The position numbers were made by a program, and so were the translations under genes. The notes below the pieces were generated by a model. The model was not told where the DNA came from and did no database searches. It was given only the letters and a program-made list of their open reading frames with translations. Below, piece after piece: positions 1 through 64,000 of a stretch of 64,000 nucleotides of DNA (position 1 is the stretch's first letter; the number at the start of each line of letters is the position of its first letter). Origin of the DNA: a virus; the IMG/VR virus record IMGVR_UViG_3300009370_000002. One strand, written 5' to 3'.

Positions 1-231
1 TATCGTGGTTACCAATAACATATATAACCTTCTTTCCAAGTTTGTTTATTTTGTCGAAAATTGCCGCTGTTGTTTCTGTAAATGTTGGAACTCTTATGAA
101 GTCTATTATGTCTCCTGCTAATATAAGCTCATCGAATTCAATACTGGAAATAAACTCTAAGAGGCTGGTTTCTTTGGAATTCAAACTTCCAAGATGCAAA
201 TCAGATATAACCAATCTCACGTAATCACTAT

Positions 232-504
232 TCATACAAAATCCATAGTCTCTACGTCAAAATTATCAAGCAGTAAATCCGGAACCACCTCAACTGTCCC
301 GTCATATACCCAATATACCTTTACGTCATATATTACCATTTCTTTGTTTTTGTGCTCAAAGGCGATGTCCTTTATCTCTATAATTTCAAGCACTATGCCC
401 ACCTGATTTTCTATTGAAATCCATGCTCCATCTCCGTCATACCACGATCTATACTTTACCAATTGCCCTATTTCAAATTCACAAACACATTGCACATGAG
501 GCAC
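232..504 (-). CDS. hypothetical protein, small beta-rich (SH3/KOW-like)
   Basis: 90 aa; FEIGQLVKY...VGIVLEI...VKVYW pattern typical of small phage SH3-like proteins; CTATTTA motif just upstream (514-520). Confidence 0.5.
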   Translation of the reverse strand: MPHVQCVCEFEIGQLVKYRSWYDGDGAWISIENQVGIVLEIIEIKDIAFEHKNKEMVIYDVKVYWVYDGTVEVVPDLLLDNFDVETMDFV

Positions 505-556
505 CCCCCAATTTAAATAGGCGACATTCTCGCATATTTTTCAATGCCCACAACTA

Positions 557-700
557 TCATTTATGATGATGGCATACCTTTGGTGGGTGTTTGCTCTCCA
601 AAAGCCCAACCCTATATTCCAAATAATACATACAAACCAATATCACTATATTCATTCCTATGCCGAGCAGAACTCCGCTCCTAACTAATTTGTTTTCCAT
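557..700 (-). CDS. small single-TM protein (47 aa, below ORF-track cutoff)
   Basis: Manual translation MENKLVRSGVLLGIGMNIVILVCMYYLEYRVGLLESKHPPKVCHHHK; fills the gap in the minus-strand gene run. Confidence 0.4.
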   Translation of the reverse strand: MENKLVRSGVLLGIGMNIVILVCMYYLEYRVGLLESKHPPKVCHHHK

Positions 701-704
701 TTTT

Positions 705-887
705 TCACCTTATTGCCACAAAGCAATTCATTAATTTTTTTGATAACTTTATCTCTTGAACATTATATTTGCCAGTGCTATTGTGTAGATAAAAATATTC
801 GTCATCTTCCCTAGTGCAATAATATTTATGCCCAAGAGTAAACACAAAAAATTCTTCTACACAAACTAACACCTGCCCTCTGTACAT
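705..887 (-). CDS. hypothetical protein
   Basis: 60 aa, co-oriented and tightly packed. Confidence 0.4.
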   Translation of the reverse strand: MYRGQVLVCVEEFFVFTLGHKYYCTREDDEYFYLHNSTGKYNVQEIKLSKKLMNCFVAIR

Positions 888-908
888 TAGAAACCCTACC
901 TGTAATAA

Positions 909-1118
909 CTATGCGTAGAGAGCTATTTCGTCCTCAAAAACATACAATTCATTGCCATTTATTACAATTTTGTAATCAAAATTTGTGAAAAAATGTTCCT
1001 CGGCTACCAATTCGTTCTCCACTATTATACCAACATCGCCTTTCTCGATTCGAGTACCGTCAATCAACTCTACCCCCACCAGCGATATCACCAATGTCCC
1101 CACTTCCATCTTCATCAT
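909..1118 (-). CDS. hypothetical protein (SH3-like)
   Basis: 69 aa; MEVGTLV...KGDVGIIV pattern. Confidence 0.45.
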   Translation of the reverse strand: MMKMEVGTLVISLVGVELIDGTRIEKGDVGIIVENELVAEEHFFTNFDYKIVINGNELYVFEDEIALYA

Positions 1119-2094
1119 TGAATCCGCACACCTCTAATCCATTGTGTCTTGCAATTTTAATTAGAACGCCTTCATCGTAAATGTGTGTAGCTTCAAGAAG
1201 AAATTTCAGTTCTGTTCTCATATCTCCGGTTGAGTATGGCTTATAGACATCGTGAATATTATCTGACCCAAGAGCTACCACCAAATCGTGTTCAAGCATT
1301 TCATCAACAGGGGTTACGGCATTATGTGTCGGAGTCAACTCCTCAGTCCTACGAGCATCTATCCACGCAGTTGGGCATGCCACAAAAGACAGCCCGGCAT
1401 CTTTCGCCATCTTGTAAACCTCTTTGCGATACCACTTAGGGTGACAAGCAAGGCTTATAGAGTGGATTGCTGTAACTCTGCCCTCCATCCCAGCGCTTAT
1501 TGTTTTTCTTGCTAACATTTCGGTTTCTTTCTCGGTTGCTGTGTTTAGTTGATCAACATGAACATGAACTCTCTTACTGTAGGCACTTCCCATAAGTAAC
1601 ATATACTCCATATGTTTCTCTTCATACCCCTTATCTGCGCCTGGTAATGAGCCAATGATATCAAACAAATCCTGTTCCATACTATCTGCTAGCATAACCT
1701 GACATTCGTAAGGGACAACCCCCTTTAATGTTTGGCATGCAATTTTGAAATTTATCCCAACAGACTTAGCATATTGTTTAGCTCGATGTGCTGCGTTGAC
1801 TGCCTTGTATCCCACGACTGGATCAATATCAATAAACGACATACAGTGGGTTGTAAGCTTGCTTTTTTGCTGAAGGAGTGCATTTCGGATGTTTTTGTAA
1901 AAATCATCTTCGGTGGCGTTTGCTTTATAATCATCAACGTACTTCCATTTTTGATGAAGGTGGTTGTATACCACATCTCTCATATTCATTGAAGTTACAG
2001 TGTACGCCCTATCGAAATGAGCATGAGCATTAACAAAACCGCCTGCTTGCCATATAGCATTGTTTAGGTTCTCTAGCGGATTATAATGTGTCAT
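1060..2094 (-). CDS. metal-dependent amidohydrolase, cytosine deaminase-like
   Basis: NAHAHFDRA (HxHxD), HVHVDQ, AIHSISL and LGSDNIHD motifs in the order expected for the CodA-like amidohydrolase barrel. Confidence 0.8.
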   Translation of the reverse strand: MTHYNPLENLNNAIWQAGGFVNAHAHFDRAYTVTSMNMRDVVYNHLHQKWKYVDDYKANATEDDFYKNIRNALLQQKSKLTTHCMSFIDIDPVVGYKAVNAAHRAKQYAKSVGINFKIACQTLKGVVPYECQVMLADSMEQDLFDIIGSLPGADKGYEEKHMEYMLLMGSAYSKRVHVHVDQLNTATEKETEMLARKTISAGMEGRVTAIHSISLACHPKWYRKEVYKMAKDAGLSFVACPTAWIDARRTEELTPTHNAVTPVDEMLEHDLVVALGSDNIHDVYKPYSTGDMRTELKFLLEATHIYDEGVLIKIARHNGLEVCGFNDEDGSGDIGDIAGGGRVD

Positions 2095-2290
2095 CTTTTG
2101 CCCCTTTTGTAAAATTCGGACTTTTCCAATCTTTGACTATTTTTTCCCAAGCTTTCATCGGTATTTTAATCTTGACGGAACTTCTCTTTTCATCAGACAA
2201 TTCCCAAAGCTCAAAACAGCACTCTGAAATGTCACTCATTTCAAGATAAACAGCCTTCTTGTCACTGGAAACTTTTATTTTCTTGCTCAT
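2081..2290 (-). CDS. hypothetical protein
   Basis: 69 aa, overlaps next gene in operon-like packing. Confidence 0.45.
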   Translation of the reverse strand: MSKKIKVSSDKKAVYLEMSDISECCFELWELSDEKRSSVKIKIPMKAWEKIVKDWKSPNFTKGAKDDTL

Positions 2291-2302
2291 CTCATCACCT
2301 CG

Positions 2303-2986
2303 CTATATTCTTATGATTGTTGCCTCGACATCATACCCAAACAATTGTAGTAGAAAGTCCTTCATAAGAGAGTCTTTGCACTTCTTATCCTCTTCGCACT
2401 CAAAAAGTCTCCAACTAAAAGATTTCTTTTGTTCGTATGTCAAGTTGTTCAGCTTCAATATCTCTTGTCTAATTATTTCCATCACTTTCGTATATCTAGT
2501 AGGTAATATATCAAGTTTATCGCAAATGTCAAGAAATTTTCCCCACTTTTTATCATTATACGAAGAAGTAATCTCTTTAAACATTTCAATTTTCGCCAAT
2601 ACTTCAGGAGTTTGCTCAACATTGGAAAATTTGTCGGGATGAATTTTCACTGCTGCTGTTCTGTACATCTTTTGTAATGATTTATCAACTGGGGTGTCAT
2701 CGGTGTTGCCTTTGTTACATTTTACCAAGCCATCTTCATCTACTTCTTGTGTTTTTTTGGGATACACTTTATTAAGCATGTCTTTATTTTCACTATTCAG
2801 CTTCTCAATTGGGATACTGTATTCGGAACAAAACTTTTGATAAAAAATTTCAAATTCTACGTGGGCGTCCTTCAATGTATCCAGAACGTATTCATATTCT
2901 GAATTGGCAAACTCCAGTTCCTTAACCAGTCTCCTATATCTTTTTTCCATCAACGACATGCTATAATTAGTCTCTGTCTTGTCCAA
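2303..2986 (-). CDS. J-domain (DnaJ-like) co-chaperone protein
   Basis: LQKMYRTAAVKIHPDKF...EMFKEITSSY: J-domain helices with HPD motif, flanked by coiled-coil; true start may be MSLMEKRY (~2959). Confidence 0.7.
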   Translation of the reverse strand: MDKTETNYSMSLMEKRYRRLVKELEFANSEYEYVLDTLKDAHVEFEIFYQKFCSEYSIPIEKLNSENKDMLNKVYPKKTQEVDEDGLVKCNKGNTDDTPVDKSLQKMYRTAAVKIHPDKFSNVEQTPEVLAKIEMFKEITSSYNDKKWGKFLDICDKLDILPTRYTKVMEIIRQEILKLNNLTYEQKKSFSWRLFECEEDKKCKDSLMKDFLLQLFGYDVEATIIRI

Positions 2987-3878
2987 TTCTGTTGAACTCG
3001 CGATAAGAAAACAGTTGTCTTGTTGGGCGTTGGGTATCTCTTGCCAAGTCAGACATCATGTATTCTCGATATGACTCCCAGGTATCAACATTGTAGAATG
3101 ACTCAGTTGAATGAAGATATCCATCATTGACATCAACACCGACAAAAACATCCTCTGGTTCGAAGAACCTTGCGCTCCATCGCTCTTCAATTGGCATCTT
3201 GCTCCTTGGTAACCCCCTCTCATCCACAACCTCTGTGGTATACATGCCGGTGCCTTTCCTCACATTGCGCCTGTAGATGATGAACTCTTCTCTGCCGAAG
3301 GTGAAGCTTGAGTACTGGTTGTCTTGTACTGTCTTTCCTTCGGAGACTACATAGAAATTCTTTTTGTTCTTTATCTGTCTCCGAACCTTCTGAAGCTCTC
3401 GGGGATCCATAATGCCATAAGGGAAGGACACATAGTACTTGTCTGGTATCATCCACTTGGATATCTGATCGGAAACCTTAAGGGCTGTGATTGCTCCATG
3501 AAGAACGCTCCAGGATAGACAGTCTCTCTTGTCTCTGTCCTTGGGATGCAGAGGAACCCAGAAGATTGGGATACGCTTTCGTCGTTCGGTTGGCAAGGCA
3601 TCGAACTTGTTGTAGAAGTGGATGGGGTCTTGGATGTAGTCTCCAACCCTGTACCTGACAAGAGGGGCGATGTCATCATTGCACACAATCCATATTGTGT
3701 CACACCCTGCAAACGCTGCCTCGATTACTGCTGCCTCTATCATCGTATAGTCTGGTGCTATTGGCAGCAGGCAATCTGGATATGGCATTCCATACTCTAA
3801 AGGTTGGCCGGCAAGCGGAATGACTCCTGCAAGATGGAAATTTGCTTGTGACGAAAAAGCTTTTTCGCTAACTTCCAT
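2967..3878 (-). CDS. nucleotidyltransferase-like (sugar-phosphate NTP transferase fold), divergent
   Basis: LAGVIPLAG...PDCLLPI...MIEAAVIEAAFAGCDTIWIV resembles the N-terminus of RmlA/GalU-type NTP transferases but lacks GxGTR. Confidence 0.55.
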   Translation of the reverse strand: MEVSEKAFSSQANFHLAGVIPLAGQPLEYGMPYPDCLLPIAPDYTMIEAAVIEAAFAGCDTIWIVCNDDIAPLVRYRVGDYIQDPIHFYNKFDALPTERRKRIPIFWVPLHPKDRDKRDCLSWSVLHGAITALKVSDQISKWMIPDKYYVSFPYGIMDPRELQKVRRQIKNKKNFYVVSEGKTVQDNQYSSFTFGREEFIIYRRNVRKGTGMYTTEVVDERGLPRSKMPIEERWSARFFEPEDVFVGVDVNDGYLHSTESFYNVDTWESYREYMMSDLARDTQRPTRQLFSYREFNRIGQDRD

Positions 3879-4639
3879 GATTTGCCCTCCTTGTTCCTGT
3901 TCGTTATAATCTCATCGAATGTTCGCTTTGGTTTGTAATCGTGTATCGTCTCTCTGTAAGCGTGTTCTATCTTAAGGGAGTAGTGGTTGTGTTTGCCGTT
4001 AGGAGCATAGCCGTTCTTAAGCCCTCTTATTCCAGCGTGTTGCATCATTTTAAGCGTCTTCAGTCGAGCCATACCTTCGGTACAGTGAGGGCTCGAAAGC
4101 TCGTTTTTGAGCAAGCGTGAGGCGGCACAGACATCCTTCTTGGCACTACTTGAGCCAATGCGAGTTGGTTGATAAAAGTGCAGAGTGTGAACGAAATCGT
4201 AATCAGGATCTATGATGGTGTTGTGCTGGTGATTGTTACCAGAGCGAACATGAAACCAGTCATAGACATTTGCAGTCTCATAGTCTACCTCTTCAAAGAT
4301 AACAGCTTCATCATACGAGATGTTTATTCTCTTGTTGTGTTCTGTTATCAGAGTAATCTTGTTCTTGTCTTTGCGATTAGTTATAACGATGTTAGGCATA
4401 ATGATTTGTCCTGTCATTGACATCAGGAAGGTGAGCCTATCCCACATCTCCGACTTGTATATCTTCCTCTTGTTGTCATAGCCCAGGAACTTTATCTCCT
4501 CTTCATATTCAACCGTTGATAGCTGAAACGGATAGAGAGATTCCACAAGAAGAACCTGCTCATCGTTAAGAAAGCTATGTAGAAGACACTCCAATGAGCC
4601 GCCAAAGTTTAACTTTTCAAAGTGGTAGTCTGTCTTCAC
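3797..4639 (-). CDS. hypothetical protein
   Basis: 280 aa ORF; N-terminal LNFGGSLECL weakly Rossmann-like. Confidence 0.6.
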   Translation of the reverse strand: MKTDYHFEKLNFGGSLECLLHSFLNDEQVLLVESLYPFQLSTVEYEEEIKFLGYDNKRKIYKSEMWDRLTFLMSMTGQIIMPNIVITNRKDKNKITLITEHNKRINISYDEAVIFEEVDYETANVYDWFHVRSGNNHQHNTIIDPDYDFVHTLHFYQPTRIGSSSAKKDVCAASRLLKNELSSPHCTEGMARLKTLKMMQHAGIRGLKNGYAPNGKHNHYSLKIEHAYRETIHDYKPKRTFDEIITNRNKEGKSWKLAKKLFRHKQISILQESFRLPANL

Positions 4640-5241
4640 TTCTTCCTCTTGTTTTTAAGCCACATGTCCTTATTCATTTGAATCAGCTTCTCTGGTGACC
4701 ATGCCATTTGCGAAGCAAACTTGCCTGACTTTTTGTCAGCAAGGGGAGCGCTAGCTGCATGGTAATTGGGCTTGATATAATAGATGTAAACCTCCTCGAT
4801 GTCTGCATCGGAAGGGATGCTCTGTTCCATTTGGAAATCCAAGTCCTGGAGGACTGCGTCTATCTTTTCAACTGGTGAGCCTGTTACCTTTGGAGAGTTA
4901 TCAAAAATAACTCCCGTTCTAACATTATCGGTGTCCATTATTTCATAAGGTGTCCTGCCCATGTAAATATACCTCATCACATGTAAGTCCTTTACTGCTC
5001 TGGCTTTTTCATCGTCCGATAGTTTCGCTACGAAACTTTCCATCTGCCCAAAGGCTTGGCTGCTGTACATAAAATTCTTCAGCACTGATTTGAAAGTCGA
5101 ACGCATATCTTTCTGGCGTAGATTATCAGGAGTAGCTCTATCGTGTGGGTTGTTCCTTCGGTATTCAGGTTGGCCAGCCCACTTTTCAGTCGGTGCTGTC
5201 TCCATTATCCACTTCTTCCATTCTTGTATTATCTTCTTCAT
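4636..5241 (-). CDS. hypothetical protein with short leader-like N-terminus
   Basis: 201 aa; starts MKKIIQEWKKWIME. Confidence 0.6.
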   Translation of the reverse strand: MKKIIQEWKKWIMETAPTEKWAGQPEYRRNNPHDRATPDNLRQKDMRSTFKSVLKNFMYSSQAFGQMESFVAKLSDDEKARAVKDLHVMRYIYMGRTPYEIMDTDNVRTGVIFDNSPKVTGSPVEKIDAVLQDLDFQMEQSIPSDADIEEVYIYYIKPNYHAASAPLADKKSGKFASQMAWSPEKLIQMNKDMWLKNKRKK

Positions 5242-5461
5242 CGTTTGTCATCCTTCTTAAGAACTCTGCTGGAACTTTTCTCATTGTTTCATCACCTATC
5301 AAAATATCATAGGCTATGTAATAAGTAGTTACTTCATCACCTGTTTTGATTGATAAATCATATGGTCCTGCCAATATCATCCCCACGTCCGTATCCATCT
5401 CTCCCGTTATCAGTTTTCCAAATTCGCTAAGAACCACCAAGTCGCCCTTCTTATAGTCCAC
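5186..5461 (-). CDS. hypothetical protein (SH3-like)
   Basis: YKKGDLVVL...VGMIL...YDILIG pattern. Confidence 0.5.
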   Translation of the reverse strand: MDYKKGDLVVLSEFGKLITGEMDTDVGMILAGPYDLSIKTGDEVTTYYIAYDILIGDETMRKVPAEFLRRMTNDEEDNTRMEEVDNGDSTD

Positions 5462-6176
5462 CTCGAATTTTCCTGTAGGAGTTAACTGCTACTGGCCACA
5501 AGTCTGTGGCAATTTCCAAGACAGCTTGGGCAGCTTGTTGTATTTCCCATTGTGCTCCTTCATGCGTCCTAAGACTAACAAACTTAAGAAGGTTATTGAG
5601 ATTAACAGTGCCGTAATACTCTGTATATAGGTTCTGCGGTAGTACTCCTCTAGCTTGCTCTCGGCATACACCGTTTTTTATCAATCTGTTGTATAGTTTG
5701 AGGCTATTCTTGTGGTGCCATAATACCTCGTCAGAAGCATATGAACAACTAGGCGGTATTAAAGTTGCGCCATAGCCTTCCGAAAGGTTCGGGTTAATCA
5801 ACTCGCTCGGGTTTGATGCTTGCCTGTTTGATTCATGCTGTGTTCTGAAGGCTTCTGGTTCATAAAACTGCAAATCTTTGTCCGTATACCTACGAGAGAT
5901 TTCGTTATAGCTCCACGTTCGGTGGCGGTGATGCTGAGAACGAACAAAAAGAGGAACAATAAATTTAAAGGTAACAAGATTATGTTCCAAGGTGCTGGTA
6001 TGCTTATGTTTGATAAGGTAGTTAATAAGTCGCTTGTCGCTCCCATCCAAACTAGACTTTTCGACACCAAAGCTAACCCTTGCACTATTGACGATGGTAA
6101 TGTCACTGCCCATATGCTGAACATAAGCCACGCTACCGACATTATCATCATATATCTTAATTTCTCTCTCATACAT
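5451..6176 (-). CDS. thyX: flavin-dependent thymidylate synthase
   Basis: ThyX signature RHRTWSYNEISRRY; HTSTLEH, EQARGVLP and LRTHEGAQWEI motifs. Confidence 0.95.
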   Translation of the reverse strand: MYEREIKIYDDNVGSVAYVQHMGSDITIVNSARVSFGVEKSSLDGSDKRLINYLIKHKHTSTLEHNLVTFKFIVPLFVRSQHHRHRTWSYNEISRRYTDKDLQFYEPEAFRTQHESNRQASNPSELINPNLSEGYGATLIPPSCSYASDEVLWHHKNSLKLYNRLIKNGVCREQARGVLPQNLYTEYYGTVNLNNLLKFVSLRTHEGAQWEIQQAAQAVLEIATDLWPVAVNSYRKIRGGL

Positions 6177-6862
6177 TACTTCATTTCCGTTGGATCAACG
6201 GGATTAGGAGGCAAACCTTGAGGCACTTCGTGCTCTTCGCCACCAATGTTCTTAGAATCATCAAAAAAGGGAATATAAAATTTCTTCCCCCCAGCTTGTG
6301 AGAACATATCTGTTCTTTTTTGTATTTCTGCGTTTTTGAAAATGGACGTTCTATAGTCTGTGATTTCATAACCTGCCATCTCATAGGAGTCGTCATATCT
6401 CATTTCGACAAAATAATAGTGTACATGCTTATCGTCACCAACACTATCTTTCTTGCCGAAGATAAAAGAGTGTTGTGGCCAGTCTTTGTGACTAGAGTAT
6501 GTTGCCATTGCGCGTATATCAACATCCGAAATTACCAATGAATTCTCTTCATTGTTAAAGAATTTGCCCTTTACCTCCTCAAAGGACTTCCCATCCCCTT
6601 TAAGCATATCCTTAAGTTGTATCATCCTTCTTTCATTATCGAAAGAAGATGATTGTTGCCCTAAGGGGTTTTCAGCAGACATCACTCCAAAACCTTTAGT
6701 GGACTCATCAGAAGGTCCTAATATTTGCATGACTCTTTTGAATTTCCCTGGGTTTTGTCCTTTACCTCTCCCTTCTTCAACTGAAGGCTCTTCAATTATC
6801 ACGGATGTTTTCTCCATTTGTTCCACTATCAGTTGCCTAAGAACCTCTTTATTCAATTTCAT
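6176..6862 (-). CDS. leader-bearing protein with DUF3293-like domain
   Basis: Start refined to MKLNKEVLRQLIVEQ; core SAENPLG...DNERRMIQLKDML...GKF...ENSL resembles DUF3293-type proteins. Confidence 0.55.
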   Translation of the reverse strand: MKLNKEVLRQLIVEQMEKTSVIIEEPSVEEGRGKGQNPGKFKRVMQILGPSDESTKGFGVMSAENPLGQQSSSFDNERRMIQLKDMLKGDGKSFEEVKGKFFNNEENSLVISDVDIRAMATYSSHKDWPQHSFIFGKKDSVGDDKHVHYYFVEMRYDDSYEMAGYEITDYRTSIFKNAEIQKRTDMFSQAGGKKFYIPFFDDSKNIGGEEHEVPQGLPPNPVDPTEMK

Positions 6863-7139
6863 TGCTAATTCTCCCATAAATATAATTTTCTAACACTAAA
6901 TAGGTAGTTTCTCCATCTAAATCAATTGTCAACATCATTCTTCTTTCAATAATTATCTCACTTCCCTGTTTGAGGAGGTGGAGGTATTTTGATTCAGATG
7001 ATATAGATAACACCTCACATTTGAGGAATGGGTTAACTGGTTTGGAATAATTGTCCGGCAAAACGATGGCAAGATCGCTTCCCTCTTCGGGTTCTTCTAT
7101 TGGTTTCACGCTAATATAGCGATTAAAGGGTTGTAACAT
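6849..7139 (-). CDS. groES: co-chaperonin GroES-like (T4 gp31 analogue)
   Basis: LQPFNRYISVKP...IVLPD...EVLSIS...YLVLENYIYG matches Cpn10 pattern. Confidence 0.75.
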   Translation of the reverse strand: MLQPFNRYISVKPIEEPEEGSDLAIVLPDNYSKPVNPFLKCEVLSISSESKYLHLLKQGSEIIIERRMMLTIDLDGETTYLVLENYIYGRISNEIE

Positions 7140-7170
7140 GCTTCCTCCAAAAAAATATTCAACATGCTAT

Positions 7171-7199
7171 AATATAACACGTTGAAAGTGAAAAGTCAA
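7171..7199 (-). promoter_or_regulatory. sigma70-type promoter
   Basis: TTGACT-N17-TATATT with TG extension, ~30 nt upstream of groES. Confidence 0.65.
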
Positions 7200-7207
7200 G
7201 TTATTTT

Positions 7208-9067
7208 TCAAAACATAATTTCGCAAGCACCAGCGGCACATGCAATTTCGCCTTTTAAATCGGTATTGTCCTCATTCTCCGTTACCTTTTTCAGATTAAT
7301 TGTCTCTAGTGATTTAAACATCTCATTGTATTTAGCTTCATCACAATCCTCAAAGGGTGCCTGTTTATATGTGTGGTCAGAGTGAGGTAAAATTGCTAAA
7401 CCATTATAATACTTACGATTTTCCCACATCCATTTGCCAACCTCATCCCACTCATGAGGCTTAACGGTAATGGTGGCTGAAACATTATTGGTGTTCTGTC
7501 CCTTTCTGTGTCCGTTTGTTACCCAATCAGTATGAACCACCTTAACCCTTGACAGTAAATCAATTGCTGATTCTTTTCTTGTGATAGCTCCGCTGGGTGC
7601 CTTTTGGGGCACTGATATGACTGCCGTATCGTGGGCTCGAAAGAACTCATCCTCAACCAAATCTGAATGGGATTGGACGAGGTAATTGTATATTGCCTCA
7701 TTTTTTCCAACCCGGATTCTGCGGATGTAATGCTCGTTATGCCACGCATGAATGCCGCTAGACGTGCCAAGGACAAGAGACGTGGTTCCTGCTGGTTTTG
7801 TTGTAGTGCAACGGGCGGCTGGGCCGATATCAATAAGACTTGCTACTCTTTCGTTTTCTTCCTTAACTGCTTGGGCAGCAGAAGCCATATCAAGCCTTAG
7901 CACATTCCCAGATGCTATCCCAGTCATCGAAACACCGATTAAATAATCTTTTTCTGTGTTGCGTTGCCACACAGGGCGCAAGTAGTGGAAGTCTGTATAT
8001 GAGGCTTGTAGGGTGCCTATAAGCGATGCTGCACGGGCTCTTGTTTCATATTCCTCTTGGGTATCAATATCACTTACGTTGATTTCTGTTAGATTGCAGA
8101 ATTGGTAAGGACGGAGGCTTATCTCGCAACAGGGATTACAACCATACTCCTTATCATTGGTAAAGTAGATGCCTGGCTCTCCTGCTCCGGATGCCTTGAT
8201 TCGTTCCCAGAGCTTAAGGAATTCTTTTTTCTTTATTCTGTGTCTCATGATGACTACGGAATTGTTGGCTCTGCCTCGTTGTGGGTTTGTCTCCCACCAA
8301 TTGCCTGCCTTAGCAGCAATCATCTCTTCATCGTCAATTGAAAAAAGAGATATGAGCGCAGCCCTACGAATTCCACCAGCAAGAACCGCATCTGCAACAT
8401 AGCACACCATATCGTGAACTTCAATTGGTGCCAATTTGTCTCCATTCTCTTTGTGTTCCAAGAGCCCTTCAATTTTCATGAGACACTCCTTGAGGGGCTG
8501 TGGCCCTGGGGCTTTGCCTCCGCTTGTAACAAGGCGCTCACCCTTCGCCCTGATATCTGAAAAGTCAAAACGAAGCTTCGATGTGCCCTTGAAATATGAC
8601 TTAATGAGCGCACTTACTGCATCTGCCCATCCCTCAATTGAATCGCCAATTAGAAATCGCCTAGTACGCTTGGCATTAGGCTTAAGAATTGGAGGCAACT
8701 TCTCAACATGGTGAGACTGAACTGAATATCCGACACCGGTTCCACCAAGCAACAACAACATTATCTCCCCAAAGACGCGCATGTCATCTATCGGAGCATA
8801 GGCGCAATTAAAAATCCTGTTTGGACTAATTTCAATTGGCTTACCAGCGAACTGCATAGATCTCATAGATGGTAGAACCTTTTTATCATATACCAAAGTA
8901 TACGCCTCTTCTATCTCTTTTTTGAGATGTGGAAATTTCTTAATGTGCATTTTCTTATTCCTTGTCACCAACTCTGCCCATGTTTCTCGTCGATTTTTGT
9001 CTGGTAGGTAACGTGCATACTTCATATGCACGGTAATATCTGATAAGATTTTGTTTGCTTTGTTCAT
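7208..9067 (-). CDS. nrdJ: class II (adenosylcobalamin-dependent) ribonucleotide reductase
   Basis: NRIFNCAY, GGIRRAALISL, NPCCEISL, KPAGTTSL and C-terminal CAAGACEI; no inserted intein. Confidence 0.9.
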   Translation of the reverse strand: MNKANKILSDITVHMKYARYLPDKNRRETWAELVTRNKKMHIKKFPHLKKEIEEAYTLVYDKKVLPSMRSMQFAGKPIEISPNRIFNCAYAPIDDMRVFGEIMLLLLGGTGVGYSVQSHHVEKLPPILKPNAKRTRRFLIGDSIEGWADAVSALIKSYFKGTSKLRFDFSDIRAKGERLVTSGGKAPGPQPLKECLMKIEGLLEHKENGDKLAPIEVHDMVCYVADAVLAGGIRRAALISLFSIDDEEMIAAKAGNWWETNPQRGRANNSVVIMRHRIKKKEFLKLWERIKASGAGEPGIYFTNDKEYGCNPCCEISLRPYQFCNLTEINVSDIDTQEEYETRARAASLIGTLQASYTDFHYLRPVWQRNTEKDYLIGVSMTGIASGNVLRLDMASAAQAVKEENERVASLIDIGPAARCTTTKPAGTTSLVLGTSSGIHAWHNEHYIRRIRVGKNEAIYNYLVQSHSDLVEDEFFRAHDTAVISVPQKAPSGAITRKESAIDLLSRVKVVHTDWVTNGHRKGQNTNNVSATITVKPHEWDEVGKWMWENRKYYNGLAILPHSDHTYKQAPFEDCDEAKYNEMFKSLETINLKKVTENEDNTDLKGEIACAAGACEIMF

Positions 9068-9072
9068 TCCTG

Positions 9073-10428
9073 TTATCCCCTCGCTTCTGCGTATTTATTT
9101 CTTAAGTAAGTCAAATTATCCTTTTGTGACATTTGAGGCTTTTCCGAGTCTGCCTCATCACGCTCCAATACCTTTATTGATACATTTGAAGTATCCATGA
9201 ATATTGGAAAAACCAATCCGTCTGGTCCGTTCCTGTTCTTGGCAATAAAGAATCTTCCGGTATTTGCTTGTTTGTCTTGTGGTGTTCTCGATAGCGAGAA
9301 GATAAAATCAGCCACAAAACACTTGTTGAACGCTTCAGAGATTGACTCCATAGTGATAACCTCTGCATTTAATCCACCCCGATTAGTTTGAGAACATGTC
9401 CAGACTGGACATTCGTGCGTTTGTGCGATTGAGCGAAGCTCTTCATAAATACCTTCTAAGTCGTGCCGCTTTTCTCCGTAGCTCTTTACTGGCTTGAGCA
9501 AATCAGCATAGTCTACTATTATTGTATCGGGTTTAATTCCTCGTTTTTTGAGGCGCTCAAGGTGACTCTTAAGTGTTTGAGTGCTAGCTGATTTTGTTGG
9601 ATACTCCTTTATAATTAGGTGCCCCTTTATATCTTTTACTTGCTCTACGATATTAAATTTGTTTCTCAAATGATCGTTAAGTTTAACGCCAGTCAAACAA
9701 CAGTCAAATCGTTGTCCAACAACAGTGTCTGCAAGCTCCAAGGTGTAATAAACAACGGTTTTGCCTTCCCTGAGGGCTGCGGCTCCAAGATGTACCATTA
9801 ACATGGATTTGCCTGCTCCAGTCGGGGCTATGGCGACACCAAGCTCTGATTTACCCAAACCGCCCTGAGTTATTTCGTCGAGCCTTTTCCAGCCTGTTGT
9901 GACTGGATCTCGGCTCTTAAGACGAAATCTTTCATCTATATCCATATGCCAATCATGCCCAAAATCCACATTAGTTCCAAGTTTCATGGCATCTTCAATA
10001 ACAGATTGTATTTCTTCGAATGAAGAAGATTTCAAAAGCTTAACCGACTGTATCATTGCTTTTTTAAGGACTTGCTTTCGACAAAAATCGATAGCATTAT
10101 CCTTAATAAATTCTGCTCCATTAACCTCATGCTCCTGTATAACCTTAGAATAAAACTGCCTGAGTTGCTTTTGGCATGCCTCAGTATACGAACCAATGCC
10201 AGAAGTAATATTAGACGCCATTATTTCATAAGACGGATGTTGTCTATATTTTGTTCTGTAATCGAGTAGCATTTGCACAAACACCTTGAGATGTTCATAT
10301 TGAAGAAATTCAACATCAAGAACCTCACTGATTTGATCGCAAAATGTTCTATCCTGAATCATTAAATGACACAGATTCTCTTGAAATGATTTTCCAAACT
10401 TCTGGAATGTTTCCTGTTTTAACTCCAT
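9073..10428 (-). CDS. replicative DNA helicase, DnaB/T4 gp41-like
   Basis: Walker A APTGAGKS, YTLEL, IIVDYADLL, SQTNR, IAKNRNGPDG. Confidence 0.92.
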   Translation of the reverse strand: MELKQETFQKFGKSFQENLCHLMIQDRTFCDQISEVLDVEFLQYEHLKVFVQMLLDYRTKYRQHPSYEIMASNITSGIGSYTEACQKQLRQFYSKVIQEHEVNGAEFIKDNAIDFCRKQVLKKAMIQSVKLLKSSSFEEIQSVIEDAMKLGTNVDFGHDWHMDIDERFRLKSRDPVTTGWKRLDEITQGGLGKSELGVAIAPTGAGKSMLMVHLGAAALREGKTVVYYTLELADTVVGQRFDCCLTGVKLNDHLRNKFNIVEQVKDIKGHLIIKEYPTKSASTQTLKSHLERLKKRGIKPDTIIVDYADLLKPVKSYGEKRHDLEGIYEELRSIAQTHECPVWTCSQTNRGGLNAEVITMESISEAFNKCFVADFIFSLSRTPQDKQANTGRFFIAKNRNGPDGLVFPIFMDTSNVSIKVLERDEADSEKPQMSQKDNLTYLRNKYAEARG

Positions 10429-10449
10429 TTTATCCTCCGAGTGTTATAA

Positions 10450-11430
10450 CTATAATATGGTTTTCCTAAAAGCAACCCACAAGTCCCCTAAATGAAGGGA
10501 GCCTTGCCCATCTTGCATGAGCATTTTGGTAATATTCAGCTTAGATAACAAGGGGTTAAAGTTATCCAAAGCAAAGTCAATTTTTTGTTTTCCTTGATGT
10601 GAAATATTTGGCTCATATAATTGCATAATTCTGTAATTACTCTTAACATGTTCTTTGTATTCTAGCAACCTTTTGTGTGCAACTTTTTTATCAATTGTCA
10701 TAAAACAGTGCGTCATAAGCTCATCACAAGAATATGCCCTTTCTTCCTCCAAGAAAGGAAAATACTTCACCATAGTCTTTATCCCAATCCGAGGAACGCC
10801 CTTGAGATTATCTGATGAATCTCCCTCAATTGCCCTAACAAGAGCAAAATTATTTGGATGAACGCCAAACTTCATCCTAAGCATTGTTCCATTAATCAAT
10901 TCTTTTTGGATTGGTCTCCAGATGAACGTATTCTCATTTCCACATAACTGATAGAAGTCTTTGTCTGAGGATACAATCACCTTTGTGTAATCACTGTATT
11001 TCTTGTGTTCATTGACATATGCTACAACATCATCAGCTTCAACATAATCCAGCATCAATTGAATAACAGGCATCTCATTAAGGTACTCGTGAAGTCTAAG
11101 TTGTTGATCTGCCCTATTCTTATAAACTTCATCTTCAGACAATTCAATCATTCTGCGGTTGAATCTAACGGGGCGTCTACCTTGTTTGTAATTCTTATTC
11201 ATAAGCCTCTTCTTCTCTGAGCCTCCATGCCCATCCCAGCATATAACAACCTCATGAGGACGAAAATCCCGACAAAGCTTCTGTAGTGATTTCATGAATC
11301 CGATGGTTCCACCATTTGGTAAGCCCTGTGCGTTCATACTCGGTATGATTGTGTAACTTCTGAGAAACATATTTAGAGCATCAATAATCAATACTCGTTT
11401 TTTATTGTCTGCCTCGATTGCTGGTCGCAT
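10450..11430 (-). CDS. 5'-3' exonuclease / RNase H (T4 rnh, PolI N-terminal-like)
   Basis: LIIDALN, CWDG, EADDVVA, SSDKDFYQL, GDSSDNLKGVPRIGIKT; start refined using GGAGG RBS at 11434-11438. Confidence 0.92.
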   Translation of the reverse strand: MRPAIEADNKKRVLIIDALNMFLRSYTIIPSMNAQGLPNGGTIGFMKSLQKLCRDFRPHEVVICWDGHGGSEKKRLMNKNYKQGRRPVRFNRRMIELSEDEVYKNRADQQLRLHEYLNEMPVIQLMLDYVEADDVVAYVNEHKKYSDYTKVIVSSDKDFYQLCGNENTFIWRPIQKELINGTMLRMKFGVHPNNFALVRAIEGDSSDNLKGVPRIGIKTMVKYFPFLEEERAYSCDELMTHCFMTIDKKVAHKRLLEYKEHVKSNYRIMQLYEPNISHQGKQKIDFALDNFNPLLSKLNITKMLMQDGQGSLHLGDLWVAFRKTIL

Positions 11431-11448
11431 ATTACCTCCGTTGCTTAT

Positions 11449-11477
11449 AACGTAATTCGTTCCTACTCTTTTGTCAA
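11449..11477 (-). promoter_or_regulatory. sigma70-type promoter
   Basis: TTGACA-N17-TACGTT upstream of the exonuclease RBS. Confidence 0.6.
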
Positions 11478-11513
11478 GAAAAAAAATGCCCCCGGCCATA
11501 AAAACCGAGAGCA
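11478..11513 (-). terminator. intrinsic terminator after recA-like gene
   Basis: TGCTCTCGG/CCGGGGGCA stem followed by a T run. Confidence 0.55.
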
Positions 11514-11537
11514 CCCAAGGAGAAAAACAAATGCAAA

Positions 11538-12623
11538 CTATTGTTTGTATTTATCTATAAGGACTTCATTCATAATAGCTATCACGCTGTCTCTGAACTC
11601 TTCCTCATTTAACTTGTTAAGCCATTGTTTTGCTTGAAATTTCGCCGTTTTTCCGCTTTGCAGTGTAAGGGTATACCAAGCACCGGAAAGCGTTAATTTC
11701 GGCGTTTTTGCAAGCTTAAGAACCTCAAGCCAAGACTCTTTATCTTGAATGCAGACGTTATTATTCGCCCACATAATCTTGAAGTTACAATCCCTCCCTT
11801 CGGAACCAAATCGAGACTTCTTGAGGAAGCAACGAACATGAGAACCGACACGAACACCATCTTCATCAATGGCAAATGAAGCTTTCGCTTTGCGCTTGGT
11901 TAACCAAATACGCAAAGATGAAAAATACTCAATAGCCTTTCCTCCGGGAGCTATATATGGCTCCACAAGCATTTCTGCTGGACGAGAGGATATGTTTGTC
12001 TTGAGTTGGTTAATCAACAACAAGGTTGATTCGGTATTCGCAAGAGGAATCGTAAGTTTGGGAAATGCTTTCGAAAAAATTCTTGGCTTCACAGCCATTG
12101 AGGACTGAGGGTTGTAGTCTCCTTCCACATCCTTTTCCGAAGGCGTTGCAGCAATGGAGTCCCATATAAACAAGACACGCTGATCTGCGTATTCATTCAT
12201 GATATATTCCATTGTTTCTAATGTTTTCTCAACACTAACTGCTTGAATGTAGAGCATTCCCTCCTTAGAGCAGCCTGCTCTCTCTAAGAACTCTACATCA
12301 ATCGCTGACTCTGCATCGAAGTAAACAACAAACATGCCTTTCTTCTGTGCGTTCGCTGCTATCTGTACTGCCATGAATGACTTCCCAGCACCTGATAATC
12401 CAGCTAGTTCAGTGATTTTGCCAACAGGTATCCCGGCTTCTTCACCAGGCTTAATAATACAATCAAGCCATCGTGAACCTGTTGGTATCCAGTCTCGAAC
12501 ATTCACAGGGTTCGACTGGTTCAAATCATGGGCCATCTCAAGCCCAATCTTCTTATTAATCTTCTTGGCTAAATCGCCAACGTTTATCTTGCCGGGTTGT
12601 TTCATTTGTACTACCTTGCCCAT
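11538..12623 (-). CDS. uvsX: RecA/UvsX-like recombinase
   Basis: IPTGSRWLD, GLSGAGKS (Walker A), YFDAESA, IWDSIAA, INQL, PGGKAIEYFSSLRI; start refined to MGKVV. Confidence 0.92.
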   Translation of the reverse strand: MGKVVQMKQPGKINVGDLAKKINKKIGLEMAHDLNQSNPVNVRDWIPTGSRWLDCIIKPGEEAGIPVGKITELAGLSGAGKSFMAVQIAANAQKKGMFVVYFDAESAIDVEFLERAGCSKEGMLYIQAVSVEKTLETMEYIMNEYADQRVLFIWDSIAATPSEKDVEGDYNPQSSMAVKPRIFSKAFPKLTIPLANTESTLLLINQLKTNISSRPAEMLVEPYIAPGGKAIEYFSSLRIWLTKRKAKASFAIDEDGVRVGSHVRCFLKKSRFGSEGRDCNFKIMWANNNVCIQDKESWLEVLKLAKTPKLTLSGAWYTLTLQSGKTAKFQAKQWLNKLNEEEFRDSVIAIMNEVLIDKYKQ

Positions 12624-12624
12624 G

Positions 12625-12948
12625 CTAAATAGTCCCTTTAGTTGAATTAACAAACTCAAGAATTTGTTGTTCATTACCAGCACCTGTTTGTCTGTTTACC
12701 ACTTTTCCATCTTTGATAACAATCAAGGTTGGGATGCTTCGAACACCAAACTTCTGGGCTACATTAGGGCTCTCATCAATATTAATCTTTGCTACTGTCA
12801 CTTTGCCTTCCAGAGTCTGCGATAGAGAATCCAGAACAGGAGATAACCTCTTACAGGGCATACACCAATCGGCATAAAAATCAACTAGCGTTGTACCAGT
12901 TGACGTTTCAGTATCAAAATTGCTTTCATTTAGCCTTTTTACGCTCAT
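12625..12948 (-). CDS. trxA: thioredoxin
   Basis: VDFYADWCMPC active site, SIPTL cis-Pro motif, 107 aa. Confidence 0.95.
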   Translation of the reverse strand: MSVKRLNESNFDTETSTGTTLVDFYADWCMPCKRLSPVLDSLSQTLEGKVTVAKINIDESPNVAQKFGVRSIPTLIVIKDGKVVNRQTGAGNEQQILEFVNSTKGTI

Positions 12949-12957
12949 ATTACCTCC

Positions 12958-13068
12958 TTAATGATATCGAACGGTTGCTTCCACTTCTTCGACTGCTGTA
13001 TCATCTGATCCAGAGTCTACTTCTTCATCTTCGCCACATGCGAACATTGTTAATATAAATATTATCAC
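12958..13068 (-). CDS. very small acidic lipoprotein (36 aa, below ORF-track cutoff)
   Basis: GGAGG then GTG; translation MIIFILTMFA-CGEDEEVDSGSDDTAVEEVEATVRYH with lipobox-like FAC. Confidence 0.5.
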   Translation of the reverse strand: MIIFILTMFACGEDEEVDSGSDDTAVEEVEATVRYH

Positions 13069-13189
13069 TATTCCTCCGTTTAAAAATTAAGGCATCTGTA
13101 AACCCATGCCTTCCTGCGGTGGGGGTTAAAAGATGGTGCCCTATTTACTAAGAAGCGCCGGGCTACCAAGGCGCTCATCACTAAACCTT

Positions 13190-13951
13190 CTAGCCGTTTT
13201 GGTTCATGAAGTTTTTTAACGCTCCATCAACAGCATCCTTCGCACTATACATCTGCTTTTCAGACGAGGCATTCTCGGAGGTAATATCGGAGGATAAATA
13301 ATCATCCAACAGCGCTTGTACTTCGGAGGTAGTCTGGCGTTGGAATAATGTCTCAATGTCTGGAACAGAATTAATAAGTTCATCACAATTTTCCACATCT
13401 TCACATAAAAGCGAAGGACGCCGACGAGGTTTTAATGATGTTTTCGGAAACGACCCTGGGGTACCCGGAATTGTATAAGTCATAACAATATCAGTACCTG
13501 TTTCCTCATGGGTTAAGTCCCCATAGTCGGGATCAAGAACATAAGACAAAAGTGTCTCATATGCAGTCTTACCATAAGACCACACTCTTACGCCCTTAGA
13601 TTCCTCTCCACGAACCAAAATTGGAGAGAAGTATCGTTTACGAGCAAAGAGTTTCTTTGCTTCTCGTTTAGCTGTATCATCATTGTTTTCTACACCTTCG
13701 CGCCACAGCTTTGACGCAAAGTCACAAATTGGACACTCTTCTCCATGATTACGCTTTGGACAAAGAATGCCAGGATTTCTTCCCACATTATAGTGGAAAT
13801 GAAATTCTTTGAAAGGGTCACCATCAGATGCTGGCATCAGCCGGATAGTTTGATCACCCTCAGATGGTCGCCATTTGTTATTATCTTGTTTTTTGCCACC
13901 GTTACGTGACGCTTCGAGCTTAGCTCTCATAGCTTCTAAATTAATAGCCAT
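13190..13951 (-). CDS. single-stranded DNA-binding protein, T4 gp32-like
   Basis: N-terminal basic helix, HFHYNVG...CPK...CPICD, RKRYFSPILVRG, WSYGKT, YGDLT...GTDI, acidic C-terminus. Confidence 0.85.
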   Translation of the reverse strand: MAINLEAMRAKLEASRNGGKKQDNNKWRPSEGDQTIRLMPASDGDPFKEFHFHYNVGRNPGILCPKRNHGEECPICDFASKLWREGVENNDDTAKREAKKLFARKRYFSPILVRGEESKGVRVWSYGKTAYETLLSYVLDPDYGDLTHEETGTDIVMTYTIPGTPGSFPKTSLKPRRRPSLLCEDVENCDELINSVPDIETLFQRQTTSEVQALLDDYLSSDITSENASSEKQMYSAKDAVDGALKNFMNQNG

Positions 13952-14064
13952 AGTGTTTTACCTCTTGTTAGTTAAGTTTTTTGTCCTTAAGGACTAAGGT
14001 CGGGGGGATTTTAACCCCCCGCCATATTTATATATCCCAAATTACATAGATTCCACAAAGCAAA

Positions 14065-14310
14065 TTAGGATTTTGGGAATGAATAATTCACACTTCTTGA
14101 ATTCACAGAACCTACGATACGACTTCGATTAAAAGTTCGAAATCCATGCTTATCAGTATCCCAAACAGTCCGCATGTCGCCAGAGCTTTCTTTACGTTGT
14201 TTAGAAGAAAACTGTGAACTTGGTAAGTCAGAAACTTGAATATAATTCATAGTTCGTGTAGTTCCATCAGTCTTAGTAAAGGTTCCGGTGTATTGTGTAA
14301 ATGTGCTCAT
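14065..14310 (-). CDS. WYL_2 / Sm-like SH3 protein, paralogue A
   Basis: FTKTDGTTRTM...VWDTDKHGFRTFN matches phage DUF2693/WYL_2 pattern; GGAGG RBS. Confidence 0.6.
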   Translation of the reverse strand: MSTFTQYTGTFTKTDGTTRTMNYIQVSDLPSSQFSSKQRKESSGDMRTVWDTDKHGFRTFNRSRIVGSVNSRSVNYSFPKS

Positions 14311-14328
14311 GTTTACCTCCAGTGATTT

Positions 14329-14381
14329 ATGAGTTAAGTTGCGAAATTAAAAGATATTTATTGTTCATGAGTTAAGTTGCG
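14329..14381. repeat. two exact 15-bp direct repeats
   Basis: ATGAGTTAAGTTGCG at 14329-14343 and 14367-14381 (38-bp period). Confidence 0.85.
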
Positions 14382-14451
14382 GCATTTGGGTTGTGATATA
14401 TGCCGACAAGGACTCAATACTTAATAAGATTTTTCTTTTTCCTTCTCTTAT

Positions 14452-14480
14452 ATTATAACCGATCGGTTATGATTTGTCAA
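14452..14480 (-). promoter_or_regulatory. perfect sigma70 promoter with embedded 16-bp palindromic operator
   Basis: TTGACA-N17-TATAAT on minus strand; ATAACCGATCGGTTAT perfect palindrome at 14455-14470. Confidence 0.85.
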
Positions 14481-14721
14481 ATTGTTTTTTGATATATTTT
14501 GAAGAAAGTTTGCCAACCAATGTACCGTGATTGAATCTGCGGATTCCTTTCACATTAACATCGTAAACAACTTCCATTTTGCCATCAGAGCTAATATGGT
14601 TTTCGCGCATTTCATTAGAAACCATATGTTTTGGCAAGTCAAGAATTTTAATATAATTCATTAGTCGATTGACACCATTCCTTTTGCGAAATATGCCAGT
14701 GTATTGTGTGTATGTACTCAT
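14467..14721 (-). CDS. WYL_2 / Sm-like SH3 protein, paralogue B
   Basis: MSTYTQYTGIFRKRNGVNRLMNYI...VYDVNVKGIRRFN aligns with paralogue A; GGAGG RBS. Confidence 0.6.
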   Translation of the reverse strand: MSTYTQYTGIFRKRNGVNRLMNYIKILDLPKHMVSNEMRENHISSDGKMEVVYDVNVKGIRRFNHGTLVGKLSSKYIKKQFDKS

Positions 14722-14722
14722 A

Positions 14723-15526
14723 TTACCTCCAATCTTGAATATGATGAGTATATTTGAGAGAATAAAAGAATGATTGCTTATGCTCGGACGGGTAGACTGC
14801 GAACGAAGATGTTATTTTGTTTTTCTCATCGTCAGTGACACGGCTCTTGATAAGTTTTAGCAAGTCTTTGTTACTCTCCAGTTGTTGTTTGCTTATACTG
14901 TAAATGTATCCTGTTTCAGTGATATTGTCAAGAAAAAACATTAAGTTTTCTTCTTTTTTCTTGAGAACCCCCGTTGAAACTGTACTAATTCGAGACACCT
15001 CTTTCGGTATATGCTGGGAGCCTAAAACGGGCTGTTGTGTTCTAAACCACTCTATTGTCTCTATTGTGTTTGCAATCTGTTTGTTTATCATGTCGAACAT
15101 CTTCGTTATGGATTGATCACCAATTATGTTCAATATATCTTTGTTTGAGAATACGGTGAGCCTGTTCAATAATCCTGACCTTGCATATTCCTGTAGTACG
15201 TTGAATACCACCTTGTGTCTCTTAGCTACTTGTGGAGATGCCCACTCTAAGTCGGGGAATACATATCCAACATTAATCTTTTTATTCTTTATAGTCTCCA
15301 ACAGACGCAATGTAGCGGAAGAGCATTTGCTTCCACCGCAAAGGAAGAACCAACACTCGCCTTCGGCAAACTTCAGTTTCTTGAATTTTGGACAATGCAT
15401 CTCGAAATCTTCTTCAATTTTGCACTTCTTTGGAAAGTCAGACTCAACTATCGTCACCTTTTTGTACAAATCAGAGAAGTGATTTGCGATTCCTGCTCCT
15501 GCTGAACCTAATCCTATGACAACCAT
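14723..15526 (-). CDS. divergent tubulin/FtsZ-superfamily protein (PhuZ/TubZ-like)
   Basis: VIGLGSAGAGIA (T1 loop), FLCGGSKCSSA (T4-loop position, degenerate), VFSNKD and FDMINKQIANTI in FtsZ-like order. Confidence 0.65.
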   Translation of the reverse strand: MVVIGLGSAGAGIANHFSDLYKKVTIVESDFPKKCKIEEDFEMHCPKFKKLKFAEGECWFFLCGGSKCSSATLRLLETIKNKKINVGYVFPDLEWASPQVAKRHKVVFNVLQEYARSGLLNRLTVFSNKDILNIIGDQSITKMFDMINKQIANTIETIEWFRTQQPVLGSQHIPKEVSRISTVSTGVLKKKEENLMFFLDNITETGYIYSISKQQLESNKDLLKLIKSRVTDDEKNKITSSFAVYPSEHKQSFFYSLKYTHHIQDWR

Positions 15527-16707
15527 AATACCTCCTCCATATCTCTAAGGTTTCTTCCTGCTGTTGCTGAAGATTTGAACCAACCGAGTTGAGTATCTTC
15601 AAATATCTCTTGGATTTGGGGAAGCATATGCCTATCATCAAACGCCAAATCAATTGTTATTGAGTCATGAACGACAGAATGAACAAACGACTTTGTATTC
15701 TGAACAAATTTGTTTATTTTAACCGCTTGTTTCATACAATTGTCTGAAGATGAAGACTGCAAGAGATAGTTCAGAGCATGAAAGTCATCAGCTTCAATGT
15801 GTCTGCCGAATGGGGTGGAGACAACACCATCAGTATAATATTTATTTAACAGTAGTCTCCTATCATAGTGCTCTGAGTCTATAGCGTCAGAGTTGGGGTT
15901 GTAGAGCCACGCTAAGAACTTCGTCTTGGCTGTCTTTCTATCGTACTTGCCATCGAAGAGGTGTTCCATATTCCACTCATGTATGTCTACACGGGGGTGG
16001 GTACCAGTAGATAAAGAGATGAAGGCTCGAACCTCCGCTCCGTTCAAATCAAAGGAGACGAATATATCATTCTTCGGCACAACACAGTTGGCAATTTCCT
16101 TCTTGAGATTCATTATCGGAAAGGAACCTTTCTTCGTTGTCAATCGTCCAGTTTTTGAACCCCACACATCGTACAGAATCGGCTTGTTTTTGCCGTTTAG
16201 TGAACTAAGCAGCACCCTTGCCTTGTTATCCGTCTTGGATGCTTTTTTGAGGGTACCTTGAGCGATTAACACATCATTTTGGGATATGTCGTGAGCCATT
16301 TCAAACATGTCAACCAAGAAGCCATGATTCTGAGGTTTATCATGGTTGGAGAACACATGTTCACATATCTCATTCTTTACTTCACAATAGTGCATAAGAT
16401 GTTGTTCTGGGACCAAATCAAACATGCAAAGTTCACCAAGCTTAAGTTTGGCATTTGCTGCTGAGTTGATGAATGCTCTTATCTTCTTTTCTCTCTTTTC
16501 AAGTCGAGACTTAAGATGCTCGGGGCATACTTCCTCTAACGACTTTCCGTTAACATAAACGCTAGCATAATCAACAGGAACACCATTGAGACGGCTATGC
16601 CAGTTCCATGTTCGATTAGAAGTTGTAGGTATTCTATCATAAATAAACTCTCCATTACTGTAAATGCCAAAGCATTCTTTTCTATCATCCAATATCTGAA
16701 ATATCAT
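15514..16707 (-). CDS. short family-A DNA polymerase (palm/fingers only)
   Basis: KTGRLT, motif A DLNGAEVR, motif B RKTAKTKFLAWLY, TPFGR, NYLLQS, motif C VHDS; no recognisable exonuclease domain; 397 aa. Confidence 0.8.
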   Translation of the reverse strand: MIFQILDDRKECFGIYSNGEFIYDRIPTTSNRTWNWHSRLNGVPVDYASVYVNGKSLEEVCPEHLKSRLEKREKKIRAFINSAANAKLKLGELCMFDLVPEQHLMHYCEVKNEICEHVFSNHDKPQNHGFLVDMFEMAHDISQNDVLIAQGTLKKASKTDNKARVLLSSLNGKNKPILYDVWGSKTGRLTTKKGSFPIMNLKKEIANCVVPKNDIFVSFDLNGAEVRAFISLSTGTHPRVDIHEWNMEHLFDGKYDRKTAKTKFLAWLYNPNSDAIDSEHYDRRLLLNKYYTDGVVSTPFGRHIEADDFHALNYLLQSSSSDNCMKQAVKINKFVQNTKSFVHSVVHDSITIDLAFDDRHMLPQIQEIFEDTQLGWFKSSATAGRNLRDMEEVLWLS

Positions 16708-17981
16708 TAATAACCTCCGCCAGAACCTCCGGATTTTTTGTTTGTAGTCGAAGGTTGATTTGGTACATCGCTCAATAAAACTCTTCTTCGCTCTAGTCTC
16801 TTAGTCCAACCACTCAATCCGAACGGCTTTGAGAATAGCTTATTTCTGAAGATGTCATTAATGTAACCTGCTTTGCCTGCTTTGTCAAGAAATTTGTTTG
16901 AGTTTGTTATTATTTGCCTTAGGACTGGTTTTGTGAATTCATTATTATTTTCAATGTTTCTTAATTCTGCATAAATTGATACCCAATGTCTAGAAAATCG
17001 ATAGTTTGTGTTGTATTCGTCTAAAAGTTGTCTTCTAAAAGTATTAACTCTAGTTTTATTGTTACAAGATACTGATATTGTTCTTTTTTCTTCATTAAAG
17101 ATTACAAAATCATTATAATATTTAATTATATAATTAATTAATAAATTAATATCATTTACATCTGTTCTATAATAATTCTGACTGAATAGTCCTAATATGT
17201 TTCGAGTGGCGGTTTTATCACCAGGGAAAAACTTACTGGCTGCTGGTGAGGACAAGTCAGCAACCAATACCCATGGAGCTTGTTTAATTATGGAAAACCC
17301 TTTGTTCAAGGCAATTTTCTTATAGTAAGGATAGGCTGGACTGTTGATAAAATTTACGCTTTGTTCATCGTTTCCGCCTTTGAAATTTTCTATTGCAAAT
17401 GCCAAACCAGTAGAGAAAATCGAATTATATTTCGACGTATACCACCCAGTATATGTAATTGGATCACCAGGGTTTTGTTCTCTGAAATATACCATTAAAT
17501 ACTTGACATACATATCAAAAGAGGTTATTTTTTTGATATCACTATCTGATAAATAATCCGTATTAAACCTCATTAAGATACCTCTTAAGTAATCTATATA
17601 CTTAAACGTTGGATTTTCCCATGCTCTCACAGGCTCCAACAGCGCAATGCTTCTAGTTGCCGGGCTTAACACACCAGACATAATTTTCAAGCTGATATTC
17701 ATTCTCATTTCATTATACATCTCGTTGACAAGTGGCAATATTTGAAATTGAGAAGAAGAATCACTCGCTGGTGCCGTTTGCATTGTTGTCATTGCGGTGT
17801 CTTTGGGTTGCACCACCACTCCGTTTGTATTAATTCTTCCGTAATAATTGAATTCAGCAAAGTTTAAGTCCTTTATAACCTTGGAGCCCTGTCCACCGTT
17901 TTCCGGATGGGCTTTCGCTTGGTACATAGACCTTAACGTTGCAATCTCTGCTGCTGAATTTATATTGTTTTTACCCCACAT
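16707..17981 (-). CDS. hypothetical protein (end of tail operon)
   Basis: 424 aa ORF, no motif recognised. Confidence 0.6.
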   Translation of the reverse strand: MWGKNNINSAAEIATLRSMYQAKAHPENGGQGSKVIKDLNFAEFNYYGRINTNGVVVQPKDTAMTTMQTAPASDSSSQFQILPLVNEMYNEMRMNISLKIMSGVLSPATRSIALLEPVRAWENPTFKYIDYLRGILMRFNTDYLSDSDIKKITSFDMYVKYLMVYFREQNPGDPITYTGWYTSKYNSIFSTGLAFAIENFKGGNDEQSVNFINSPAYPYYKKIALNKGFSIIKQAPWVLVADLSSPAASKFFPGDKTATRNILGLFSQNYYRTDVNDINLLINYIIKYYNDFVIFNEEKRTISVSCNNKTRVNTFRRQLLDEYNTNYRFSRHWVSIYAELRNIENNNEFTKPVLRQIITNSNKFLDKAGKAGYINDIFRNKLFSKPFGLSGWTKRLERRRVLLSDVPNQPSTTNKKSGGSGGGY

Positions 17982-17984
17982 TTA

Positions 17985-20900
17985 TCATTGTACTCCTTTT
18001 TCGTAATCTTCCTCGTCGTTGATTTTCATATCGGTTGTATAAAACTCGACCCTCTTGTCCTTCGGATTATACACTGCCATAACCCACAACCCATTAGATA
18101 TCAATACATATACGGTATTACCATTATGGTCCGTTGCATTTCTATCCCAGCCCATCCAATCATTCTCTGTTGGTTTTACGTTGCTCCTCCAATGGACAAA
18201 ATCGTTACCACTTCCCCCCTCAATCTGTATCCCCAATGTTCTATAGCCCTTCAGATCTGGGAACGTGGATATGCTCCCATACTCGTATTTACTATATTCA
18301 TCCTTTCCTCGCATTTCAAAATCTTTTGAAAGCGTAATTGTGTCCAACTCGCCTTCTTTGGCAATCTTCCCCTCAAAATTTATTGTATCTCCTGCCCTGA
18401 GTCCTACGGTGGAGGATGTCAAAGCCGGGGGCACCGTCTTTTTCGGAACAGAGCCACCAGATGAGCCACCAGATGAACCACCGCCACCACCTATTTTTGG
18501 ATTCTTCTTTGTGTTATGTGAACCAGCCCCTTGCAACGCCTTTAATGCTGCTGCCTGCCCTTTCCATGGCCCACTGAAGTTGGAATTGCAATTTGCAACT
18601 TTTTGATTAACCTTTGTCTTCTTTTTTGGTAATCTGAACCTGTCTACTCCTGCGTTGTTCGCTTTATCTTCGGATTTCAGTCCGTAATTTACCCAAGCAG
18701 CCTCAACCGTAGTGGTACATAGTGGTGATTTACCACCAGAAAATTTCATTTTATGATTAACTGATATAATTTGATAATACCCACCAATACCCAAATGGAA
18801 TGCCATCGAATTCAATTTGTTTGGGGCATCACCGAGTCCACCATCTACCCAACACAACTGCCCAGGATAAAGAAAAAAGCAAGCCCCTCCCATTTCAATT
18901 TTCACGTTATAAACTCCTGCGATTTGTGCAAGATTTCCTTGATTTGATGCAAAAAACTTTACTTCTCTTCTGTATGGGGCGTCTTTCTTTGAGAAAGACA
19001 TTTTGCTTATTAGTGAACCAACCCCCAATTCGTCATCACCGTTAACAAGAATCTCATCCACAATAGTTCTGTACTTAAATTCTGGAATGCCGTTTTGGTG
19101 GGCACTCGAATCTCCCTGTGCTGATTGAAATTCAAACGATCTTGCATTTGCTGGGTATAATATTAAATAATTATAATATTCATCGCGATATCGCATAGAG
19201 TTTTTCTTTAATAAGGGGAATTTCTTTACTGACTTGGTATCACTATACTTGTACTCTAGCACCCCATTTACTAATCTCTTGCTTATACGAGCAGCAGAAT
19301 AGCTATCAAGGATATTTTCAAAACACATTAACTTACCCCTTATTGCCTCTTTTCTTTTTGTCCCAACCAAACCAATATCCATTGATGCTCTAAATAATAC
19401 TTTATTTTCTGAGGCGATATCAAAGCACACCTCACCCATAAGCCTTGTTATAATATTTTGAGCAAGAGACTTTAAAAATGTTGCAACTGGATAGTAGCTA
19501 AGTTTTTTGTTTATAATTTCTTTGCGGAACCAATCTGCAAACCACTCTAAGTGAATTGGTACATCTGCCAAATTACTATCCATCTCCTCATACACACCAT
19601 CATTATTTGGTAAATACCACCGAAAAGAAGGAAGAATGACTTTTGTTCGTGGGGGTGAATAATAATATCCACCTAAAGATTTAGACAGCTTTCTGTCTCT
19701 GACTGGGTGGGGAAATGAAAATGTTTTATCAGCCTCCAGAGTTTGTCTTAATGACCTTCTATCAACATCCGTTTTCTTTCCACCCTGAGTCAGCCACATA
19801 TTCTCATGCATTCCATCCAACAAAACATCCACCAAATCCCCAAAAAAGAAGAATTGAATATCGGAAAAATCTTGCTTTTTGATAGGTGGCGGCTTGGTTT
19901 TGCCTTTATAACTAGAATCCTGCCCGGATGTGGTAAATTCCTGCCGCCATTTCGCATTAAAATCAGATGCTATCCCTGTGTCTGCGTTTAAAGATTTGTA
20001 CTTTTCAAGTATTTTTGTTCCATGCGGAAGAACGCCTTTAATCCATCCCTTTTCTTTAGTCAACTGCCTATACAGGAATATTTGTTTTGCCAAATTTGCA
20101 AAGTTGTGAGTTTTTTGTAAATGTTCTGTTATTTCTTTTGGTTTTATTATTGAAGTTCCAAGGGTAGATAATGCACTTGTCACAACTTTATTTTGAATTC
20201 CGACTGTAAAAAGTCTATCGCTATCGTTAAGTGCCGATATAATCCTAGGTAATGTTTCAAAAGTATCCGTATGTGCGTTATTTCTTAAAGAGCGAATTTT
20301 ATCTTGAATCTTTTTTGGATTGCAGCCCTGCATCATTGCGCCTCTTAAGTTCATTTCTCTTCCTATCCTGTCCTTCACAGTTTTTTGTCCTGCAAGTGCA
20401 TCCATTGAGGGGTCCGTTAAGACAGAATCAACATATCCCCTATACTCTACTGTTACTGTGGTTTTGTTGGTTTTTTCATCTTTCTTTATTTCATGATCCA
20501 CAACAGCGATATCCAATGCCAATGGAACGTTTGATAACATTTTGTTCATCGCCTTATAATGAGCAGGAGAGTATGAATCGTCTTCCCCCGGATCATGATA
20601 AACATAACTTTTCAATAATAATCGATTATAATCGGGGTGGTATTGGTTCCGAAACGCACTAGAAAAGCCCGTTGGGTTTGAATTATTTGTATAGGTTATT
20701 AAATCCAAAAAAGAAAACTCGTATTTGACATCTTGCATTTTCCCATCCCATCCTTCAATTTCATATTCATATTCAAAAACTTGCTCTAAAAGCCTTATGT
20801 CCGGTAAATGAAAGTCGATTTTAACAGTGACATCAGATTTTGCCGTTGCCGTGTTTCCACCCTTAAAGTTGATGTCAATAGAATTCATGGTTATTATGTC

Positions 20901-23015
20901 ACCACGATATAAATCTTTTATATCTTTTCGAAATGCCTTTTCAATGAAAATTTCTTTTGCAACATTTGTGCCGCTACCGTCTTCTATCAGTCTAGAAAAC
21001 GGAAACAACATTGGCAATTCAACTTCTTCTCCATTGTTTATCAATTTGCCATTCTTATCAGTATAATTTTTAACAATTTTTGATAACCTTACAAAGGTAC
21101 GAACACCACGAGTAAAATATTCTGAACAATTCAAATAATCATTAATGCTTACTGTCGCATCTCCTTCCGAAGTCATAGGGGGAAGCGTTAGTGCATTAAT
21201 GAAATTTTGATATGGCTTTATCGACAATGGGATAACTCTCCCCCCATATGGCAAATGTGCATCATCTGCTGGGATTTTAATTGTGGTACCAGCAGCGATT
21301 TCCCCTCGGATTGCACCACCACTTTTATCTTGATATGTTCTTAACATAATGGATAAGTTTTCCAATTCCGACATACCAGCCAACAAAACACATTGTTTGA
21401 TATTTTTTCTCAATTCTTCCTTTTTTTGTTTTATTTTATGAGCAGTGCTTTTTGATCTTGGACTCATTTTGGCTGAGACATCATTTATGCCTTGGAGCAT
21501 TTTTTTCAAAGCGGCAGTTTTAGCCTTTTCTGCATCTGCCCACTGTGAGGTGGCGAAATCATCTTGTTGTGGGTATTCTGGGAGTACGCCTATCATTAAA
21601 CTTTCTGCGAGGTAATTGGGGTGATGATGCACAACCGGCGTCTTTCTATTCTGCATCACGGCCCAGTCAAACGCATCTCTCATCTCCTGAGTCCAATTAA
21701 GGGTTTCTTCCATGGTTTTGAGGTGCGAATCTATAATAACTTTGCTTGCCTCATCAAACCCTTTCACCGTGCCCGTCTGAGTAGTGGTTGTCGTGTTCGT
21801 AATGTGATCGTGTTGCATGGTGACGTCCGCCCCACCATGGACTTCCATGGCATTATATTGGGCTTCGAGGGATTGCCAATATCTTAAAGCAGCCCCCCAT
21901 TTCAGCCCCTGCACAAAATCAGCCTTGGTAAGTTCGCTTACTCTTTTGTAATACATCTCGTCAGTAGAAAAAGTGAAAATATGAGACGAATCTTCATCGT
22001 TAGGATCCGTTGGCGCAAATTGAAAGTATTGATTCTTCTGATTTTTTACGGTGTTCTGCTTAACAACACCAGTCGGCATACTATCACGAGCCGTAGCACC
22101 AACAAGGCCAAGGTAAACAAGACATATCACATCAGTGAAAGCTTTATCTACCCAAGAAGGCTGATACTTCTTACCTGTATGGCCAGATTGTACGGAATGC
22201 ATAAGTCCATCCCCCTCAATCTTTCCGAAATCCTCATAGGCTTTGTTTTTTGCCTCTATCTCTTTTGGGGTGTCTTCTGGCATTGCGGCTATTTTATCTT
22301 CACCGCCCTCAAATATTTTCACAATTGCTGCCTGGAAATCACTTTTCATATCCTCACTTTCATTGCTGAGTGCGCCACCGTAATATTCTGAAGCTTCGTA
22401 TTGTACGTGGGTATCGGGCGAAGCCTTCCCCTTATAAAACTGTTCTGTTTTCTTTTTATTCGCAAGTTGGGGTTTTTTCGCAGCCTTGCCAGTGTATTCG
22501 CCCGCTCCCCTTGCCTGTTGTGAAAAAGTGCCACCCACATTTTGCCAAATTGGAGACATTATTTCTGTTACCATCACAGCAGTATCTTCAGCCAAACCTG
22601 ACCTTGTAACACCGGGAACTGCCTTCCGTATTACCCATTCTACCAAAGCTGCGGATGATGTCCTATTATCATCCGCCTTGTGAAGTTTGTCGGGCTTACT
22701 GATGAGCAATTTGTGTAGGATATAAATAAGAGCTTTTTCGCCACCACCATCCGACGTCAGCGCAGAAGTTGTATTGAGATACCCTCCTGCTCCCTCTAAG
22801 CAGTTCATTAGACATTCATCCCCAGTCCACTTTATGCCTCCGGGGGTTTTCCGTCCTTCAATATCAAACTTAGGCTGACTCTGAAGTAATGACCACTCTG
22901 CTACAAGTTCAAGATCATCGGCATATCCGAGTTGGGTTGTCCAGTGATCTTTTGCATCTTCAAAGGTTATTGTCGGGATTGCCGTCAAACGTCCACTATA
23001 ATTTTGTCCGCTCAT
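17985..23015 (-). CDS. large baseplate hub protein (gp27/late control D-like core)
   Basis: 1676 aa; position after LysM/gp53-like gene; FLYPGQLCWVD...LGIGGYYQIISVNHKM beta motif typical of hub proteins. Confidence 0.55.
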   Translation of the reverse strand: MSGQNYSGRLTAIPTITFEDAKDHWTTQLGYADDLELVAEWSLLQSQPKFDIEGRKTPGGIKWTGDECLMNCLEGAGGYLNTTSALTSDGGGEKALIYILHKLLISKPDKLHKADDNRTSSAALVEWVIRKAVPGVTRSGLAEDTAVMVTEIMSPIWQNVGGTFSQQARGAGEYTGKAAKKPQLANKKKTEQFYKGKASPDTHVQYEASEYYGGALSNESEDMKSDFQAAIVKIFEGGEDKIAAMPEDTPKEIEAKNKAYEDFGKIEGDGLMHSVQSGHTGKKYQPSWVDKAFTDVICLVYLGLVGATARDSMPTGVVKQNTVKNQKNQYFQFAPTDPNDEDSSHIFTFSTDEMYYKRVSELTKADFVQGLKWGAALRYWQSLEAQYNAMEVHGGADVTMQHDHITNTTTTTQTGTVKGFDEASKVIIDSHLKTMEETLNWTQEMRDAFDWAVMQNRKTPVVHHHPNYLAESLMIGVLPEYPQQDDFATSQWADAEKAKTAALKKMLQGINDVSAKMSPRSKSTAHKIKQKKEELRKNIKQCVLLAGMSELENLSIMLRTYQDKSGGAIRGEIAAGTTIKIPADDAHLPYGGRVIPLSIKPYQNFINALTLPPMTSEGDATVSINDYLNCSEYFTRGVRTFVRLSKIVKNYTDKNGKLINNGEEVELPMLFPFSRLIEDGSGTNVAKEIFIEKAFRKDIKDLYRGDIITMNSIDINFKGGNTATAKSDVTVKIDFHLPDIRLLEQVFEYEYEIEGWDGKMQDVKYEFSFLDLITYTNNSNPTGFSSAFRNQYHPDYNRLLLKSYVYHDPGEDDSYSPAHYKAMNKMLSNVPLALDIAVVDHEIKKDEKTNKTTVTVEYRGYVDSVLTDPSMDALAGQKTVKDRIGREMNLRGAMMQGCNPKKIQDKIRSLRNNAHTDTFETLPRIISALNDSDRLFTVGIQNKVVTSALSTLGTSIIKPKEITEHLQKTHNFANLAKQIFLYRQLTKEKGWIKGVLPHGTKILEKYKSLNADTGIASDFNAKWRQEFTTSGQDSSYKGKTKPPPIKKQDFSDIQFFFFGDLVDVLLDGMHENMWLTQGGKKTDVDRRSLRQTLEADKTFSFPHPVRDRKLSKSLGGYYYSPPRTKVILPSFRWYLPNNDGVYEEMDSNLADVPIHLEWFADWFRKEIINKKLSYYPVATFLKSLAQNIITRLMGEVCFDIASENKVLFRASMDIGLVGTKRKEAIRGKLMCFENILDSYSAARISKRLVNGVLEYKYSDTKSVKKFPLLKKNSMRYRDEYYNYLILYPANARSFEFQSAQGDSSAHQNGIPEFKYRTIVDEILVNGDDELGVGSLISKMSFSKKDAPYRREVKFFASNQGNLAQIAGVYNVKIEMGGACFFLYPGQLCWVDGGLGDAPNKLNSMAFHLGIGGYYQIISVNHKMKFSGGKSPLCTTTVEAAWVNYGLKSEDKANNAGVDRFRLPKKKTKVNQKVANCNSNFSGPWKGQAAALKALQGAGSHNTKKNPKIGGGGGSSGGSSGGSVPKKTVPPALTSSTVGLRAGDTINFEGKIAKEGELDTITLSKDFEMRGKDEYSKYEYGSISTFPDLKGYRTLGIQIEGGSGNDFVHWRSNVKPTENDWMGWDRNATDHNGNTVYVLISNGLWVMAVYNPKDKRVEFYTTDMKINDEEDYEKGVQ

Positions 23016-23019
23016 TTTG

Positions 23020-23349
23020 TCAACCCACCAATTCTCTATAAATTTCTAATGCTGGATACGGAATTTCTATAACATCTCCGTAATTATAGTGGGCATCTGT
23101 TGGTTTGTCATTCCATAATGCAATTATCCACCAATATTCAACACTATCATAATATATATTTGCTAACTTGAAAAGCCTATCACCTTTTGCCCAAACGTGC
23201 TCTCTTGTTGCAAAAGCTCCTTTGAAATATCTCCTATTAAAGAAAAAGGTAGCATATTGATCTATATTTTGAAGTCCCCTATTATCAAACCACTCTTTGT
23301 AGCTGTCATCGTCATTTAAAACGACTTTTCTATCTGTATATTTAGGCAT
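23020..23349 (-). CDS. LysM-like baseplate wedge / tail X protein (gp53-like)
   Basis: HVWAKGDRLFKLANIYYDSVEYWWIIALWN...YGDVIEIP. Confidence 0.75.
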   Translation of the reverse strand: MPKYTDRKVVLNDDDSYKEWFDNRGLQNIDQYATFFFNRRYFKGAFATREHVWAKGDRLFKLANIYYDSVEYWWIIALWNDKPTDAHYNYGDVIEIPYPALEIYRELVG

Positions 23350-23362
23350 ACTTTTTCCTCAT

Positions 23363-24946
23363 TTAATTTTTAAACCCCATATCATTAACTTCTAGTGAGA
23401 ATGACAAATCAAAAGATTTCATGAAAAGCATCCCTTTGTCTTCGAAATAACCAAGCTCAGGATTTGGTTTAACCGACAACTTAGTACACACGCACCTTAC
23501 AAATTCGCCTTCATTTTCATATATTTGCCCGTTACTTATTAAATTTGCAAATTTGACAGACATTTCCGCCGTAGATGTTGTTGTTCCGCCTTCTGCTGGC
23601 ATTATCATCCTCATTAGCTTTTGCAACTGTAGGTGGTGAAATCTTGCTTGGGCAAGATTATGAGAAGCCACAGTAAAGCCCAAATTATAAATTGGCATTT
23701 TGGCATCAAAAACCAGCCTGTTTTTTCCCGTTAAGTGTCTAAATTCTTGAATATTTTTGTTGTCTATCTTCCTTTCTATAGAAAAAGATTTTAACAACGG
23801 AAGATATTCTATGTTAACACCCCACTTTTTAAACTTGATAGTACCATTATTTTGTTTAGTGTATCTGTCCTCAAACCCAGGAACATCTTTTGCACTCGAA
23901 ACACCAAAAGGCCACGTCTTGATATCATTTTGGTGGTATGGCCCACGAGAATAGCCCCCACCGGCAGTTCCAGCATCACCTTTTCCAAGATTCCCAAACC
24001 CAAGTATGTTTGATTTAACACCTGTTAAATCACTGTTGATTAAGTGTAAATCAAATGTCAGTGTATGTGCTTTTGGGTACAACTCCCCGTTGCTTTCAAA
24101 GAATCCCATATCCAAGTTTACATCGTCCTTTGCATTCGTCATAAAGCATCTTAAACCATATGTTGACATGTGTTTGTGAGTTTTCTTACTACTTGAATTC
24201 ATAATTTGATGAAGTTCGGTGTATCTCCCACTTTGTATTAGGTTTGCAAAACTAACTAGCAACACAATTTGCTTCCCTGTGAATGATGGCGAATATCCGC
24301 TCCCAATCGCTTTTTTGAGCTTTTGAACGTCTATTACAATATTCTTTTCTGACTTTTTCTCTTCTGCTTTCTTTCCATTTGCTTTTGTCACTCCACCGGG
24401 GCCACTGTCCACGGGTGGATTTTTTGTTTTTTTTCCTTTGCCATATGCTGACATACACCGCTTTATTTTAGCTAATCTGGCAGCGGACAGCTTACTTTCA
24501 TCAATTTGTTTTCCTGATCCTTTTGTGGGGACTTTGCTAATAGCCGCTTTACACCATTCCATTGAAGGGGCGTTCTTCTTCTTAGTGGCTTCATTATATT
24601 TTTTCGGCCGAAGCCACCCCATTAATGTTCTGATTTTTCCGGCATTAGCAATAGATTCATTCACGCTTACTGCCGGCATTTCCATTGAAACTTTTATCAT
24701 CAAATCAACACCAGTTATAGCTTGGGCTGGATTGGCATTTTGGATGGAAGATATAATATCTTCTGTTTTGACATTAAGGCTGTAAGTCATATCTTTGATA
24801 AATGGCTTAAATGCTAGCAATTCCCCCGATAATCCTTCCTTTGCTATATAAAAGTAGGCGTTCTTATTTTGAACATATCTAGCAGAAAAGTCATCCCCAA
24901 GATCCAAAGTGCTATCGAAGCTATTTAAGTCATTCCACCACGCCAT
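23363..24946 (-). CDS. baseplate tube-initiator-like protein with two related domains
   Basis: Position between tape measure and LysM gene; N- and C-terminal halves share an FxxFxxxxxxS...A....A.....xLxxLMxxxxP...V.FANLI pattern. Confidence 0.5.
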   Translation of the reverse strand: MAWWNDLNSFDSTLDLGDDFSARYVQNKNAYFYIAKEGLSGELLAFKPFIKDMTYSLNVKTEDIISSIQNANPAQAITGVDLMIKVSMEMPAVSVNESIANAGKIRTLMGWLRPKKYNEATKKKNAPSMEWCKAAISKVPTKGSGKQIDESKLSAARLAKIKRCMSAYGKGKKTKNPPVDSGPGGVTKANGKKAEEKKSEKNIVIDVQKLKKAIGSGYSPSFTGKQIVLLVSFANLIQSGRYTELHQIMNSSSKKTHKHMSTYGLRCFMTNAKDDVNLDMGFFESNGELYPKAHTLTFDLHLINSDLTGVKSNILGFGNLGKGDAGTAGGGYSRGPYHQNDIKTWPFGVSSAKDVPGFEDRYTKQNNGTIKFKKWGVNIEYLPLLKSFSIERKIDNKNIQEFRHLTGKNRLVFDAKMPIYNLGFTVASHNLAQARFHHLQLQKLMRMIMPAEGGTTTSTAEMSVKFANLISNGQIYENEGEFVRCVCTKLSVKPNPELGYFEDKGMLFMKSFDLSFSLEVNDMGFKN

Positions 24947-27646
24947 TTATCTATTCTCCACTATCATTTCTGATATCAAGTGCCTCAGTTCTTCCCCGTC
25001 TAAGACAACAGTAACATTAACCTCGGGGGCAGAAATTTTTGCCTCATCCATATTAACATCGACTGTGATATTGTTTGGCATCATCATGAACATTCCGCCT
25101 TGCCCAGCAACAACAGTTGTCATCGTCCCATCAGATTGAATCATTAAACTTCCATCTCCCATTGCGCTCCTTATTCCACTAGCTGCTGTTCCCAATCCAG
25201 ATAGTCCTGCTCTAAGGTTTTTGATTCCTTCTCCCATAGCCCCGACAGCTTGCCCTATAGATATCAAATCTGCAAAGCTTGTTCCGCTAAGCGCCATTGA
25301 CGCCCTAAGAGCAAACAGAGCAATTGTACCAGCGGCGATGCCCAATGTTGCCATTAAAGCCATCTTGCCCAAGAAAAAGAACCCAGCCCCAATAGCCACG
25401 AGTGCCCCAGCCATAGCAAACATTGGGCCTACTGCGGATATCACTGTTTCCAGAAGCCCAGATATTGCATCTATCAAAGGCGGCAAGACATAGAATATCC
25501 CAACAAGCCCTGCCATAATCACGATAAGAGCAGGTAGAGCAGCCATCATAGCCGGTCCGGCGAAGTAAAACGCTGCACCAAGAGCAATAATTCCAATAGC
25601 CATTATTGCTCCCATTTCCCACAAAGCAGGAGAACCAGACAAAAGAAAAGCTGCCATGAGGCCTATTAATACAGCCGCCAAGACAATTCCAGCACTAACT
25701 GCAAACCACGAAGCACTTCCAAAAGCAAATTTTGATGCTGTTGCTGCCTGTTCCAGCGTCATACCAGATGCCAGTGCTGCCATATAACTAGCTTGATGGA
25801 CAGTATATGCTAATTGTGCCAATTTTAATCCGACATAAGCGAATGTTACTTTGCCGATATTGTTTCCCATCCAGCCAAATATCGAAGCCAGTTTTTCAGC
25901 CAAGTTAAGCAATGTTGGGGTGGCTGCGATTAATGCTTCCAGGACTTTCTCGAACCCACCACCCTTCATCATCGCTTCTTTGAATTTATTCATCAACTGT
26001 GTTAGAGCCGGTACCATATCCATTACATTACCTTGTAACTCTGCTAGAGATTCTGCGTGAGCTTTCTGTTTTGCAATTGCTTCCTCGTCAACCTCAACAC
26101 CGTGCTCCAAATATCCCTGAAGTAACTGAACATTGTCTCCAAACCCAAGTATTTCAGCAGCAGCCAATCTTTGGTGCTTTGTCATCGCTTCATAGCCACC
26201 AGTAGCATTTATCAGAGACATCCTCATCTCTTCGTTAATCTCGCTAGCAGTCATGGACTGCATAGAAATTGCACTAATGCTTGTTCCAAATACTGCGTTC
26301 ATCTGAGCAGCTTTATCTGCACCAGTGCTGAACTTATTGAACGCTTTTGCAACGTTAAGCATTTGAGTTATCGATACACCAGTCTTTTGGGATGCCTTGC
26401 CCAAATTCAAGATTTCGGTTTTTGCATCTCCACCCATACTCATTACGGTTCCTGCGAAGCTTTCAAAATCAGAAGCAGCCTGTTGAGCATCCAAACCCAT
26501 ATTTCGAGCAGTTGCTATGAATTGAACCATTGCCTTATTACCAGCTTCAGCGCCCTTCTTGACGCCTCCGAACTCATAAGACATCATCCTAGTGAGTTTT
26601 GCGGTTTTCTTCTCGGAGATACCCAGCTTGGCAACAAGGGTATTTGTTTTCGTAATGCTATCACGGACACTTTCATCCTGCTCGGCAAATCCTGCTAATT
26701 CCAGCCTTGCTGCCGTATACGCCTTGCCCATGTCTTTAACTGAGATGTTGTATTTCCCCAATTGTTCGCTCTGTGCTGCAACCAAGATTCCTTGCATTTC
26801 ATCTCTTGCTGCACCGGTGGCTTTGGTTAGCGCTATCGTCGCTTCTTCAATTGCGAAAAACTGTTCAACCATTATAGTTGCCACGTTACCCAAGATATTC
26901 ATTGGAGAGAACAACGACATAACCCCACCAGCCAGCAATTTGGTTGCGCCCCAAGCGTCATTCCTAAACGCCATCGCAACATTGGAAGCACCTTGAACCA
27001 TTTTCCCAAGTGTAGTATCTGAGGCTTTCGCTGTGATTCCCAGTTTCTTTGACATGAAATTGAAGGCATTGTTGACATCATCAGCGGCATTCTCTACATG
27101 ATCAAGGTCCCCTTTCATTTTTCCTAAACCGGCTGACGCACTATCGAGCTTTTCATTGTCCAAAATATCAGTATCTGACATTTCTTGCAATTGTTTTGCA
27201 ATTCTTGGAGGCAGATTTCCCATCTCAACAAGCTTTTTCATCATATCGGTTAAAGCTTTCCCGTGTTCCTCTGCTGCTCCTTTTGCTGCTATGAGTCTTT
27301 TTCCTGCTATTATTGCTTCTCTTGAATCATCCCCCTTTTCTTGTTGGACTTTTGCAAGTGCCTTTTCAGCATTGATTTTCTCTTGATTTAGCTGCTTCTG
27401 TTTATCAGTCATTTTGCTTATAGCATCAACTTCAAGCTTTTGCATCTTTATGGTGTTTTTGTATGCTGCGATTCTATCATCCATTACAGCATTGATTCTT
27501 TGCTCAATTCGTTCTTGTTCTTTACGTCTTTCCAATTCGGCTTTTTGAAAATCCGCAATTTCAGCAGCAGTTAGTCCGCCTGAACCACCGCCACCATCAT
27601 CACCGCCGCCACCTTCATCGTCTGCTGGACCTTCCCATTCCCACAT
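24947..27646 (-). CDS. tape measure protein
   Basis: 899 aa, Ala/Gly/Met-rich helical with hydrophobic C-terminal stretches; directly downstream of tail chaperones. Confidence 0.85.
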   Translation of the reverse strand: MWEWEGPADDEGGGGDDGGGGSGGLTAAEIADFQKAELERRKEQERIEQRINAVMDDRIAAYKNTIKMQKLEVDAISKMTDKQKQLNQEKINAEKALAKVQQEKGDDSREAIIAGKRLIAAKGAAEEHGKALTDMMKKLVEMGNLPPRIAKQLQEMSDTDILDNEKLDSASAGLGKMKGDLDHVENAADDVNNAFNFMSKKLGITAKASDTTLGKMVQGASNVAMAFRNDAWGATKLLAGGVMSLFSPMNILGNVATIMVEQFFAIEEATIALTKATGAARDEMQGILVAAQSEQLGKYNISVKDMGKAYTAARLELAGFAEQDESVRDSITKTNTLVAKLGISEKKTAKLTRMMSYEFGGVKKGAEAGNKAMVQFIATARNMGLDAQQAASDFESFAGTVMSMGGDAKTEILNLGKASQKTGVSITQMLNVAKAFNKFSTGADKAAQMNAVFGTSISAISMQSMTASEINEEMRMSLINATGGYEAMTKHQRLAAAEILGFGDNVQLLQGYLEHGVEVDEEAIAKQKAHAESLAELQGNVMDMVPALTQLMNKFKEAMMKGGGFEKVLEALIAATPTLLNLAEKLASIFGWMGNNIGKVTFAYVGLKLAQLAYTVHQASYMAALASGMTLEQAATASKFAFGSASWFAVSAGIVLAAVLIGLMAAFLLSGSPALWEMGAIMAIGIIALGAAFYFAGPAMMAALPALIVIMAGLVGIFYVLPPLIDAISGLLETVISAVGPMFAMAGALVAIGAGFFFLGKMALMATLGIAAGTIALFALRASMALSGTSFADLISIGQAVGAMGEGIKNLRAGLSGLGTAASGIRSAMGDGSLMIQSDGTMTTVVAGQGGMFMMMPNNITVDVNMDEAKISAPEVNVTVVLDGEELRHLISEMIVENR

Positions 27647-27681
27647 TTAGTGTACCTCTTTAATGATAATTAGTTATAGAG

Positions 27682-27712
27682 AAAAATACCCGGTTTATTC
27701 CGGGTATTTTTT
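27682..27712 (-). terminator. intrinsic terminator
   Basis: AAAAATACCCGG-tttatt-CCGGGTATTTTT inverted repeat. Confidence 0.7.
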
Positions 27713-27900
27713 ATCTTCTCATAGCTTTTTTCTGCTGTTCTGCTTCTTTCTCATATTCTTTCATTGTTCTCTTTATCCACCATGACCGCAACCCTATGGG
27801 CAATGAGTACATTTCAGACAGAGACCAACCACCATAATGCTTTAAAATGAAAAAAGACTCATAGACTTGTTCCATGTATTCATCGTTCAGGCCAAAAAAA
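27711..27900 (-). CDS. tail assembly chaperone second frame (gpT-like), probably reached by frameshift
   Basis: FFGLNDEYMEQVYESFFILKHYGGWSLSEMYSLPIGLRSWW frame open across the T7 run at 27894-27900; directly upstream of tape measure. Confidence 0.6.
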
Positions 27901-28722
27901 GTCTGTCCCCAAGGACACCTCCATCTCCTGCTCATATCCGCACTCATCACACTCAAAATCTCGTGTGATACGGATACTAGGAGTCAGCCGTTCGTAAGCG
28001 TCCCGAAGGTACCTACTTTGCGCTGAGGGTATATTTTCAACAAAATGTTTAATAACATTACGCTGACTGTGCCCTTCTACGGACACAATGAACATCATCA
28101 TCTGCTTGGTTATGAGGGTGGAATCCTTCTTCTTGTTATTTAACATCTTGAAGATTTCCGATTCGTCAGAGCCCTTAAGAAGTCTGACTTCCACATTAAA
28201 TCCAGAAACCGGCAACACAATCGAGTAATTACCGTTATCCAAAGCTTCGACTTGATAATCTTCCCACTCATCACCATGATAAACGGATGCGTCTTCCAAG
28301 TCAAATGCTTTCTTTGCAACCACAGAACAGTTAGGACAAGTAACCTTTGTGTTATATTCATTACCATATCCTGTTGCACGAGCAGAAATAATAATTGCAT
28401 TTCTATCGCAGAGAAGCATTTCAGATGATTTGACGTTTCCATCACAAATTAAACTTGAAATTAGCTTCTCTAGTGCTTTACCACTCTTCAACAAAGAGCG
28501 AGAGGATAAGATATCTTCATGCTTTGCTGTCATATGTTTTATTTCAATTGTGTCTTGTCCATTGAGTGGGTGCCCATTTGGGTACCCTATGCCCCTCGAC
28601 GGCAAATCTATGTACTCTGTTGGTGTGACAAACTGCAATATGCTTTCTGCATCAGAGGTTTGTGGTGCTTCATCTGATGAGTTTCCTCTTGGACCAAATC
28701 GATCCTCGTTTTTCCTTACCAT
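27880..28722 (-). CDS. tail assembly chaperone / baseplate hub assembly protein (T4 gp26-like)
   Basis: LPSRG...IEIKHMTAKHEDIL, CxxC pairs (CPNC, CDEC), ends DFFWP; between tubes and tape measure. Confidence 0.75.
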   Translation of the reverse strand: MVRKNEDRFGPRGNSSDEAPQTSDAESILQFVTPTEYIDLPSRGIGYPNGHPLNGQDTIEIKHMTAKHEDILSSRSLLKSGKALEKLISSLICDGNVKSSEMLLCDRNAIIISARATGYGNEYNTKVTCPNCSVVAKKAFDLEDASVYHGDEWEDYQVEALDNGNYSIVLPVSGFNVEVRLLKGSDESEIFKMLNNKKKDSTLITKQMMMFIVSVEGHSQRNVIKHFVENIPSAQSRYLRDAYERLTPSIRITRDFECDECGYEQEMEVSLGTDFFWPER

Positions 28723-28774
28723 TATTTCTCCTGTTTAAATATAATTAGATTGTTAGAAAATTACTCTAAGTCCC

Positions 28775-29749
28775 TTACGTGCCTGGAATTTTATACGTAC
28801 CACCATAAGTCGGCCAAATTTTATCCTTTTGCTCCTTTTCTCGCTGAGCCTTTTCTTTGGCCGCCTTGTCCGCCGCCGCCTTGTCCGCCGCCGCCTTTAA
28901 CTCGGCCATAACGTCTCGTGCCGGGGGTTCTGGTGGGCCCATTGGTGTTTCTGACTTTGAAGTTGGTGAACCACCAGACTTTGTGTTTGTATTCGGTTTG
29001 TTGCTCTTTCTCCTGCTTCGTTTCTTTTTGTTTGATTTTTTCCTTTTATTGGCATTGTCGTTAGCAGAACCACCCTTATTATCACCAGCAACATATGTGC
29101 TCGTTCCTGGTGGCTCCCCAGACTCGAAGCCATTAGCCTTGTTAATCTCTTGAATTCTTTTGTTTTTTGCTTCAAGATATAAATGTTCATCAGTAACAAA
29201 CCCTTCTTGTCCTGCTTTTTTGCCTTTATTCATGGATTTTGCCTTCGCTGACATTCCCATTAAATCCTTCTTACTAAGGCCGGATGGATATTCTTTGCCG
29301 TCAAATGTCCACAAATATTGCTTCTTCTTGCCTTTGCCTCTGGTTATTAATTCAACGTCTTTGCCCTTAGCGTCTTTTATAATCTTATTTCGATACGCTA
29401 TTTTCTCTGGCTTGTCCCTCGCGGCTTTCGCTCTGGCGTTTGCGGCGGCATTCTTGGCAGCTTGAATTCGCTGCTGTTCTAGCCTTATTTCTTCTGGTGT
29501 TTTCTCAGAAAACTCATGATTGCCGCCCTTATCATAACGGAAAAACTTTATCTTTTTCTCTTCATCTGTCTCCTTACCAATCATATCCAAATCGGAAGAA
29601 CTACCTTTGGAAGTAGCAGTTCCTTTTTCATCAATATTTAAAGTAAAATTCTGCCACAAATTGCCAATTGTGGAACTCTGTAGTCCTTGTTTTGGAAAGT
29701 TAGTGTAGTGCAGTGATATCTTTGGTTTAGTCAAGTTTTTTTTAGCCAT
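28775..29749 (-). CDS. Lys-rich low-complexity hypothetical protein
   Basis: 324 aa, basic tracts and AADKAAADKAA repeat. Confidence 0.55.
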   Translation of the reverse strand: MAKKNLTKPKISLHYTNFPKQGLQSSTIGNLWQNFTLNIDEKGTATSKGSSSDLDMIGKETDEEKKIKFFRYDKGGNHEFSEKTPEEIRLEQQRIQAAKNAAANARAKAARDKPEKIAYRNKIIKDAKGKDVELITRGKGKKKQYLWTFDGKEYPSGLSKKDLMGMSAKAKSMNKGKKAGQEGFVTDEHLYLEAKNKRIQEINKANGFESGEPPGTSTYVAGDNKGGSANDNANKRKKSNKKKRSRRKSNKPNTNTKSGGSPTSKSETPMGPPEPPARDVMAELKAAADKAAADKAAKEKAQREKEQKDKIWPTYGGTYKIPGT

Positions 29750-30351
29750 TATCCTTCACCGAGTACTGCGAAATCATATATTATTTCCATAGTATATTCA
29801 ACCGCCTCATCACTGTCGTATGCTAACTCACCAAATTTAATAGACTTAATCAGCGGATTCGCCAATGTCCATGACTCATTAACTTCACCAGATGGAGATA
29901 ACATTTGAATTTTAACATTTTGCTTTTGGTATGCGGCGGCAGTATTATCTTTGGAACCAGCAAGCCCACCACCAAAAGCGTTAGCAATAGTGGAAGATTT
30001 CTCAGGCGAAGAAATTTGACTTGCTCCACCTCCCTTTGTGGCTATGTTGTGTCCACCCATCGACGGATTTGCATAGCCAGTGTTATTTAACATTTGCATC
30101 AAGAAACCTGCTGTATCAAATTGATCACCATTGGCATTAAAATCAATAAAAGTGATTGTTATTGGATTCCACTTTGCTATGCCTGGGTAATTAAACACAT
30201 GATTTAATAATTTGAAATCTTTTGTTACAATATCTACACTTGGCTTTGTAACTGATTTAACATTTGGGAGATAAAAATCATTAGCAAAAGAAACAATAAA
30301 CTTGCTCTTTTGCTTTAATTCAAATTTGCCTTGGATACCCCAAAAAGACAC
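29749..30351 (-). CDS. tail tube protein, paralogue 2 (gp19-like)
   Basis: VKSVTKPSVD...FNYPGIAKWNPITITFID...WTLANPLIKSIKFGELAYDSDE...IIYDFA. Confidence 0.85.
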   Translation of the reverse strand: MSFWGIQGKFELKQKSKFIVSFANDFYLPNVKSVTKPSVDIVTKDFKLLNHVFNYPGIAKWNPITITFIDFNANGDQFDTAGFLMQMLNNTGYANPSMGGHNIATKGGGASQISSPEKSSTIANAFGGGLAGSKDNTAAAYQKQNVKIQMLSPSGEVNESWTLANPLIKSIKFGELAYDSDEAVEYTMEIIYDFAVLGEG

Positions 30352-30362
30352 TATTTACCTTC

Positions 30363-30938
30363 CTATGCTGCTGGTCCAGCCAAGCCAGCATCAAAATGAA
30401 CACCAACGGAATCGCTAGAGCCACACACTGCCCAATCATAACGAAGCTCTACTTCAAACTGTGTTAGTTCATCATTTTCATAATCCAATTCGCCATAAGA
30501 GATTTTTTTGATCCATGGATTATGTAAAGTCCAATACTCTATTGGCTGTCCAGCAGAATCGAGTTGCACAATATTAACAGGTCCTAACCCCGTAGCAGCA
30601 GATGCTTTACTTTGAGTAACTAATTCATCAGCTTTTGATGGAGGCCTGTAACCTGACTCCTGAAATATCTTATTTAATCTTTGGACTGTTCCATCGGCAG
30701 TGGTTTGAATATCTACTGGATCCACAAAAGTGATTGTTATTGTTTGCCACTCCACCCTTCCAGGCCAGTAATAAGTGTGATTCAAATAAGAATGCTTGGA
30801 CTCTGCAACTGTAAAATTGGGCTTGGTTGCTTTTTTTGCCCACCATATAGTTCCACTATCATCGCCGATTCCGCCAATCATCACTTTAAATCTAAAATTT
30901 CTCTTTGGGTCTTTCCCAGCAGTATTCCAAAATCCCAT
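30363..30938 (-). CDS. tail tube protein, paralogue 1 (gp19-like)
   Basis: KRNFRFKV...KKATKPNF...YYWPGRVEWQTITITFVDP...WTLHNPWIKKISYGELDYENDE...LRYDWA. Confidence 0.9.
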   Translation of the reverse strand: MGFWNTAGKDPKRNFRFKVMIGGIGDDSGTIWWAKKATKPNFTVAESKHSYLNHTYYWPGRVEWQTITITFVDPVDIQTTADGTVQRLNKIFQESGYRPPSKADELVTQSKASAATGLGPVNIVQLDSAGQPIEYWTLHNPWIKKISYGELDYENDELTQFEVELRYDWAVCGSSDSVGVHFDAGLAGPAA

Positions 30939-30972
30939 TTAATAAAATCTCCTATATATTTTAAATAGTTTC

Positions 30973-33900
30973 CTATGCAAAAGATGCACCTGTTCTTGTT
31001 ACCATAAAGTCAATCGCTATATATTCAATCGCTCTCGCAGGCTTTAAGTATACTTGAGCGTACAGAATATTTTGATCTATCATCGCGGCTGTTGTCGTAG
31101 TTGTGTCTAAAACCAACTTAAAGTCTGTTAGTCCAAATCTTGCTTTCACATCATCCAAAATAGGAGTAGCCTCTGAGATAAATCTTGCCCATGTTGAATC
31201 AACATTCTGATCAAAAAGAATATTTTTTGCAACATGCGATATTTTTTCCTTAAGGAACAAGAGCAACCTTCTAACATTAATCCTACTAAGAGCAGAATTG
31301 ATACCAGGCGATTGTAGTGTTTTTTGTCCGAAAATCACAACACCTTCATTCGGAAATGTAGCGATAGGATTAATATGCATTTCGTATAGTTCATCCCTTT
31401 CGTCCGAATCCAGCCTCATTCTTGCTTGAGTTACCATTGGCCCAGTAGGACCACCTAAAGCTCCAAGCCCACCTCTATTAAACCCAGCAGGCGCAAACCA
31501 AGCAGCCGATAAGGCTTCAGATTGTGCCATTCCACCAAGACCAGCAATCGATGAAGGTAACCAAACACGGTTGTTATTGTTCATTCTATCGATAGCCTGT
31601 ACGGCTGGGTAGAAAGTACACGCGAATGTTGAGTTAAACATCCTAGTATTCTCAGCATGATCTACAACAGTTGCAACAGAACCTTGTCGTGTCGCGGCAT
31701 CATCTTCACTTTCATATTCTGAAAGATAGTCTCCAACCAAATCCACAATAGCTAGCATATCTTGTCTATCATCTGCTAGTGAAATAATTCTATCAGTTAT
31801 TGTTGCATCCTGAATACCTGGAGCAAGAATAAGATTAGCAGGAACAACTTCTGGATCCTTAACAGTCTCAACTGCCTTTAGCAAGGTGTGTCTGAGGTAG
31901 TTTGTGGATTCTGATGCTCCCAAGTCGCCAATCAGAGGATTCCTGAATGGTTCAGCTTGAGTAATATCAAGTCCGTGTCTTCCGCCAAACATTGGCATGA
32001 TAAACTGCTTTACCTTTTTGGTAAGAAGTGCAGATGTTCCACCGCTCAAAGCAGTATAAGATGTGTTGCCTTTGCGAGAACCAGAAACATATGTAATGAC
32101 GTTGTTGGCTGTGTCGATTTTGATATTGTCTAGCGAAAAGATAAAGCTGTACTCAAAATCACCCGATGGTTCGTGTGTGCTAGAGTCAAATTCCGATGGC
32201 AATGCTCTTAAATAATCAACATAATCGTTATCGTGAACTCTTGACGTTGTACTATCTTTGGGGCGAATTCCGTATAAAGCTTTATATGGGTTCGCCGGAT
32301 TTCCATCAGAACCAGAATTTCTGAGTATTAGTGATGGAAATTTGAACATAGCTGTTGCATTCGAAGGCAAACCTCCTGCGAAATCATTAATACCTGAATG
32401 GCCACTGGCGGGAACTGAACCGGAACCTTTTACAAATACACCAGCAAATGAAGCCCCTGTACCTAGTGCCCTTGCAGAAGATACACCTTCACTTATATCA
32501 AACCCTTTTGGTCGTCCTGGCCCGGTAAAGCCAAAGGGAAGATCGTTTGGTTGATATCCGCCATCTGATTTTTTCATTTCAACCCAGATATAACTTGAAC
32601 GATTCTCAATATCTCCAATATAAATATATTTCTTAAGTGATTCGCTCCATGATGATATACGGAAATTACCAATTCTATCCTCAATATAATTTGAAGAGTT
32701 GTTGTTCAGGTTGCAGTTTGTGAATTTCTCAAGAAGATTACCAGCAACATCTCTAACTGTAACTGAAAATGAAGGATAAGCATTAACATTGGCGTTTGGA
32801 GCCAATTTGATATCTTCAATTCCAACCATTATTTCTTTTTGCAAATCATCTCCACCATGAAGACAGTGGAACCTAAACAAAGGATTAGCAGCGTATGTTT
32901 CAATATTGTAATCTGTTGGCTCGTTACCTTCATCGTGAGAAATTACCCATCCAGTTTTTGCTTTAGTGTGTTCTTTTCTCTGGTATCCCCAATTTGCCTT
33001 ATTTGCATCTCCATCTGCCTTGTGCAGTGGAAGCAAAACAGCATACTGATTGCCGCTGGTGCTACTTGTTACAAATTGCTTTAAGCTTCTTTCAAAAGTC
33101 TCTCCAAGCCAATATGTTGCTTGATCAGCGCTTGGCGTCATTGTGGTGTTAACCTTTTGGGGGTTGGTGTTGAGTACGTTTCTGATATATTTTGAGCTTG
33201 ACTTGCTAAAATTGAACTTAAGAGTCGAGCCAATCTTTGCAGAAGCAGTATCATAAACATCAATCCCAAACATTAGTGAATCTCCAATAGACTCAATAAA
33301 TGTACAGGCGCTTGATGACTTGTTTGAATTCCCGTCTGGAACGGTACCAGATAGTGTCATATAACCAGAATCACAATAGAGAATTGCCCCAAGGGAACCA
33401 TACTTCCCTCCGGTAATCGCAGCCAAAGTTACGGATATTTGATCGTAAGTACCAGGTGCGCTAGCATCTTCTAATCCGCAATGCAGCCCACTGCTTGACG
33501 CCAATGCCACCGTAGAAGCTCCTAAGTTTCTAATCACCATAACTTTTGCATTACCACCATCGACTTCAACATCGACATTTAGAGTGCCATCATCTATTTT
33601 AACTTGAATTGCAGCTATGAGCGCTAATACAACACCCTCCTCGCTTCCAGCCGAAGAGATATCAACAGCGATGGCATCCGTTGTGGCCGCACCATTGGAT
33701 GAATAATCAAACTCAAATATTGTTGTTCCAACAGTAATGGTTTGTCCCTCATAATTAGAGAGGGTTGAAGTTGTGATTCCCACTTTACTACTTGCACCAC
33801 TGTCGGCTATACATGCAGCTTTATCAATAACAAAAAGCCCGTAAGCTGTTGAATTGTGTGCTGCGCTTGCACTTGGGACACACCCCGATGCTCCGCTTAC

Positions 33901-34263
33901 TTGCCAACCAGCAAAACCATTACTTGAAGGAGTATCAACTTGATCACCCAACAACCGAACAATTGTTACTGGGCTGTTGCCGGATGCTAACCACGCTTGA
34001 GCAGCATAAGAAGCGTATGTGGGAGCACTCATGTTCGGGCCGTCTCTCCATACGTCACCTGTGGCTGATAAGCCACCTGCGGTGGGTTTTCCGAAAACTT
34101 TTACATAGCTATCCCAGCTTGTAATCTTCACTGGTTCCATCGCTGGTCCCTTTAGTGTTCTTCCGATTATAATCGGTCCTAATTCATCTGGAACAGCCGG
34201 CATTGCCGAGTTGTCAATCTCACGTATGTTGATACCCGGTGATTGAAATGTGAATTCTGGCAT
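30973..34263 (-). CDS. tail sheath protein (gp18-like)
   Basis: FQSPGINIREID, WFAPAGFNRG, INPIATFPNEG..IFGQKTLQ, LSRINVRRLL, VYLKPARAIEYIAIDF. Confidence 0.95.
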   Translation of the reverse strand: MPEFTFQSPGINIREIDNSAMPAVPDELGPIIIGRTLKGPAMEPVKITSWDSYVKVFGKPTAGGLSATGDVWRDGPNMSAPTYASYAAQAWLASGNSPVTIVRLLGDQVDTPSSNGFAGWQVSGASGCVPSASAAHNSTAYGLFVIDKAACIADSGASSKVGITTSTLSNYEGQTITVGTTIFEFDYSSNGAATTDAIAVDISSAGSEEGVVLALIAAIQVKIDDGTLNVDVEVDGGNAKVMVIRNLGASTVALASSSGLHCGLEDASAPGTYDQISVTLAAITGGKYGSLGAILYCDSGYMTLSGTVPDGNSNKSSSACTFIESIGDSLMFGIDVYDTASAKIGSTLKFNFSKSSSKYIRNVLNTNPQKVNTTMTPSADQATYWLGETFERSLKQFVTSSTSGNQYAVLLPLHKADGDANKANWGYQRKEHTKAKTGWVISHDEGNEPTDYNIETYAANPLFRFHCLHGGDDLQKEIMVGIEDIKLAPNANVNAYPSFSVTVRDVAGNLLEKFTNCNLNNNSSNYIEDRIGNFRISSWSESLKKYIYIGDIENRSSYIWVEMKKSDGGYQPNDLPFGFTGPGRPKGFDISEGVSSARALGTGASFAGVFVKGSGSVPASGHSGINDFAGGLPSNATAMFKFPSLILRNSGSDGNPANPYKALYGIRPKDSTTSRVHDNDYVDYLRALPSEFDSSTHEPSGDFEYSFIFSLDNIKIDTANNVITYVSGSRKGNTSYTALSGGTSALLTKKVKQFIMPMFGGRHGLDITQAEPFRNPLIGDLGASESTNYLRHTLLKAVETVKDPEVVPANLILAPGIQDATITDRIISLADDRQDMLAIVDLVGDYLSEYESEDDAATRQGSVATVVDHAENTRMFNSTFACTFYPAVQAIDRMNNNNRVWLPSSIAGLGGMAQSEALSAAWFAPAGFNRGGLGALGGPTGPMVTQARMRLDSDERDELYEMHINPIATFPNEGVVIFGQKTLQSPGINSALSRINVRRLLLFLKEKISHVAKNILFDQNVDSTWARFISEATPILDDVKARFGLTDFKLVLDTTTTTAAMIDQNILYAQVYLKPARAIEYIAIDFMVTRTGASFA

Positions 34264-34299
34264 AATAGTGTATCTCCTCTTAATTTTTTCTATTCACAA

Positions 34300-34306
34300 T
34301 AAATAG
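34300..34306 (-). promoter_or_regulatory. putative late promoter CTATTTA upstream of sheath
   Basis: Recurrent motif in short intergenic gaps before structural genes. Confidence 0.55.
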
Positions 34307-34380
34307 TAAGTTTGAGCCTAAATGGAATAGTTTTTGTTTTTTATCATCTTTAAAATTGTACTCACGGCTTTTTTTTGCTT

Positions 34381-35520
34381 TTAATCATCATCACAATCTG
34401 TCCCGTACACTTTTTCTCGATTATCTGGATTCCCATATTCGTTACCAGTTCCTTCCATATTTACCCACCCTTGTCCTGGAATTATATCCTGTGGGTTGAC
34501 TAGCCTCCACGATGTTTCGTAAGACACTTCTGTGTCTGCTTGGTCTGCACCTGTTGTTGCAGTTGTGGCTGCTTGGCTTTCGGGATCTGCAAATTGAAGC
34601 GCAGATGCTGCAATATAACACTGATCATTAATTGTGATTTGGCTAGGCCCGCTGTAGCCGCTGCCGTTACTGTTGGATTCTCCGAACCCACTTGAGTTCA
34701 GTTGTCCAGTCCCAGGAGTATATTCCATTTCTGTTACGGCATGGAGCTTGGCAATGGTTTCCCTTTTCACAATTTTCGGACGAGGCTCGTTAACACCTTC
34801 CCCAATAACATATCCAAGTACCTTAATATCAACTTTTGTTTGAAACTTCCTCTCCTCTTCATTCAAAGAGGCAAGATTGTTCTCTTGAGAGAATTCTTGT
34901 TGTATGAACGATTCAAACCTATGTCCATCCTGTTTGTAGACAAAATGATTAACTTGCCCCGTTTTGGATATAAATGGCAACACCATTTGATTCATTTGTT
35001 GTTGATATTCACAACGCAACGTGATAGAGTATGTTACTGCCACATATGTTGGTATGGGCACTAGATACTCATCCATAACTATCTCTCTGCCGTAGTCTGT
35101 CGAAAATGGGTTTCCTTTCCAATCGGCATTATTGAAATTTTTTGCATGTTGCCGGGCTGATGTCTTTTCTTGATTTATCTTTGACACAACTTTAAATGCG
35201 CCACCAACATAATCTCTACCTTGTCCTTTTCTTGGGCGTATGTCGGCTTGGATTGCCCCTTTGAAGGTAGGGTCTTTTTGCATCGATGTTCTTTCAACTG
35301 AGATTAGTGGCAATTTCAATTTACCGCTTGTGTCTCTCAATTGTACATCTGACTTTAATTGGTGTGCTCTTTCTGAACCTACCCAAATAACGGGAACTTT
35401 TCTGAACCCAGAATTCGTAAATACGTGTATATTGAATTCGTTTTTCAGATATTCTACGAGCCCAACGTCAATTGTCTCAAGCGTACATGGCTTTATTGGA
35501 AATACTTCATTATTCTGCAT
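34381..35520 (-). CDS. tail terminator/completion protein (gp15-like)
   Basis: LETIDVGL, VPVIWVGSER, LPLISVERT, PTYVAVTYSITL; position between neck and sheath; start refined to MQNN. Confidence 0.65.
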   Translation of the reverse strand: MQNNEVFPIKPCTLETIDVGLVEYLKNEFNIHVFTNSGFRKVPVIWVGSERAHQLKSDVQLRDTSGKLKLPLISVERTSMQKDPTFKGAIQADIRPRKGQGRDYVGGAFKVVSKINQEKTSARQHAKNFNNADWKGNPFSTDYGREIVMDEYLVPIPTYVAVTYSITLRCEYQQQMNQMVLPFISKTGQVNHFVYKQDGHRFESFIQQEFSQENNLASLNEEERKFQTKVDIKVLGYVIGEGVNEPRPKIVKRETIAKLHAVTEMEYTPGTGQLNSSGFGESNSNGSGYSGPSQITINDQCYIAASALQFADPESQAATTATTGADQADTEVSYETSWRLVNPQDIIPGQGWVNMEGTGNEYGNPDNREKVYGTDCDDD

Positions 35521-36001
35521 TGAAAACTCCATCTCTTGCTCTGATGCACTCAGCTTGAATCTCAAACCTATGCTCAGGTTGTCCAAAAAGCAATTTTGGC
35601 TCTATTAACTTAACTATCTCGTAAAATATTGAACCGTACCTTACAAAGTCTCCTTCTCTCACATATAAGTCTTGATCTTCGGTGATTCTCTTCTTGTGAA
35701 ACTTGACACTTATCTTGGTTGTCTTATCAATGCCAACATTTTCCATATATTCTGTTTCAATTCCTTGATATTCAACCAAAGCAAAAACCCTAATGGGCGG
35801 AAGGAAGGTTTTTTCTATCGCTTCCCCATACAATGGGTGGAAATTTGTATGTTCGGCATCAATTCCGAAATAGAGTATCTGTTGCCCAACAACTCGCTCA
35901 GCAATTTCATCATTTACCTGCTTAACAAGGTTGCGTTCTTTCTCCCCCAAGAACATTGGTGGTGGAGGCTGTTCAGATTTTTTCCATTTATCGTCTGCCA
36001 T
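35510..36001 (-). CDS. neck protein (gp14-like head-tail connector)
   Basis: VNDEIAERVVGQQILYF...LYGEAIEK...EGDFVRYGSIFYEI. Confidence 0.75.
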   Translation of the reverse strand: MADDKWKKSEQPPPPMFLGEKERNLVKQVNDEIAERVVGQQILYFGIDAEHTNFHPLYGEAIEKTFLPPIRVFALVEYQGIETEYMENVGIDKTTKISVKFHKKRITEDQDLYVREGDFVRYGSIFYEIVKLIEPKLLFGQPEHRFEIQAECIRARDGVFNAE

Positions 36002-36005
36002 AACG

Positions 36006-37247
36006 TTATCCTACGAATATCTTCAATGGAACCCGTTCCATAATAGCAGCAGAATTGTCAATGATTCCCTTATCTGTTTCCGACAGTTTGGGATAAGTCA
36101 TTTCTGCCAATTGCTCCTTAAGTTCATCTCTTAGAGCATTTTGTTCATCTTTAGCTTGGCTAAGTAAATCTGAGGCGTTCAGTGTAACCGATTCGCCCGG
36201 AATTGGTATAGCTCCTCCAAATTTGCCTCGAATCTGCCCAAGTGTCTCCTTTGAAAGCGCTAGTGCAAACCTCCTTATCCATTGTTTACCAATTGAATTA
36301 ATATTTTCATATGGGATGTTCTGAAATGGAAGCGTATTCATGTTATTGATGCCATCCTCGCCACCTCCATCACTCTCAAACGGGCCAGTGTCTACACTAA
36401 ATCGAACCCAGAACTTTTCTGGTGAGATAGAACTTGGGGTTGGGTATAATATCAGCTTGTTATCAATGATTTCATATGAATAGTGCGATGTTCTTGTATA
36501 TAAATGATCTTCATATTGAATTGCTTGTGCTTTGTTCTGCCAAGCAGGAATTACATTAAAGCTTGAATCATCGGCATACTGTCCATAGGTATGCATGTCA
36601 CCAGTGACGTTTAATCCGCCGTAGTAACCGTAAAATCGCCACATTTGCCTTGGGGTGATATAATATACCTGCCTAATCTTTACTCTATTAGTGCCAACTT
36701 TGCCATAAAATGGGAATGAAGATGAGTTATCAGATTGAGCCTTAAGCAAAGTCTGTAAATCATATTCTTGCTTTTGATTTACTGTATCAAAGGATGCTGA
36801 ATAGATGGGCTCAGTGCCTCCTACAACAGCTTCTGTGCTAAAGGTATCCCCTAACCTAAAGGCGTAATCAAAACGTAATTTTGGGTACTTTAAAGCCGCC
36901 CCTGTGCCTGTCTCAACTTCACCTTGGTAATCAAATGATGCTGTAGCTGCTCCAAGCGCAGATCCAAGAGCATTTTTTGCTTGATGAAGGTTAATAAGAT
37001 AAGAATACTCCAATACCGATTCTTCATAGTTAGCATATACATTCTTCTCTGTTAGTTCGATGTCTAGGACATCTCCACCCAGCTTCTTGTACGTATAAGC
37101 AACCTGTGCTACTGCTCCTGTAATAAAAGCAACAGAACCAGTATATGTTCCGATGGGACAGGCACCGGTAACATTGGCATGTGTTCCGGTTACCGGTAAT
37201 ATAATGGCGCTAGTAGAAGACGCCGGTGTTAGTGTTGGTAAAGCCAT
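36006..37247 (-). CDS. neck protein (gp13-like)
   Basis: LGGDVLDIELTE, KQWIRRFALALSKETLGQIRGKF...IPGESVTLNASDLLSQA. Confidence 0.85.
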   Translation of the reverse strand: MALPTLTPASSTSAIILPVTGTHANVTGACPIGTYTGSVAFITGAVAQVAYTYKKLGGDVLDIELTEKNVYANYEESVLEYSYLINLHQAKNALGSALGAATASFDYQGEVETGTGAALKYPKLRFDYAFRLGDTFSTEAVVGGTEPIYSASFDTVNQKQEYDLQTLLKAQSDNSSSFPFYGKVGTNRVKIRQVYYITPRQMWRFYGYYGGLNVTGDMHTYGQYADDSSFNVIPAWQNKAQAIQYEDHLYTRTSHYSYEIIDNKLILYPTPSSISPEKFWVRFSVDTGPFESDGGGEDGINNMNTLPFQNIPYENINSIGKQWIRRFALALSKETLGQIRGKFGGAIPIPGESVTLNASDLLSQAKDEQNALRDELKEQLAEMTYPKLSETDKGIIDNSAAIMERVPLKIFVG

Positions 37248-37293
37248 TCATGAAACCTCCAGTCAACATAAATAGTTTCTCAAATGAGAAAGA

Positions 37294-37683
37294 TTACTGT
37301 GCCGCTGTGATAGCTCTTATAATGGTTGCTTTGGATGAGTTTCTTCTGACATTACACCCAATCTCCGAGGCAAGACTCAACAGTTCTTTCTTTGTCATTT
37401 TCTTCAAATCTTGAGTCTCCACTTGTTCTTCCTCTTCCAATTCGGGAGGAGGCTCTGTTGCCAAGAATTGCGGTTCGATAATAGCAGCGTTTGTGGGTTC
37501 GGTGGTTGTTTTTATATTGTCAATTGTTTGTAAAATTGTGTCACAAGTACTTGACACGCTTTTCATGCGTTCGAGGACAACTGAATTGTCTTCAACAACC
37601 TTTGTCATTTTTGCTTCTTGTTCTCTTATACGTCTTTGTTCAATTAGCCGCTTTCGTCTCAAGCGTTGTGATTTTCTAGCCAT
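37294..37683 (-). CDS. protein with C-terminal Rho-N/HeH-like helical domain
   Basis: DLKKMTKKELLSLASEIG...SKATIIRAI; Arg-rich N-terminus. Confidence 0.6.
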   Translation of the reverse strand: MARKSQRLRRKRLIEQRRIREQEAKMTKVVEDNSVVLERMKSVSSTCDTILQTIDNIKTTTEPTNAAIIEPQFLATEPPPELEEEEQVETQDLKKMTKKELLSLASEIGCNVRRNSSKATIIRAITAAQ

Positions 37684-37757
37684 TGTAACTCCTTGTTAGT
37701 TGCTGTAATTAGACTGAAATCTGAAAAATTGTCCGAAAATAAAATTCGGGAAATTAG

Positions 37758-37780
37758 AAAAAGCCCACCGAAGTGAGCTT
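37758..37780 (-). terminator. intrinsic terminator with UUCG tetraloop
   Basis: AGCTCAC-TTCG-GTGGGCT followed by T run. Confidence 0.75.
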
Positions 37781-37807
37781 AGTCTTAATATTATGGAGAC
37801 TGTGGCG

Positions 37808-38239
37808 CTATTCTACTACGGCAGTGATAGCATTTACCTTCTGCGATTGCCCTGACATGAAGTAGTTTGTCCCATCAGACCAAATCTTAACATGGTCACC
37901 AGCACAGCAACCGGTTGTAAGAGTGATTTGCTCAGTACCTGTTTCGACCGCTGGCGGGTTGATTTGTACGTTGGGATCATTATCATCGATAGTTATGACA
38001 AATCCAAATACTAAATTTGTGCCTTGTGCTTGGATAGTAGTTTCAGCGGGGCTGGCTTTATCTACCCAAAATTCAGCCCACCAGCCTTTGCCACATTCGG
38101 CAACTGTTGGTAGTGTAAGGGTAGCAGTAGCTCCGCCACATGTAAACATAGTACCACAATCGGCAGCATTTAAAGTCTTAGTAGCAGTAACGTCTTCAAC
38201 TTTTCGTCGTTGAGCAGAATATCTTCCTAATTTAGCCAT
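37808..38239 (-). CDS. putative capsid decoration protein
   Basis: 143 aa beta-rich ORF directly after MCP with its own CTATTTA motif and terminator. Confidence 0.55.
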   Translation of the reverse strand: MAKLGRYSAQRRKVEDVTATKTLNAADCGTMFTCGGATATLTLPTVAECGKGWWAEFWVDKASPAETTIQAQGTNLVFGFVITIDDNDPNVQINPPAVETGTEQITLTTGCCAGDHVKIWSDGTNYFMSGQSQKVNAITAVVE

Positions 38240-38295
38240 TTATTCAATCTCCTTATAATCAATAAATCTTTTATGCGTTAACTCGCATTCAGTAG

Positions 38296-38302
38296 TAAAT
38301 AG
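38296..38302 (-). promoter_or_regulatory. putative late promoter CTATTTA upstream of decoration gene
   Basis: Lies just after the MCP terminator and is followed by a small 5' hairpin (38273-38288). Confidence 0.55.
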
Positions 38303-38309
38303 TAGCCAC

Positions 38310-38350
38310 AAAAAGAAAACCCCCAACCAAAATGGAAGGGGGTTTGTTTT
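38310..38350 (-). terminator. intrinsic terminator after major capsid gene
   Basis: AAACCCCC...GGGGGTTT stem then TTCTTTTT on minus strand. Confidence 0.7.
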
Positions 38351-38367
38351 TAACTTCTCAGTTTAGA

Positions 38368-40164
38368 TTAGCTTGAGCCGCTCTCACCAAGGAGTCCTCG
38401 AACGATGACAATGCCGTACATATCAGGACGTACCATTTTCTTCGCATAACGAGTCATGACCCCTTTACGAGGCACGAAGTCTTCAGGTCCGAAGATGGTA
38501 GGTGTGGTTTGTAGAGGCACGTAAGGTGCATACACATAACCAGACTCAAGGAAACTGTTTCCTTTACGTCCAATAAGAGCAACATTTCTTGGGAAGTAAG
38601 GATCAACGATAACGTCGAACTTACGACTTAGAGAACCAACCTTAACTGCTCCGATTTCGCCTTTGTCTGCGTCAGCAGTAACATTGGCACGGAACCCAGA
38701 GGTAAACTCAAGAATGTTAGCAATTTCAGGCCCACAAACTACGAAGTTTGCACCACCACGAAGTGTTTTCAAGTGGATTTGAGCAGAAACGTCATTGATG
38801 GTTTCAATAAGAGTCTCATACCATTCGCTTACGGTACCGGTGAAGTCAGGAGAAGCAGCAGTTGCTCCCAATTCTAAACCAGTTTGACGATTTACAAACA
38901 AACCAGGAGAACGACTCCAGTAATAAGTACCAGCAGTTGCGCCATTCACCAAATCAGCCAAGATTTCTCTGTCGATTTCAAGAGCAATTTGCTCCGAAAG
39001 GATAGAGGTAAGCTCAACTTCAGCATCCAAGTTATGATAAGCATTCAAGTCTTGTCCCAATTCGGGAGTCCACTTGGCTTTCAGCTTCTTGGTTTGTGCT
39101 GTAATGGCGATTGAATCAACCTTGATGTCGATTTCTGGAATTTCTTCAAGTCCTTCCATAACCATACCACTAGTCCACAAAAGTCCACCAGCAGCAGCGC
39201 CGGTTGTGGTTGTTGAGTCTTGAACAGGGACTTCAATATCTATATCAGCGGCAAGGCTTACGGTGGTTGTGGTTGCTTCTACAACTACAAAACGAACAGC
39301 AGCAGCGGCGGCGGTGAGAGAACTCTCTCCACTAGCTAATGATACTACACTAGTTAAGCGGCGGATAATTCTAGGATCGTCACTGGCTGCCAAATTTGTT
39401 TGAGCAGCCAACTCGCTTTCTATAATATTAAAAGCAGCCAGATTATTAAAATCGGCATTACCTGTATCGAATACTGATTTTGCAGCATCAATAACTACGG
39501 CTTTTGTACCAGTAAGCGTAAGAAGATCGGGATCATAATTAATCAGCTTCTTTTGAGCTTCAGTTGCAGCAGAAAGGGTGAATTGGTCCTTAATAGCTAA
39601 GGTGGCACCAGCATTTGCGGCTGTTACTGAACCAGTTGGAGAAGACCATGCGCCTCCAACAGCTTGACGCATACCGATGTTCTCTTTCAAAGTTGCACCA
39701 ACGATGTCAACACCACCAGTAACCTCTGAACCAACTTGGTTAGTGCCATAAATTGACTTATCATAAAGATTACCGAATCTGTCACCACCATCAGCAGTGG
39801 AAGCATCAGCACCAGATCCACCGCTTGGTGAATATTTAAAATCAAGGAAGAAGATGAGGCCAGATGGCAAACTCATCGGTTGAACGCTAACTAAGTCATT
39901 AGCGATAAGTCCGGCGAATACTCGTCGAACGATTGGGAATGCTACAGCGGCGAAACCTTCAACATCACCAGCACCCATAGATGAACTCTCACGAAGTAGT
40001 TCTTTTGCTTGGTTTTCAAGCAAGCGAGCCATAGTTGATTTCTTATGGTCGCTATCAAGGCCTTCAAGTAAACCGGTTTGTGTCCATTTATTAAGAAGAG
40101 CTTCCCCTTCCTGTTTCATGTCTCGGTTCACAATGCCTTCGGTAAGTTTTTGTACAATAGACAT
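38368..40164 (-). CDS. major capsid protein (gp23-like)
   Basis: LLENQAKE, FPIVRRVF, VQPMSLPSGLIFFLD, KKLKAKWTPELGQDLNAYH, EIDREIL, YAPYVPL, KGVMTRYA. Confidence 0.97.
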   Translation of the reverse strand: MSIVQKLTEGIVNRDMKQEGEALLNKWTQTGLLEGLDSDHKKSTMARLLENQAKELLRESSSMGAGDVEGFAAVAFPIVRRVFAGLIANDLVSVQPMSLPSGLIFFLDFKYSPSGGSGADASTADGGDRFGNLYDKSIYGTNQVGSEVTGGVDIVGATLKENIGMRQAVGGAWSSPTGSVTAANAGATLAIKDQFTLSAATEAQKKLINYDPDLLTLTGTKAVVIDAAKSVFDTGNADFNNLAAFNIIESELAAQTNLAASDDPRIIRRLTSVVSLASGESSLTAAAAAVRFVVVEATTTTVSLAADIDIEVPVQDSTTTTGAAAGGLLWTSGMVMEGLEEIPEIDIKVDSIAITAQTKKLKAKWTPELGQDLNAYHNLDAEVELTSILSEQIALEIDREILADLVNGATAGTYYWSRSPGLFVNRQTGLELGATAASPDFTGTVSEWYETLIETINDVSAQIHLKTLRGGANFVVCGPEIANILEFTSGFRANVTADADKGEIGAVKVGSLSRKFDVIVDPYFPRNVALIGRKGNSFLESGYVYAPYVPLQTTPTIFGPEDFVPRKGVMTRYAKKMVRPDMYGIVIVRGLLGESGSS

Positions 40165-40187
40165 TTTAATACCTCCTACAGTATGTT

Positions 40188-41411
40188 CTATTTGATACCA
40201 GCCAATTTCTTCATATGCTCTGCAAATGTGTACTCTTGTGCTGGTTTCTTTCTTCGTGGCATAATACCTGACAAATTCGACTTTCTGTTTACTGACTCGC
40301 TCAGTGATTTTGGCCCATCCTTCTTGGAGGTGCCCACTGTAGCCTTTAGAGTCTCATGGAGAGTCCTTGCTTCATCTGGTGTTTTTGCCGATGCGATGGC
40401 TTCAACAATTTTGTTTTTTTGTCGCTCATTCAAGGAGGCATCGCTTAATGTTTTGTTGCAATACAGCAACTTTGCGTTACTTAATAACGTTTCGTTGAGA
40501 CTAGAGCTAAGCTCCTCAACGATTTTCAATAAATCTTTTGTTTGTGTTTTCTGCTTTTGAATTGTCTCGTCGAGTTCTTCGATTTTCTTCTTATATTCTT
40601 CGTTCTCTTCGTTCTCTTCTTCATCGGACTCTTCTTTAGCCATTTGTTTTTCCTGATCATGCTTTAGGGTGCCCTGATCAGTGGTAATCCACCCTTTCTT
40701 ATCTTCACCCATATCAACCACTACTTCTTCGCTCAAAGCATCAAAAATCTCTTTCAATAAATCTTCTTCAAAGAGTGTGTCTGGTGTTTCTGCTTCAGGC
40801 TCTTCGGTGGCTTCTTCTTCAGGAGCAGCAAGCAAATCTTCCTCTCCGCCTTCTTCAGGAGCAGCAAGCAAATCTTCCTCTCCGCCTTCTTCAGGTGTCT
40901 CAAGGGTTTCTTTCTCTTCATCACTTAAGTGAAGGGTTTCCAAATCAATATCAAAATCCTCTGGATTAAATTCATATACGCTCATTCTTGCGTTTATCTC
41001 GCCGCCTGGAGTAACCCCTGCTGCCATTGGTATACTGTCGAGAACACTCGGTTCAGGGGAAGCAGTTGCTCCCATTCCCATATCCATTCCTGCGTCTTCT
41101 TCTTGCAAAAGAGCCTCATCAGCTTCTTGTACATCAGCTTCCAAGACTAAACTTGTCTTGTCTTCTCCGATGTATTGAATTCCAACTTTTCCGTCTTCGC
41201 TTTCTGTTGTAACTCTTGCAAATTTACCTTCATGCTGCACCAGTTGGTTGCGAGTCCAACGAGACTCTGAAACTTCTGACTCTATCATGCTATCCACCGC
41301 TTCTTTAATTTGTGGTGCATATTTTTCGATTATCGCTTGTTCAGCATTTTTTAGGGCAGCTTCTCTAAGCGCGGCCGCATCGACAATTGCTTGTTCTAAC
41401 ATTGAAGACAT
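40188..41411 (-). CDS. prohead scaffolding/core protein (gp22-like)
   Basis: Acidic coiled-coil upstream of MCP; LLSNAKLLY...LNERQK..IVEAI; start refined to MSSMLEQA. Confidence 0.8.
   Translation of the reverse strand: MSSMLEQAIVDAAALREAALKNAEQAIIEKYAPQIKEAVDSMIESEVSESRWTRNQLVQHEGKFARVTTESEDGKVGIQYIGEDKTSLVLEADVQEADEALLQEEDAGMDMGMGATASPEPSVLDSIPMAAGVTPGGEINARMSVYEFNPEDFDIDLETLHLSDEEKETLETPEEGGEEDLLAAPEEGGEEDLLAAPEEEATEEPEAETPDTLFEEDLLKEIFDALSEEVVVDMGEDKKGWITTDQGTLKHDQEKQMAKEESDEEENEENEEYKKKIEELDETIQKQKTQTKDLLKIVEELSSSLNETLLSNAKLLYCNKTLSDASLNERQKNKIVEAIASAKTPDEARTLHETLKATVGTSKKDGPKSLSESVNRKSNLSGIMPRRKKPAQEYTFAEHMKKLAGIK
40815..40895. repeat. 36-bp exact tandem repeat (PEEGGEEDLLAA, 2.25 copies) in scaffold
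   Basis: TTCTTCAGGAGCAGCAAGCAAATCTTCCTCTCCGCC at 40815 and 40851, partial at 40887. Confidence 0.85.
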
Positions 41412-41447
41412 CAAATTTACTCCTAGGATTAATATATATATCAATCA

Positions 41448-41454
41448 TAAATAG
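41448..41454 (-). promoter_or_regulatory. putative late promoter CTATTTA upstream of scaffold-MCP
   Basis: Same recurrent motif. Confidence 0.55.
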
Positions 41455-41483
41455 TCTTGACTTGTAGAAAAGGAACCAAAAGC

Positions 41484-44312
41484 TTATGATTGCAATCCTT
41501 GAGCGTTTGTAGCAGCCCCACCACCTATGAATGTCCAGCCAGAACCATTACTAACAAACATATATGTACCGTCTGCTTTCATTTTGTTAGCAGCGGCATT
41601 CAGCCCATTTACTCTTGAGCTTGAGCCATCGAATGTCAAATCACCAGTAGAACCAACAGCGACGATTAAAATTTGGCCATTAGTTCCGTTGTCGTTAAAC
41701 CTGATGCCTGTTTTGTCTCCGCCGTTAGAATCCACCCTTACAACAAGATTGTTTGTGTTTATCGAACTATCATTATTCATGCCAACAGAGCCAGCAGGAT
41801 CACCAATCAGGGTTCCGTAAACTGTTGTCGGCTTGCCGATACCAGAGCCAATCCCTAGCGCTGTTCCATGGGAATTGACTGATGCTCCGGTGCCTGGCCC
41901 TGCTTCTGCTACTTGAAATGAGATACTTCCACCGTCACCAGTCCCGGTTCCAGCACCACCTTGAATAGTCAAATTCCTTCCATCGACATCTGTGCCGGAA
42001 GAATCTGCAACTGTAAGAGTTGCTGTGCTTCCAAATGTTAGTGTGTTAGAATTGAACGTTAAATCTGATTCACATGTTACTGTTCCATCACCATCATCTG
42101 TTACAATCCTGTTCGCTCCTCCACCAAAACCAACATCTGTAAGGTCAAGATTAATTGCCGAAATTGAATTTACCCCACCAGAGTATCCCAAACCTGTCCC
42201 TGCGATAGAGCCTGTGATGCCAAGCTTATTCGCCACTGGTGTCCCACACACCAATGAGCCAGTTGTTTCGATATAGAGAGTACCAGAGCTATTAGCTAAG
42301 CCACCACCAGCCATGGCAGTAATCAAATCGTTAATAGACTCCTTCTTGGTAACATTGTCAGAACCATCAATGAACGCAAAACTATCATCAAGAGTATCCA
42401 CACCAGCACCAGCCAATTCGTTCAAATCAATATTCAAAGCAAGGATGCTATTAACTCCTCCGGTGTATGAAAGCCCATCACCAGCAATAGAGCCTGATAT
42501 ACCAACCCTATCGGAGACGACAATCGCAGCACCAGTAACAGCCACCTCTAGTCTACCAGTTCCACTATTAACCAAGCCATCACCAGCAATGTTGGTTACG
42601 AAAGTGCTAATTGTCATTTTCTTAGAAGCGTTGCCGTCATCAGCATCAATAAATGCAATACTATCTGCGCTGTATAGTGGGGTGCCTGACGGTAGTCCTG
42701 CTAAGTTAAGAGTTAATGCGCCACCAGCAGCAATAGTACCATCACCAGAGACATCAGCAAAGATTGCATCTTGAAGATTCGAGAATGTAATCTTTTTCTC
42801 TGTTCCATCATCTGAGAACATGAAGTGGTCGTCTGTTTGGTGAAGCCCTGTTCCACCAAGGGCAGAAAGGGCATCAATATCTGTTGTCCCTCCGCCTGCT
42901 GATGCGGTTACCTTCACTATTTGATTTGAACTGTTAACGCCCAGATAACTATTGGCATTTGCAAGAGTACCAGTAACAACATTAGGGATTGTTATGGCTA
43001 TTGGGTTGATTGTCAGTGCATCACCACCAGCGTCACCTATTGTTGCATTTCCGTGTATGGCAACATTGGCTGCTAAATCAATATCTCCACCACTTGGTGT
43101 AACCGTAAGTTTTCCTGCACTATTGACGGCAAATGTTGATGATGTGCTAGCATCATATGAAAGCTTAAGTTGGGTTGTTGAGCTAAAAACTTCCAATTTG
43201 GAGTCTGGATCTGTTACACCGATGCCGACATTTCCGTTAGAATTCAATGCGGTGATGGCTTCAATTCCACTTCCCATAGCTAATTTAAAATCACCACTGG
43301 CATTTTGGAATTGAAGATCTACCCCGGCACCCATATCAGTAAGCCCCAAAGTAAGTGATGGGGTTGAACCGGCTGTTCCATATATCTTTATATCACCCGG
43401 AACTGTGCTGTCTCCAAATTGGCCGACACCCGATACGTGAAGTGGGCGCTGTGGATTGTCCGTTCCAATACCCACTCTGCCGCTTGTTGAATCAACGTAT
43501 AGAGTTCCAGAACCGGAGATATCACCTGCAACGTTAAGGGTGCCGCCAATTTGGTAATTCCCAGAACCTGACATATTGCCTGTCAATGCTAACATACTGT
43601 TATCAAAGGACAAGTTGGATTGAACCTTTACTCCAGTTGAGTCAACCGAGACAACAACCTTATCTGCTAACGCACTTCCGTTTGTATATGATGATATCGG
43701 AACAACTGCACGGGATGCAACCTGTGCAACGGTAGCCTTCCGAGGGGCAGAGTCTGATGTACTATAAATTATAATTGAATCACTGTCTGCAATGGAACCA
43801 ACCAGTGTGGCTGCTCCGTTTGGATTAACCCTTAATCCGCTTGAGTCCTCAAGTCCAGAATTTGTCGCTAAAGTGATAGCACTAGCTAAGCCAGTAAGTC
43901 CAGCCGCAGAGCCATAGAATATGGAACCAGAGACATTTCCAGAACCAGAGATTGATGAGTTTTTGAAGTTCAGAACAGAACCGTCAAATGTCAAATTGGA
44001 TTCTACTGTCGCTTCGTCTGCATCCTTATACGTCAAGATGCCATCCGCCGTGCTTCCATCGAAGTTAACAGTTCCGATATTACTTAGTGTGCTCCCATCA
44101 CCATAGAACGCAGATGCAGAAACATTAACAGATGCAGAAACGTTCCCAATAACTGTTAAGTCGTTCTTAATCCTTCCTACTGATGCTGTTAATGAAAGAA
44201 AGTCTTTACTTCCAGATATAGATTGGTTGGTATGAGTATCGACGATATCTTCTACCGTACCTTGGGTTGCGCCTTGAAAATTGACGTTCTTGTTAAGAAT
44301 ATTGTATGACAT
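41484..44312 (-). CDS. virion fibre-like structural protein
   Basis: 942 aa Ser/Gly/Thr-rich with SGS repeats and GNVGIG fibre motifs. Confidence 0.65.
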   Translation of the reverse strand: MSYNILNKNVNFQGATQGTVEDIVDTHTNQSISGSKDFLSLTASVGRIKNDLTVIGNVSASVNVSASAFYGDGSTLSNIGTVNFDGSTADGILTYKDADEATVESNLTFDGSVLNFKNSSISGSGNVSGSIFYGSAAGLTGLASAITLATNSGLEDSSGLRVNPNGAATLVGSIADSDSIIIYSTSDSAPRKATVAQVASRAVVPISSYTNGSALADKVVVSVDSTGVKVQSNLSFDNSMLALTGNMSGSGNYQIGGTLNVAGDISGSGTLYVDSTSGRVGIGTDNPQRPLHVSGVGQFGDSTVPGDIKIYGTAGSTPSLTLGLTDMGAGVDLQFQNASGDFKLAMGSGIEAITALNSNGNVGIGVTDPDSKLEVFSSTTQLKLSYDASTSSTFAVNSAGKLTVTPSGGDIDLAANVAIHGNATIGDAGGDALTINPIAITIPNVVTGTLANANSYLGVNSSNQIVKVTASAGGGTTDIDALSALGGTGLHQTDDHFMFSDDGTEKKITFSNLQDAIFADVSGDGTIAAGGALTLNLAGLPSGTPLYSADSIAFIDADDGNASKKMTISTFVTNIAGDGLVNSGTGRLEVAVTGAAIVVSDRVGISGSIAGDGLSYTGGVNSILALNIDLNELAGAGVDTLDDSFAFIDGSDNVTKKESINDLITAMAGGGLANSSGTLYIETTGSLVCGTPVANKLGITGSIAGTGLGYSGGVNSISAINLDLTDVGFGGGANRIVTDDGDGTVTCESDLTFNSNTLTFGSTATLTVADSSGTDVDGRNLTIQGGAGTGTGDGGSISFQVAEAGPGTGASVNSHGTALGIGSGIGKPTTVYGTLIGDPAGSVGMNNDSSINTNNLVVRVDSNGGDKTGIRFNDNGTNGQILIVAVGSTGDLTFDGSSSRVNGLNAAANKMKADGTYMFVSNGSGWTFIGGGAATNAQGLQS

Positions 44313-44344
44313 TTATAAACCTCTGTGCTTTTACTATAAATAGT

Positions 44345-45976
44345 TTAGTTCTGCAAAGCAGCAACTTGTGCTTTTAGTTCATCAATTTGCTCTTGTTGTT
44401 CTTGAATTGCTTTTGTTAAAATCGGAATCAAGGATGTATACGACATGGTTTTCAAATTATCAGGCATATCATCATTGGTTTCTGGACCTGTGTATATGGC
44501 GTCTGGGTATATTAACTCCACCTCTTGTGCGATAAAGCCAAAATCGTGGTTTGATGTTCTATCTGGATCAGTATTTTGTATTGGATCTGCCCAGTCGAAC
44601 TCAACAGGGTTTAGCAATTTCACCTTGTCAAGCACAGTGCCTAATGTAGATATGTTTTCTTTTACTCTGGAATCTGAAACACTTCCAACCGAGCCGCCTG
44701 TTACCTTAACATTTCCGTTCGCATCAACCTGTATTGCCTCTAAGCCGCTTCCTGCATCATGTTGCTCTAATCTTAGAACGAATGTTCCACGATTTGTAGT
44801 ACCAGTGTCACCTCTAGAAACTATCCTTGCACCTCTTTTGCTGTTGTACGCTGCGGAGTAAGAATCAAATGCGGCGCCTTGCCAACTATTTGTTCCCTCT
44901 CCTATTGTGACACCGGCTGCTGCGCTTTTTACGATAATTGCTCCATTTTCCAAAACAACATTCTGCCCTTCATCTATTCTCATTGCCTCTGTTAAAGAAA
45001 CCGCTCCGTCTTGTGTTGTGGAAAACACAATTTTGCCGGGCATATCGTTGTTGCCGGGCGAACTAAATCCCACCTTTGCTGTTATTGCTGCGGCATTGAC
45101 AAATTCATCGCCATCAGAGCCTTTAAATACAATTTCCCCAAGTATGTCACCAGACTGGACAACTGTATGAGATCCGTCTGTTGCGTTTCTACTTTTTGTA
45201 AACTGTAGCTCTGTTGAAAATTCATTATTGTTATTATGCTGTAGAACAAGATTACCATCTTGAATGTGCAACAATTGGTCTGGGGATGCTGTTCCAATGC
45301 CAACATTTCCAGCTTGCTCTATTGACATTCTAACAGCAGAATTGGTTTTAAATGCGAGATTATCATTAGTATAATCATTATACACAATCCACTTTCTTGT
45401 GCCGTTCTCATAAAGTTCTAACCCTGGATGACTATCAGTGTCTCCATTTATCTTGATTCTGGGATCATCGCCCTGAAGTTTGATGTTGCCATCAACATGT
45501 AATGCTTCGTCTGGGGAGCCAACGCCATTAATCCCAACCCTATTTGCAGAAGCATCCACTTTAAATGCCGGGTTCCCTTCTCCGGAGCCGTTGCCCTTAA
45601 CAATAAAGTCAATATTATTGCTTCCATCGTTAATAGTAAGCTCATGTGGAGCAGAACTCTTTTCTTCTAAAGTGAGGAATGCCTTGCCTCCTGCTTTGAC
45701 AGTTATATCGTCATCACTAAATCTTATCCATGTATCGGCATCTCCGTTGTGATAAATATATTGATCGACACCGATGTTTCCAGCTACATCAAGCGTATAG
45801 TCAGGGGTGGTGGTTCCAATACCAACAGCAGAACCAGAGATTACCATGACAGTAGAGCCGCTAGCCTCAAAGCCAATATAGTCTTCCTCGAAATCAATTC
45901 CTGTATTTCTATTGGCGTCATCGGAGCCGGATAAGTCCCCTATTATTTGATATCCTTTTGAATATTTGTAACTCAT
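44345..45976 (-). CDS. tail fibre/spike with C-terminal intramolecular chaperone (peptidase S74-like)
   Basis: GNVGIGT repeats; SDSRVKENI...LNPVEFDW...GFIAQEVE...YTSLIPILTKAIQEQQEQI. Confidence 0.85.
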   Translation of the reverse strand: MSYKYSKGYQIIGDLSGSDDANRNTGIDFEEDYIGFEASGSTVMVISGSAVGIGTTTPDYTLDVAGNIGVDQYIYHNGDADTWIRFSDDDITVKAGGKAFLTLEEKSSAPHELTINDGSNNIDFIVKGNGSGEGNPAFKVDASANRVGINGVGSPDEALHVDGNIKLQGDDPRIKINGDTDSHPGLELYENGTRKWIVYNDYTNDNLAFKTNSAVRMSIEQAGNVGIGTASPDQLLHIQDGNLVLQHNNNNEFSTELQFTKSRNATDGSHTVVQSGDILGEIVFKGSDGDEFVNAAAITAKVGFSSPGNNDMPGKIVFSTTQDGAVSLTEAMRIDEGQNVVLENGAIIVKSAAAGVTIGEGTNSWQGAAFDSYSAAYNSKRGARIVSRGDTGTTNRGTFVLRLEQHDAGSGLEAIQVDANGNVKVTGGSVGSVSDSRVKENISTLGTVLDKVKLLNPVEFDWADPIQNTDPDRTSNHDFGFIAQEVELIYPDAIYTGPETNDDMPDNLKTMSYTSLIPILTKAIQEQQEQIDELKAQVAALQN

Positions 45977-46008
45977 GTTTTATCTCCATCTTAATTAGCT
46001 CCAAAAAC

Positions 46009-46040
46009 AAAAAAGGGCTGGTGCCCATAGGACACCAACC
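46009..46040 (-). terminator. intrinsic terminator
   Basis: GGTTGGTGTCC-tat-GGGCACCAGCC then T run. Confidence 0.7.
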
Positions 46041-46066
46041 ACAATATTTGCACATCCAATCTTAGA

Positions 46067-49000
46067 TTAGAATACTCTCCATGTATCAGCAGCAACGTAT
46101 ACCAATTCGACAGCAGCGAATGGTGATTCTAAACGAATTGAGGTAGCACCATCAATTGTTTGAGAACCAGCTTTGTTGATTGTGATATAACGAGCAGCAG
46201 AGCAGTCAGAAGGAGCTTTAACCTTGACAGATTCACCAATAGTCATTCCAGCAGAAGCAGGAAGGGTTACGGAATCTTCACCATCATCGCTCATGTCAGC
46301 AAAATAGTTAACACCAACTGCAAGGGTTCCGCCATTAGCTTTAGTAGCAACAGCAACAGAACCCATATAAGTCTTAAGACGAGCCATGGTACATTTACGG
46401 TTAGTTCCGCCGGCACCATTGTCAACAATGAGCAAGTCAGCATCAACAAGAGCTTCCCCGATATCGGTTCCACCATCAATGTCAAGAGCAGCTATTGAAA
46501 GTGCGCCACCGTTACAAGCCAAAGTGGTAAAAGTACCAGCAGCAGCAGAAGCAGCACCAATTGCTACACCATCAATAGAACCACCGTTCATGTCAGCATT
46601 AGTAATTGTAACCGCAGAAGCAGCACCTAATGTCGCACCATCGATTGAACCACCATTAATATCTATAGTTGTAACGGTACCCAAGTTTGCACAAGTCATA
46701 CCAACTACAGTCCAAGTATCGCTAGCACTAATAGTAAGAGCCTTTGAAGTCTCAGCGGTACCAATAGTTGTAATATCAAGATAGTTCACCTCGGCAGGTG
46801 TAGCAGTAATAAGTGTAGCGCTAGAATTAGCGGGATTTGCAGCGAAAGCAGCAACCCAACCTTCATCAGACGAGTTACCTAAGTCAGGAAGGTGATAGGT
46901 GTGATCAGCAGTCGGATTTTCTGCTTTTAAGGTTGTCTCATATGCATCATCAGAAGAACCTTCAAATATAATACCGTTAGAAGTATCAATCATCTCAACA
47001 TTAACAGTTTTGGTGGTTCCCTGTACAGTTAAGTCACCAACTATAGTCAAGTCATCAGCAACAGTAACTACTGAAGTGCTATGCCCGAGGGTGATTGCAA
47101 CTCCTGATGTTTCGGTAGCAATCTTAAGAGTACCGGTTTTGTTTTTAATGTATGAGTGAGTGCCATCATGCACCAATTCCATATCTGTAGAAGCGCCAAT
47201 TTTAATACTTTTGCTATCGCCAATGTTGACATGACTTGTTACAGTTAAATCACCAGCAATAGATGTAATGGAATTGGCACCTTTGGCAACAGTTACGTCA
47301 ATCTCGTTATCTTCAGAGCCATCCTCAATCAAAAGACCAACTCCCTCGCCGCCATCATGATTGGCAACGCTAAAAGCCATTTTACCACCTTCATTATTAT
47401 TAGAAGCATCAGACACTTGAACTTGAATTTGTCCGAACTTAATATTGTCTTGGTTATCATCATCTGCGTAGAAAGAAATCATACCAGCAGAATCATTGTC
47501 AGCACCAGCAGCACCTTTATCCATTACGAAACGAAGTTCAGGACCATCTAAACCACTGTATGTGTTCTTAAGTGTAATAACTGGTTTATCTTCAGCAGAG
47601 CTAGCTACAGTGAAAGACGGTGTATCCATCGTAACAGCAGTTGATGCGTTTAAATCAATAGTAGGTGCAGTCATATCCAAAGTTGTTCCTGCATTGACTT
47701 CCATGTGTCCGGAGCCATCGGCACTGATGTTTTCTCCACCAGCGGCATCATAGAAAGATATTTTAGTGTTAGCACCAGCAAGCACCAATTCATCACCAGA
47801 CTGATCCCACAATAAATATTTACCTGTTGTATCGCCAAACATTTTAACATCTTGGCCGGTGCCATCAACACCAACGGTAACAGCACCATCAATTTGAACT
47901 GCTCCGTCGATGTCAACAGCATCAAGGTTAGCGATTCCATCGACATCGATGTTACCAGAAAAATCACCAGAAGCAGCATCTATCTCACCAGTAATAGTGA
48001 CGTTTCTAGCGCCTGAAATATCTGCATTGGCATCTAAAACCATTGCCTTAGAAGCAGCAGCAGTACCATTGGTAATGCCATCAAGCTTTTCTAAATCTGC
48101 TTCGCTCATATCAGCACTACCAATGATAAAAGAGCCAACTGCGGTTATAGAACCAGCAGTAGTCAAATTACCAGTAGAGGCTAATGTCATTTTAGCTGTT
48201 GCAGAAGCAGCAGCAGTTTCAGAATCAGCCGTTGTGAACACTAATTTTGTAGCATTAGCGTCTGCTGCGAAGGTTTCTTCTGCGATTGCATGAATACCAG
48301 CAGCAACTGTTGCTCCATCTGTACCATCAGAGTCACCAGCGGCGAATTCCATTGAAGCAATAACTTCATCTGCAATAACTGCGTCTTCTTCAGATTTCAA
48401 TTGTAAAACAACAGGTAAATTATCCCCTGTTCCAGTATGTGTTATTGTAAGCCCGACATCAGCAACATGAGTCAGGGTAACATCTTTATTAGCACCAAAG
48501 TGAATCACAGCAGCATCAGATAAAAGAATTAAATCATCACCGATAACAGCATCGGCTGCAACACTCAATCCACCGTCTGTCTGCAAGGAGCCATCAGTAG
48601 TAGAAGTTGCGTTAGTAGTGTCGTCCGTTTTAAGAATACCACTAAAAGTACCAGTGCTTCCAGCAACAGTAGTAAAAGTAGCAGCACCAGCAGAAGCCGC
48701 ACCGATAGTAACACCATCCATTGAACCACCGTTGATATCCACTGTGGTAAGTATTCCCATATCTGCGACAGTACGACCAACGTTTGTCCAGTTACCAGCC
48801 ATCGATGCGATGGTAGCTGCGCCGGCATCAGTTAAACCGTAAGCACCAACTGTCAAATTACCAGTGTCGATATCCAAGGCAACTTGGCCAGAAGTACCAA
48901 CAATTTTCAGTTGTTCTTCACTAGCATCCCACATCATGTAGTCGCCTGTGGTATCTGAGTGAAACGTAACATCCGCCCCAGCACCGTCCGAACCAACAGT

Positions 49001-49084
49001 TAAGGTGCCCTCGGATTCGACAGCGCCTTCTTGGGTTAAAGAACCGGATGCCGTGTAAGCACCCAGTTGAAATTTATAAGCCAT
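46067..49084 (-). CDS. virion fibre-like structural protein
   Basis: 1005 aa Ala/Asp/Gly/Thr-rich with internal repeats (DINGGSxDG, GTAxxSKA); shared C-terminal beta domain. Confidence 0.65.
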   Translation of the reverse strand: MAYKFQLGAYTASGSLTQEGAVESEGTLTVGSDGAGADVTFHSDTTGDYMMWDASEEQLKIVGTSGQVALDIDTGNLTVGAYGLTDAGAATIASMAGNWTNVGRTVADMGILTTVDINGGSMDGVTIGAASAGAATFTTVAGSTGTFSGILKTDDTTNATSTTDGSLQTDGGLSVAADAVIGDDLILLSDAAVIHFGANKDVTLTHVADVGLTITHTGTGDNLPVVLQLKSEEDAVIADEVIASMEFAAGDSDGTDGATVAAGIHAIAEETFAADANATKLVFTTADSETAAASATAKMTLASTGNLTTAGSITAVGSFIIGSADMSEADLEKLDGITNGTAAASKAMVLDANADISGARNVTITGEIDAASGDFSGNIDVDGIANLDAVDIDGAVQIDGAVTVGVDGTGQDVKMFGDTTGKYLLWDQSGDELVLAGANTKISFYDAAGGENISADGSGHMEVNAGTTLDMTAPTIDLNASTAVTMDTPSFTVASSAEDKPVITLKNTYSGLDGPELRFVMDKGAAGADNDSAGMISFYADDDNQDNIKFGQIQVQVSDASNNNEGGKMAFSVANHDGGEGVGLLIEDGSEDNEIDVTVAKGANSITSIAGDLTVTSHVNIGDSKSIKIGASTDMELVHDGTHSYIKNKTGTLKIATETSGVAITLGHSTSVVTVADDLTIVGDLTVQGTTKTVNVEMIDTSNGIIFEGSSDDAYETTLKAENPTADHTYHLPDLGNSSDEGWVAAFAANPANSSATLITATPAEVNYLDITTIGTAETSKALTISASDTWTVVGMTCANLGTVTTIDINGGSIDGATLGAASAVTITNADMNGGSIDGVAIGAASAAAGTFTTLACNGGALSIAALDIDGGTDIGEALVDADLLIVDNGAGGTNRKCTMARLKTYMGSVAVATKANGGTLAVGVNYFADMSDDGEDSVTLPASAGMTIGESVKVKAPSDCSAARYITINKAGSQTIDGATSIRLESPFAAVELVYVAADTWRVF

Positions 49085-49201
49085 ATATATTTTCCTCCTT
49101 TGTAATATATGTTTATAGAGGTAGACAAACTACCCCAATATAGACTTGAGGGGTGTGACGCCCCTCGTTTATATATAGAGAGAGAAAACCAAATCTCCTA
49201 A

Positions 49202-50281
49202 CTAGTAAATGAAAAACTTATTAGACCCATTGGTGTAGATATTCACCGCAGCATAGGGACTTTCCAATATTAAAGCCCCAACACCGTCAATAGTATCAGT
49301 AGAACTTGCACTAATTATAATATTGTGAGTGTGTGATGCCCCACCTTCGTCCTTTACAATGAATGATTGCCCATTTAAGCAAACTGACGCTGAAGGTAGC
49401 GTTAGTGTCACAGCAGAGTCCACAGTATCTGTTTGAACAGAGACAATAAAGTCTGTTTTCAGCATTTGATAATTGGCTGCAACCACATTTCTCTTGTATG
49501 CAATTCCACCACCGAATTTCATTTGGAACGCATTTAAACCGAAGACTCTGTTTGGAGCCATATCGATGCCATGATTCAAGAGGTGCATAAAGCCAACTCG
49601 CATACCCTTAGTTGCACTACCAGAGCCGAACTTCATGCTTCCGTCTTTAACGCTTAATGACTCTCCACCAAAATAAATCGTGCTGCTAGAAACATACAAC
49701 GATCTCCATTGCTTAGTTGGAGAGCCCAAGTCGTATATATCACCAGTCCCAGGATACATATGTCCAGTCACAGACATAGCCTCACCACCACTTCCGCTTC
49801 CTGATACCTGTAAGGTGGAGCCACTGAATATAAGCCCAGCCGAGCCACTAATATCTCCTGAACCAGAATGAAATTGAATTGAATTGACTGGACCCTGGGC
49901 TGTTGCAGAGCCACCACCACCTGCACCAACGGATGATGTTAATACAACGTTGTTATTTGAGTCTAAAGCTAAATAGCTGCCGGTGCTAGCCGCAGTCCCG
50001 GCAACCACACCAGCTAGGTTCAATCCAGCAGATGCAGTCGTAGCTGGGATATTTAGCACATTGTTTGTGCCAAAAGTAAGACCAGCATTGGCATCTAAGG
50101 AATAATCAGCACCAGATTGATTATAAAACAAGATTCTTCTATTGCCTTGATTAGTGGTGCTGTTTGTGATTCCTAAAACTTTTTGTATTCCGGTTCCATC
50201 TCCAGTATAAGAACCACTAAAAGATCCAGTCGCTATTAAATCGGGGGCAGATATTGTTCCACTTAATGCATTGAATGCCAT
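49202..50281 (-). CDS. virion fibre-like structural protein
   Basis: SGS-rich; C-terminal LTLPSAS..G..FIVKDE...IDG domain. Confidence 0.6.
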   Translation of the reverse strand: MAFNALSGTISAPDLIATGSFSGSYTGDGTGIQKVLGITNSTTNQGNRRILFYNQSGADYSLDANAGLTFGTNNVLNIPATTASAGLNLAGVVAGTAASTGSYLALDSNNNVVLTSSVGAGGGGSATAQGPVNSIQFHSGSGDISGSAGLIFSGSTLQVSGSGSGGEAMSVTGHMYPGTGDIYDLGSPTKQWRSLYVSSSTIYFGGESLSVKDGSMKFGSGSATKGMRVGFMHLLNHGIDMAPNRVFGLNAFQMKFGGGIAYKRNVVAANYQMLKTDFIVSVQTDTVDSAVTLTLPSASVCLNGQSFIVKDEGGASHTHNIIISASSTDTIDGVGALILESPYAAVNIYTNGSNKFFIY

Positions 50282-50296
50282 TCAAGACTGCCTCCC

Positions 50297-50908
50297 TTAG
50301 TAAATGAACCACTTGCTTATCCCATCAGCGTATAATGTTAAAGCAACTGAATCTCCTTCTATTATGTAATTAGTTTGATGATCAATCTTATCTGCACCTG
50401 ATGCTGTTATTGCGATATGGGTATTTCCAGCTTGCGTTCTTGTCACCTGATATTCGTCTTTAATTGTGAGAATTCTCCCAGCGCCCTGAGTGCTGGCAGA
50501 AGGCAAAGTCAATGATACATACGCACTGGAGCTTATACCAATTATTGAATCGCAAGATGCCACAGCATAAGAAGCCGCTGTTACTTTATTGTAATACTGC
50601 CTAAAGGAACCAGATGCCATAATTAGACTACCAGTTAGTACATGGGTATCATCGCAATCATCACCAAACACAGTGCTACCGCTTAAGTTTATTTCTATCG
50701 TGTTTGTTTGGATAATATCAAATTGGTGCGCCTGAATTCCGCCGCTAATGATTAAGGAGCCCGTGAGGTAGACAGTTTTACTACCAGTGGCAAAAGTAAG
50801 GTTAGGACTACCAGTAAGAACCTGATTTACACCCGTATATTGGATGCTGCCTGTCGGACCTTGCCCTGTCACGGCACCAGAAAGATGTATCCACCCCATC
50901 ATGCTCAT
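50297..50908 (-). CDS. virion fibre-like structural protein
   Basis: QGPTGSIQY, TGS repeats, same C-terminal domain as neighbours. Confidence 0.6.
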   Translation of the reverse strand: MSMMGWIHLSGAVTGQGPTGSIQYTGVNQVLTGSPNLTFATGSKTVYLTGSLIISGGIQAHQFDIIQTNTIEINLSGSTVFGDDCDDTHVLTGSLIMASGSFRQYYNKVTAASYAVASCDSIIGISSSAYVSLTLPSASTQGAGRILTIKDEYQVTRTQAGNTHIAITASGADKIDHQTNYIIEGDSVALTLYADGISKWFIY

Positions 50909-50946
50909 TACATTTTACTCCGATTGTTATTCATTGGTATATCCTG

Positions 50947-51351
50947 CTAAAAAGTGCTAAAAGCTGCATACGGGTCGCCATTGCCAGCGAACGCAATTAC
51001 GTCTGCGCCGGCTATTTCTACAACAATAGATTGATTGTCTCCGCAAACAACAGCGGATCGTGATCCATCAGCAGGATTTACGTGCATTAGCTCACTCCAT
51101 CGCTGAGTAGCGTACAAATACGTATAAACATGTGTTACATTCTGACTTGAGCCCGAGCAATGAATAGTTACAAATCTTTGGTTTTCTGTTTTATACATCC
51201 CATTAGTAGGAGTTAAGTTTGATGCGGTATTTGCTATATCTTTACCGGTAAGAGTAGCAATGGTTGTTACAACAACCTCCACCCCGTCTGTTGCTGTTAT
51301 ATTTTTTGGTCTTCTTGTTCTTCCCCAACTGTTATAATTGTGTACTGCCAT
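50947..51351 (-). CDS. hypothetical (probable virion) protein
   Basis: 134 aa with CTACTTA motif upstream. Confidence 0.55.
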   Translation of the reverse strand: MAVHNYNSWGRTRRPKNITATDGVEVVVTTIATLTGKDIANTASNLTPTNGMYKTENQRFVTIHCSGSSQNVTHVYTYLYATQRWSELMHVNPADGSRSAVVCGDNQSIVVEIAGADVIAFAGNGDPYAAFSTF

Positions 51352-51380
51352 AATTAAATCTCCAATCTCTTATAAGTAGT

Positions 51381-51587
51381 CTATCTCTTCTGTTTTGCGA
51401 GTTCTTTCGCCCTTCTTCTGTCGGAGCGCTTATTTCTTCGTCTTCTTTTTTCTGATGGTTTCAAATAGCGCTGCTTTTCTCGATATTCGTCTATAATTCC
51501 AAGTTTCTTGACTTTTTTGCCAAATCTCTTTATTACTCTTTCGATGTTTTCGTTGCGTCTTGGGTAAACGACTAAGTTTGTTGCCAT
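51381..51587 (-). CDS. rpsU: ribosomal protein bS21
   Basis: 68 aa; V..R.NENIERVIKRFGKKV...EYREKQRYLKPSEKRRR is the bS21 pattern. Confidence 0.85.
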   Translation of the reverse strand: MATNLVVYPRRNENIERVIKRFGKKVKKLGIIDEYREKQRYLKPSEKRRRRNKRSDRRRAKELAKQKR

Positions 51588-52024
51588 TATTTTTTCTCCA
51601 TCATTCTTTTGAATATTGTATTAGACTTGGTGCTTACCAAGTTTGATATGTCCACGCCTGGATCATTAGAATCAACTCCCGACAATGGCCCTTGTCCAGA
51701 ATTACCAGTAGGTGATGGAGCAGGAGTTGTACCTTCAAAGACGTTTACTCCGCCATATGCGTCTGATCCGATGGCACCGAGAAGCTTTTTCTTTCTTTCA
51801 AGTAAAGCCTGTTTGCTAGAGCTACCGGCCGCTGCCTTGGCATTAGCTATCCACCTTTCTTCACTAGTTTGTTCTCTTACAACTTTCTTCTGGGAGGGCG
51901 CTTTCAAGCCACGGGCAACCTCCGATATGATATGAGATAAAGCACCTTTATCTTCAAATATCACTTCCCTAATGCACTCCTTAATAAGAGGTTTGAGTAT
52001 TTTTTTCAATTCATCTTTTTTCAT
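51587..52024 (-). CDS. hypothetical prohead-associated protein
   Basis: MKKDELKKILKPLIKECIREVIFE leader-like helix; adjacent to protease. Confidence 0.6.
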   Translation of the reverse strand: MKKDELKKILKPLIKECIREVIFEDKGALSHIISEVARGLKAPSQKKVVREQTSEERWIANAKAAAGSSSKQALLERKKKLLGAIGSDAYGGVNVFEGTTPAPSPTGNSGQGPLSGVDSNDPGVDISNLVSTKSNTIFKRMMEKK

Positions 52025-52650
52025 CAGTTTCTCAATATTTTGTTAAACAAGCCATCCAATATAATGCCTCTCTTCTCGTTGATTTTGTTTTCATACACTC
52101 TTGAGCCAACCGCTATGGTTTTTTCAGGATAAATATACGCATTTGGAGTTGAAGGTTCCGATACAATATCAAAGCAAATTAATTCAAAATCCTCTTGAAC
52201 AACTGTATTGCCGGCAACTTCGTTAACTGACCCAAGTCCCCGAGAAGATATTCCAAGCTTAATCCCAGAATTAATTAAGTCTTTTAAGATTCTTCCAGAT
52301 GGAGTGTCAAGAACCTTAATCTTACCCATGACATCATTCCCTTCCCACCACATGTCAGTAACAACATGAGATACATTTCTCAAGTTGATAACCGAGTCAT
52401 CAGGATGATCAAGTTCACCTAAAGCTCTGTTGTCCTTAATAACGTTCATGTAATTTTTGATTTCTTTTTGAAGAACCTTGCAAGGATATATTCTACCATT
52501 TCCGTTCTTCTTCTCACAAGTCTGGAGTCTACCAGACAAATAGAGGGCGCCATTTTCAACTTCCCTCTTTTCACGTTCGGTTAACAAATCTTGACAAATG
52601 CCATCTTTGCACAACTCGTAAAACTCTGTTAAAAGTTGCTTTACCGCCAT
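52024..52650 (-). CDS. prohead maturation protease (gp21-like)
   Basis: NGNGRIYP, ALGELDHPD, NVSH, TPSGRIL, LGISSRGLGS, FDIVSEPSTPNA. Confidence 0.95.
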   Translation of the reverse strand: MAVKQLLTEFYELCKDGICQDLLTEREKREVENGALYLSGRLQTCEKKNGNGRIYPCKVLQKEIKNYMNVIKDNRALGELDHPDDSVINLRNVSHVVTDMWWEGNDVMGKIKVLDTPSGRILKDLINSGIKLGISSRGLGSVNEVAGNTVVQEDFELICFDIVSEPSTPNAYIYPEKTIAVGSRVYENKINEKRGIILDGLFNKILRN

Positions 52651-53102
52651 CTTCTTCTCCTCACGTACATCTGATTAACATCAACGCCGTGCGGTTGCCA
52701 GCTTTCAACATCTCCATTGGAATAATCAACATCAATTATTCCACTTTGCATTTTGGTTACATTTGTGATTTTAGGCAAACCTTCTATATCGGTACTCTCC
52801 GGATCCATGTCCCATGCGTTCTTCCATTTGGAATTAAGCATATAGAGACGGAAAAGCTCTCTACGCCCAAGGCTTAGTGACTGAAGATATTCATCTCTCA
52901 TGTTGTCGCGAATATAAGAATTGAGTAAATGCTTAACTGTCCCTGTCATAGGGGCACTTGACGCTACAGGCGCCTCGGGTGCAGTCTGCGGCTCAGCCAC
53001 GGCCTTGGGAGGCAAATCCATAGGCAGTTCCAATTGTGCATAATTTGCCTCTTTCATTACCTCTCTGACATATTGTTCCAATAGTTTTTTGGTTATCTTC
53101 AT
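52641..53102 (-). CDS. leader-bearing orphan protein
   Basis: starts MKITKKLLEQYVREVMKE. Confidence 0.6.
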   Translation of the reverse strand: MKITKKLLEQYVREVMKEANYAQLELPMDLPPKAVAEPQTAPEAPVASSAPMTGTVKHLLNSYIRDNMRDEYLQSLSLGRRELFRLYMLNSKWKNAWDMDPESTDIEGLPKITNVTKMQSGIIDVDYSNGDVESWQPHGVDVNQMYVRRRRWR

Positions 53103-53407
53103 TGTTCCCGATTGCCTCTCATAGCCGCCTTTGCTGCTCTTATCTTATCCATAATTTTTGCGGCTTCAGATGCACCGAAAAGATTCGCTAGCTCTTCTTC
53201 TTGTCTTTTCAAATTTTGCTCTTCTCTTGGATCATCCACATAAGTACCCTCATCGGGATCACCAGCAGGAAGATTTCTTGGATCGGCCTCTCCTCTCCTC
53301 ATCCTTCCCATTCGTTTGTGGTGAACGTGGGCACCCATATCAAAATCATCCGATTCGGACAATACTTCACGAATCATTTTCATAAGTTGTTCAGTTGTTA
53401 ATTTCAT
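53099..53407 (-). CDS. leader-bearing orphan protein
   Basis: starts MKLTTEQLMKMIREVLSE. Confidence 0.6.
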   Translation of the reverse strand: MKLTTEQLMKMIREVLSESDDFDMGAHVHHKRMGRMRRGEADPRNLPAGDPDEGTYVDDPREEQNLKRQEEELANLFGASEAAKIMDKIRAAKAAMRGNREQ

Positions 53408-53447
53408 TTTGTCAATTCCTATAAAATACCGGCGCTACCGGCGTGTG

Positions 53448-53501
53448 TCAACTTCCGCTACAGCAGCGTCGAACAGGTTGTAACATCCATTTCTTACTCA
53501 T
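53448..53501 (-). CDS. 17-aa Cys-Cys micro-ORF
   Basis: AGGAG RBS 6 nt before ATG; MSKKWMLQPVRRCCSGS then TGA. Confidence 0.5.
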   Translation of the reverse strand: MSKKWMLQPVRRCCSGS

Positions 53502-53510
53502 AATAAACTC

Positions 53511-53840
53511 CTAGTTGTAAAAAAGATTTATGCCTTCATCTCCAATAGCCATGGAAAGGCTATAAGAAGTTCCAGCAGATATAAAACCACAAATAAAGAA
53601 ATTCGCGATTGTATAGTCAAAAGTAAATAGTTCAGTGCCGCCATTTATCAAGAAAAGAAAGCAACCGACCCAAAAACCCATACAAAGAGGGCAGTGGAAT
53701 AACCAAGTCCACATTTTTTCAGGATTTTTCTCTGGCCTTATTGAGTGAAATATGCTGCCATAAACCAAAATAAAGGTAAGCCCAAAAGAGGCAAGCACAA
53801 AATAAAGTAATTCCATTAAATCTCCAATTTTTTTCGTCAA
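53511..53840 (-). CDS. small membrane protein with Cys motif (DUF1360-like)
   Basis: Three hydrophobic segments and LFHCPLCMGFWVG. Confidence 0.6.
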   Translation of the reverse strand: MTKKIGDLMELLYFVLASFGLTFILVYGSIFHSIRPEKNPEKMWTWLFHCPLCMGFWVGCFLFLINGGTELFTFDYTIANFFICGFISAGTSYSLSMAIGDEGINLFYN

Positions 53841-53855
53841 ATACTATCAAATACA

Positions 53856-54422
53856 TCAATAGATGTATCTTCCATAAAGATAAGGGGCAAATAAACCATG
53901 CTGCTTGATGGAGCCCTTCTCCTCTTCATGTGGCACCTCACCAAGCTCAGTTGATTCTTCTTGGTCAGGATTTAATATCAAGTCTTCTATTGTATCATTA
54001 TAGCTATCATCCAAGAATGGCTTTTCTTCTATTAGCCATTTGCTTATTTCATACAATGCCATCTTGACTGAATCCACCTCTTTTGATTCGAGGAGGATTC
54101 CTTGTAATGAACCATACACATTTCCGCCTTCAATCGAGTCATACTGTACGATTCCTTTTTTTCTTAAATACTCAAATAATCTTTTCTCTGCGCCATAAAC
54201 CGAATCACACACAATATCTTTGGCAAAAGCCACAATCTTTTTCTTCTCAATCAAAACAATGATGTCGATTTCCTTATGGTCAAACACCATAATATCGCCA
54301 TTTAATGCTCTTCTCATATCGAGTTTGTACTCAACCACAGTGGTTTTCGGCCCAGAAATCTTAACTGTGATTGGTTCTGCTGTGGGTTGTAAGTTGCTTG
54401 ATATTTTCACGTTAATAGCCAT
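53856..54422 (-). CDS. hypothetical head-module protein
   Basis: 188 aa between portal and protease region. Confidence 0.6.
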   Translation of the reverse strand: MAINVKISSNLQPTAEPITVKISGPKTTVVEYKLDMRRALNGDIMVFDHKEIDIIVLIEKKKIVAFAKDIVCDSVYGAEKRLFEYLRKKGIVQYDSIEGGNVYGSLQGILLESKEVDSVKMALYEISKWLIEEKPFLDDSYNDTIEDLILNPDQEESTELGEVPHEEEKGSIKQHGLFAPYLYGRYIY

Positions 54423-55234
54423 TATTTGTTTACCTCTGCAACCAAATCTTGGATATAAAAAATCTCTTTAACCACCTGTTCTGTAATTGGTGTGTTGGAG
54501 TAAGCGTCAAGTTGCTTTAAAACTTGCTTAGTTTTAGTCAAAAAAGACTCATTTTCAGTGATTTTTTGTTTATTGGTACACAAGTATACCTCAGCCTTAA
54601 GACGTGAAATTTCCTCGTTTATGAACGATTTAAGCCCTAGTCCATTATCGGAAAATGAGGTAATATAATTCATCAACAAATCTTTTTGTTCTTGCCTCAA
54701 GCTATTACCGTATGTTTGATTGAACTTCTTGGTGAATGTTTTGTAGGTGAGGTTATCAATATGATTCATTTCTTTATTTTTTCGCCTTTCTGAAGACATG
54801 AGTCCAACCAGGCGGCTCTCCACAAGAATGCGATTCTTTGCCTTAAGGCTTGAATTGAAGTATGCACCAACAGATGCAATGTCTTTATAGTTTGAAATAA
54901 AATTTGCAAAAGCAGAAGGGGACATTATTTCATTAATTTGCTTGATTAATTTTGTTTGCTGATTGAATATTGCTTTACGATTAAGGCTTTCAAAGTCCTT
55001 CTTCGTCTCAATAAGAAGTCGATGGGCAAATTCCGCCGACACTTTCTTACTCTCTAAGACAGATCGATAAATGTCCAAATCCTGCTTGAGTACAGAACCT
55101 TTCTTGAAATTTTCTTTAACGATGTTCATTATTTTTTGCTTTTTGTCTTGTTGGTTTCTGACGATTGCCTTTGTTAATTCTTTCATAAGACATTCGTAAA
55201 GAAAAGCGGTATTTCTTTTCTTATTGTGTTTCAT
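54422..55234 (-). CDS. hypothetical head-module protein (possible core component)
   Basis: Start refined to MKHNKKRNTAFLYE; helical; directly after portal. Confidence 0.6.
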   Translation of the reverse strand: MKHNKKRNTAFLYECLMKELTKAIVRNQQDKKQKIMNIVKENFKKGSVLKQDLDIYRSVLESKKVSAEFAHRLLIETKKDFESLNRKAIFNQQTKLIKQINEIMSPSAFANFISNYKDIASVGAYFNSSLKAKNRILVESRLVGLMSSERRKNKEMNHIDNLTYKTFTKKFNQTYGNSLRQEQKDLLMNYITSFSDNGLGLKSFINEEISRLKAEVYLCTNKQKITENESFLTKTKQVLKQLDAYSNTPITEQVVKEIFYIQDLVAEVNK

Positions 55235-57134
55235 CCTGTGTCTCCTTTGATTTAAACAGACTCTCAACTAACTTGTTGATGTCGTGCTTTGTATTAAATA
55301 GTTTCTTTTCTTCGTTATCATGAGTCTCCATTATTCCACTTGCCATACTCTTTAGGCCGTCCTTACCACCATAGCCAGCCGGAAGAGATGCCCTTGGAGA
55401 AGAAGGTCTGCCAAACTCCCCAGCCGTCGCCACAGAAGAATAGTTTTGGCTTCTTCTGGATTTTCTCTTCTTTCCTGACATGTTGTATGGCCCTCTAGGA
55501 CTATCATCTCTCTTTGCTGGTGGCTCTGCTAAAAGAATGTCTTCTTCATCTCCACCGGTTTCCTCGGCTGGTTCCTCTCCACCCAAGTCACCACCTAAGT
55601 CACCTTCCAAATCACCACCAAGATCGCCGCCTAAGTCACCACCTAAGTCACCACCCAAATCTCCTCCTCCCTCTTCACCACCACCTTCTGCGGCACCTTC
55701 AAGTTTGGCTGTAAACTTTCTATCAAAGAACATTTCCCTTTGCATGCGAACAAACTCATCTTCTGATAGTCCTAGCAAATTTTCAGCAACCCATCGTTTG
55801 GAAAAGAATCCCTCCGTGGCTGAGCCTGCGATATCAAACTTTGCCTTCCAATGCTCTATTTCTTGAAGTTCGGCAATTTTGGATGGGTTATTGAGGCTGA
55901 GGCTAAATGAGAGCAAATCATCTCCTCTAAAGCCAAGCGTAAACAGGTGAACGATTCCTATCTTTTCCAATTCTGAAATCACCGCTCTTTGGAGTCTTTG
56001 GATTGTTCTGGCGAATCGAATATCTTTTTGAGCTAATGTTGTTTTGTCTTCTGTTGCTCCCTCGCCCATTGTCAAATAAGACTGCGGTATCTTAAGGGCT
56101 GAGAATAGTTTATCTCGTAGATACTTGACATCATCTACTTGTCCAGAATAGTCGCCACCTTTTAGTGACTCTATCTTCGTGTTGGAGGTTCCACCACGAA
56201 CTGGTATAAAATAATCCTCTTCTATTGATAATGGATTGTATCTCAAGTCAACTCTCCCTGTCTTTGGATCCACAACTTGGTGTCGTTTCATTTGAGTCAT
56301 TACCTTCTGCATGTATTGTTCAACGTCCTGTGGAGCGATAGAACCAACATCAACATAAAATGCTCGACGCTCTGGGGCACGAACAATTCGGTATGCCATC
56401 ATCGCATCCTCAAGGAGCGTTAGTTGCCTCCAAATCCGTCGAGCAGGCTCAAGCACTGAGGTACCATAGGGAACGTGTTTGTCATTTCCCATAATCCTAA
56501 AGTGTGCTACCTGCCAGTTTTCCAACGTTAGGGCTGCGCTGTTCCACTGAAACTGTACATAATTGGGATTTGATTCATCTTCGCCCTCCATTCGCTCAAC
56601 TTCTTGCGGAGGCAAGCCAATTGCGCTCCGAATGCCTGCGTCATCGTCAATATCCAAATACAAAAAGAAATCTCCATACTTACACATTGTTCTACACCAA
56701 CCAAACAAGTTGTGTTCAATGTTCATCACATCATGATATAATGCATGCAAGATTGTTTTTATTTCATCATTTGAACACTTTATCTTTAGCATATCGTGCA
56801 AGGCTGAATGTGTTGTCATCTCATCAGCATATATATCAAGGGACGAATTGATTTCGGGGGTGAACTCCATTTGATCAAAATCAACATAACGCTCAGAACG
56901 ATTTCTATTAGATATCATATTGATAGTGGTTACGTTCATTGGGTTGTATTCTGATTTTTTGAATTGTTTCCCGGAAGCTGACTTAAATCTTTTAGCATAT
57001 GTGTCCAAATGTCTTCGTTTTATTTGTCTACCTGACTGCGTTCGACGCTGGGTTATTGGTCCGGAAAAAAGCCTTGTTAACGCTCTGAATAATCCAGACT
57101 CCTCATTATACGGGTTTTTATTGTTTTTAGCCAT
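55221..57134 (-). CDS. portal protein (gp20-like)
   Basis: LDIYADE, MCKYGDFFL, LLEDAMMAYRIVRAPERRAFYVDVG, EEDYFIPVRGG, YLRDKLFSALKIP. Confidence 0.96.
   Translation of the reverse strand: MAKNNKNPYNEESGLFRALTRLFSGPITQRRTQSGRQIKRRHLDTYAKRFKSASGKQFKKSEYNPMNVTTINMISNRNRSERYVDFDQMEFTPEINSSLDIYADEMTTHSALHDMLKIKCSNDEIKTILHALYHDVMNIEHNLFGWCRTMCKYGDFFLYLDIDDDAGIRSAIGLPPQEVERMEGEDESNPNYVQFQWNSAALTLENWQVAHFRIMGNDKHVPYGTSVLEPARRIWRQLTLLEDAMMAYRIVRAPERRAFYVDVGSIAPQDVEQYMQKVMTQMKRHQVVDPKTGRVDLRYNPLSIEEDYFIPVRGGTSNTKIESLKGGDYSGQVDDVKYLRDKLFSALKIPQSYLTMGEGATEDKTTLAQKDIRFARTIQRLQRAVISELEKIGIVHLFTLGFRGDDLLSFSLSLNNPSKIAELQEIEHWKAKFDIAGSATEGFFSKRWVAENLLGLSEDEFVRMQREMFFDRKFTAKLEGAAEGGGEEGGGDLGGDLGGDLGGDLGGDLEGDLGGDLGGEEPAEETGGDEEDILLAEPPAKRDDSPRGPYNMSGKKRKSRRSQNYSSVATAGEFGRPSSPRASLPAGYGGKDGLKSMASGIMETHDNEEKKLFNTKHDINKLVESLFKSKETQDETQ
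55578..55670. repeat. 12-bp degenerate tandem repeat encoding (G/E)GDL x7 in portal tail
   Basis: GGDLGGDLGGDLGGDLGGDLEGDLGGDL in translation. Confidence 0.8.
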
Positions 57135-57142
57135 AATTTATC

Positions 57143-58726
57143 TTATCCTTTGTAAATCCACATAAATTCTTTGATTTGTTCTATTTGTTCTTCATACTTC
57201 TGATTATGCGTTTGAGTATATCCACTCATGCCTTTTATAGCAGTATTCATGACACTATCACTCTTATACATAGAATTTAACATCGCTTTTTTGTATTCTA
57301 TGTCTCTTTTATTAACGTGCATAGCCGTATCCCTCACCCAGCAAGCAATTGCCAAAGCCATTACTAAGTCATCATTATAAGAGCGCATTGCTTGCGGTTT
57401 ACCATTATGCCAAATGAAAGTTTTAAGCTCATGGTATATTCTTGTTGAATATGTTTTAATCATTTTGTTTCTTATAAACTCTTCAAGTTTGGCAACAATC
57501 AGTGGTCGTGTTTTAATCGAGGTTGTGAACCCTGCAACTGCATTTGTCATTGCTTCTCCTTGGTATGCCTCTACATACTCATGAGTTGATTTTATGGAAT
57601 AATACAAGTTAGAATAACCCAAGGTAGTCAACTTCTCTAATATTGAAATACCAATGCCATTATTCTCAACTACCAATAAACAATTTCCAAACTCCGTTCC
57701 CGCTGAAAATAGCATTTGAGAATACATATCCAAATTTGGCTTACCTTGATATTCGGCTACAACTTCCATAGATTCCAGTTTAATAACGTGAAAAACAGAA
57801 TTATCTGCACCGTCTCCTCTAGCCACATCTGCGACAAGTAAGTATGTATTGCCCTCATTATACTTCTCCCACATCCACATGTTTCTATCATACCCGACTC
57901 GATATTCGGGCTCTCTAGCGTTTGAATTAATCCAAGCTAAATCCTCGGGATGAATTACAGTATCTCCAGAAGTGTTGAAGTTACAAAGCAATTCCTGAGC
58001 TATTTGCCTTTTGGACATATTTTTGGTTTCTTTTTCAAACCACCCTTTATCTCTCTCTGGGTGTACATCCCACATCAGCTTTATTGGGTTAAATTCATTC
58101 TCGGCATCCACAGCCCCTATATATGTCTTGTGAAACCAATTCCCTGTGCCTTTTGGTGTTGAAAGTGCAATGCAGCGGCCGCCTGTTGCTAAAGTGGAGT
58201 AAATCGCAGTCCAAATATCATCCATCTTCTCAACATGTGCAGCTTCGTCTACAACCAACAAAGACAATGCTTCTGAGCGGCCAGCATCCTCTGAGGTGGG
58301 TACTGCCTTAATTATTGAACCGTTTGACAATTCAAATGATGTTCTGTTATCAACAGAAATCTGAGCAACCTTCATCCAATCTGGTAGATTTTTCATCATA
58401 CTCTTCACTTTCTTAACAAGATTGGCTGCTGTGCTGAATTTTGTTGCAAGAACAACGATGCTTTTTTCTTTGTGAAAGAGCATAAACCAAACACAATAAG
58501 CAGCAGTGATTGTTGAAATTCCAAGTTGTCTTGCTTTCAGTATTATATTGAAACGAAAATCATTATAGTCATTAAGCAAATCATCTTGATAAGGATAAGT
58601 CTTAAAGCCTATTAGCCCTCTCATGGGATGACTTATACGACAATAGTTGTTAATAAAGTATTGCGAATTCTTACCAGACTTAACAATTTCCTTTACTATT
58701 TCCTTTTTGGTTAAACGGAATGCCAT
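57143..58726 (-). CDS. terminase large subunit (gp17-like)
   Basis: KARQLGIST, LLVVDEAAH, LSTPKG, LLVADVARGDGAD, VVENNGIG, NDDLVMALAI. Confidence 0.96.
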   Translation of the reverse strand: MAFRLTKKEIVKEIVKSGKNSQYFINNYCRISHPMRGLIGFKTYPYQDDLLNDYNDFRFNIILKARQLGISTITAAYCVWFMLFHKEKSIVVLATKFSTAANLVKKVKSMMKNLPDWMKVAQISVDNRTSFELSNGSIIKAVPTSEDAGRSEALSLLVVDEAAHVEKMDDIWTAIYSTLATGGRCIALSTPKGTGNWFHKTYIGAVDAENEFNPIKLMWDVHPERDKGWFEKETKNMSKRQIAQELLCNFNTSGDTVIHPEDLAWINSNAREPEYRVGYDRNMWMWEKYNEGNTYLLVADVARGDGADNSVFHVIKLESMEVVAEYQGKPNLDMYSQMLFSAGTEFGNCLLVVENNGIGISILEKLTTLGYSNLYYSIKSTHEYVEAYQGEAMTNAVAGFTTSIKTRPLIVAKLEEFIRNKMIKTYSTRIYHELKTFIWHNGKPQAMRSYNDDLVMALAIACWVRDTAMHVNKRDIEYKKAMLNSMYKSDSVMNTAIKGMSGYTQTHNQKYEEQIEQIKEFMWIYKG

Positions 58727-58732
58727 TAAACA

Positions 58733-59284
58733 TTAGCCCTTTTTCCTTGTATCGTTTTGAGGGCGCTTGTTCTTATTGTCTAAATCTAAGAATTTCCGCC
58801 ATGAATCTTCGATATTTCTGTTCTCAGAGCCTCCAGCATCAGGGTCAGCCTTAACGCCCGAAATATTGAAATACTGATGTGCTTGAACAAAGTTGCGAAC
58901 TCTCGAAACAGAAGAAGCCAAAATGTGAATATCCCCTTCTTTTGTGAGGGTTACACCTTTTCCGGTGATAACTTTGTATTCTTTCTGAAGAAACTTTTTA
59001 ATCTCGTTTATCATTCGAGCCATCTCATCCTCAAAGCCGCCACCATATATTTCTTTTAACATGATATCTGCTTGATAATGAATACAAAGCTGACTTCCAG
59101 CAAATTTGACACTAAAACCATCATTGATTCTCTTATCAATAAGGGCATCGCCCTCTTCTCTTTTCAAGCCAACCTTACGAATTTTGCCATCATGAGAAAA
59201 TCTTTCGTCATGAGCGCCGTCATATCCATTGGCAGCAGCCTGTGCTATTCCTTGGATTATTTCCAAAATATTTGATTCAGCCAT
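58733..59284 (-). CDS. hypothetical protein
   Basis: 183 aa, co-oriented. Confidence 0.6.
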   Translation of the reverse strand: MAESNILEIIQGIAQAAANGYDGAHDERFSHDGKIRKVGLKREEGDALIDKRINDGFSVKFAGSQLCIHYQADIMLKEIYGGGFEDEMARMINEIKKFLQKEYKVITGKGVTLTKEGDIHILASSVSRVRNFVQAHQYFNISGVKADPDAGGSENRNIEDSWRKFLDLDNKNKRPQNDTRKKG

Positions 59285-59669
59285 TGTTGGGTCTCCATCC
59301 TAATGTCCATCGTTTCTCTCTGCCTTCTACCCATTGTATATAGCACTTAAAGCAACAATCAAACTTAGACATATAAACATCATCTTTTGACTTAAATGAG
59401 TACGTACTACACACAGGACAAGAACGCTTTGATTCTTTTGTAAGTAGTTTCTTGGATATGAAAACTCCATTTACCTCCTCTTCTGAAGACTCTTGCTCTA
59501 TTTGATGAGAGTGAAGTGTTTTCAAATCATTAAGATATTTTTTTTCTTTATCGTCTGACCATTCGCTTTTTGGGTGTTGGACTGTTTCGTTTCCGTATTT
59601 TTCCACTATTGCATTTTCAACCTTAATAGCATAATTGGGATCTTTACTTTTCACTCCTACTCCTATCAA
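59277..59669 (-). CDS. hypothetical protein with Zn-binding Cys motifs
   Basis: CPVC...CCFKCY. Confidence 0.6.
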   Translation of the reverse strand: MIGVGVKSKDPNYAIKVENAIVEKYGNETVQHPKSEWSDDKEKKYLNDLKTLHSHQIEQESSEEEVNGVFISKKLLTKESKRSCPVCSTYSFKSKDDVYMSKFDCCFKCYIQWVEGREKRWTLGWRPNNG

Positions 59670-59929
59670 CCAGCAGCCTGAATGGCGGCTTTGATTACTT
59701 TATCAACTGCGCCTGCTAGTGTTTCATCTCCAGCGGCTTTTGCAATTTCTATTGCCTTTTTCAATATGATATCGTTTATTTGACTGCCAACCTCTTCGGC
59801 TGCATCTCCTGCTTTATCTCCAATGTCACCAAAATCAACAGCGGCTTCTTCTTCTGCAAGTGTTATCTCATTATACAAATCAACTTCTTCTTTAATAATC
59901 TGCTTTAATCTTTGTTCTGTTATTTTCAT
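59666..59929 (-). CDS. leader-bearing small acidic protein
   Basis: starts MKITEQRLKQIIKEEV. Confidence 0.6.
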   Translation of the reverse strand: MKITEQRLKQIIKEEVDLYNEITLAEEEAAVDFGDIGDKAGDAAEEVGSQINDIILKKAIEIAKAAGDETLAGAVDKVIKAAIQAAG

Positions 59930-59941
59930 TTTCTGTCTCCT

Positions 59942-60346
59942 TTATTTTACAGCATGCATGATTCCAATTGATGTCAACACACCAGCAACAAAGCCACCTG
60001 CTAACCAAAAACCATCTTTACTTGGTTTAATTAGTTTCTTAAGTTGTTCATTCTCATCTTTCTTTATTGTAATCATATCATTCAGCCTCTGATCGTCAGC
60101 TTCACACCTTGCCTCTAATAAATCGTATTTATGCTTTTCTTCAGCTTTGGCTCTGCCTTTGTGGTACTCTATCTCAATGGTGCATTGTTGTGCTTTGTAG
60201 CGGTTCTCCACTATAAGCTTAGATACAGCCTCTGAATTAAATAGTCTTCCATCGAAGGGTGCTTTTTGGCCCTTCTTTAAGACAACAAATTCTGGCTCTG
60301 CTCCATATGCAACAGGAAAAGCCAGTAACAATAACATTAAAATCAT
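59942..60346 (-). CDS. secreted coiled-coil protein with C-terminal TM (spanin-like)
   Basis: Signal peptide, coiled-coil and C-terminal FWLAGGFVAGVLTSIGI helix. Confidence 0.5.
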   Translation of the reverse strand: MILMLLLLAFPVAYGAEPEFVVLKKGQKAPFDGRLFNSEAVSKLIVENRYKAQQCTIEIEYHKGRAKAEEKHKYDLLEARCEADDQRLNDMITIKKDENEQLKKLIKPSKDGFWLAGGFVAGVLTSIGIMHAVK

Positions 60347-60353
60347 TTTTACC

Positions 60354-60599
60354 TCACTGAATATTTTTGGTTGATTGGTTAATCTCTAATGTAAAATCTT
60401 TTCTGAGTTTGATTAGTGGATTAAAGTTTGCCTTCTTTCTTTCCAAGACAAGTGCTCCTTGGGGCTTTACCAATTCACCCTCAAGCTCTAGGGCTTCAAA
60501 ATCAATTTCTGTCTTATCCTTATAAACAACTTTTGGCTCATCGTTTGCAATGGAATATGGGCTGTACGCCAAGAGGGCTATAATAAAGCACTTTTTCAT
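60354..60599 (-). CDS. cglF: adventurous gliding motility protein CglF/GltF-like
   Basis: Signal peptide then YKDKTEIDFEALELEGELVKPQG...RKKANFNPLIKLRKDF...QS, matching the KT.IDF....IEG.L.KP.G....RK......LI..R..F pattern I recall for myxobacterial CglF/GltF. Confidence 0.7.
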   Translation of the reverse strand: MKKCFIIALLAYSPYSIANDEPKVVYKDKTEIDFEALELEGELVKPQGALVLERKKANFNPLIKLRKDFTLEINQSTKNIQ

Positions 60600-61396
60600 T
60601 GTTCTTGCCTCATAGCTGCCATTTGTTCTCTGATTGCATCAATCAATTGTTCTTCCATCGTTGGGTCTTGAACATCTACGCTTCCAGTATCTCCTTTGCC
60701 CCACACGGCATCTCTATCAGGCGAGGGGCTTTCTCTTTCTGCTTCTAACGATTTATAAGTTACTGGTGGAAGTCTGCTTGTCGGGCCGGACTTATCAGTC
60801 TTTACCATGTTGCCTCTTCTATCTATTGCCCAGTCTCCAACATAAACCCAGTTTTTGCCTATGGAGCCTCCCATAGCATCATGGCCCTTTACCTTGCCAT
60901 GTATATAGCCATATGGTGAAACATAAGCTTCATATTCTCTCCAACTGTCAAGGGATTTATCTCGCATGAAATTAGCAATTTCCCTGGTTGATGAAATTTT
61001 CCTAGATGGAAGATTCTCTTCGGGATATCCTTTCATGATTATTTCCACTGTTGAGCGAGGAGGATCATCATCAGGTAATGAACCCTCCCTTTCATAAGGA
61101 TTCCAAGTTGCCATCTTGTGGCCTGCTCGGGCGTTATCATATACAGCTTGCTTCATATACTCTTCTTTTGTCATCGCCAATCTCTTGTGGGACTTTTCGC
61201 TTGCTGCATCCCATTCTTTCCCGGCAGAGACAGCTATCTGATATGCGGTAGACTTCGGATCAAGTTTTTCCCACCACTTAGCCTCATTTAAAAGTTGAAA
61301 GAAATCAATCTTACTCCAAGGCAATTTGCTTTCAACAACTGCTCTAATTCTTTCTTCTGTCATTATTTTCTTGAGCAATTCGTTTGAAACTTTCAT
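60596..61396 (-). CDS. leader-bearing orphan protein
   Basis: starts MKVSNELLKKIMTEE. Confidence 0.6.
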   Translation of the reverse strand: MKVSNELLKKIMTEERIRAVVESKLPWSKIDFFQLLNEAKWWEKLDPKSTAYQIAVSAGKEWDAASEKSHKRLAMTKEEYMKQAVYDNARAGHKMATWNPYEREGSLPDDDPPRSTVEIIMKGYPEENLPSRKISSTREIANFMRDKSLDSWREYEAYVSPYGYIHGKVKGHDAMGGSIGKNWVYVGDWAIDRRGNMVKTDKSGPTSRLPPVTYKSLEAERESPSPDRDAVWGKGDTGSVDVQDPTMEEQLIDAIREQMAAMRQEQ

Positions 61397-61566
61397 TTAC
61401 TCTTTCTCCTTATAAGCTTGTTTGTTTTGGCAATCTCGGAGTGAAGCTCGCTAATTTCTTGTTCTATATTATCCAATCGCATCTGAGTTGTATAATAGAA
61501 GCCACCAAGTATTGCGATTACACTTCCAACTGTTAATGCTGTTTTGATATCAATTTCTGTTTTCAT
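61393..61566 (-). CDS. small TM + coiled-coil protein (57 aa, below ORF-track cutoff)
   Basis: MKTEIDIKTALTVGSVIAILGGFYYTTQMRLDNIEQEISELHSEIAKTNKLIRRKSK; 4-nt overlaps with both neighbours. Confidence 0.6.
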   Translation of the reverse strand: MKTEIDIKTALTVGSVIAILGGFYYTTQMRLDNIEQEISELHSEIAKTNKLIRRKSK

Positions 61567-61964
61567 CCTTTTTGAATTCCCAATTCTTGTTCTAAAATCC
61601 TATCTATCTCTTCGGGGCTGTGTTTTGCTTTTTGTACCATTTTCTTGATTGCCTCTTTTTGGCTGTGGGTTGTGTTCCACTTGTCTTCTTCATACTTCTC
61701 TTCAATTTTCTTAACCGCTTCAGAGTATCTTTTGTTTGCTTCTTCTCTTTTCTTAATCTCAAGCTCATGCGCTCTCTCAATTGCCTCTTTCTCTTTCTTG
61801 TACTGCTCTTTGGCTAGATTCGCCTGAAGTTTGATGCTACCTGCGCTCCTTCTGCCTAACGTATAAGCAATAACAAAGATAGTTAATAATACTAACCAGC
61901 GCCAATGCTGCCGACAGAAGACACCAGCTATCTTAAGATATTTAAGCGCAGCTAACCAAGTCAC
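61563..61964 (-). CDS. N-terminal TM coiled-coil protein (i-spanin-like)
   Basis: WRWLVLLTIFVIAYTLG followed by long charged coiled-coil. Confidence 0.5.
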   Translation of the reverse strand: MTWLAALKYLKIAGVFCRQHWRWLVLLTIFVIAYTLGRRSAGSIKLQANLAKEQYKKEKEAIERAHELEIKKREEANKRYSEAVKKIEEKYEEDKWNTTHSQKEAIKKMVQKAKHSPEEIDRILEQELGIQKG

Positions 61965-63010
61965 ACCCTTGCACCTCTTGCAGCAGCAACCTTCTTTAAG
62001 TCTTCAACCAAGCCAGCGGCTCCACGTTGCTGTTGCCAAGATACCAAATCACCAGTGTTTGCTCGATAACCATCGCCCATGCCAGCATAAGACATCCATT
62101 CACCCCATTGCCTTGCGGCATCTGGGCCTGCGGCTCCTGCTGTATACATCTTGTCGAGTTCAATCATCATGCCGCTCTCAGTCATTCCAGAGAGTTTAAG
62201 ATTCTCAACGATTGACCAAACATCAGTGTCCATCTCCAATACTTCACTGATACCCTCTTCTACCGGGCTACCATACATGTGTGCAGACATGGCTTCATAC
62301 TCTCTACACGCTTTTTCATCACCAGCATCACATTTTGCTTTCATGTCCATTAGGTAATCTTCTTCTCGGGACTGCTCTTGAACCTTCCCAAATTCCTCTC
62401 TTATCATCTGCTTGAGTTGTTCTGAGGTTATGTTCAGCGACTCTTGAAAGCCAAAGAAGCCGGGCTTCTTGGCGTATTGCCCAGCAGCAGTTTTACTTTG
62501 TATCCAATCCATCGTAGATTCAAATTTGCCTTTTTTCCAATCACTTTTGAAATCCTGCATCAACTTTGCAGTTAGTGATTCTGGGCGGTATTTACCAAAA
62601 TCCATTGCACCACCTTCGGCACCAGACTTCAAAAACTTCAACAAATCTGCTTCAGCTTGGGCCTCCAATTTCCTACTATAAGGCACTGAATAGTCTCGTT
62701 CTGGTGCTTTTCTTTTACCGCTGTCTTGAGCTTTGTCAAGCATTTGTCTCATATCTTCTTCTTCGTCTGCTTTGAAAACACCTGATGCGATAGCGTTGGT
62801 ATAAGCCTTTATTATAGCAGCCTTGTCACCAGAATCTCTTGCGAGTGTAATTTTAGCTCTTTGTCTTGATTTCTCAGCTTGCTCTTCTCGGTTAAATTTA
62901 TCCAACTCGGAAGGGACAACATCATCATGTCGCCCACGAGTTTGGAAGTCCATGTCTCCACGGATTGATTCTCTAATCAGTTGCCTAAGTTGTTTGGTTG
63001 TTAATTTCAT
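61961..63010 (-). CDS. leader-bearing orphan protein with a second internal leader copy
   Basis: starts MKLTTKQLRQLIRES; internal LNITSEQLKQMIREE. Confidence 0.65.
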   Translation of the reverse strand: MKLTTKQLRQLIRESIRGDMDFQTRGRHDDVVPSELDKFNREEQAEKSRQRAKITLARDSGDKAAIIKAYTNAIASGVFKADEEEDMRQMLDKAQDSGKRKAPERDYSVPYSRKLEAQAEADLLKFLKSGAEGGAMDFGKYRPESLTAKLMQDFKSDWKKGKFESTMDWIQSKTAAGQYAKKPGFFGFQESLNITSEQLKQMIREEFGKVQEQSREEDYLMDMKAKCDAGDEKACREYEAMSAHMYGSPVEEGISEVLEMDTDVWSIVENLKLSGMTESGMMIELDKMYTAGAAGPDAARQWGEWMSYAGMGDGYRANTGDLVSWQQQRGAAGLVEDLKKVAAARGARV

Positions 63011-63014
63011 CAGC

Positions 63015-63377
63015 TTATTCCTCCATGTGAGATGCCATTTGGCGTAATGATTCTTGGCTATTGTTTGAAGCTGAAAGGCGCATACCTTTTTGCCTATAAC
63101 CTTGTGCCTTTAGTGCTTCTATTACCTCACCCAAGTCTCCGCCGCCCATACCACTAGGGTAGTATTGTGAGCCGCGACTTTGTTCTGGTTCGATAATTCC
63201 GATGACGCCATTGTTATAATCATACTGTCCAAAACTCTGTGGTTTTCCAGAAACGCCACCGACAACTCCATATCTAAAGTCATACTTCATCATCTTATCA
63301 ACGTCCTGCGCTCTGCCCATCATTTCGTTGAGTTCTTCTTTAATAATCTGTTTAAGTTGTTTTTGTGTCAATTTCAT
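63015..63377 (-). CDS. leader-bearing orphan protein
   Basis: Start refined to MKLTQKQLKQIIKEEL (TGATG overlap with upstream stop). Confidence 0.6.
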   Translation of the reverse strand: MKLTQKQLKQIIKEELNEMMGRAQDVDKMMKYDFRYGVVGGVSGKPQSFGQYDYNNGVIGIIEPEQSRGSQYYPSGMGGGDLGEVIEALKAQGYRQKGMRLSASNNSQESLRQMASHMEE

Positions 63378-63655
63378 CACATTTGCCCTCCATTTTTCCA
63401 AACTTTAACCATATCGATGACAGATTGTCCACCGACATAAATCATCGCAATCAAGCCCCATGTGTCTGGGTCCAAGTCTGCCCAGACAAGAAGTCCAGTT
63501 GCAACCAAGAACACGAACAGCTTTCGTGAAATTGCCTTTGAAAGGATAACGTCCATTACCCCAACCTTGTTAACTAAGTCTACGGCTTCACAGCCGGTGC
63601 AGTCTTGCACATCACAATGTGCCTCTTCTACTTCAACATCATTTTGTTCGCTCAT
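63377..63655 (-). CDS. putative holin (two TM helices)
   Basis: SRKLFVFLVATGLLVW...TWGLIAMIYVGGQSVID. Confidence 0.55.
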   Translation of the reverse strand: MSEQNDVEVEEAHCDVQDCTGCEAVDLVNKVGVMDVILSKAISRKLFVFLVATGLLVWADLDPDTWGLIAMIYVGGQSVIDMVKVWKNGGQM

Positions 63656-63936
63656 TATTTATTCCTCTTTTTTGATTCTTGCATCATTCCGCCCATGGCC
63701 ATTTCCAAAGCTTGCATGATACTTCCTTCCCTTGGGGGTTGGATGTTTTTCGCAGCTTGTGAGCTATCAAGAAGCTGTTTAAACTCAGCAGCAAGTTGTT
63801 GGATAGCTTGTTGATCAAAACCTTGTGCGGCTCTGTGGGTGTGTCCTGTCCATGTCTCATGCCCTTCACCAATAGAGTGCTTCAATTCTTCTTTGATAAT
63901 CTCTTTCAGTTGTTCTGCTGTTAACTTCATCGGCAT
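63655..63936 (-). CDS. leader-bearing small protein
   Basis: MKLTAEQLKEIIKEEL (second Met at 63930 or first at 63936); AGGAG RBS. Confidence 0.6.
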   Translation of the reverse strand: MPMKLTAEQLKEIIKEELKHSIGEGHETWTGHTHRAAQGFDQQAIQQLAAEFKQLLDSSQAAKNIQPPREGSIMQALEMAMGGMMQESKKRNK

Positions 63937-63941
63937 TCTCC

Positions 63942-64000
63942 TTATACATTTACCTTTGCGTAACCATCGACTTTGTCTATGTCGATTGTCATGTCCACAA
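63942..64000 (-). CDS. partial CDS truncated by window edge
   Basis: Open frame VDMTIDIDKVDGYAKVNV ending in TAA just before the next RBS. Confidence 0.3.
   Translation of the reverse strand, partial: VDMTIDIDKVDGYAKVNV

What the first reader, a model, noticed from the sequence alone, without database searches (positions are those of the whole stretch)
60354..60599. Phage-encoded CglF/GltF-like adventurous gliding motility protein
Seen: an 81-aa ORF with a signal peptide and KTEIDFEALELEGELVKPQGALVLERKKANFNPLIKLRKDF. Known: CglF/GltF is a small exported component of the Agl-Glt gliding machinery of Myxococcus, with homologues in Bdellovibrio-type predators, and cglF defects are rescued by contact-dependent outer membrane exchange. 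Inference: the phage captured a host motility/envelope subunit. It could alter gliding of infected cells, mask a receptor (superinfection exclusion), or pass to neighbours by membrane exchange. It also points to a Myxococcota/Bdellovibrionota-type host. I am not aware of this being described in phages but cannot verify that here.
Basis: partly seen in the sequence, partly recalled or inferred. Interest (0 to 1): 0.85.

Follow-up and report, generated by a model that had tools for sequence, protein, structure and literature searches.

The report
Phage copy of gliding-machine linker GltF
An uncultured marine T4-like phage carries a well-preserved, exported copy of GltF, the small periplasmic linker of the myxobacterial gliding-type envelope machine, which hints at a myxobacterial host and at viral control of that machine.

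Summary
The 81-aa ORF is real (minus strand, 60354-60599) and is a true GltF/CglF homologue. It matches NCBIfam NF033764 at E 1e-13 (50.8 bits, below the 90-bit cut-off). It is 50-70% identical to the small gene between gltE and gltG in gltC-D-E-F-G-cglE operons of marine Myxococcota MAGs, and those positional GltFs score only 53-55 bits themselves.

It keeps a signal peptide, the conserved strand motif, the FNPLIxLR block and a C-terminal helix. Published models have the strand and helix dock on GltG and GltC. Between phages dN/dS is about 0.01.

The gene is not unique to this phage. 37 IMG/VR contigs in at least five phage genome contexts carry it, none with glt neighbours. Within this phage's own clade it is accessory: 5 of 80 terminase relatives have it.

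Viral and cellular copies interleave in the tree, so the direction of transfer is unresolved. The effect on the host (sustain or jam the machine) and the host itself (probably marine Myxococcota) are inferred, not shown.

No paper describing a phage GltF was found. This scan had already noted the same gene on other phage genomes.

The parts
60354..60599 (-). gltF/cglF-like gene, 81 aa (stop codon included)
   Evidence: ORF. NF033764 E 1.2e-13. 50-70% identical to positional gltF of marine Myxococcota MAGs. dN/dS about 0.01 against L060.
60546..60599 (-). predicted type I signal peptide (residues 1-18, cleavage after SIA)
   Evidence: Read from the sequence. Every homologue, viral or cellular, has an equivalent hydrophobic leader ending in A-x-A-like residues followed by an acidic stretch. 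No predictor was run.
60456..60524 (-). conserved strand motif, residues 26-48 (YK.KTEIDFE...GELVKPQG)
   Evidence: Y26, T30, I32, F34, G41 and P46 are invariant in both the 33 viral and the 41 cellular sequences; D33 and K45 are invariant in the cellular set and 94-97% conserved in the viral set. The profile alignment places it at the GltF segment that PMC11761067 models as a beta-strand added to the TonB-like C-terminal domain of GltG.
60402..60425 (-). conserved FNPLIKLR block, residues 59-66
   Evidence: F59, N60, P61, I63 and R66 are invariant in viral and cellular copies alike. Its partner is unknown.
60360..60419 (-). C-terminal amphipathic helix, residues 61-80
   Evidence: The AF2 model has helix 61-80 and the rest without stable structure (mean pLDDT 63). 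It corresponds to the C-terminal helix of M. xanthus GltF that is modelled in a GltC crevice (PMC11761067).
60596..61396 (-). context: upstream 266-aa gene, translationally coupled (ATGA overlap); starts with the MK.xxxxLKxIxxEE leader
   Evidence: No Pfam, NCBIfam or PHROG match. Not found in most relatives.
59942..60346 (-). context: downstream 134-aa protein with an N-terminal signal-like leader and a C-terminal hydrophobic segment; backbone gene of this phage clade
   Evidence: Present in most terminase relatives whether or not they carry gltF. Its look-alikes are viral only.
61563..61964 (-). context: 133-aa protein with an N-terminal membrane segment and a coiled coil; backbone gene. In gltF-less relatives it lies next to, or close to, the 134-aa gene
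   Evidence: Weak Rz-like spanin PHROG hits, E 2e-3. Gene orders.
61393..61566 (-). context: 57-aa membrane and coiled-coil protein in the same variable slot
   Evidence: weak Rz-like hit, E 4e-3. Present in some relatives only.

Best explanation
The gene encodes a functional, Sec-exported GltF homologue. GltF is the short, mostly disordered periplasmic linker of the Agl-Glt (or Nfs-type) envelope-spanning machine of Myxococcota. In an infected cell the protein would enter the periplasm. Like host GltF, it would dock its conserved strand motif on the TonB-like C-terminal domain of GltG and its C-terminal helix on the TPR protein GltC. This would replace or top up a small, probably short-lived host subunit, so that the machine keeps working (or is re-tuned) while host gene expression is shut down. 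That is the same logic as cyanophage psbA.

Shown: homology, export signal, preserved interaction elements, strong purifying selection, spread among phages. Inferred: the binding partners (from published models of the M. xanthus proteins), the host (marine Myxococcota) and the direction of the effect.
For: NF033764 matches at E 1.2e-13 across the mature protein. That family rings in none of 14 control genomes.

48 of 53 cellular loci found with the family profile place the homologue beside gltG. 44 of these show the gltD-gltE-gltF-gltG order and most continue into cglE. NCBIfam names the neighbours GltC, GltE, GltG and CglE. These positional GltFs score 53-55 bits, like the phage's 50.8.

The residues invariant in cellular GltF are the same ones that are invariant or nearly so in 33 viral copies. 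The only systematic shifts are conservative: V to I/L, L to V, D to E. This argues for the same partners.

The AF2 monomer is disordered with a C-terminal helix at 61-80, as reported for M. xanthus GltF, whose strand and helix are modelled on GltG and GltC (PMC11761067).

dN/dS is about 0.01, and pN is 0.01-0.23 with synonymous sites saturated.

Both docking elements are retained, not just one, which fits a complete linker better than a simple blocker.
Against: No experiment or confident complex model supports binding, and the partner assignment is carried over from a modelling paper on M. xanthus. The gene is accessory: only 5 of 80 terminase relatives carry it in this slot, which fits a host-interaction 'moron' as well as an auxiliary gene. 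Phage GC is 0.41 against 0.52-0.70 at the cellular glt loci. The nearest cultured phages are remote and infect Flavobacterium, Microcystis and Rhodothermus (TerL 41-45%), so the host is not established. The score lies under the NCBIfam equivalog cut-off. Whether the MAG operon drives gliding at all is unknown, because a contiguous C-D-E-F-G-H order also resembles the Nfs spore-coat operon.
Confidence: 0.45

Rival explanations
1. The docking is the same but the effect is the opposite. The phage floods the periplasm with a bivalent linker (or a slightly altered one). This uncouples GltG from GltC, stalls the machine and changes what the outer-membrane Glt platform exposes. The infected cell is immobilised and/or related phages that use the platform as receptor are excluded (superinfection exclusion).
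For: The gene is accessory and sits in a variable slot together with other small, lineage-specific genes, as exclusion and host-takeover morons usually do. It occurs in at least five unrelated phage genome contexts, suggesting a self-contained, portable function. Small exported phage proteins that disable a motility organelle to block superinfection are known for type IV pili (my own knowledge, not checked here).
Against: A blocker needs only one binding element, yet strand motif, FNPLIxLR block and C-terminal helix are all conserved as in cells. No phage-specific substitution suggests loss of one interface. The receptor of these phages is unknown.
Confidence: 0.3
2. The host is not a myxobacterium. 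The gene came once from Myxococcota, spread between phages, and now targets a different TonB-, TolA- or ExbD-type periplasmic domain in other marine bacteria, for example Bacteroidota, which the low GC and the nearest cultured phages would fit.
For: Phage GC is 0.33-0.45 for most carriers against 0.52-0.70 for glt loci. The nearest cultured relatives infect Flavobacterium. Viral clades mostly lie outside the main cellular clade. The motif also works as a module inside unrelated large proteins with VIT-VWA or DUF4139 domains.
Against: The scan of one genome for each of 185,579 species found close homologues almost only beside glt genes and none in Bacteroidota. The same residues are constrained in viral and cellular copies, which is unexpected if the partner had changed. 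Some viral copies nest inside cellular clades: L065 lies within the UBA2957/UBA796 group with support 99/95. Some carriers have GC of 0.50-0.57.
Confidence: 0.12
3. It is part of the phage's own envelope or lysis cassette. It would be a periplasmic adaptor working with the neighbouring membrane and coiled-coil proteins (spanin-like pair) rather than with a host machine.
For: It is flanked by a 133-aa and a 57-aa membrane and coiled-coil protein with weak Rz-like PHROG hits (E 2e-3 to 4e-3) and by a 134-aa protein with a signal-like leader and a C-terminal hydrophobic segment. In another phage type it lies two genes from an endolysin-like gene.
Against: The 133-aa and 134-aa genes are kept in most relatives without gltF. 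In other lineages the gene sits beside nucleotide-metabolism genes, PhoH, GroEL or topoisomerase genes. No GltG-like domain is encoded in the window. The Rz-like hits are weak.
Confidence: 0.07
4. It is a passenger or an artefact: a decaying captured gene, or cellular DNA mis-assembled into a viral contig.
For: None beyond the gene's accessory status.
Against: The identical gene lies in the same phage context on several independently assembled contigs and in related phages at 68-89% identity. The window has no glt neighbours and uniform phage gene content. Purifying selection is strong.
Confidence: 0.02

Closest known systems
GltF = CglF of Myxococcus xanthus (MXAN_4868; NCBIfam NF033764)
   Same: Small Sec-exported protein with the same conserved core (strand motif, FNPLIxLR block, C-terminal helix). 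Mostly disordered in models. Significant profile match over the whole mature part.
   Different: Encoded by a phage, outside any glt operon. Scores 50.8 bits against a 90-bit equivalog cut-off. It is closer to the gltF of uncultured marine Myxococcota (50-70% identity) than to the soil-myxobacterial sequences the model was trained on. Function not tested.
Positional gltF of marine Myxococcota MAGs (e.g. UBA796, UBA2957, UBA2385 and 'Myxococcota bacterium' MAGs; loci L007-L051)
   Same: 50-70% identity, same length class, same invariant residues, same sub-cut-off NF033764 score.
   Different: The cellular genes lie in gltC-gltD-gltE-gltF-gltG-cglE operons at 52-70% GC. The phage gene lies two to three kb upstream of the terminase gene, in a 41% GC genome.
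NfsF of the Nfs spore-coat machine (paralogue of the Glt system)
   Same: Same family by descent according to the literature. The MAG operons have the contiguous C-to-H order typical of nfs. Many genomes of the phylum carry two or more family members.
   Different: No NfsF reference sequence was at hand, so Glt-type and Nfs-type could not be told apart here.
Phage auxiliary genes that replace a labile host subunit (cyanophage psbA/D1); recalled, not checked here
   Same: A host-derived subunit of a large host machine, kept under strong purifying selection and spread over several phage lineages.
   Different: psbA is metabolic and experimentally proven. Here the machine is a motility/envelope complex and nothing is proven.
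Small phage proteins that disable type IV pili for superinfection exclusion (e.g. Tip, Aqs1); recalled, not checked here
   Same: A small accessory phage protein aimed at a motility organelle of the host.
   Different: Those are not homologues of a machine subunit and act from the cytoplasm or inner membrane. This one is a subunit homologue exported to the periplasm.

Membership tests
GltF/CglF (NCBIfam NF033764) | Profile match above the curated equivalog cut-off (90 bits) | tested here: not met
   50.8 bits, E 1.2e-13. The cut-off is also missed by the positional gltF genes of marine Myxococcota (53.1 bits; 51-55 bits), so it separates Myxococcus-like sequences, not the wider family.
GltF/CglF (NCBIfam NF033764) | Significant, full-length homology to the family and to genes in the gltF position | tested here: met
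   Residues 17-80 align to profile positions 25-88 of 88. 50-70% identity to the gene between gltE and gltG in 44 MAG loci. 0 of 14 control genomes match the family.
GltF/CglF (NCBIfam NF033764) | Small protein with a type I signal peptide (periplasmic or envelope location) | tested here: inconclusive
   81 aa. MKK, a hydrophobic stretch and SIA|ND were read from the sequence, and the same layout occurs in all homologues. No signal-peptide predictor or experiment was available.
GltF/CglF (NCBIfam NF033764) | Largely disordered chain with a conserved strand segment and a C-terminal helix | tested here: met
   The AF2 model has helix 61-80 and the rest unstructured, pLDDT 63. This matches the description of M. 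xanthus GltF in PMC11761067.
GltF/CglF (NCBIfam NF033764) | Encoded within a glt (or nfs) gene cluster between gltE and gltG | tested here: not met
   The gene is in a phage genome. There are no GltD, GltE, GltG or CglE homologues in the window or in any of the 37 viral loci.
GltF/CglF (NCBIfam NF033764) | Binds GltG C-terminal domain and GltC; localises to focal-adhesion clusters; required for gliding | not testable with these tools
   Needs binding assays, localisation and complementation. See Tried and rejected for the one modelling attempt, which gave no verdict.
Two-component spanin (Rz/Rz1-like) | Outer-membrane lipoprotein (lipobox Cys) paired with an inner-membrane coiled-coil partner | tested here: not met
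   The signal peptide has no lipobox. The only Cys is residue 4, inside the leader. No PHROG lysis family matches the protein. The gene is absent from most relatives that keep the neighbouring membrane proteins.

The most novel reading that the evidence does not exclude
Marine phages of several lineages encode a working subunit of a bacterial motility/envelope machine and use it to steer that machine in infected predatory (myxobacterial) cells. They would either keep an infected hunter moving or freeze it and hide the outer-membrane platform from competing phages. This would be the first virus-encoded structural component of a gliding apparatus. It would also give a one-gene marker linking a large, host-less group of marine T4-like phages to uncultured marine Myxococcota.
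Probability: 0.35. Interest if true: 0.8.

Novelty: new variant of a known kind. Interest (0 to 1): 0.64.

Why it matters
GltF is the least understood piece of the Agl-Glt machine: a short disordered linker whose contacts are known only from models. A natural set of dozens of diverged phage and cellular copies pinpoints the residues that cannot change, and so gives a direct handle on its interfaces.

For phage biology, it extends host-derived auxiliary genes from metabolism to a motility/envelope machine. It also suggests that viruses interfere with the movement or surface state of predatory bacteria.

For ecology, it offers a testable host assignment (marine Myxococcota, some with genomes of about 3.5 Mb) for abundant uncultured T4-like marine phages that have no cultured relative closer than about 45% terminase identity.

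Tried and rejected
(1) Complex prediction of the phage protein (residues 20-81, alignment A1) with the GltG C-terminal domain of a marine MAG (alignment A2) returned 'no answer': median score 0.30 against a mark of 0.32, and the controls were not run. It counts neither for nor against binding.

(3) tblastn of the protein against 50,697 deposited phage genomes found nothing. The phage DNA matches no deposited phage beyond an 89-nt stretch.

(4) Pfam and PHROGs have no family for the protein.

(5) Promoter-like and terminator-like sites around the gene are no more frequent than in shuffles.

(6) There are no tRNA or tmRNA genes in the window. A tmRNA on another gltF-carrying phage (L064, tag ANNNYYYESARLAA) shares only the ANNN start with tags of three gltF-bearing MAGs. 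This is too weak to assign a host.

(7) HMM searches of all window reading frames found no GltG-C-terminal-like domain and no second gltF.

(8) The tree has only 66 columns and cannot give donor or direction: 7 label changes by parsimony, at least 2 forced by well-supported branches.

(9) The spanin idea was considered and set aside; see the rival explanations.

(10) The Pathak and Wall 2012 paper on cglF is not held.

Full report
**The observation**

The ORF is real.
- Residues 1-18 (MKK, a hydrophobic run, then SIA|ND) read as a type I signal peptide. This was judged by eye only.
- The start codon overlaps the stop of the upstream 266-aa gene (ATGA), with GAGG about 10 nt upstream, so the gene lies in an operon of tightly packed minus-strand genes.
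- The window is a T4-like myovirus. It has a large terminase at 57143-58726, a T4-type portal at 55221-57134, a major head protein at 38368-40164, a tail sheath at 30973-34263, tail fibre, RNR and DnaB helicase.
- No whole genome is held for it. Its nearest deposited phages are remote: Flavobacterium phage immuto (TerL 44.7%, MCP 48.9%), Microcystis phage Mel-JY01 and Rhodothermus phage RM378.

**What the protein is**

NCBIfam NF033764 (adventurous gliding motility protein CglF) matches residues 17-80 to profile positions 25-88 of 88, at E 1.2e-13 and 50.8 bits. This is below the 90-bit equivalog cut-off. Pfam and PHROGs have nothing.

The sub-threshold score does not argue against homology.
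- A profile of phage and metagenomic copies (A1) scanned over one genome per species returned 53 cellular loci.
- In 44 of them the homologue (50-70% identical to the phage protein) sits between a GltE-like and a GltG-like gene. Four further Bdellovibrionales loci hold copies about 30% identical beside GltD-like and GltG-like genes.
- NCBIfam names the neighbours in two MAGs: GltC (E 1e-67), a large TPR GltD-like protein, GltE (E 8e-43), GltG (E 1.5e-115) and CglE (130 bits, over its cut-off).
- The positional gltF of these operons scores 53-55 bits on NF033764, the same as the phage protein. The family matches none of 14 control genomes.
- The profile finds the family in 174 of 301 sampled genomes of the phylum of the UBA796 MAG, often in two or more copies.

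The phage protein is therefore a member of the GltF family in the broad sense. It is closest to the gltF of uncultured marine Myxococcota.

**Anatomy and constraint**

Forty-one distinct cellular and 33 distinct viral sequences were compared.
- The same positions are invariant or nearly so in both sets: Y26, T30, I32, D33, F34, G41, K45, P46, L50, R54, F59-N-P-L-I63, L65, R66, D68, E72 and S76.
- The only systematic viral shifts are conservative: V to I/L at position 39, L to V at 51, D to E at 53.
- The AF2 monomer is unstructured apart from the leader and a C-terminal helix at 61-80 (pLDDT 63).
- This matches the published description of M. xanthus GltF (PMC11761067). That protein is largely disordered. 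One beta-strand is modelled in parallel with the sheet of the TonB-like C-terminal domain of GltG, and a C-terminal helix lies in a crevice of the TPR protein GltC. GltF thereby bridges GltC, GltD and GltG.
- By the profile alignment, the phage's YK.KTEIDFE...GELVKPQG motif corresponds to that strand and its helix 61-80 to that helix.
- Functional GltF-mCherry localises to focal-adhesion clusters, and gltF is needed for GltD clustering (PMC3169522).
- Between this phage and its relatives synonymous sites are saturated (pS 0.66-1.0) while pN is 0.01-0.23. dN/dS is about 0.01 against L060.

**Distribution in phages**

- The identical gene lies in the same context on four independently assembled contigs, and at 71% identity on a 95.8-kb contig.
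- IMG/VR holds 37 loci with the gene. None has glt neighbours, and GC ranges from 0.33 to 0.57.
- They fall into at least five genome contexts:
  - this phage's type, upstream of terminase and portal;
  - beside nucleotide-metabolism genes;
  - endolysin-like gene, one further gene, gltF, then GroEL;
  - beside PhoH;
  - near topoisomerase II.
  PHROG matches confirm all of these as phage.
- Within this phage's own clade the gene is accessory. Of 80 terminase relatives (68-93% identity), only five carry it. Of the 35 with at least 3 kb upstream of the terminase, three do.
- The clade's backbone is a SbcCD-like gene, a 92-aa protein, a 133-aa membrane and coiled-coil protein, a 134-aa protein with a leader and a C-terminal hydrophobic segment, a 130-aa protein, a 183-aa protein, then TerL. 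gltF lies in a variable slot between the 133-aa and 134-aa genes, with other small lineage-specific genes.
- In a 66-column tree, viral and cellular sequences interleave: 7 changes by parsimony, at least 2 forced by well-supported branches. This phage sits in a four-member viral clade (support 99/87). One viral copy (L065) nests within the UBA2957/UBA796 cellular group (99/95). Exchange happened more than once; the direction is unresolved.

**How it most likely works**

Shown: homology, an export leader, preservation of both modelled interaction elements, purifying selection, and repeated retention by phages.

Inferred: that the protein reaches the periplasm of a host possessing GltG and GltC, and docks there as host GltF does.

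Two effects are compatible with this.
- I favour replacement or top-up of a short, probably labile host linker so that the machine keeps running during infection (0.45). A pure blocker would not need every element of the linker, and the constrained residues are those constrained in cells.
- The main rival (0.30) is that excess linker uncouples GltG from GltC and stalls or masks the machine, for example for superinfection exclusion. The gene's accessory, moron-like placement fits this.
- Lesser rivals are a changed target in a non-myxobacterial host (0.12; suggested by low GC and the nearest cultured phages, but opposed by the restriction of close cellular homologues to glt operons and by the shared constraint pattern), a role in the phage's own spanin-like cassette (0.07), and passenger or artefact (0.02).
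- It is also unknown whether the MAG operon drives gliding, because its contiguous C-to-H order resembles the Nfs spore-coat operon as much as the split glt clusters of M. xanthus.

**Host**

The assignment to marine Myxococcota rests on this gene alone. Supporting details are modest.
- Some carriers have GC of 0.50-0.57.
- One viral copy nests among UBA796-type sequences, and the UBA796 MAG is about 3.5 Mb.
- The ANNN start shared by tmRNA tags is too weak to use.

**Novelty**

Full-text searches for CglF, GltF, gliding and phage terms found no report of a phage-encoded Glt component. A 2026 preprint on myxophages discusses envelope-modifying auxiliary genes but not glt genes.

Earlier notes of this scan describe the same gene on other phage genomes and reach the same reading. 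I reached mine from my own searches. The accessory status within the terminase clade and the contiguous gltC-to-cglE operon are not mentioned in the short summaries of those notes that I saw.

I class the finding as a new variant of a known kind: a host-derived auxiliary or moron gene, here a subunit of a motility/envelope machine.

Noticed in passing
window 59666-59929, 60596-61396, 61961-63010, 63015-63401, 63655-63936 (all minus strand); also L076:4985-5932, L079:5038-5934 and many ORFs in L105-L182: Many otherwise unrelated phage proteins begin with the same leader (MK[LI]T.[KE]QL[KR]QIIKEE-like). They fill the variable slots of this phage clade and also occur in other gltF-carrying phage lineages. 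Its function is unknown.
   Followed up: partly
window 61563-61964 and 59942-60346 (minus strand): A 133-aa protein (N-terminal membrane segment, coiled coil, weak Rz-like hits) and a 134-aa protein (signal-like leader, coiled coil, C-terminal hydrophobic segment) are backbone genes. They lie next to or overlapping each other in gltF-less relatives (e.g. L124, L149). In L114 and L116 the second one has an LMAC lipobox-like leader. This may be a spanin-like pair.
   Followed up: partly
window 55221-57134 (portal, C-terminal part): The portal protein carries a run of GGDL repeats followed by an acidic and then a basic low-complexity tail.
   Followed up: no
P0213, P0257; L052:5319-9302, L054:6900-8864, L055:6003-8672: The GltF core motif also occurs as an internal module of large cellular proteins: VIT-VWA or VWA proteins, a DUF4140/DUF4139 protein, and a 1328-aa protein with weak TPR hits. 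This suggests a portable docking peptide for the Glt machine.
   Followed up: partly
G192:C46:1333-2205, G055:C11:94462-95325, G077:C24:47701-48328, G232:C458:14928-15612, G237:C1:32551-33178: Several genomes of the phylum carry two gltF-family genes in tandem, one close to and one more distant from the phage-type profile.
   Followed up: no
L007, L015, L016, L019, L022, L028, L033, L036-L039, L041, L046: MAG records titled 'uncultured Enterobacterales bacterium' or 'Cognaticolwellia sp.' carry complete gltC-to-cglE operons at 58-69% GC. Their submitted names are almost certainly wrong, or the contigs are mis-binned.
   Followed up: no
L064:3921-4331: Another gltF-carrying phage contig encodes a tmRNA with tag ANNNYYYESARLAA. 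Three gltF-bearing MAGs have tags ANNNNNFALAA, ANNNKHFALAA and ANNNDNFAAAAVA.
   Followed up: partly
P0067, P0070: Two metagenomic members of the family are named 'RNase P/RNase MRP subunit p29' by JGI. This looks like a spurious automatic annotation.
   Followed up: no
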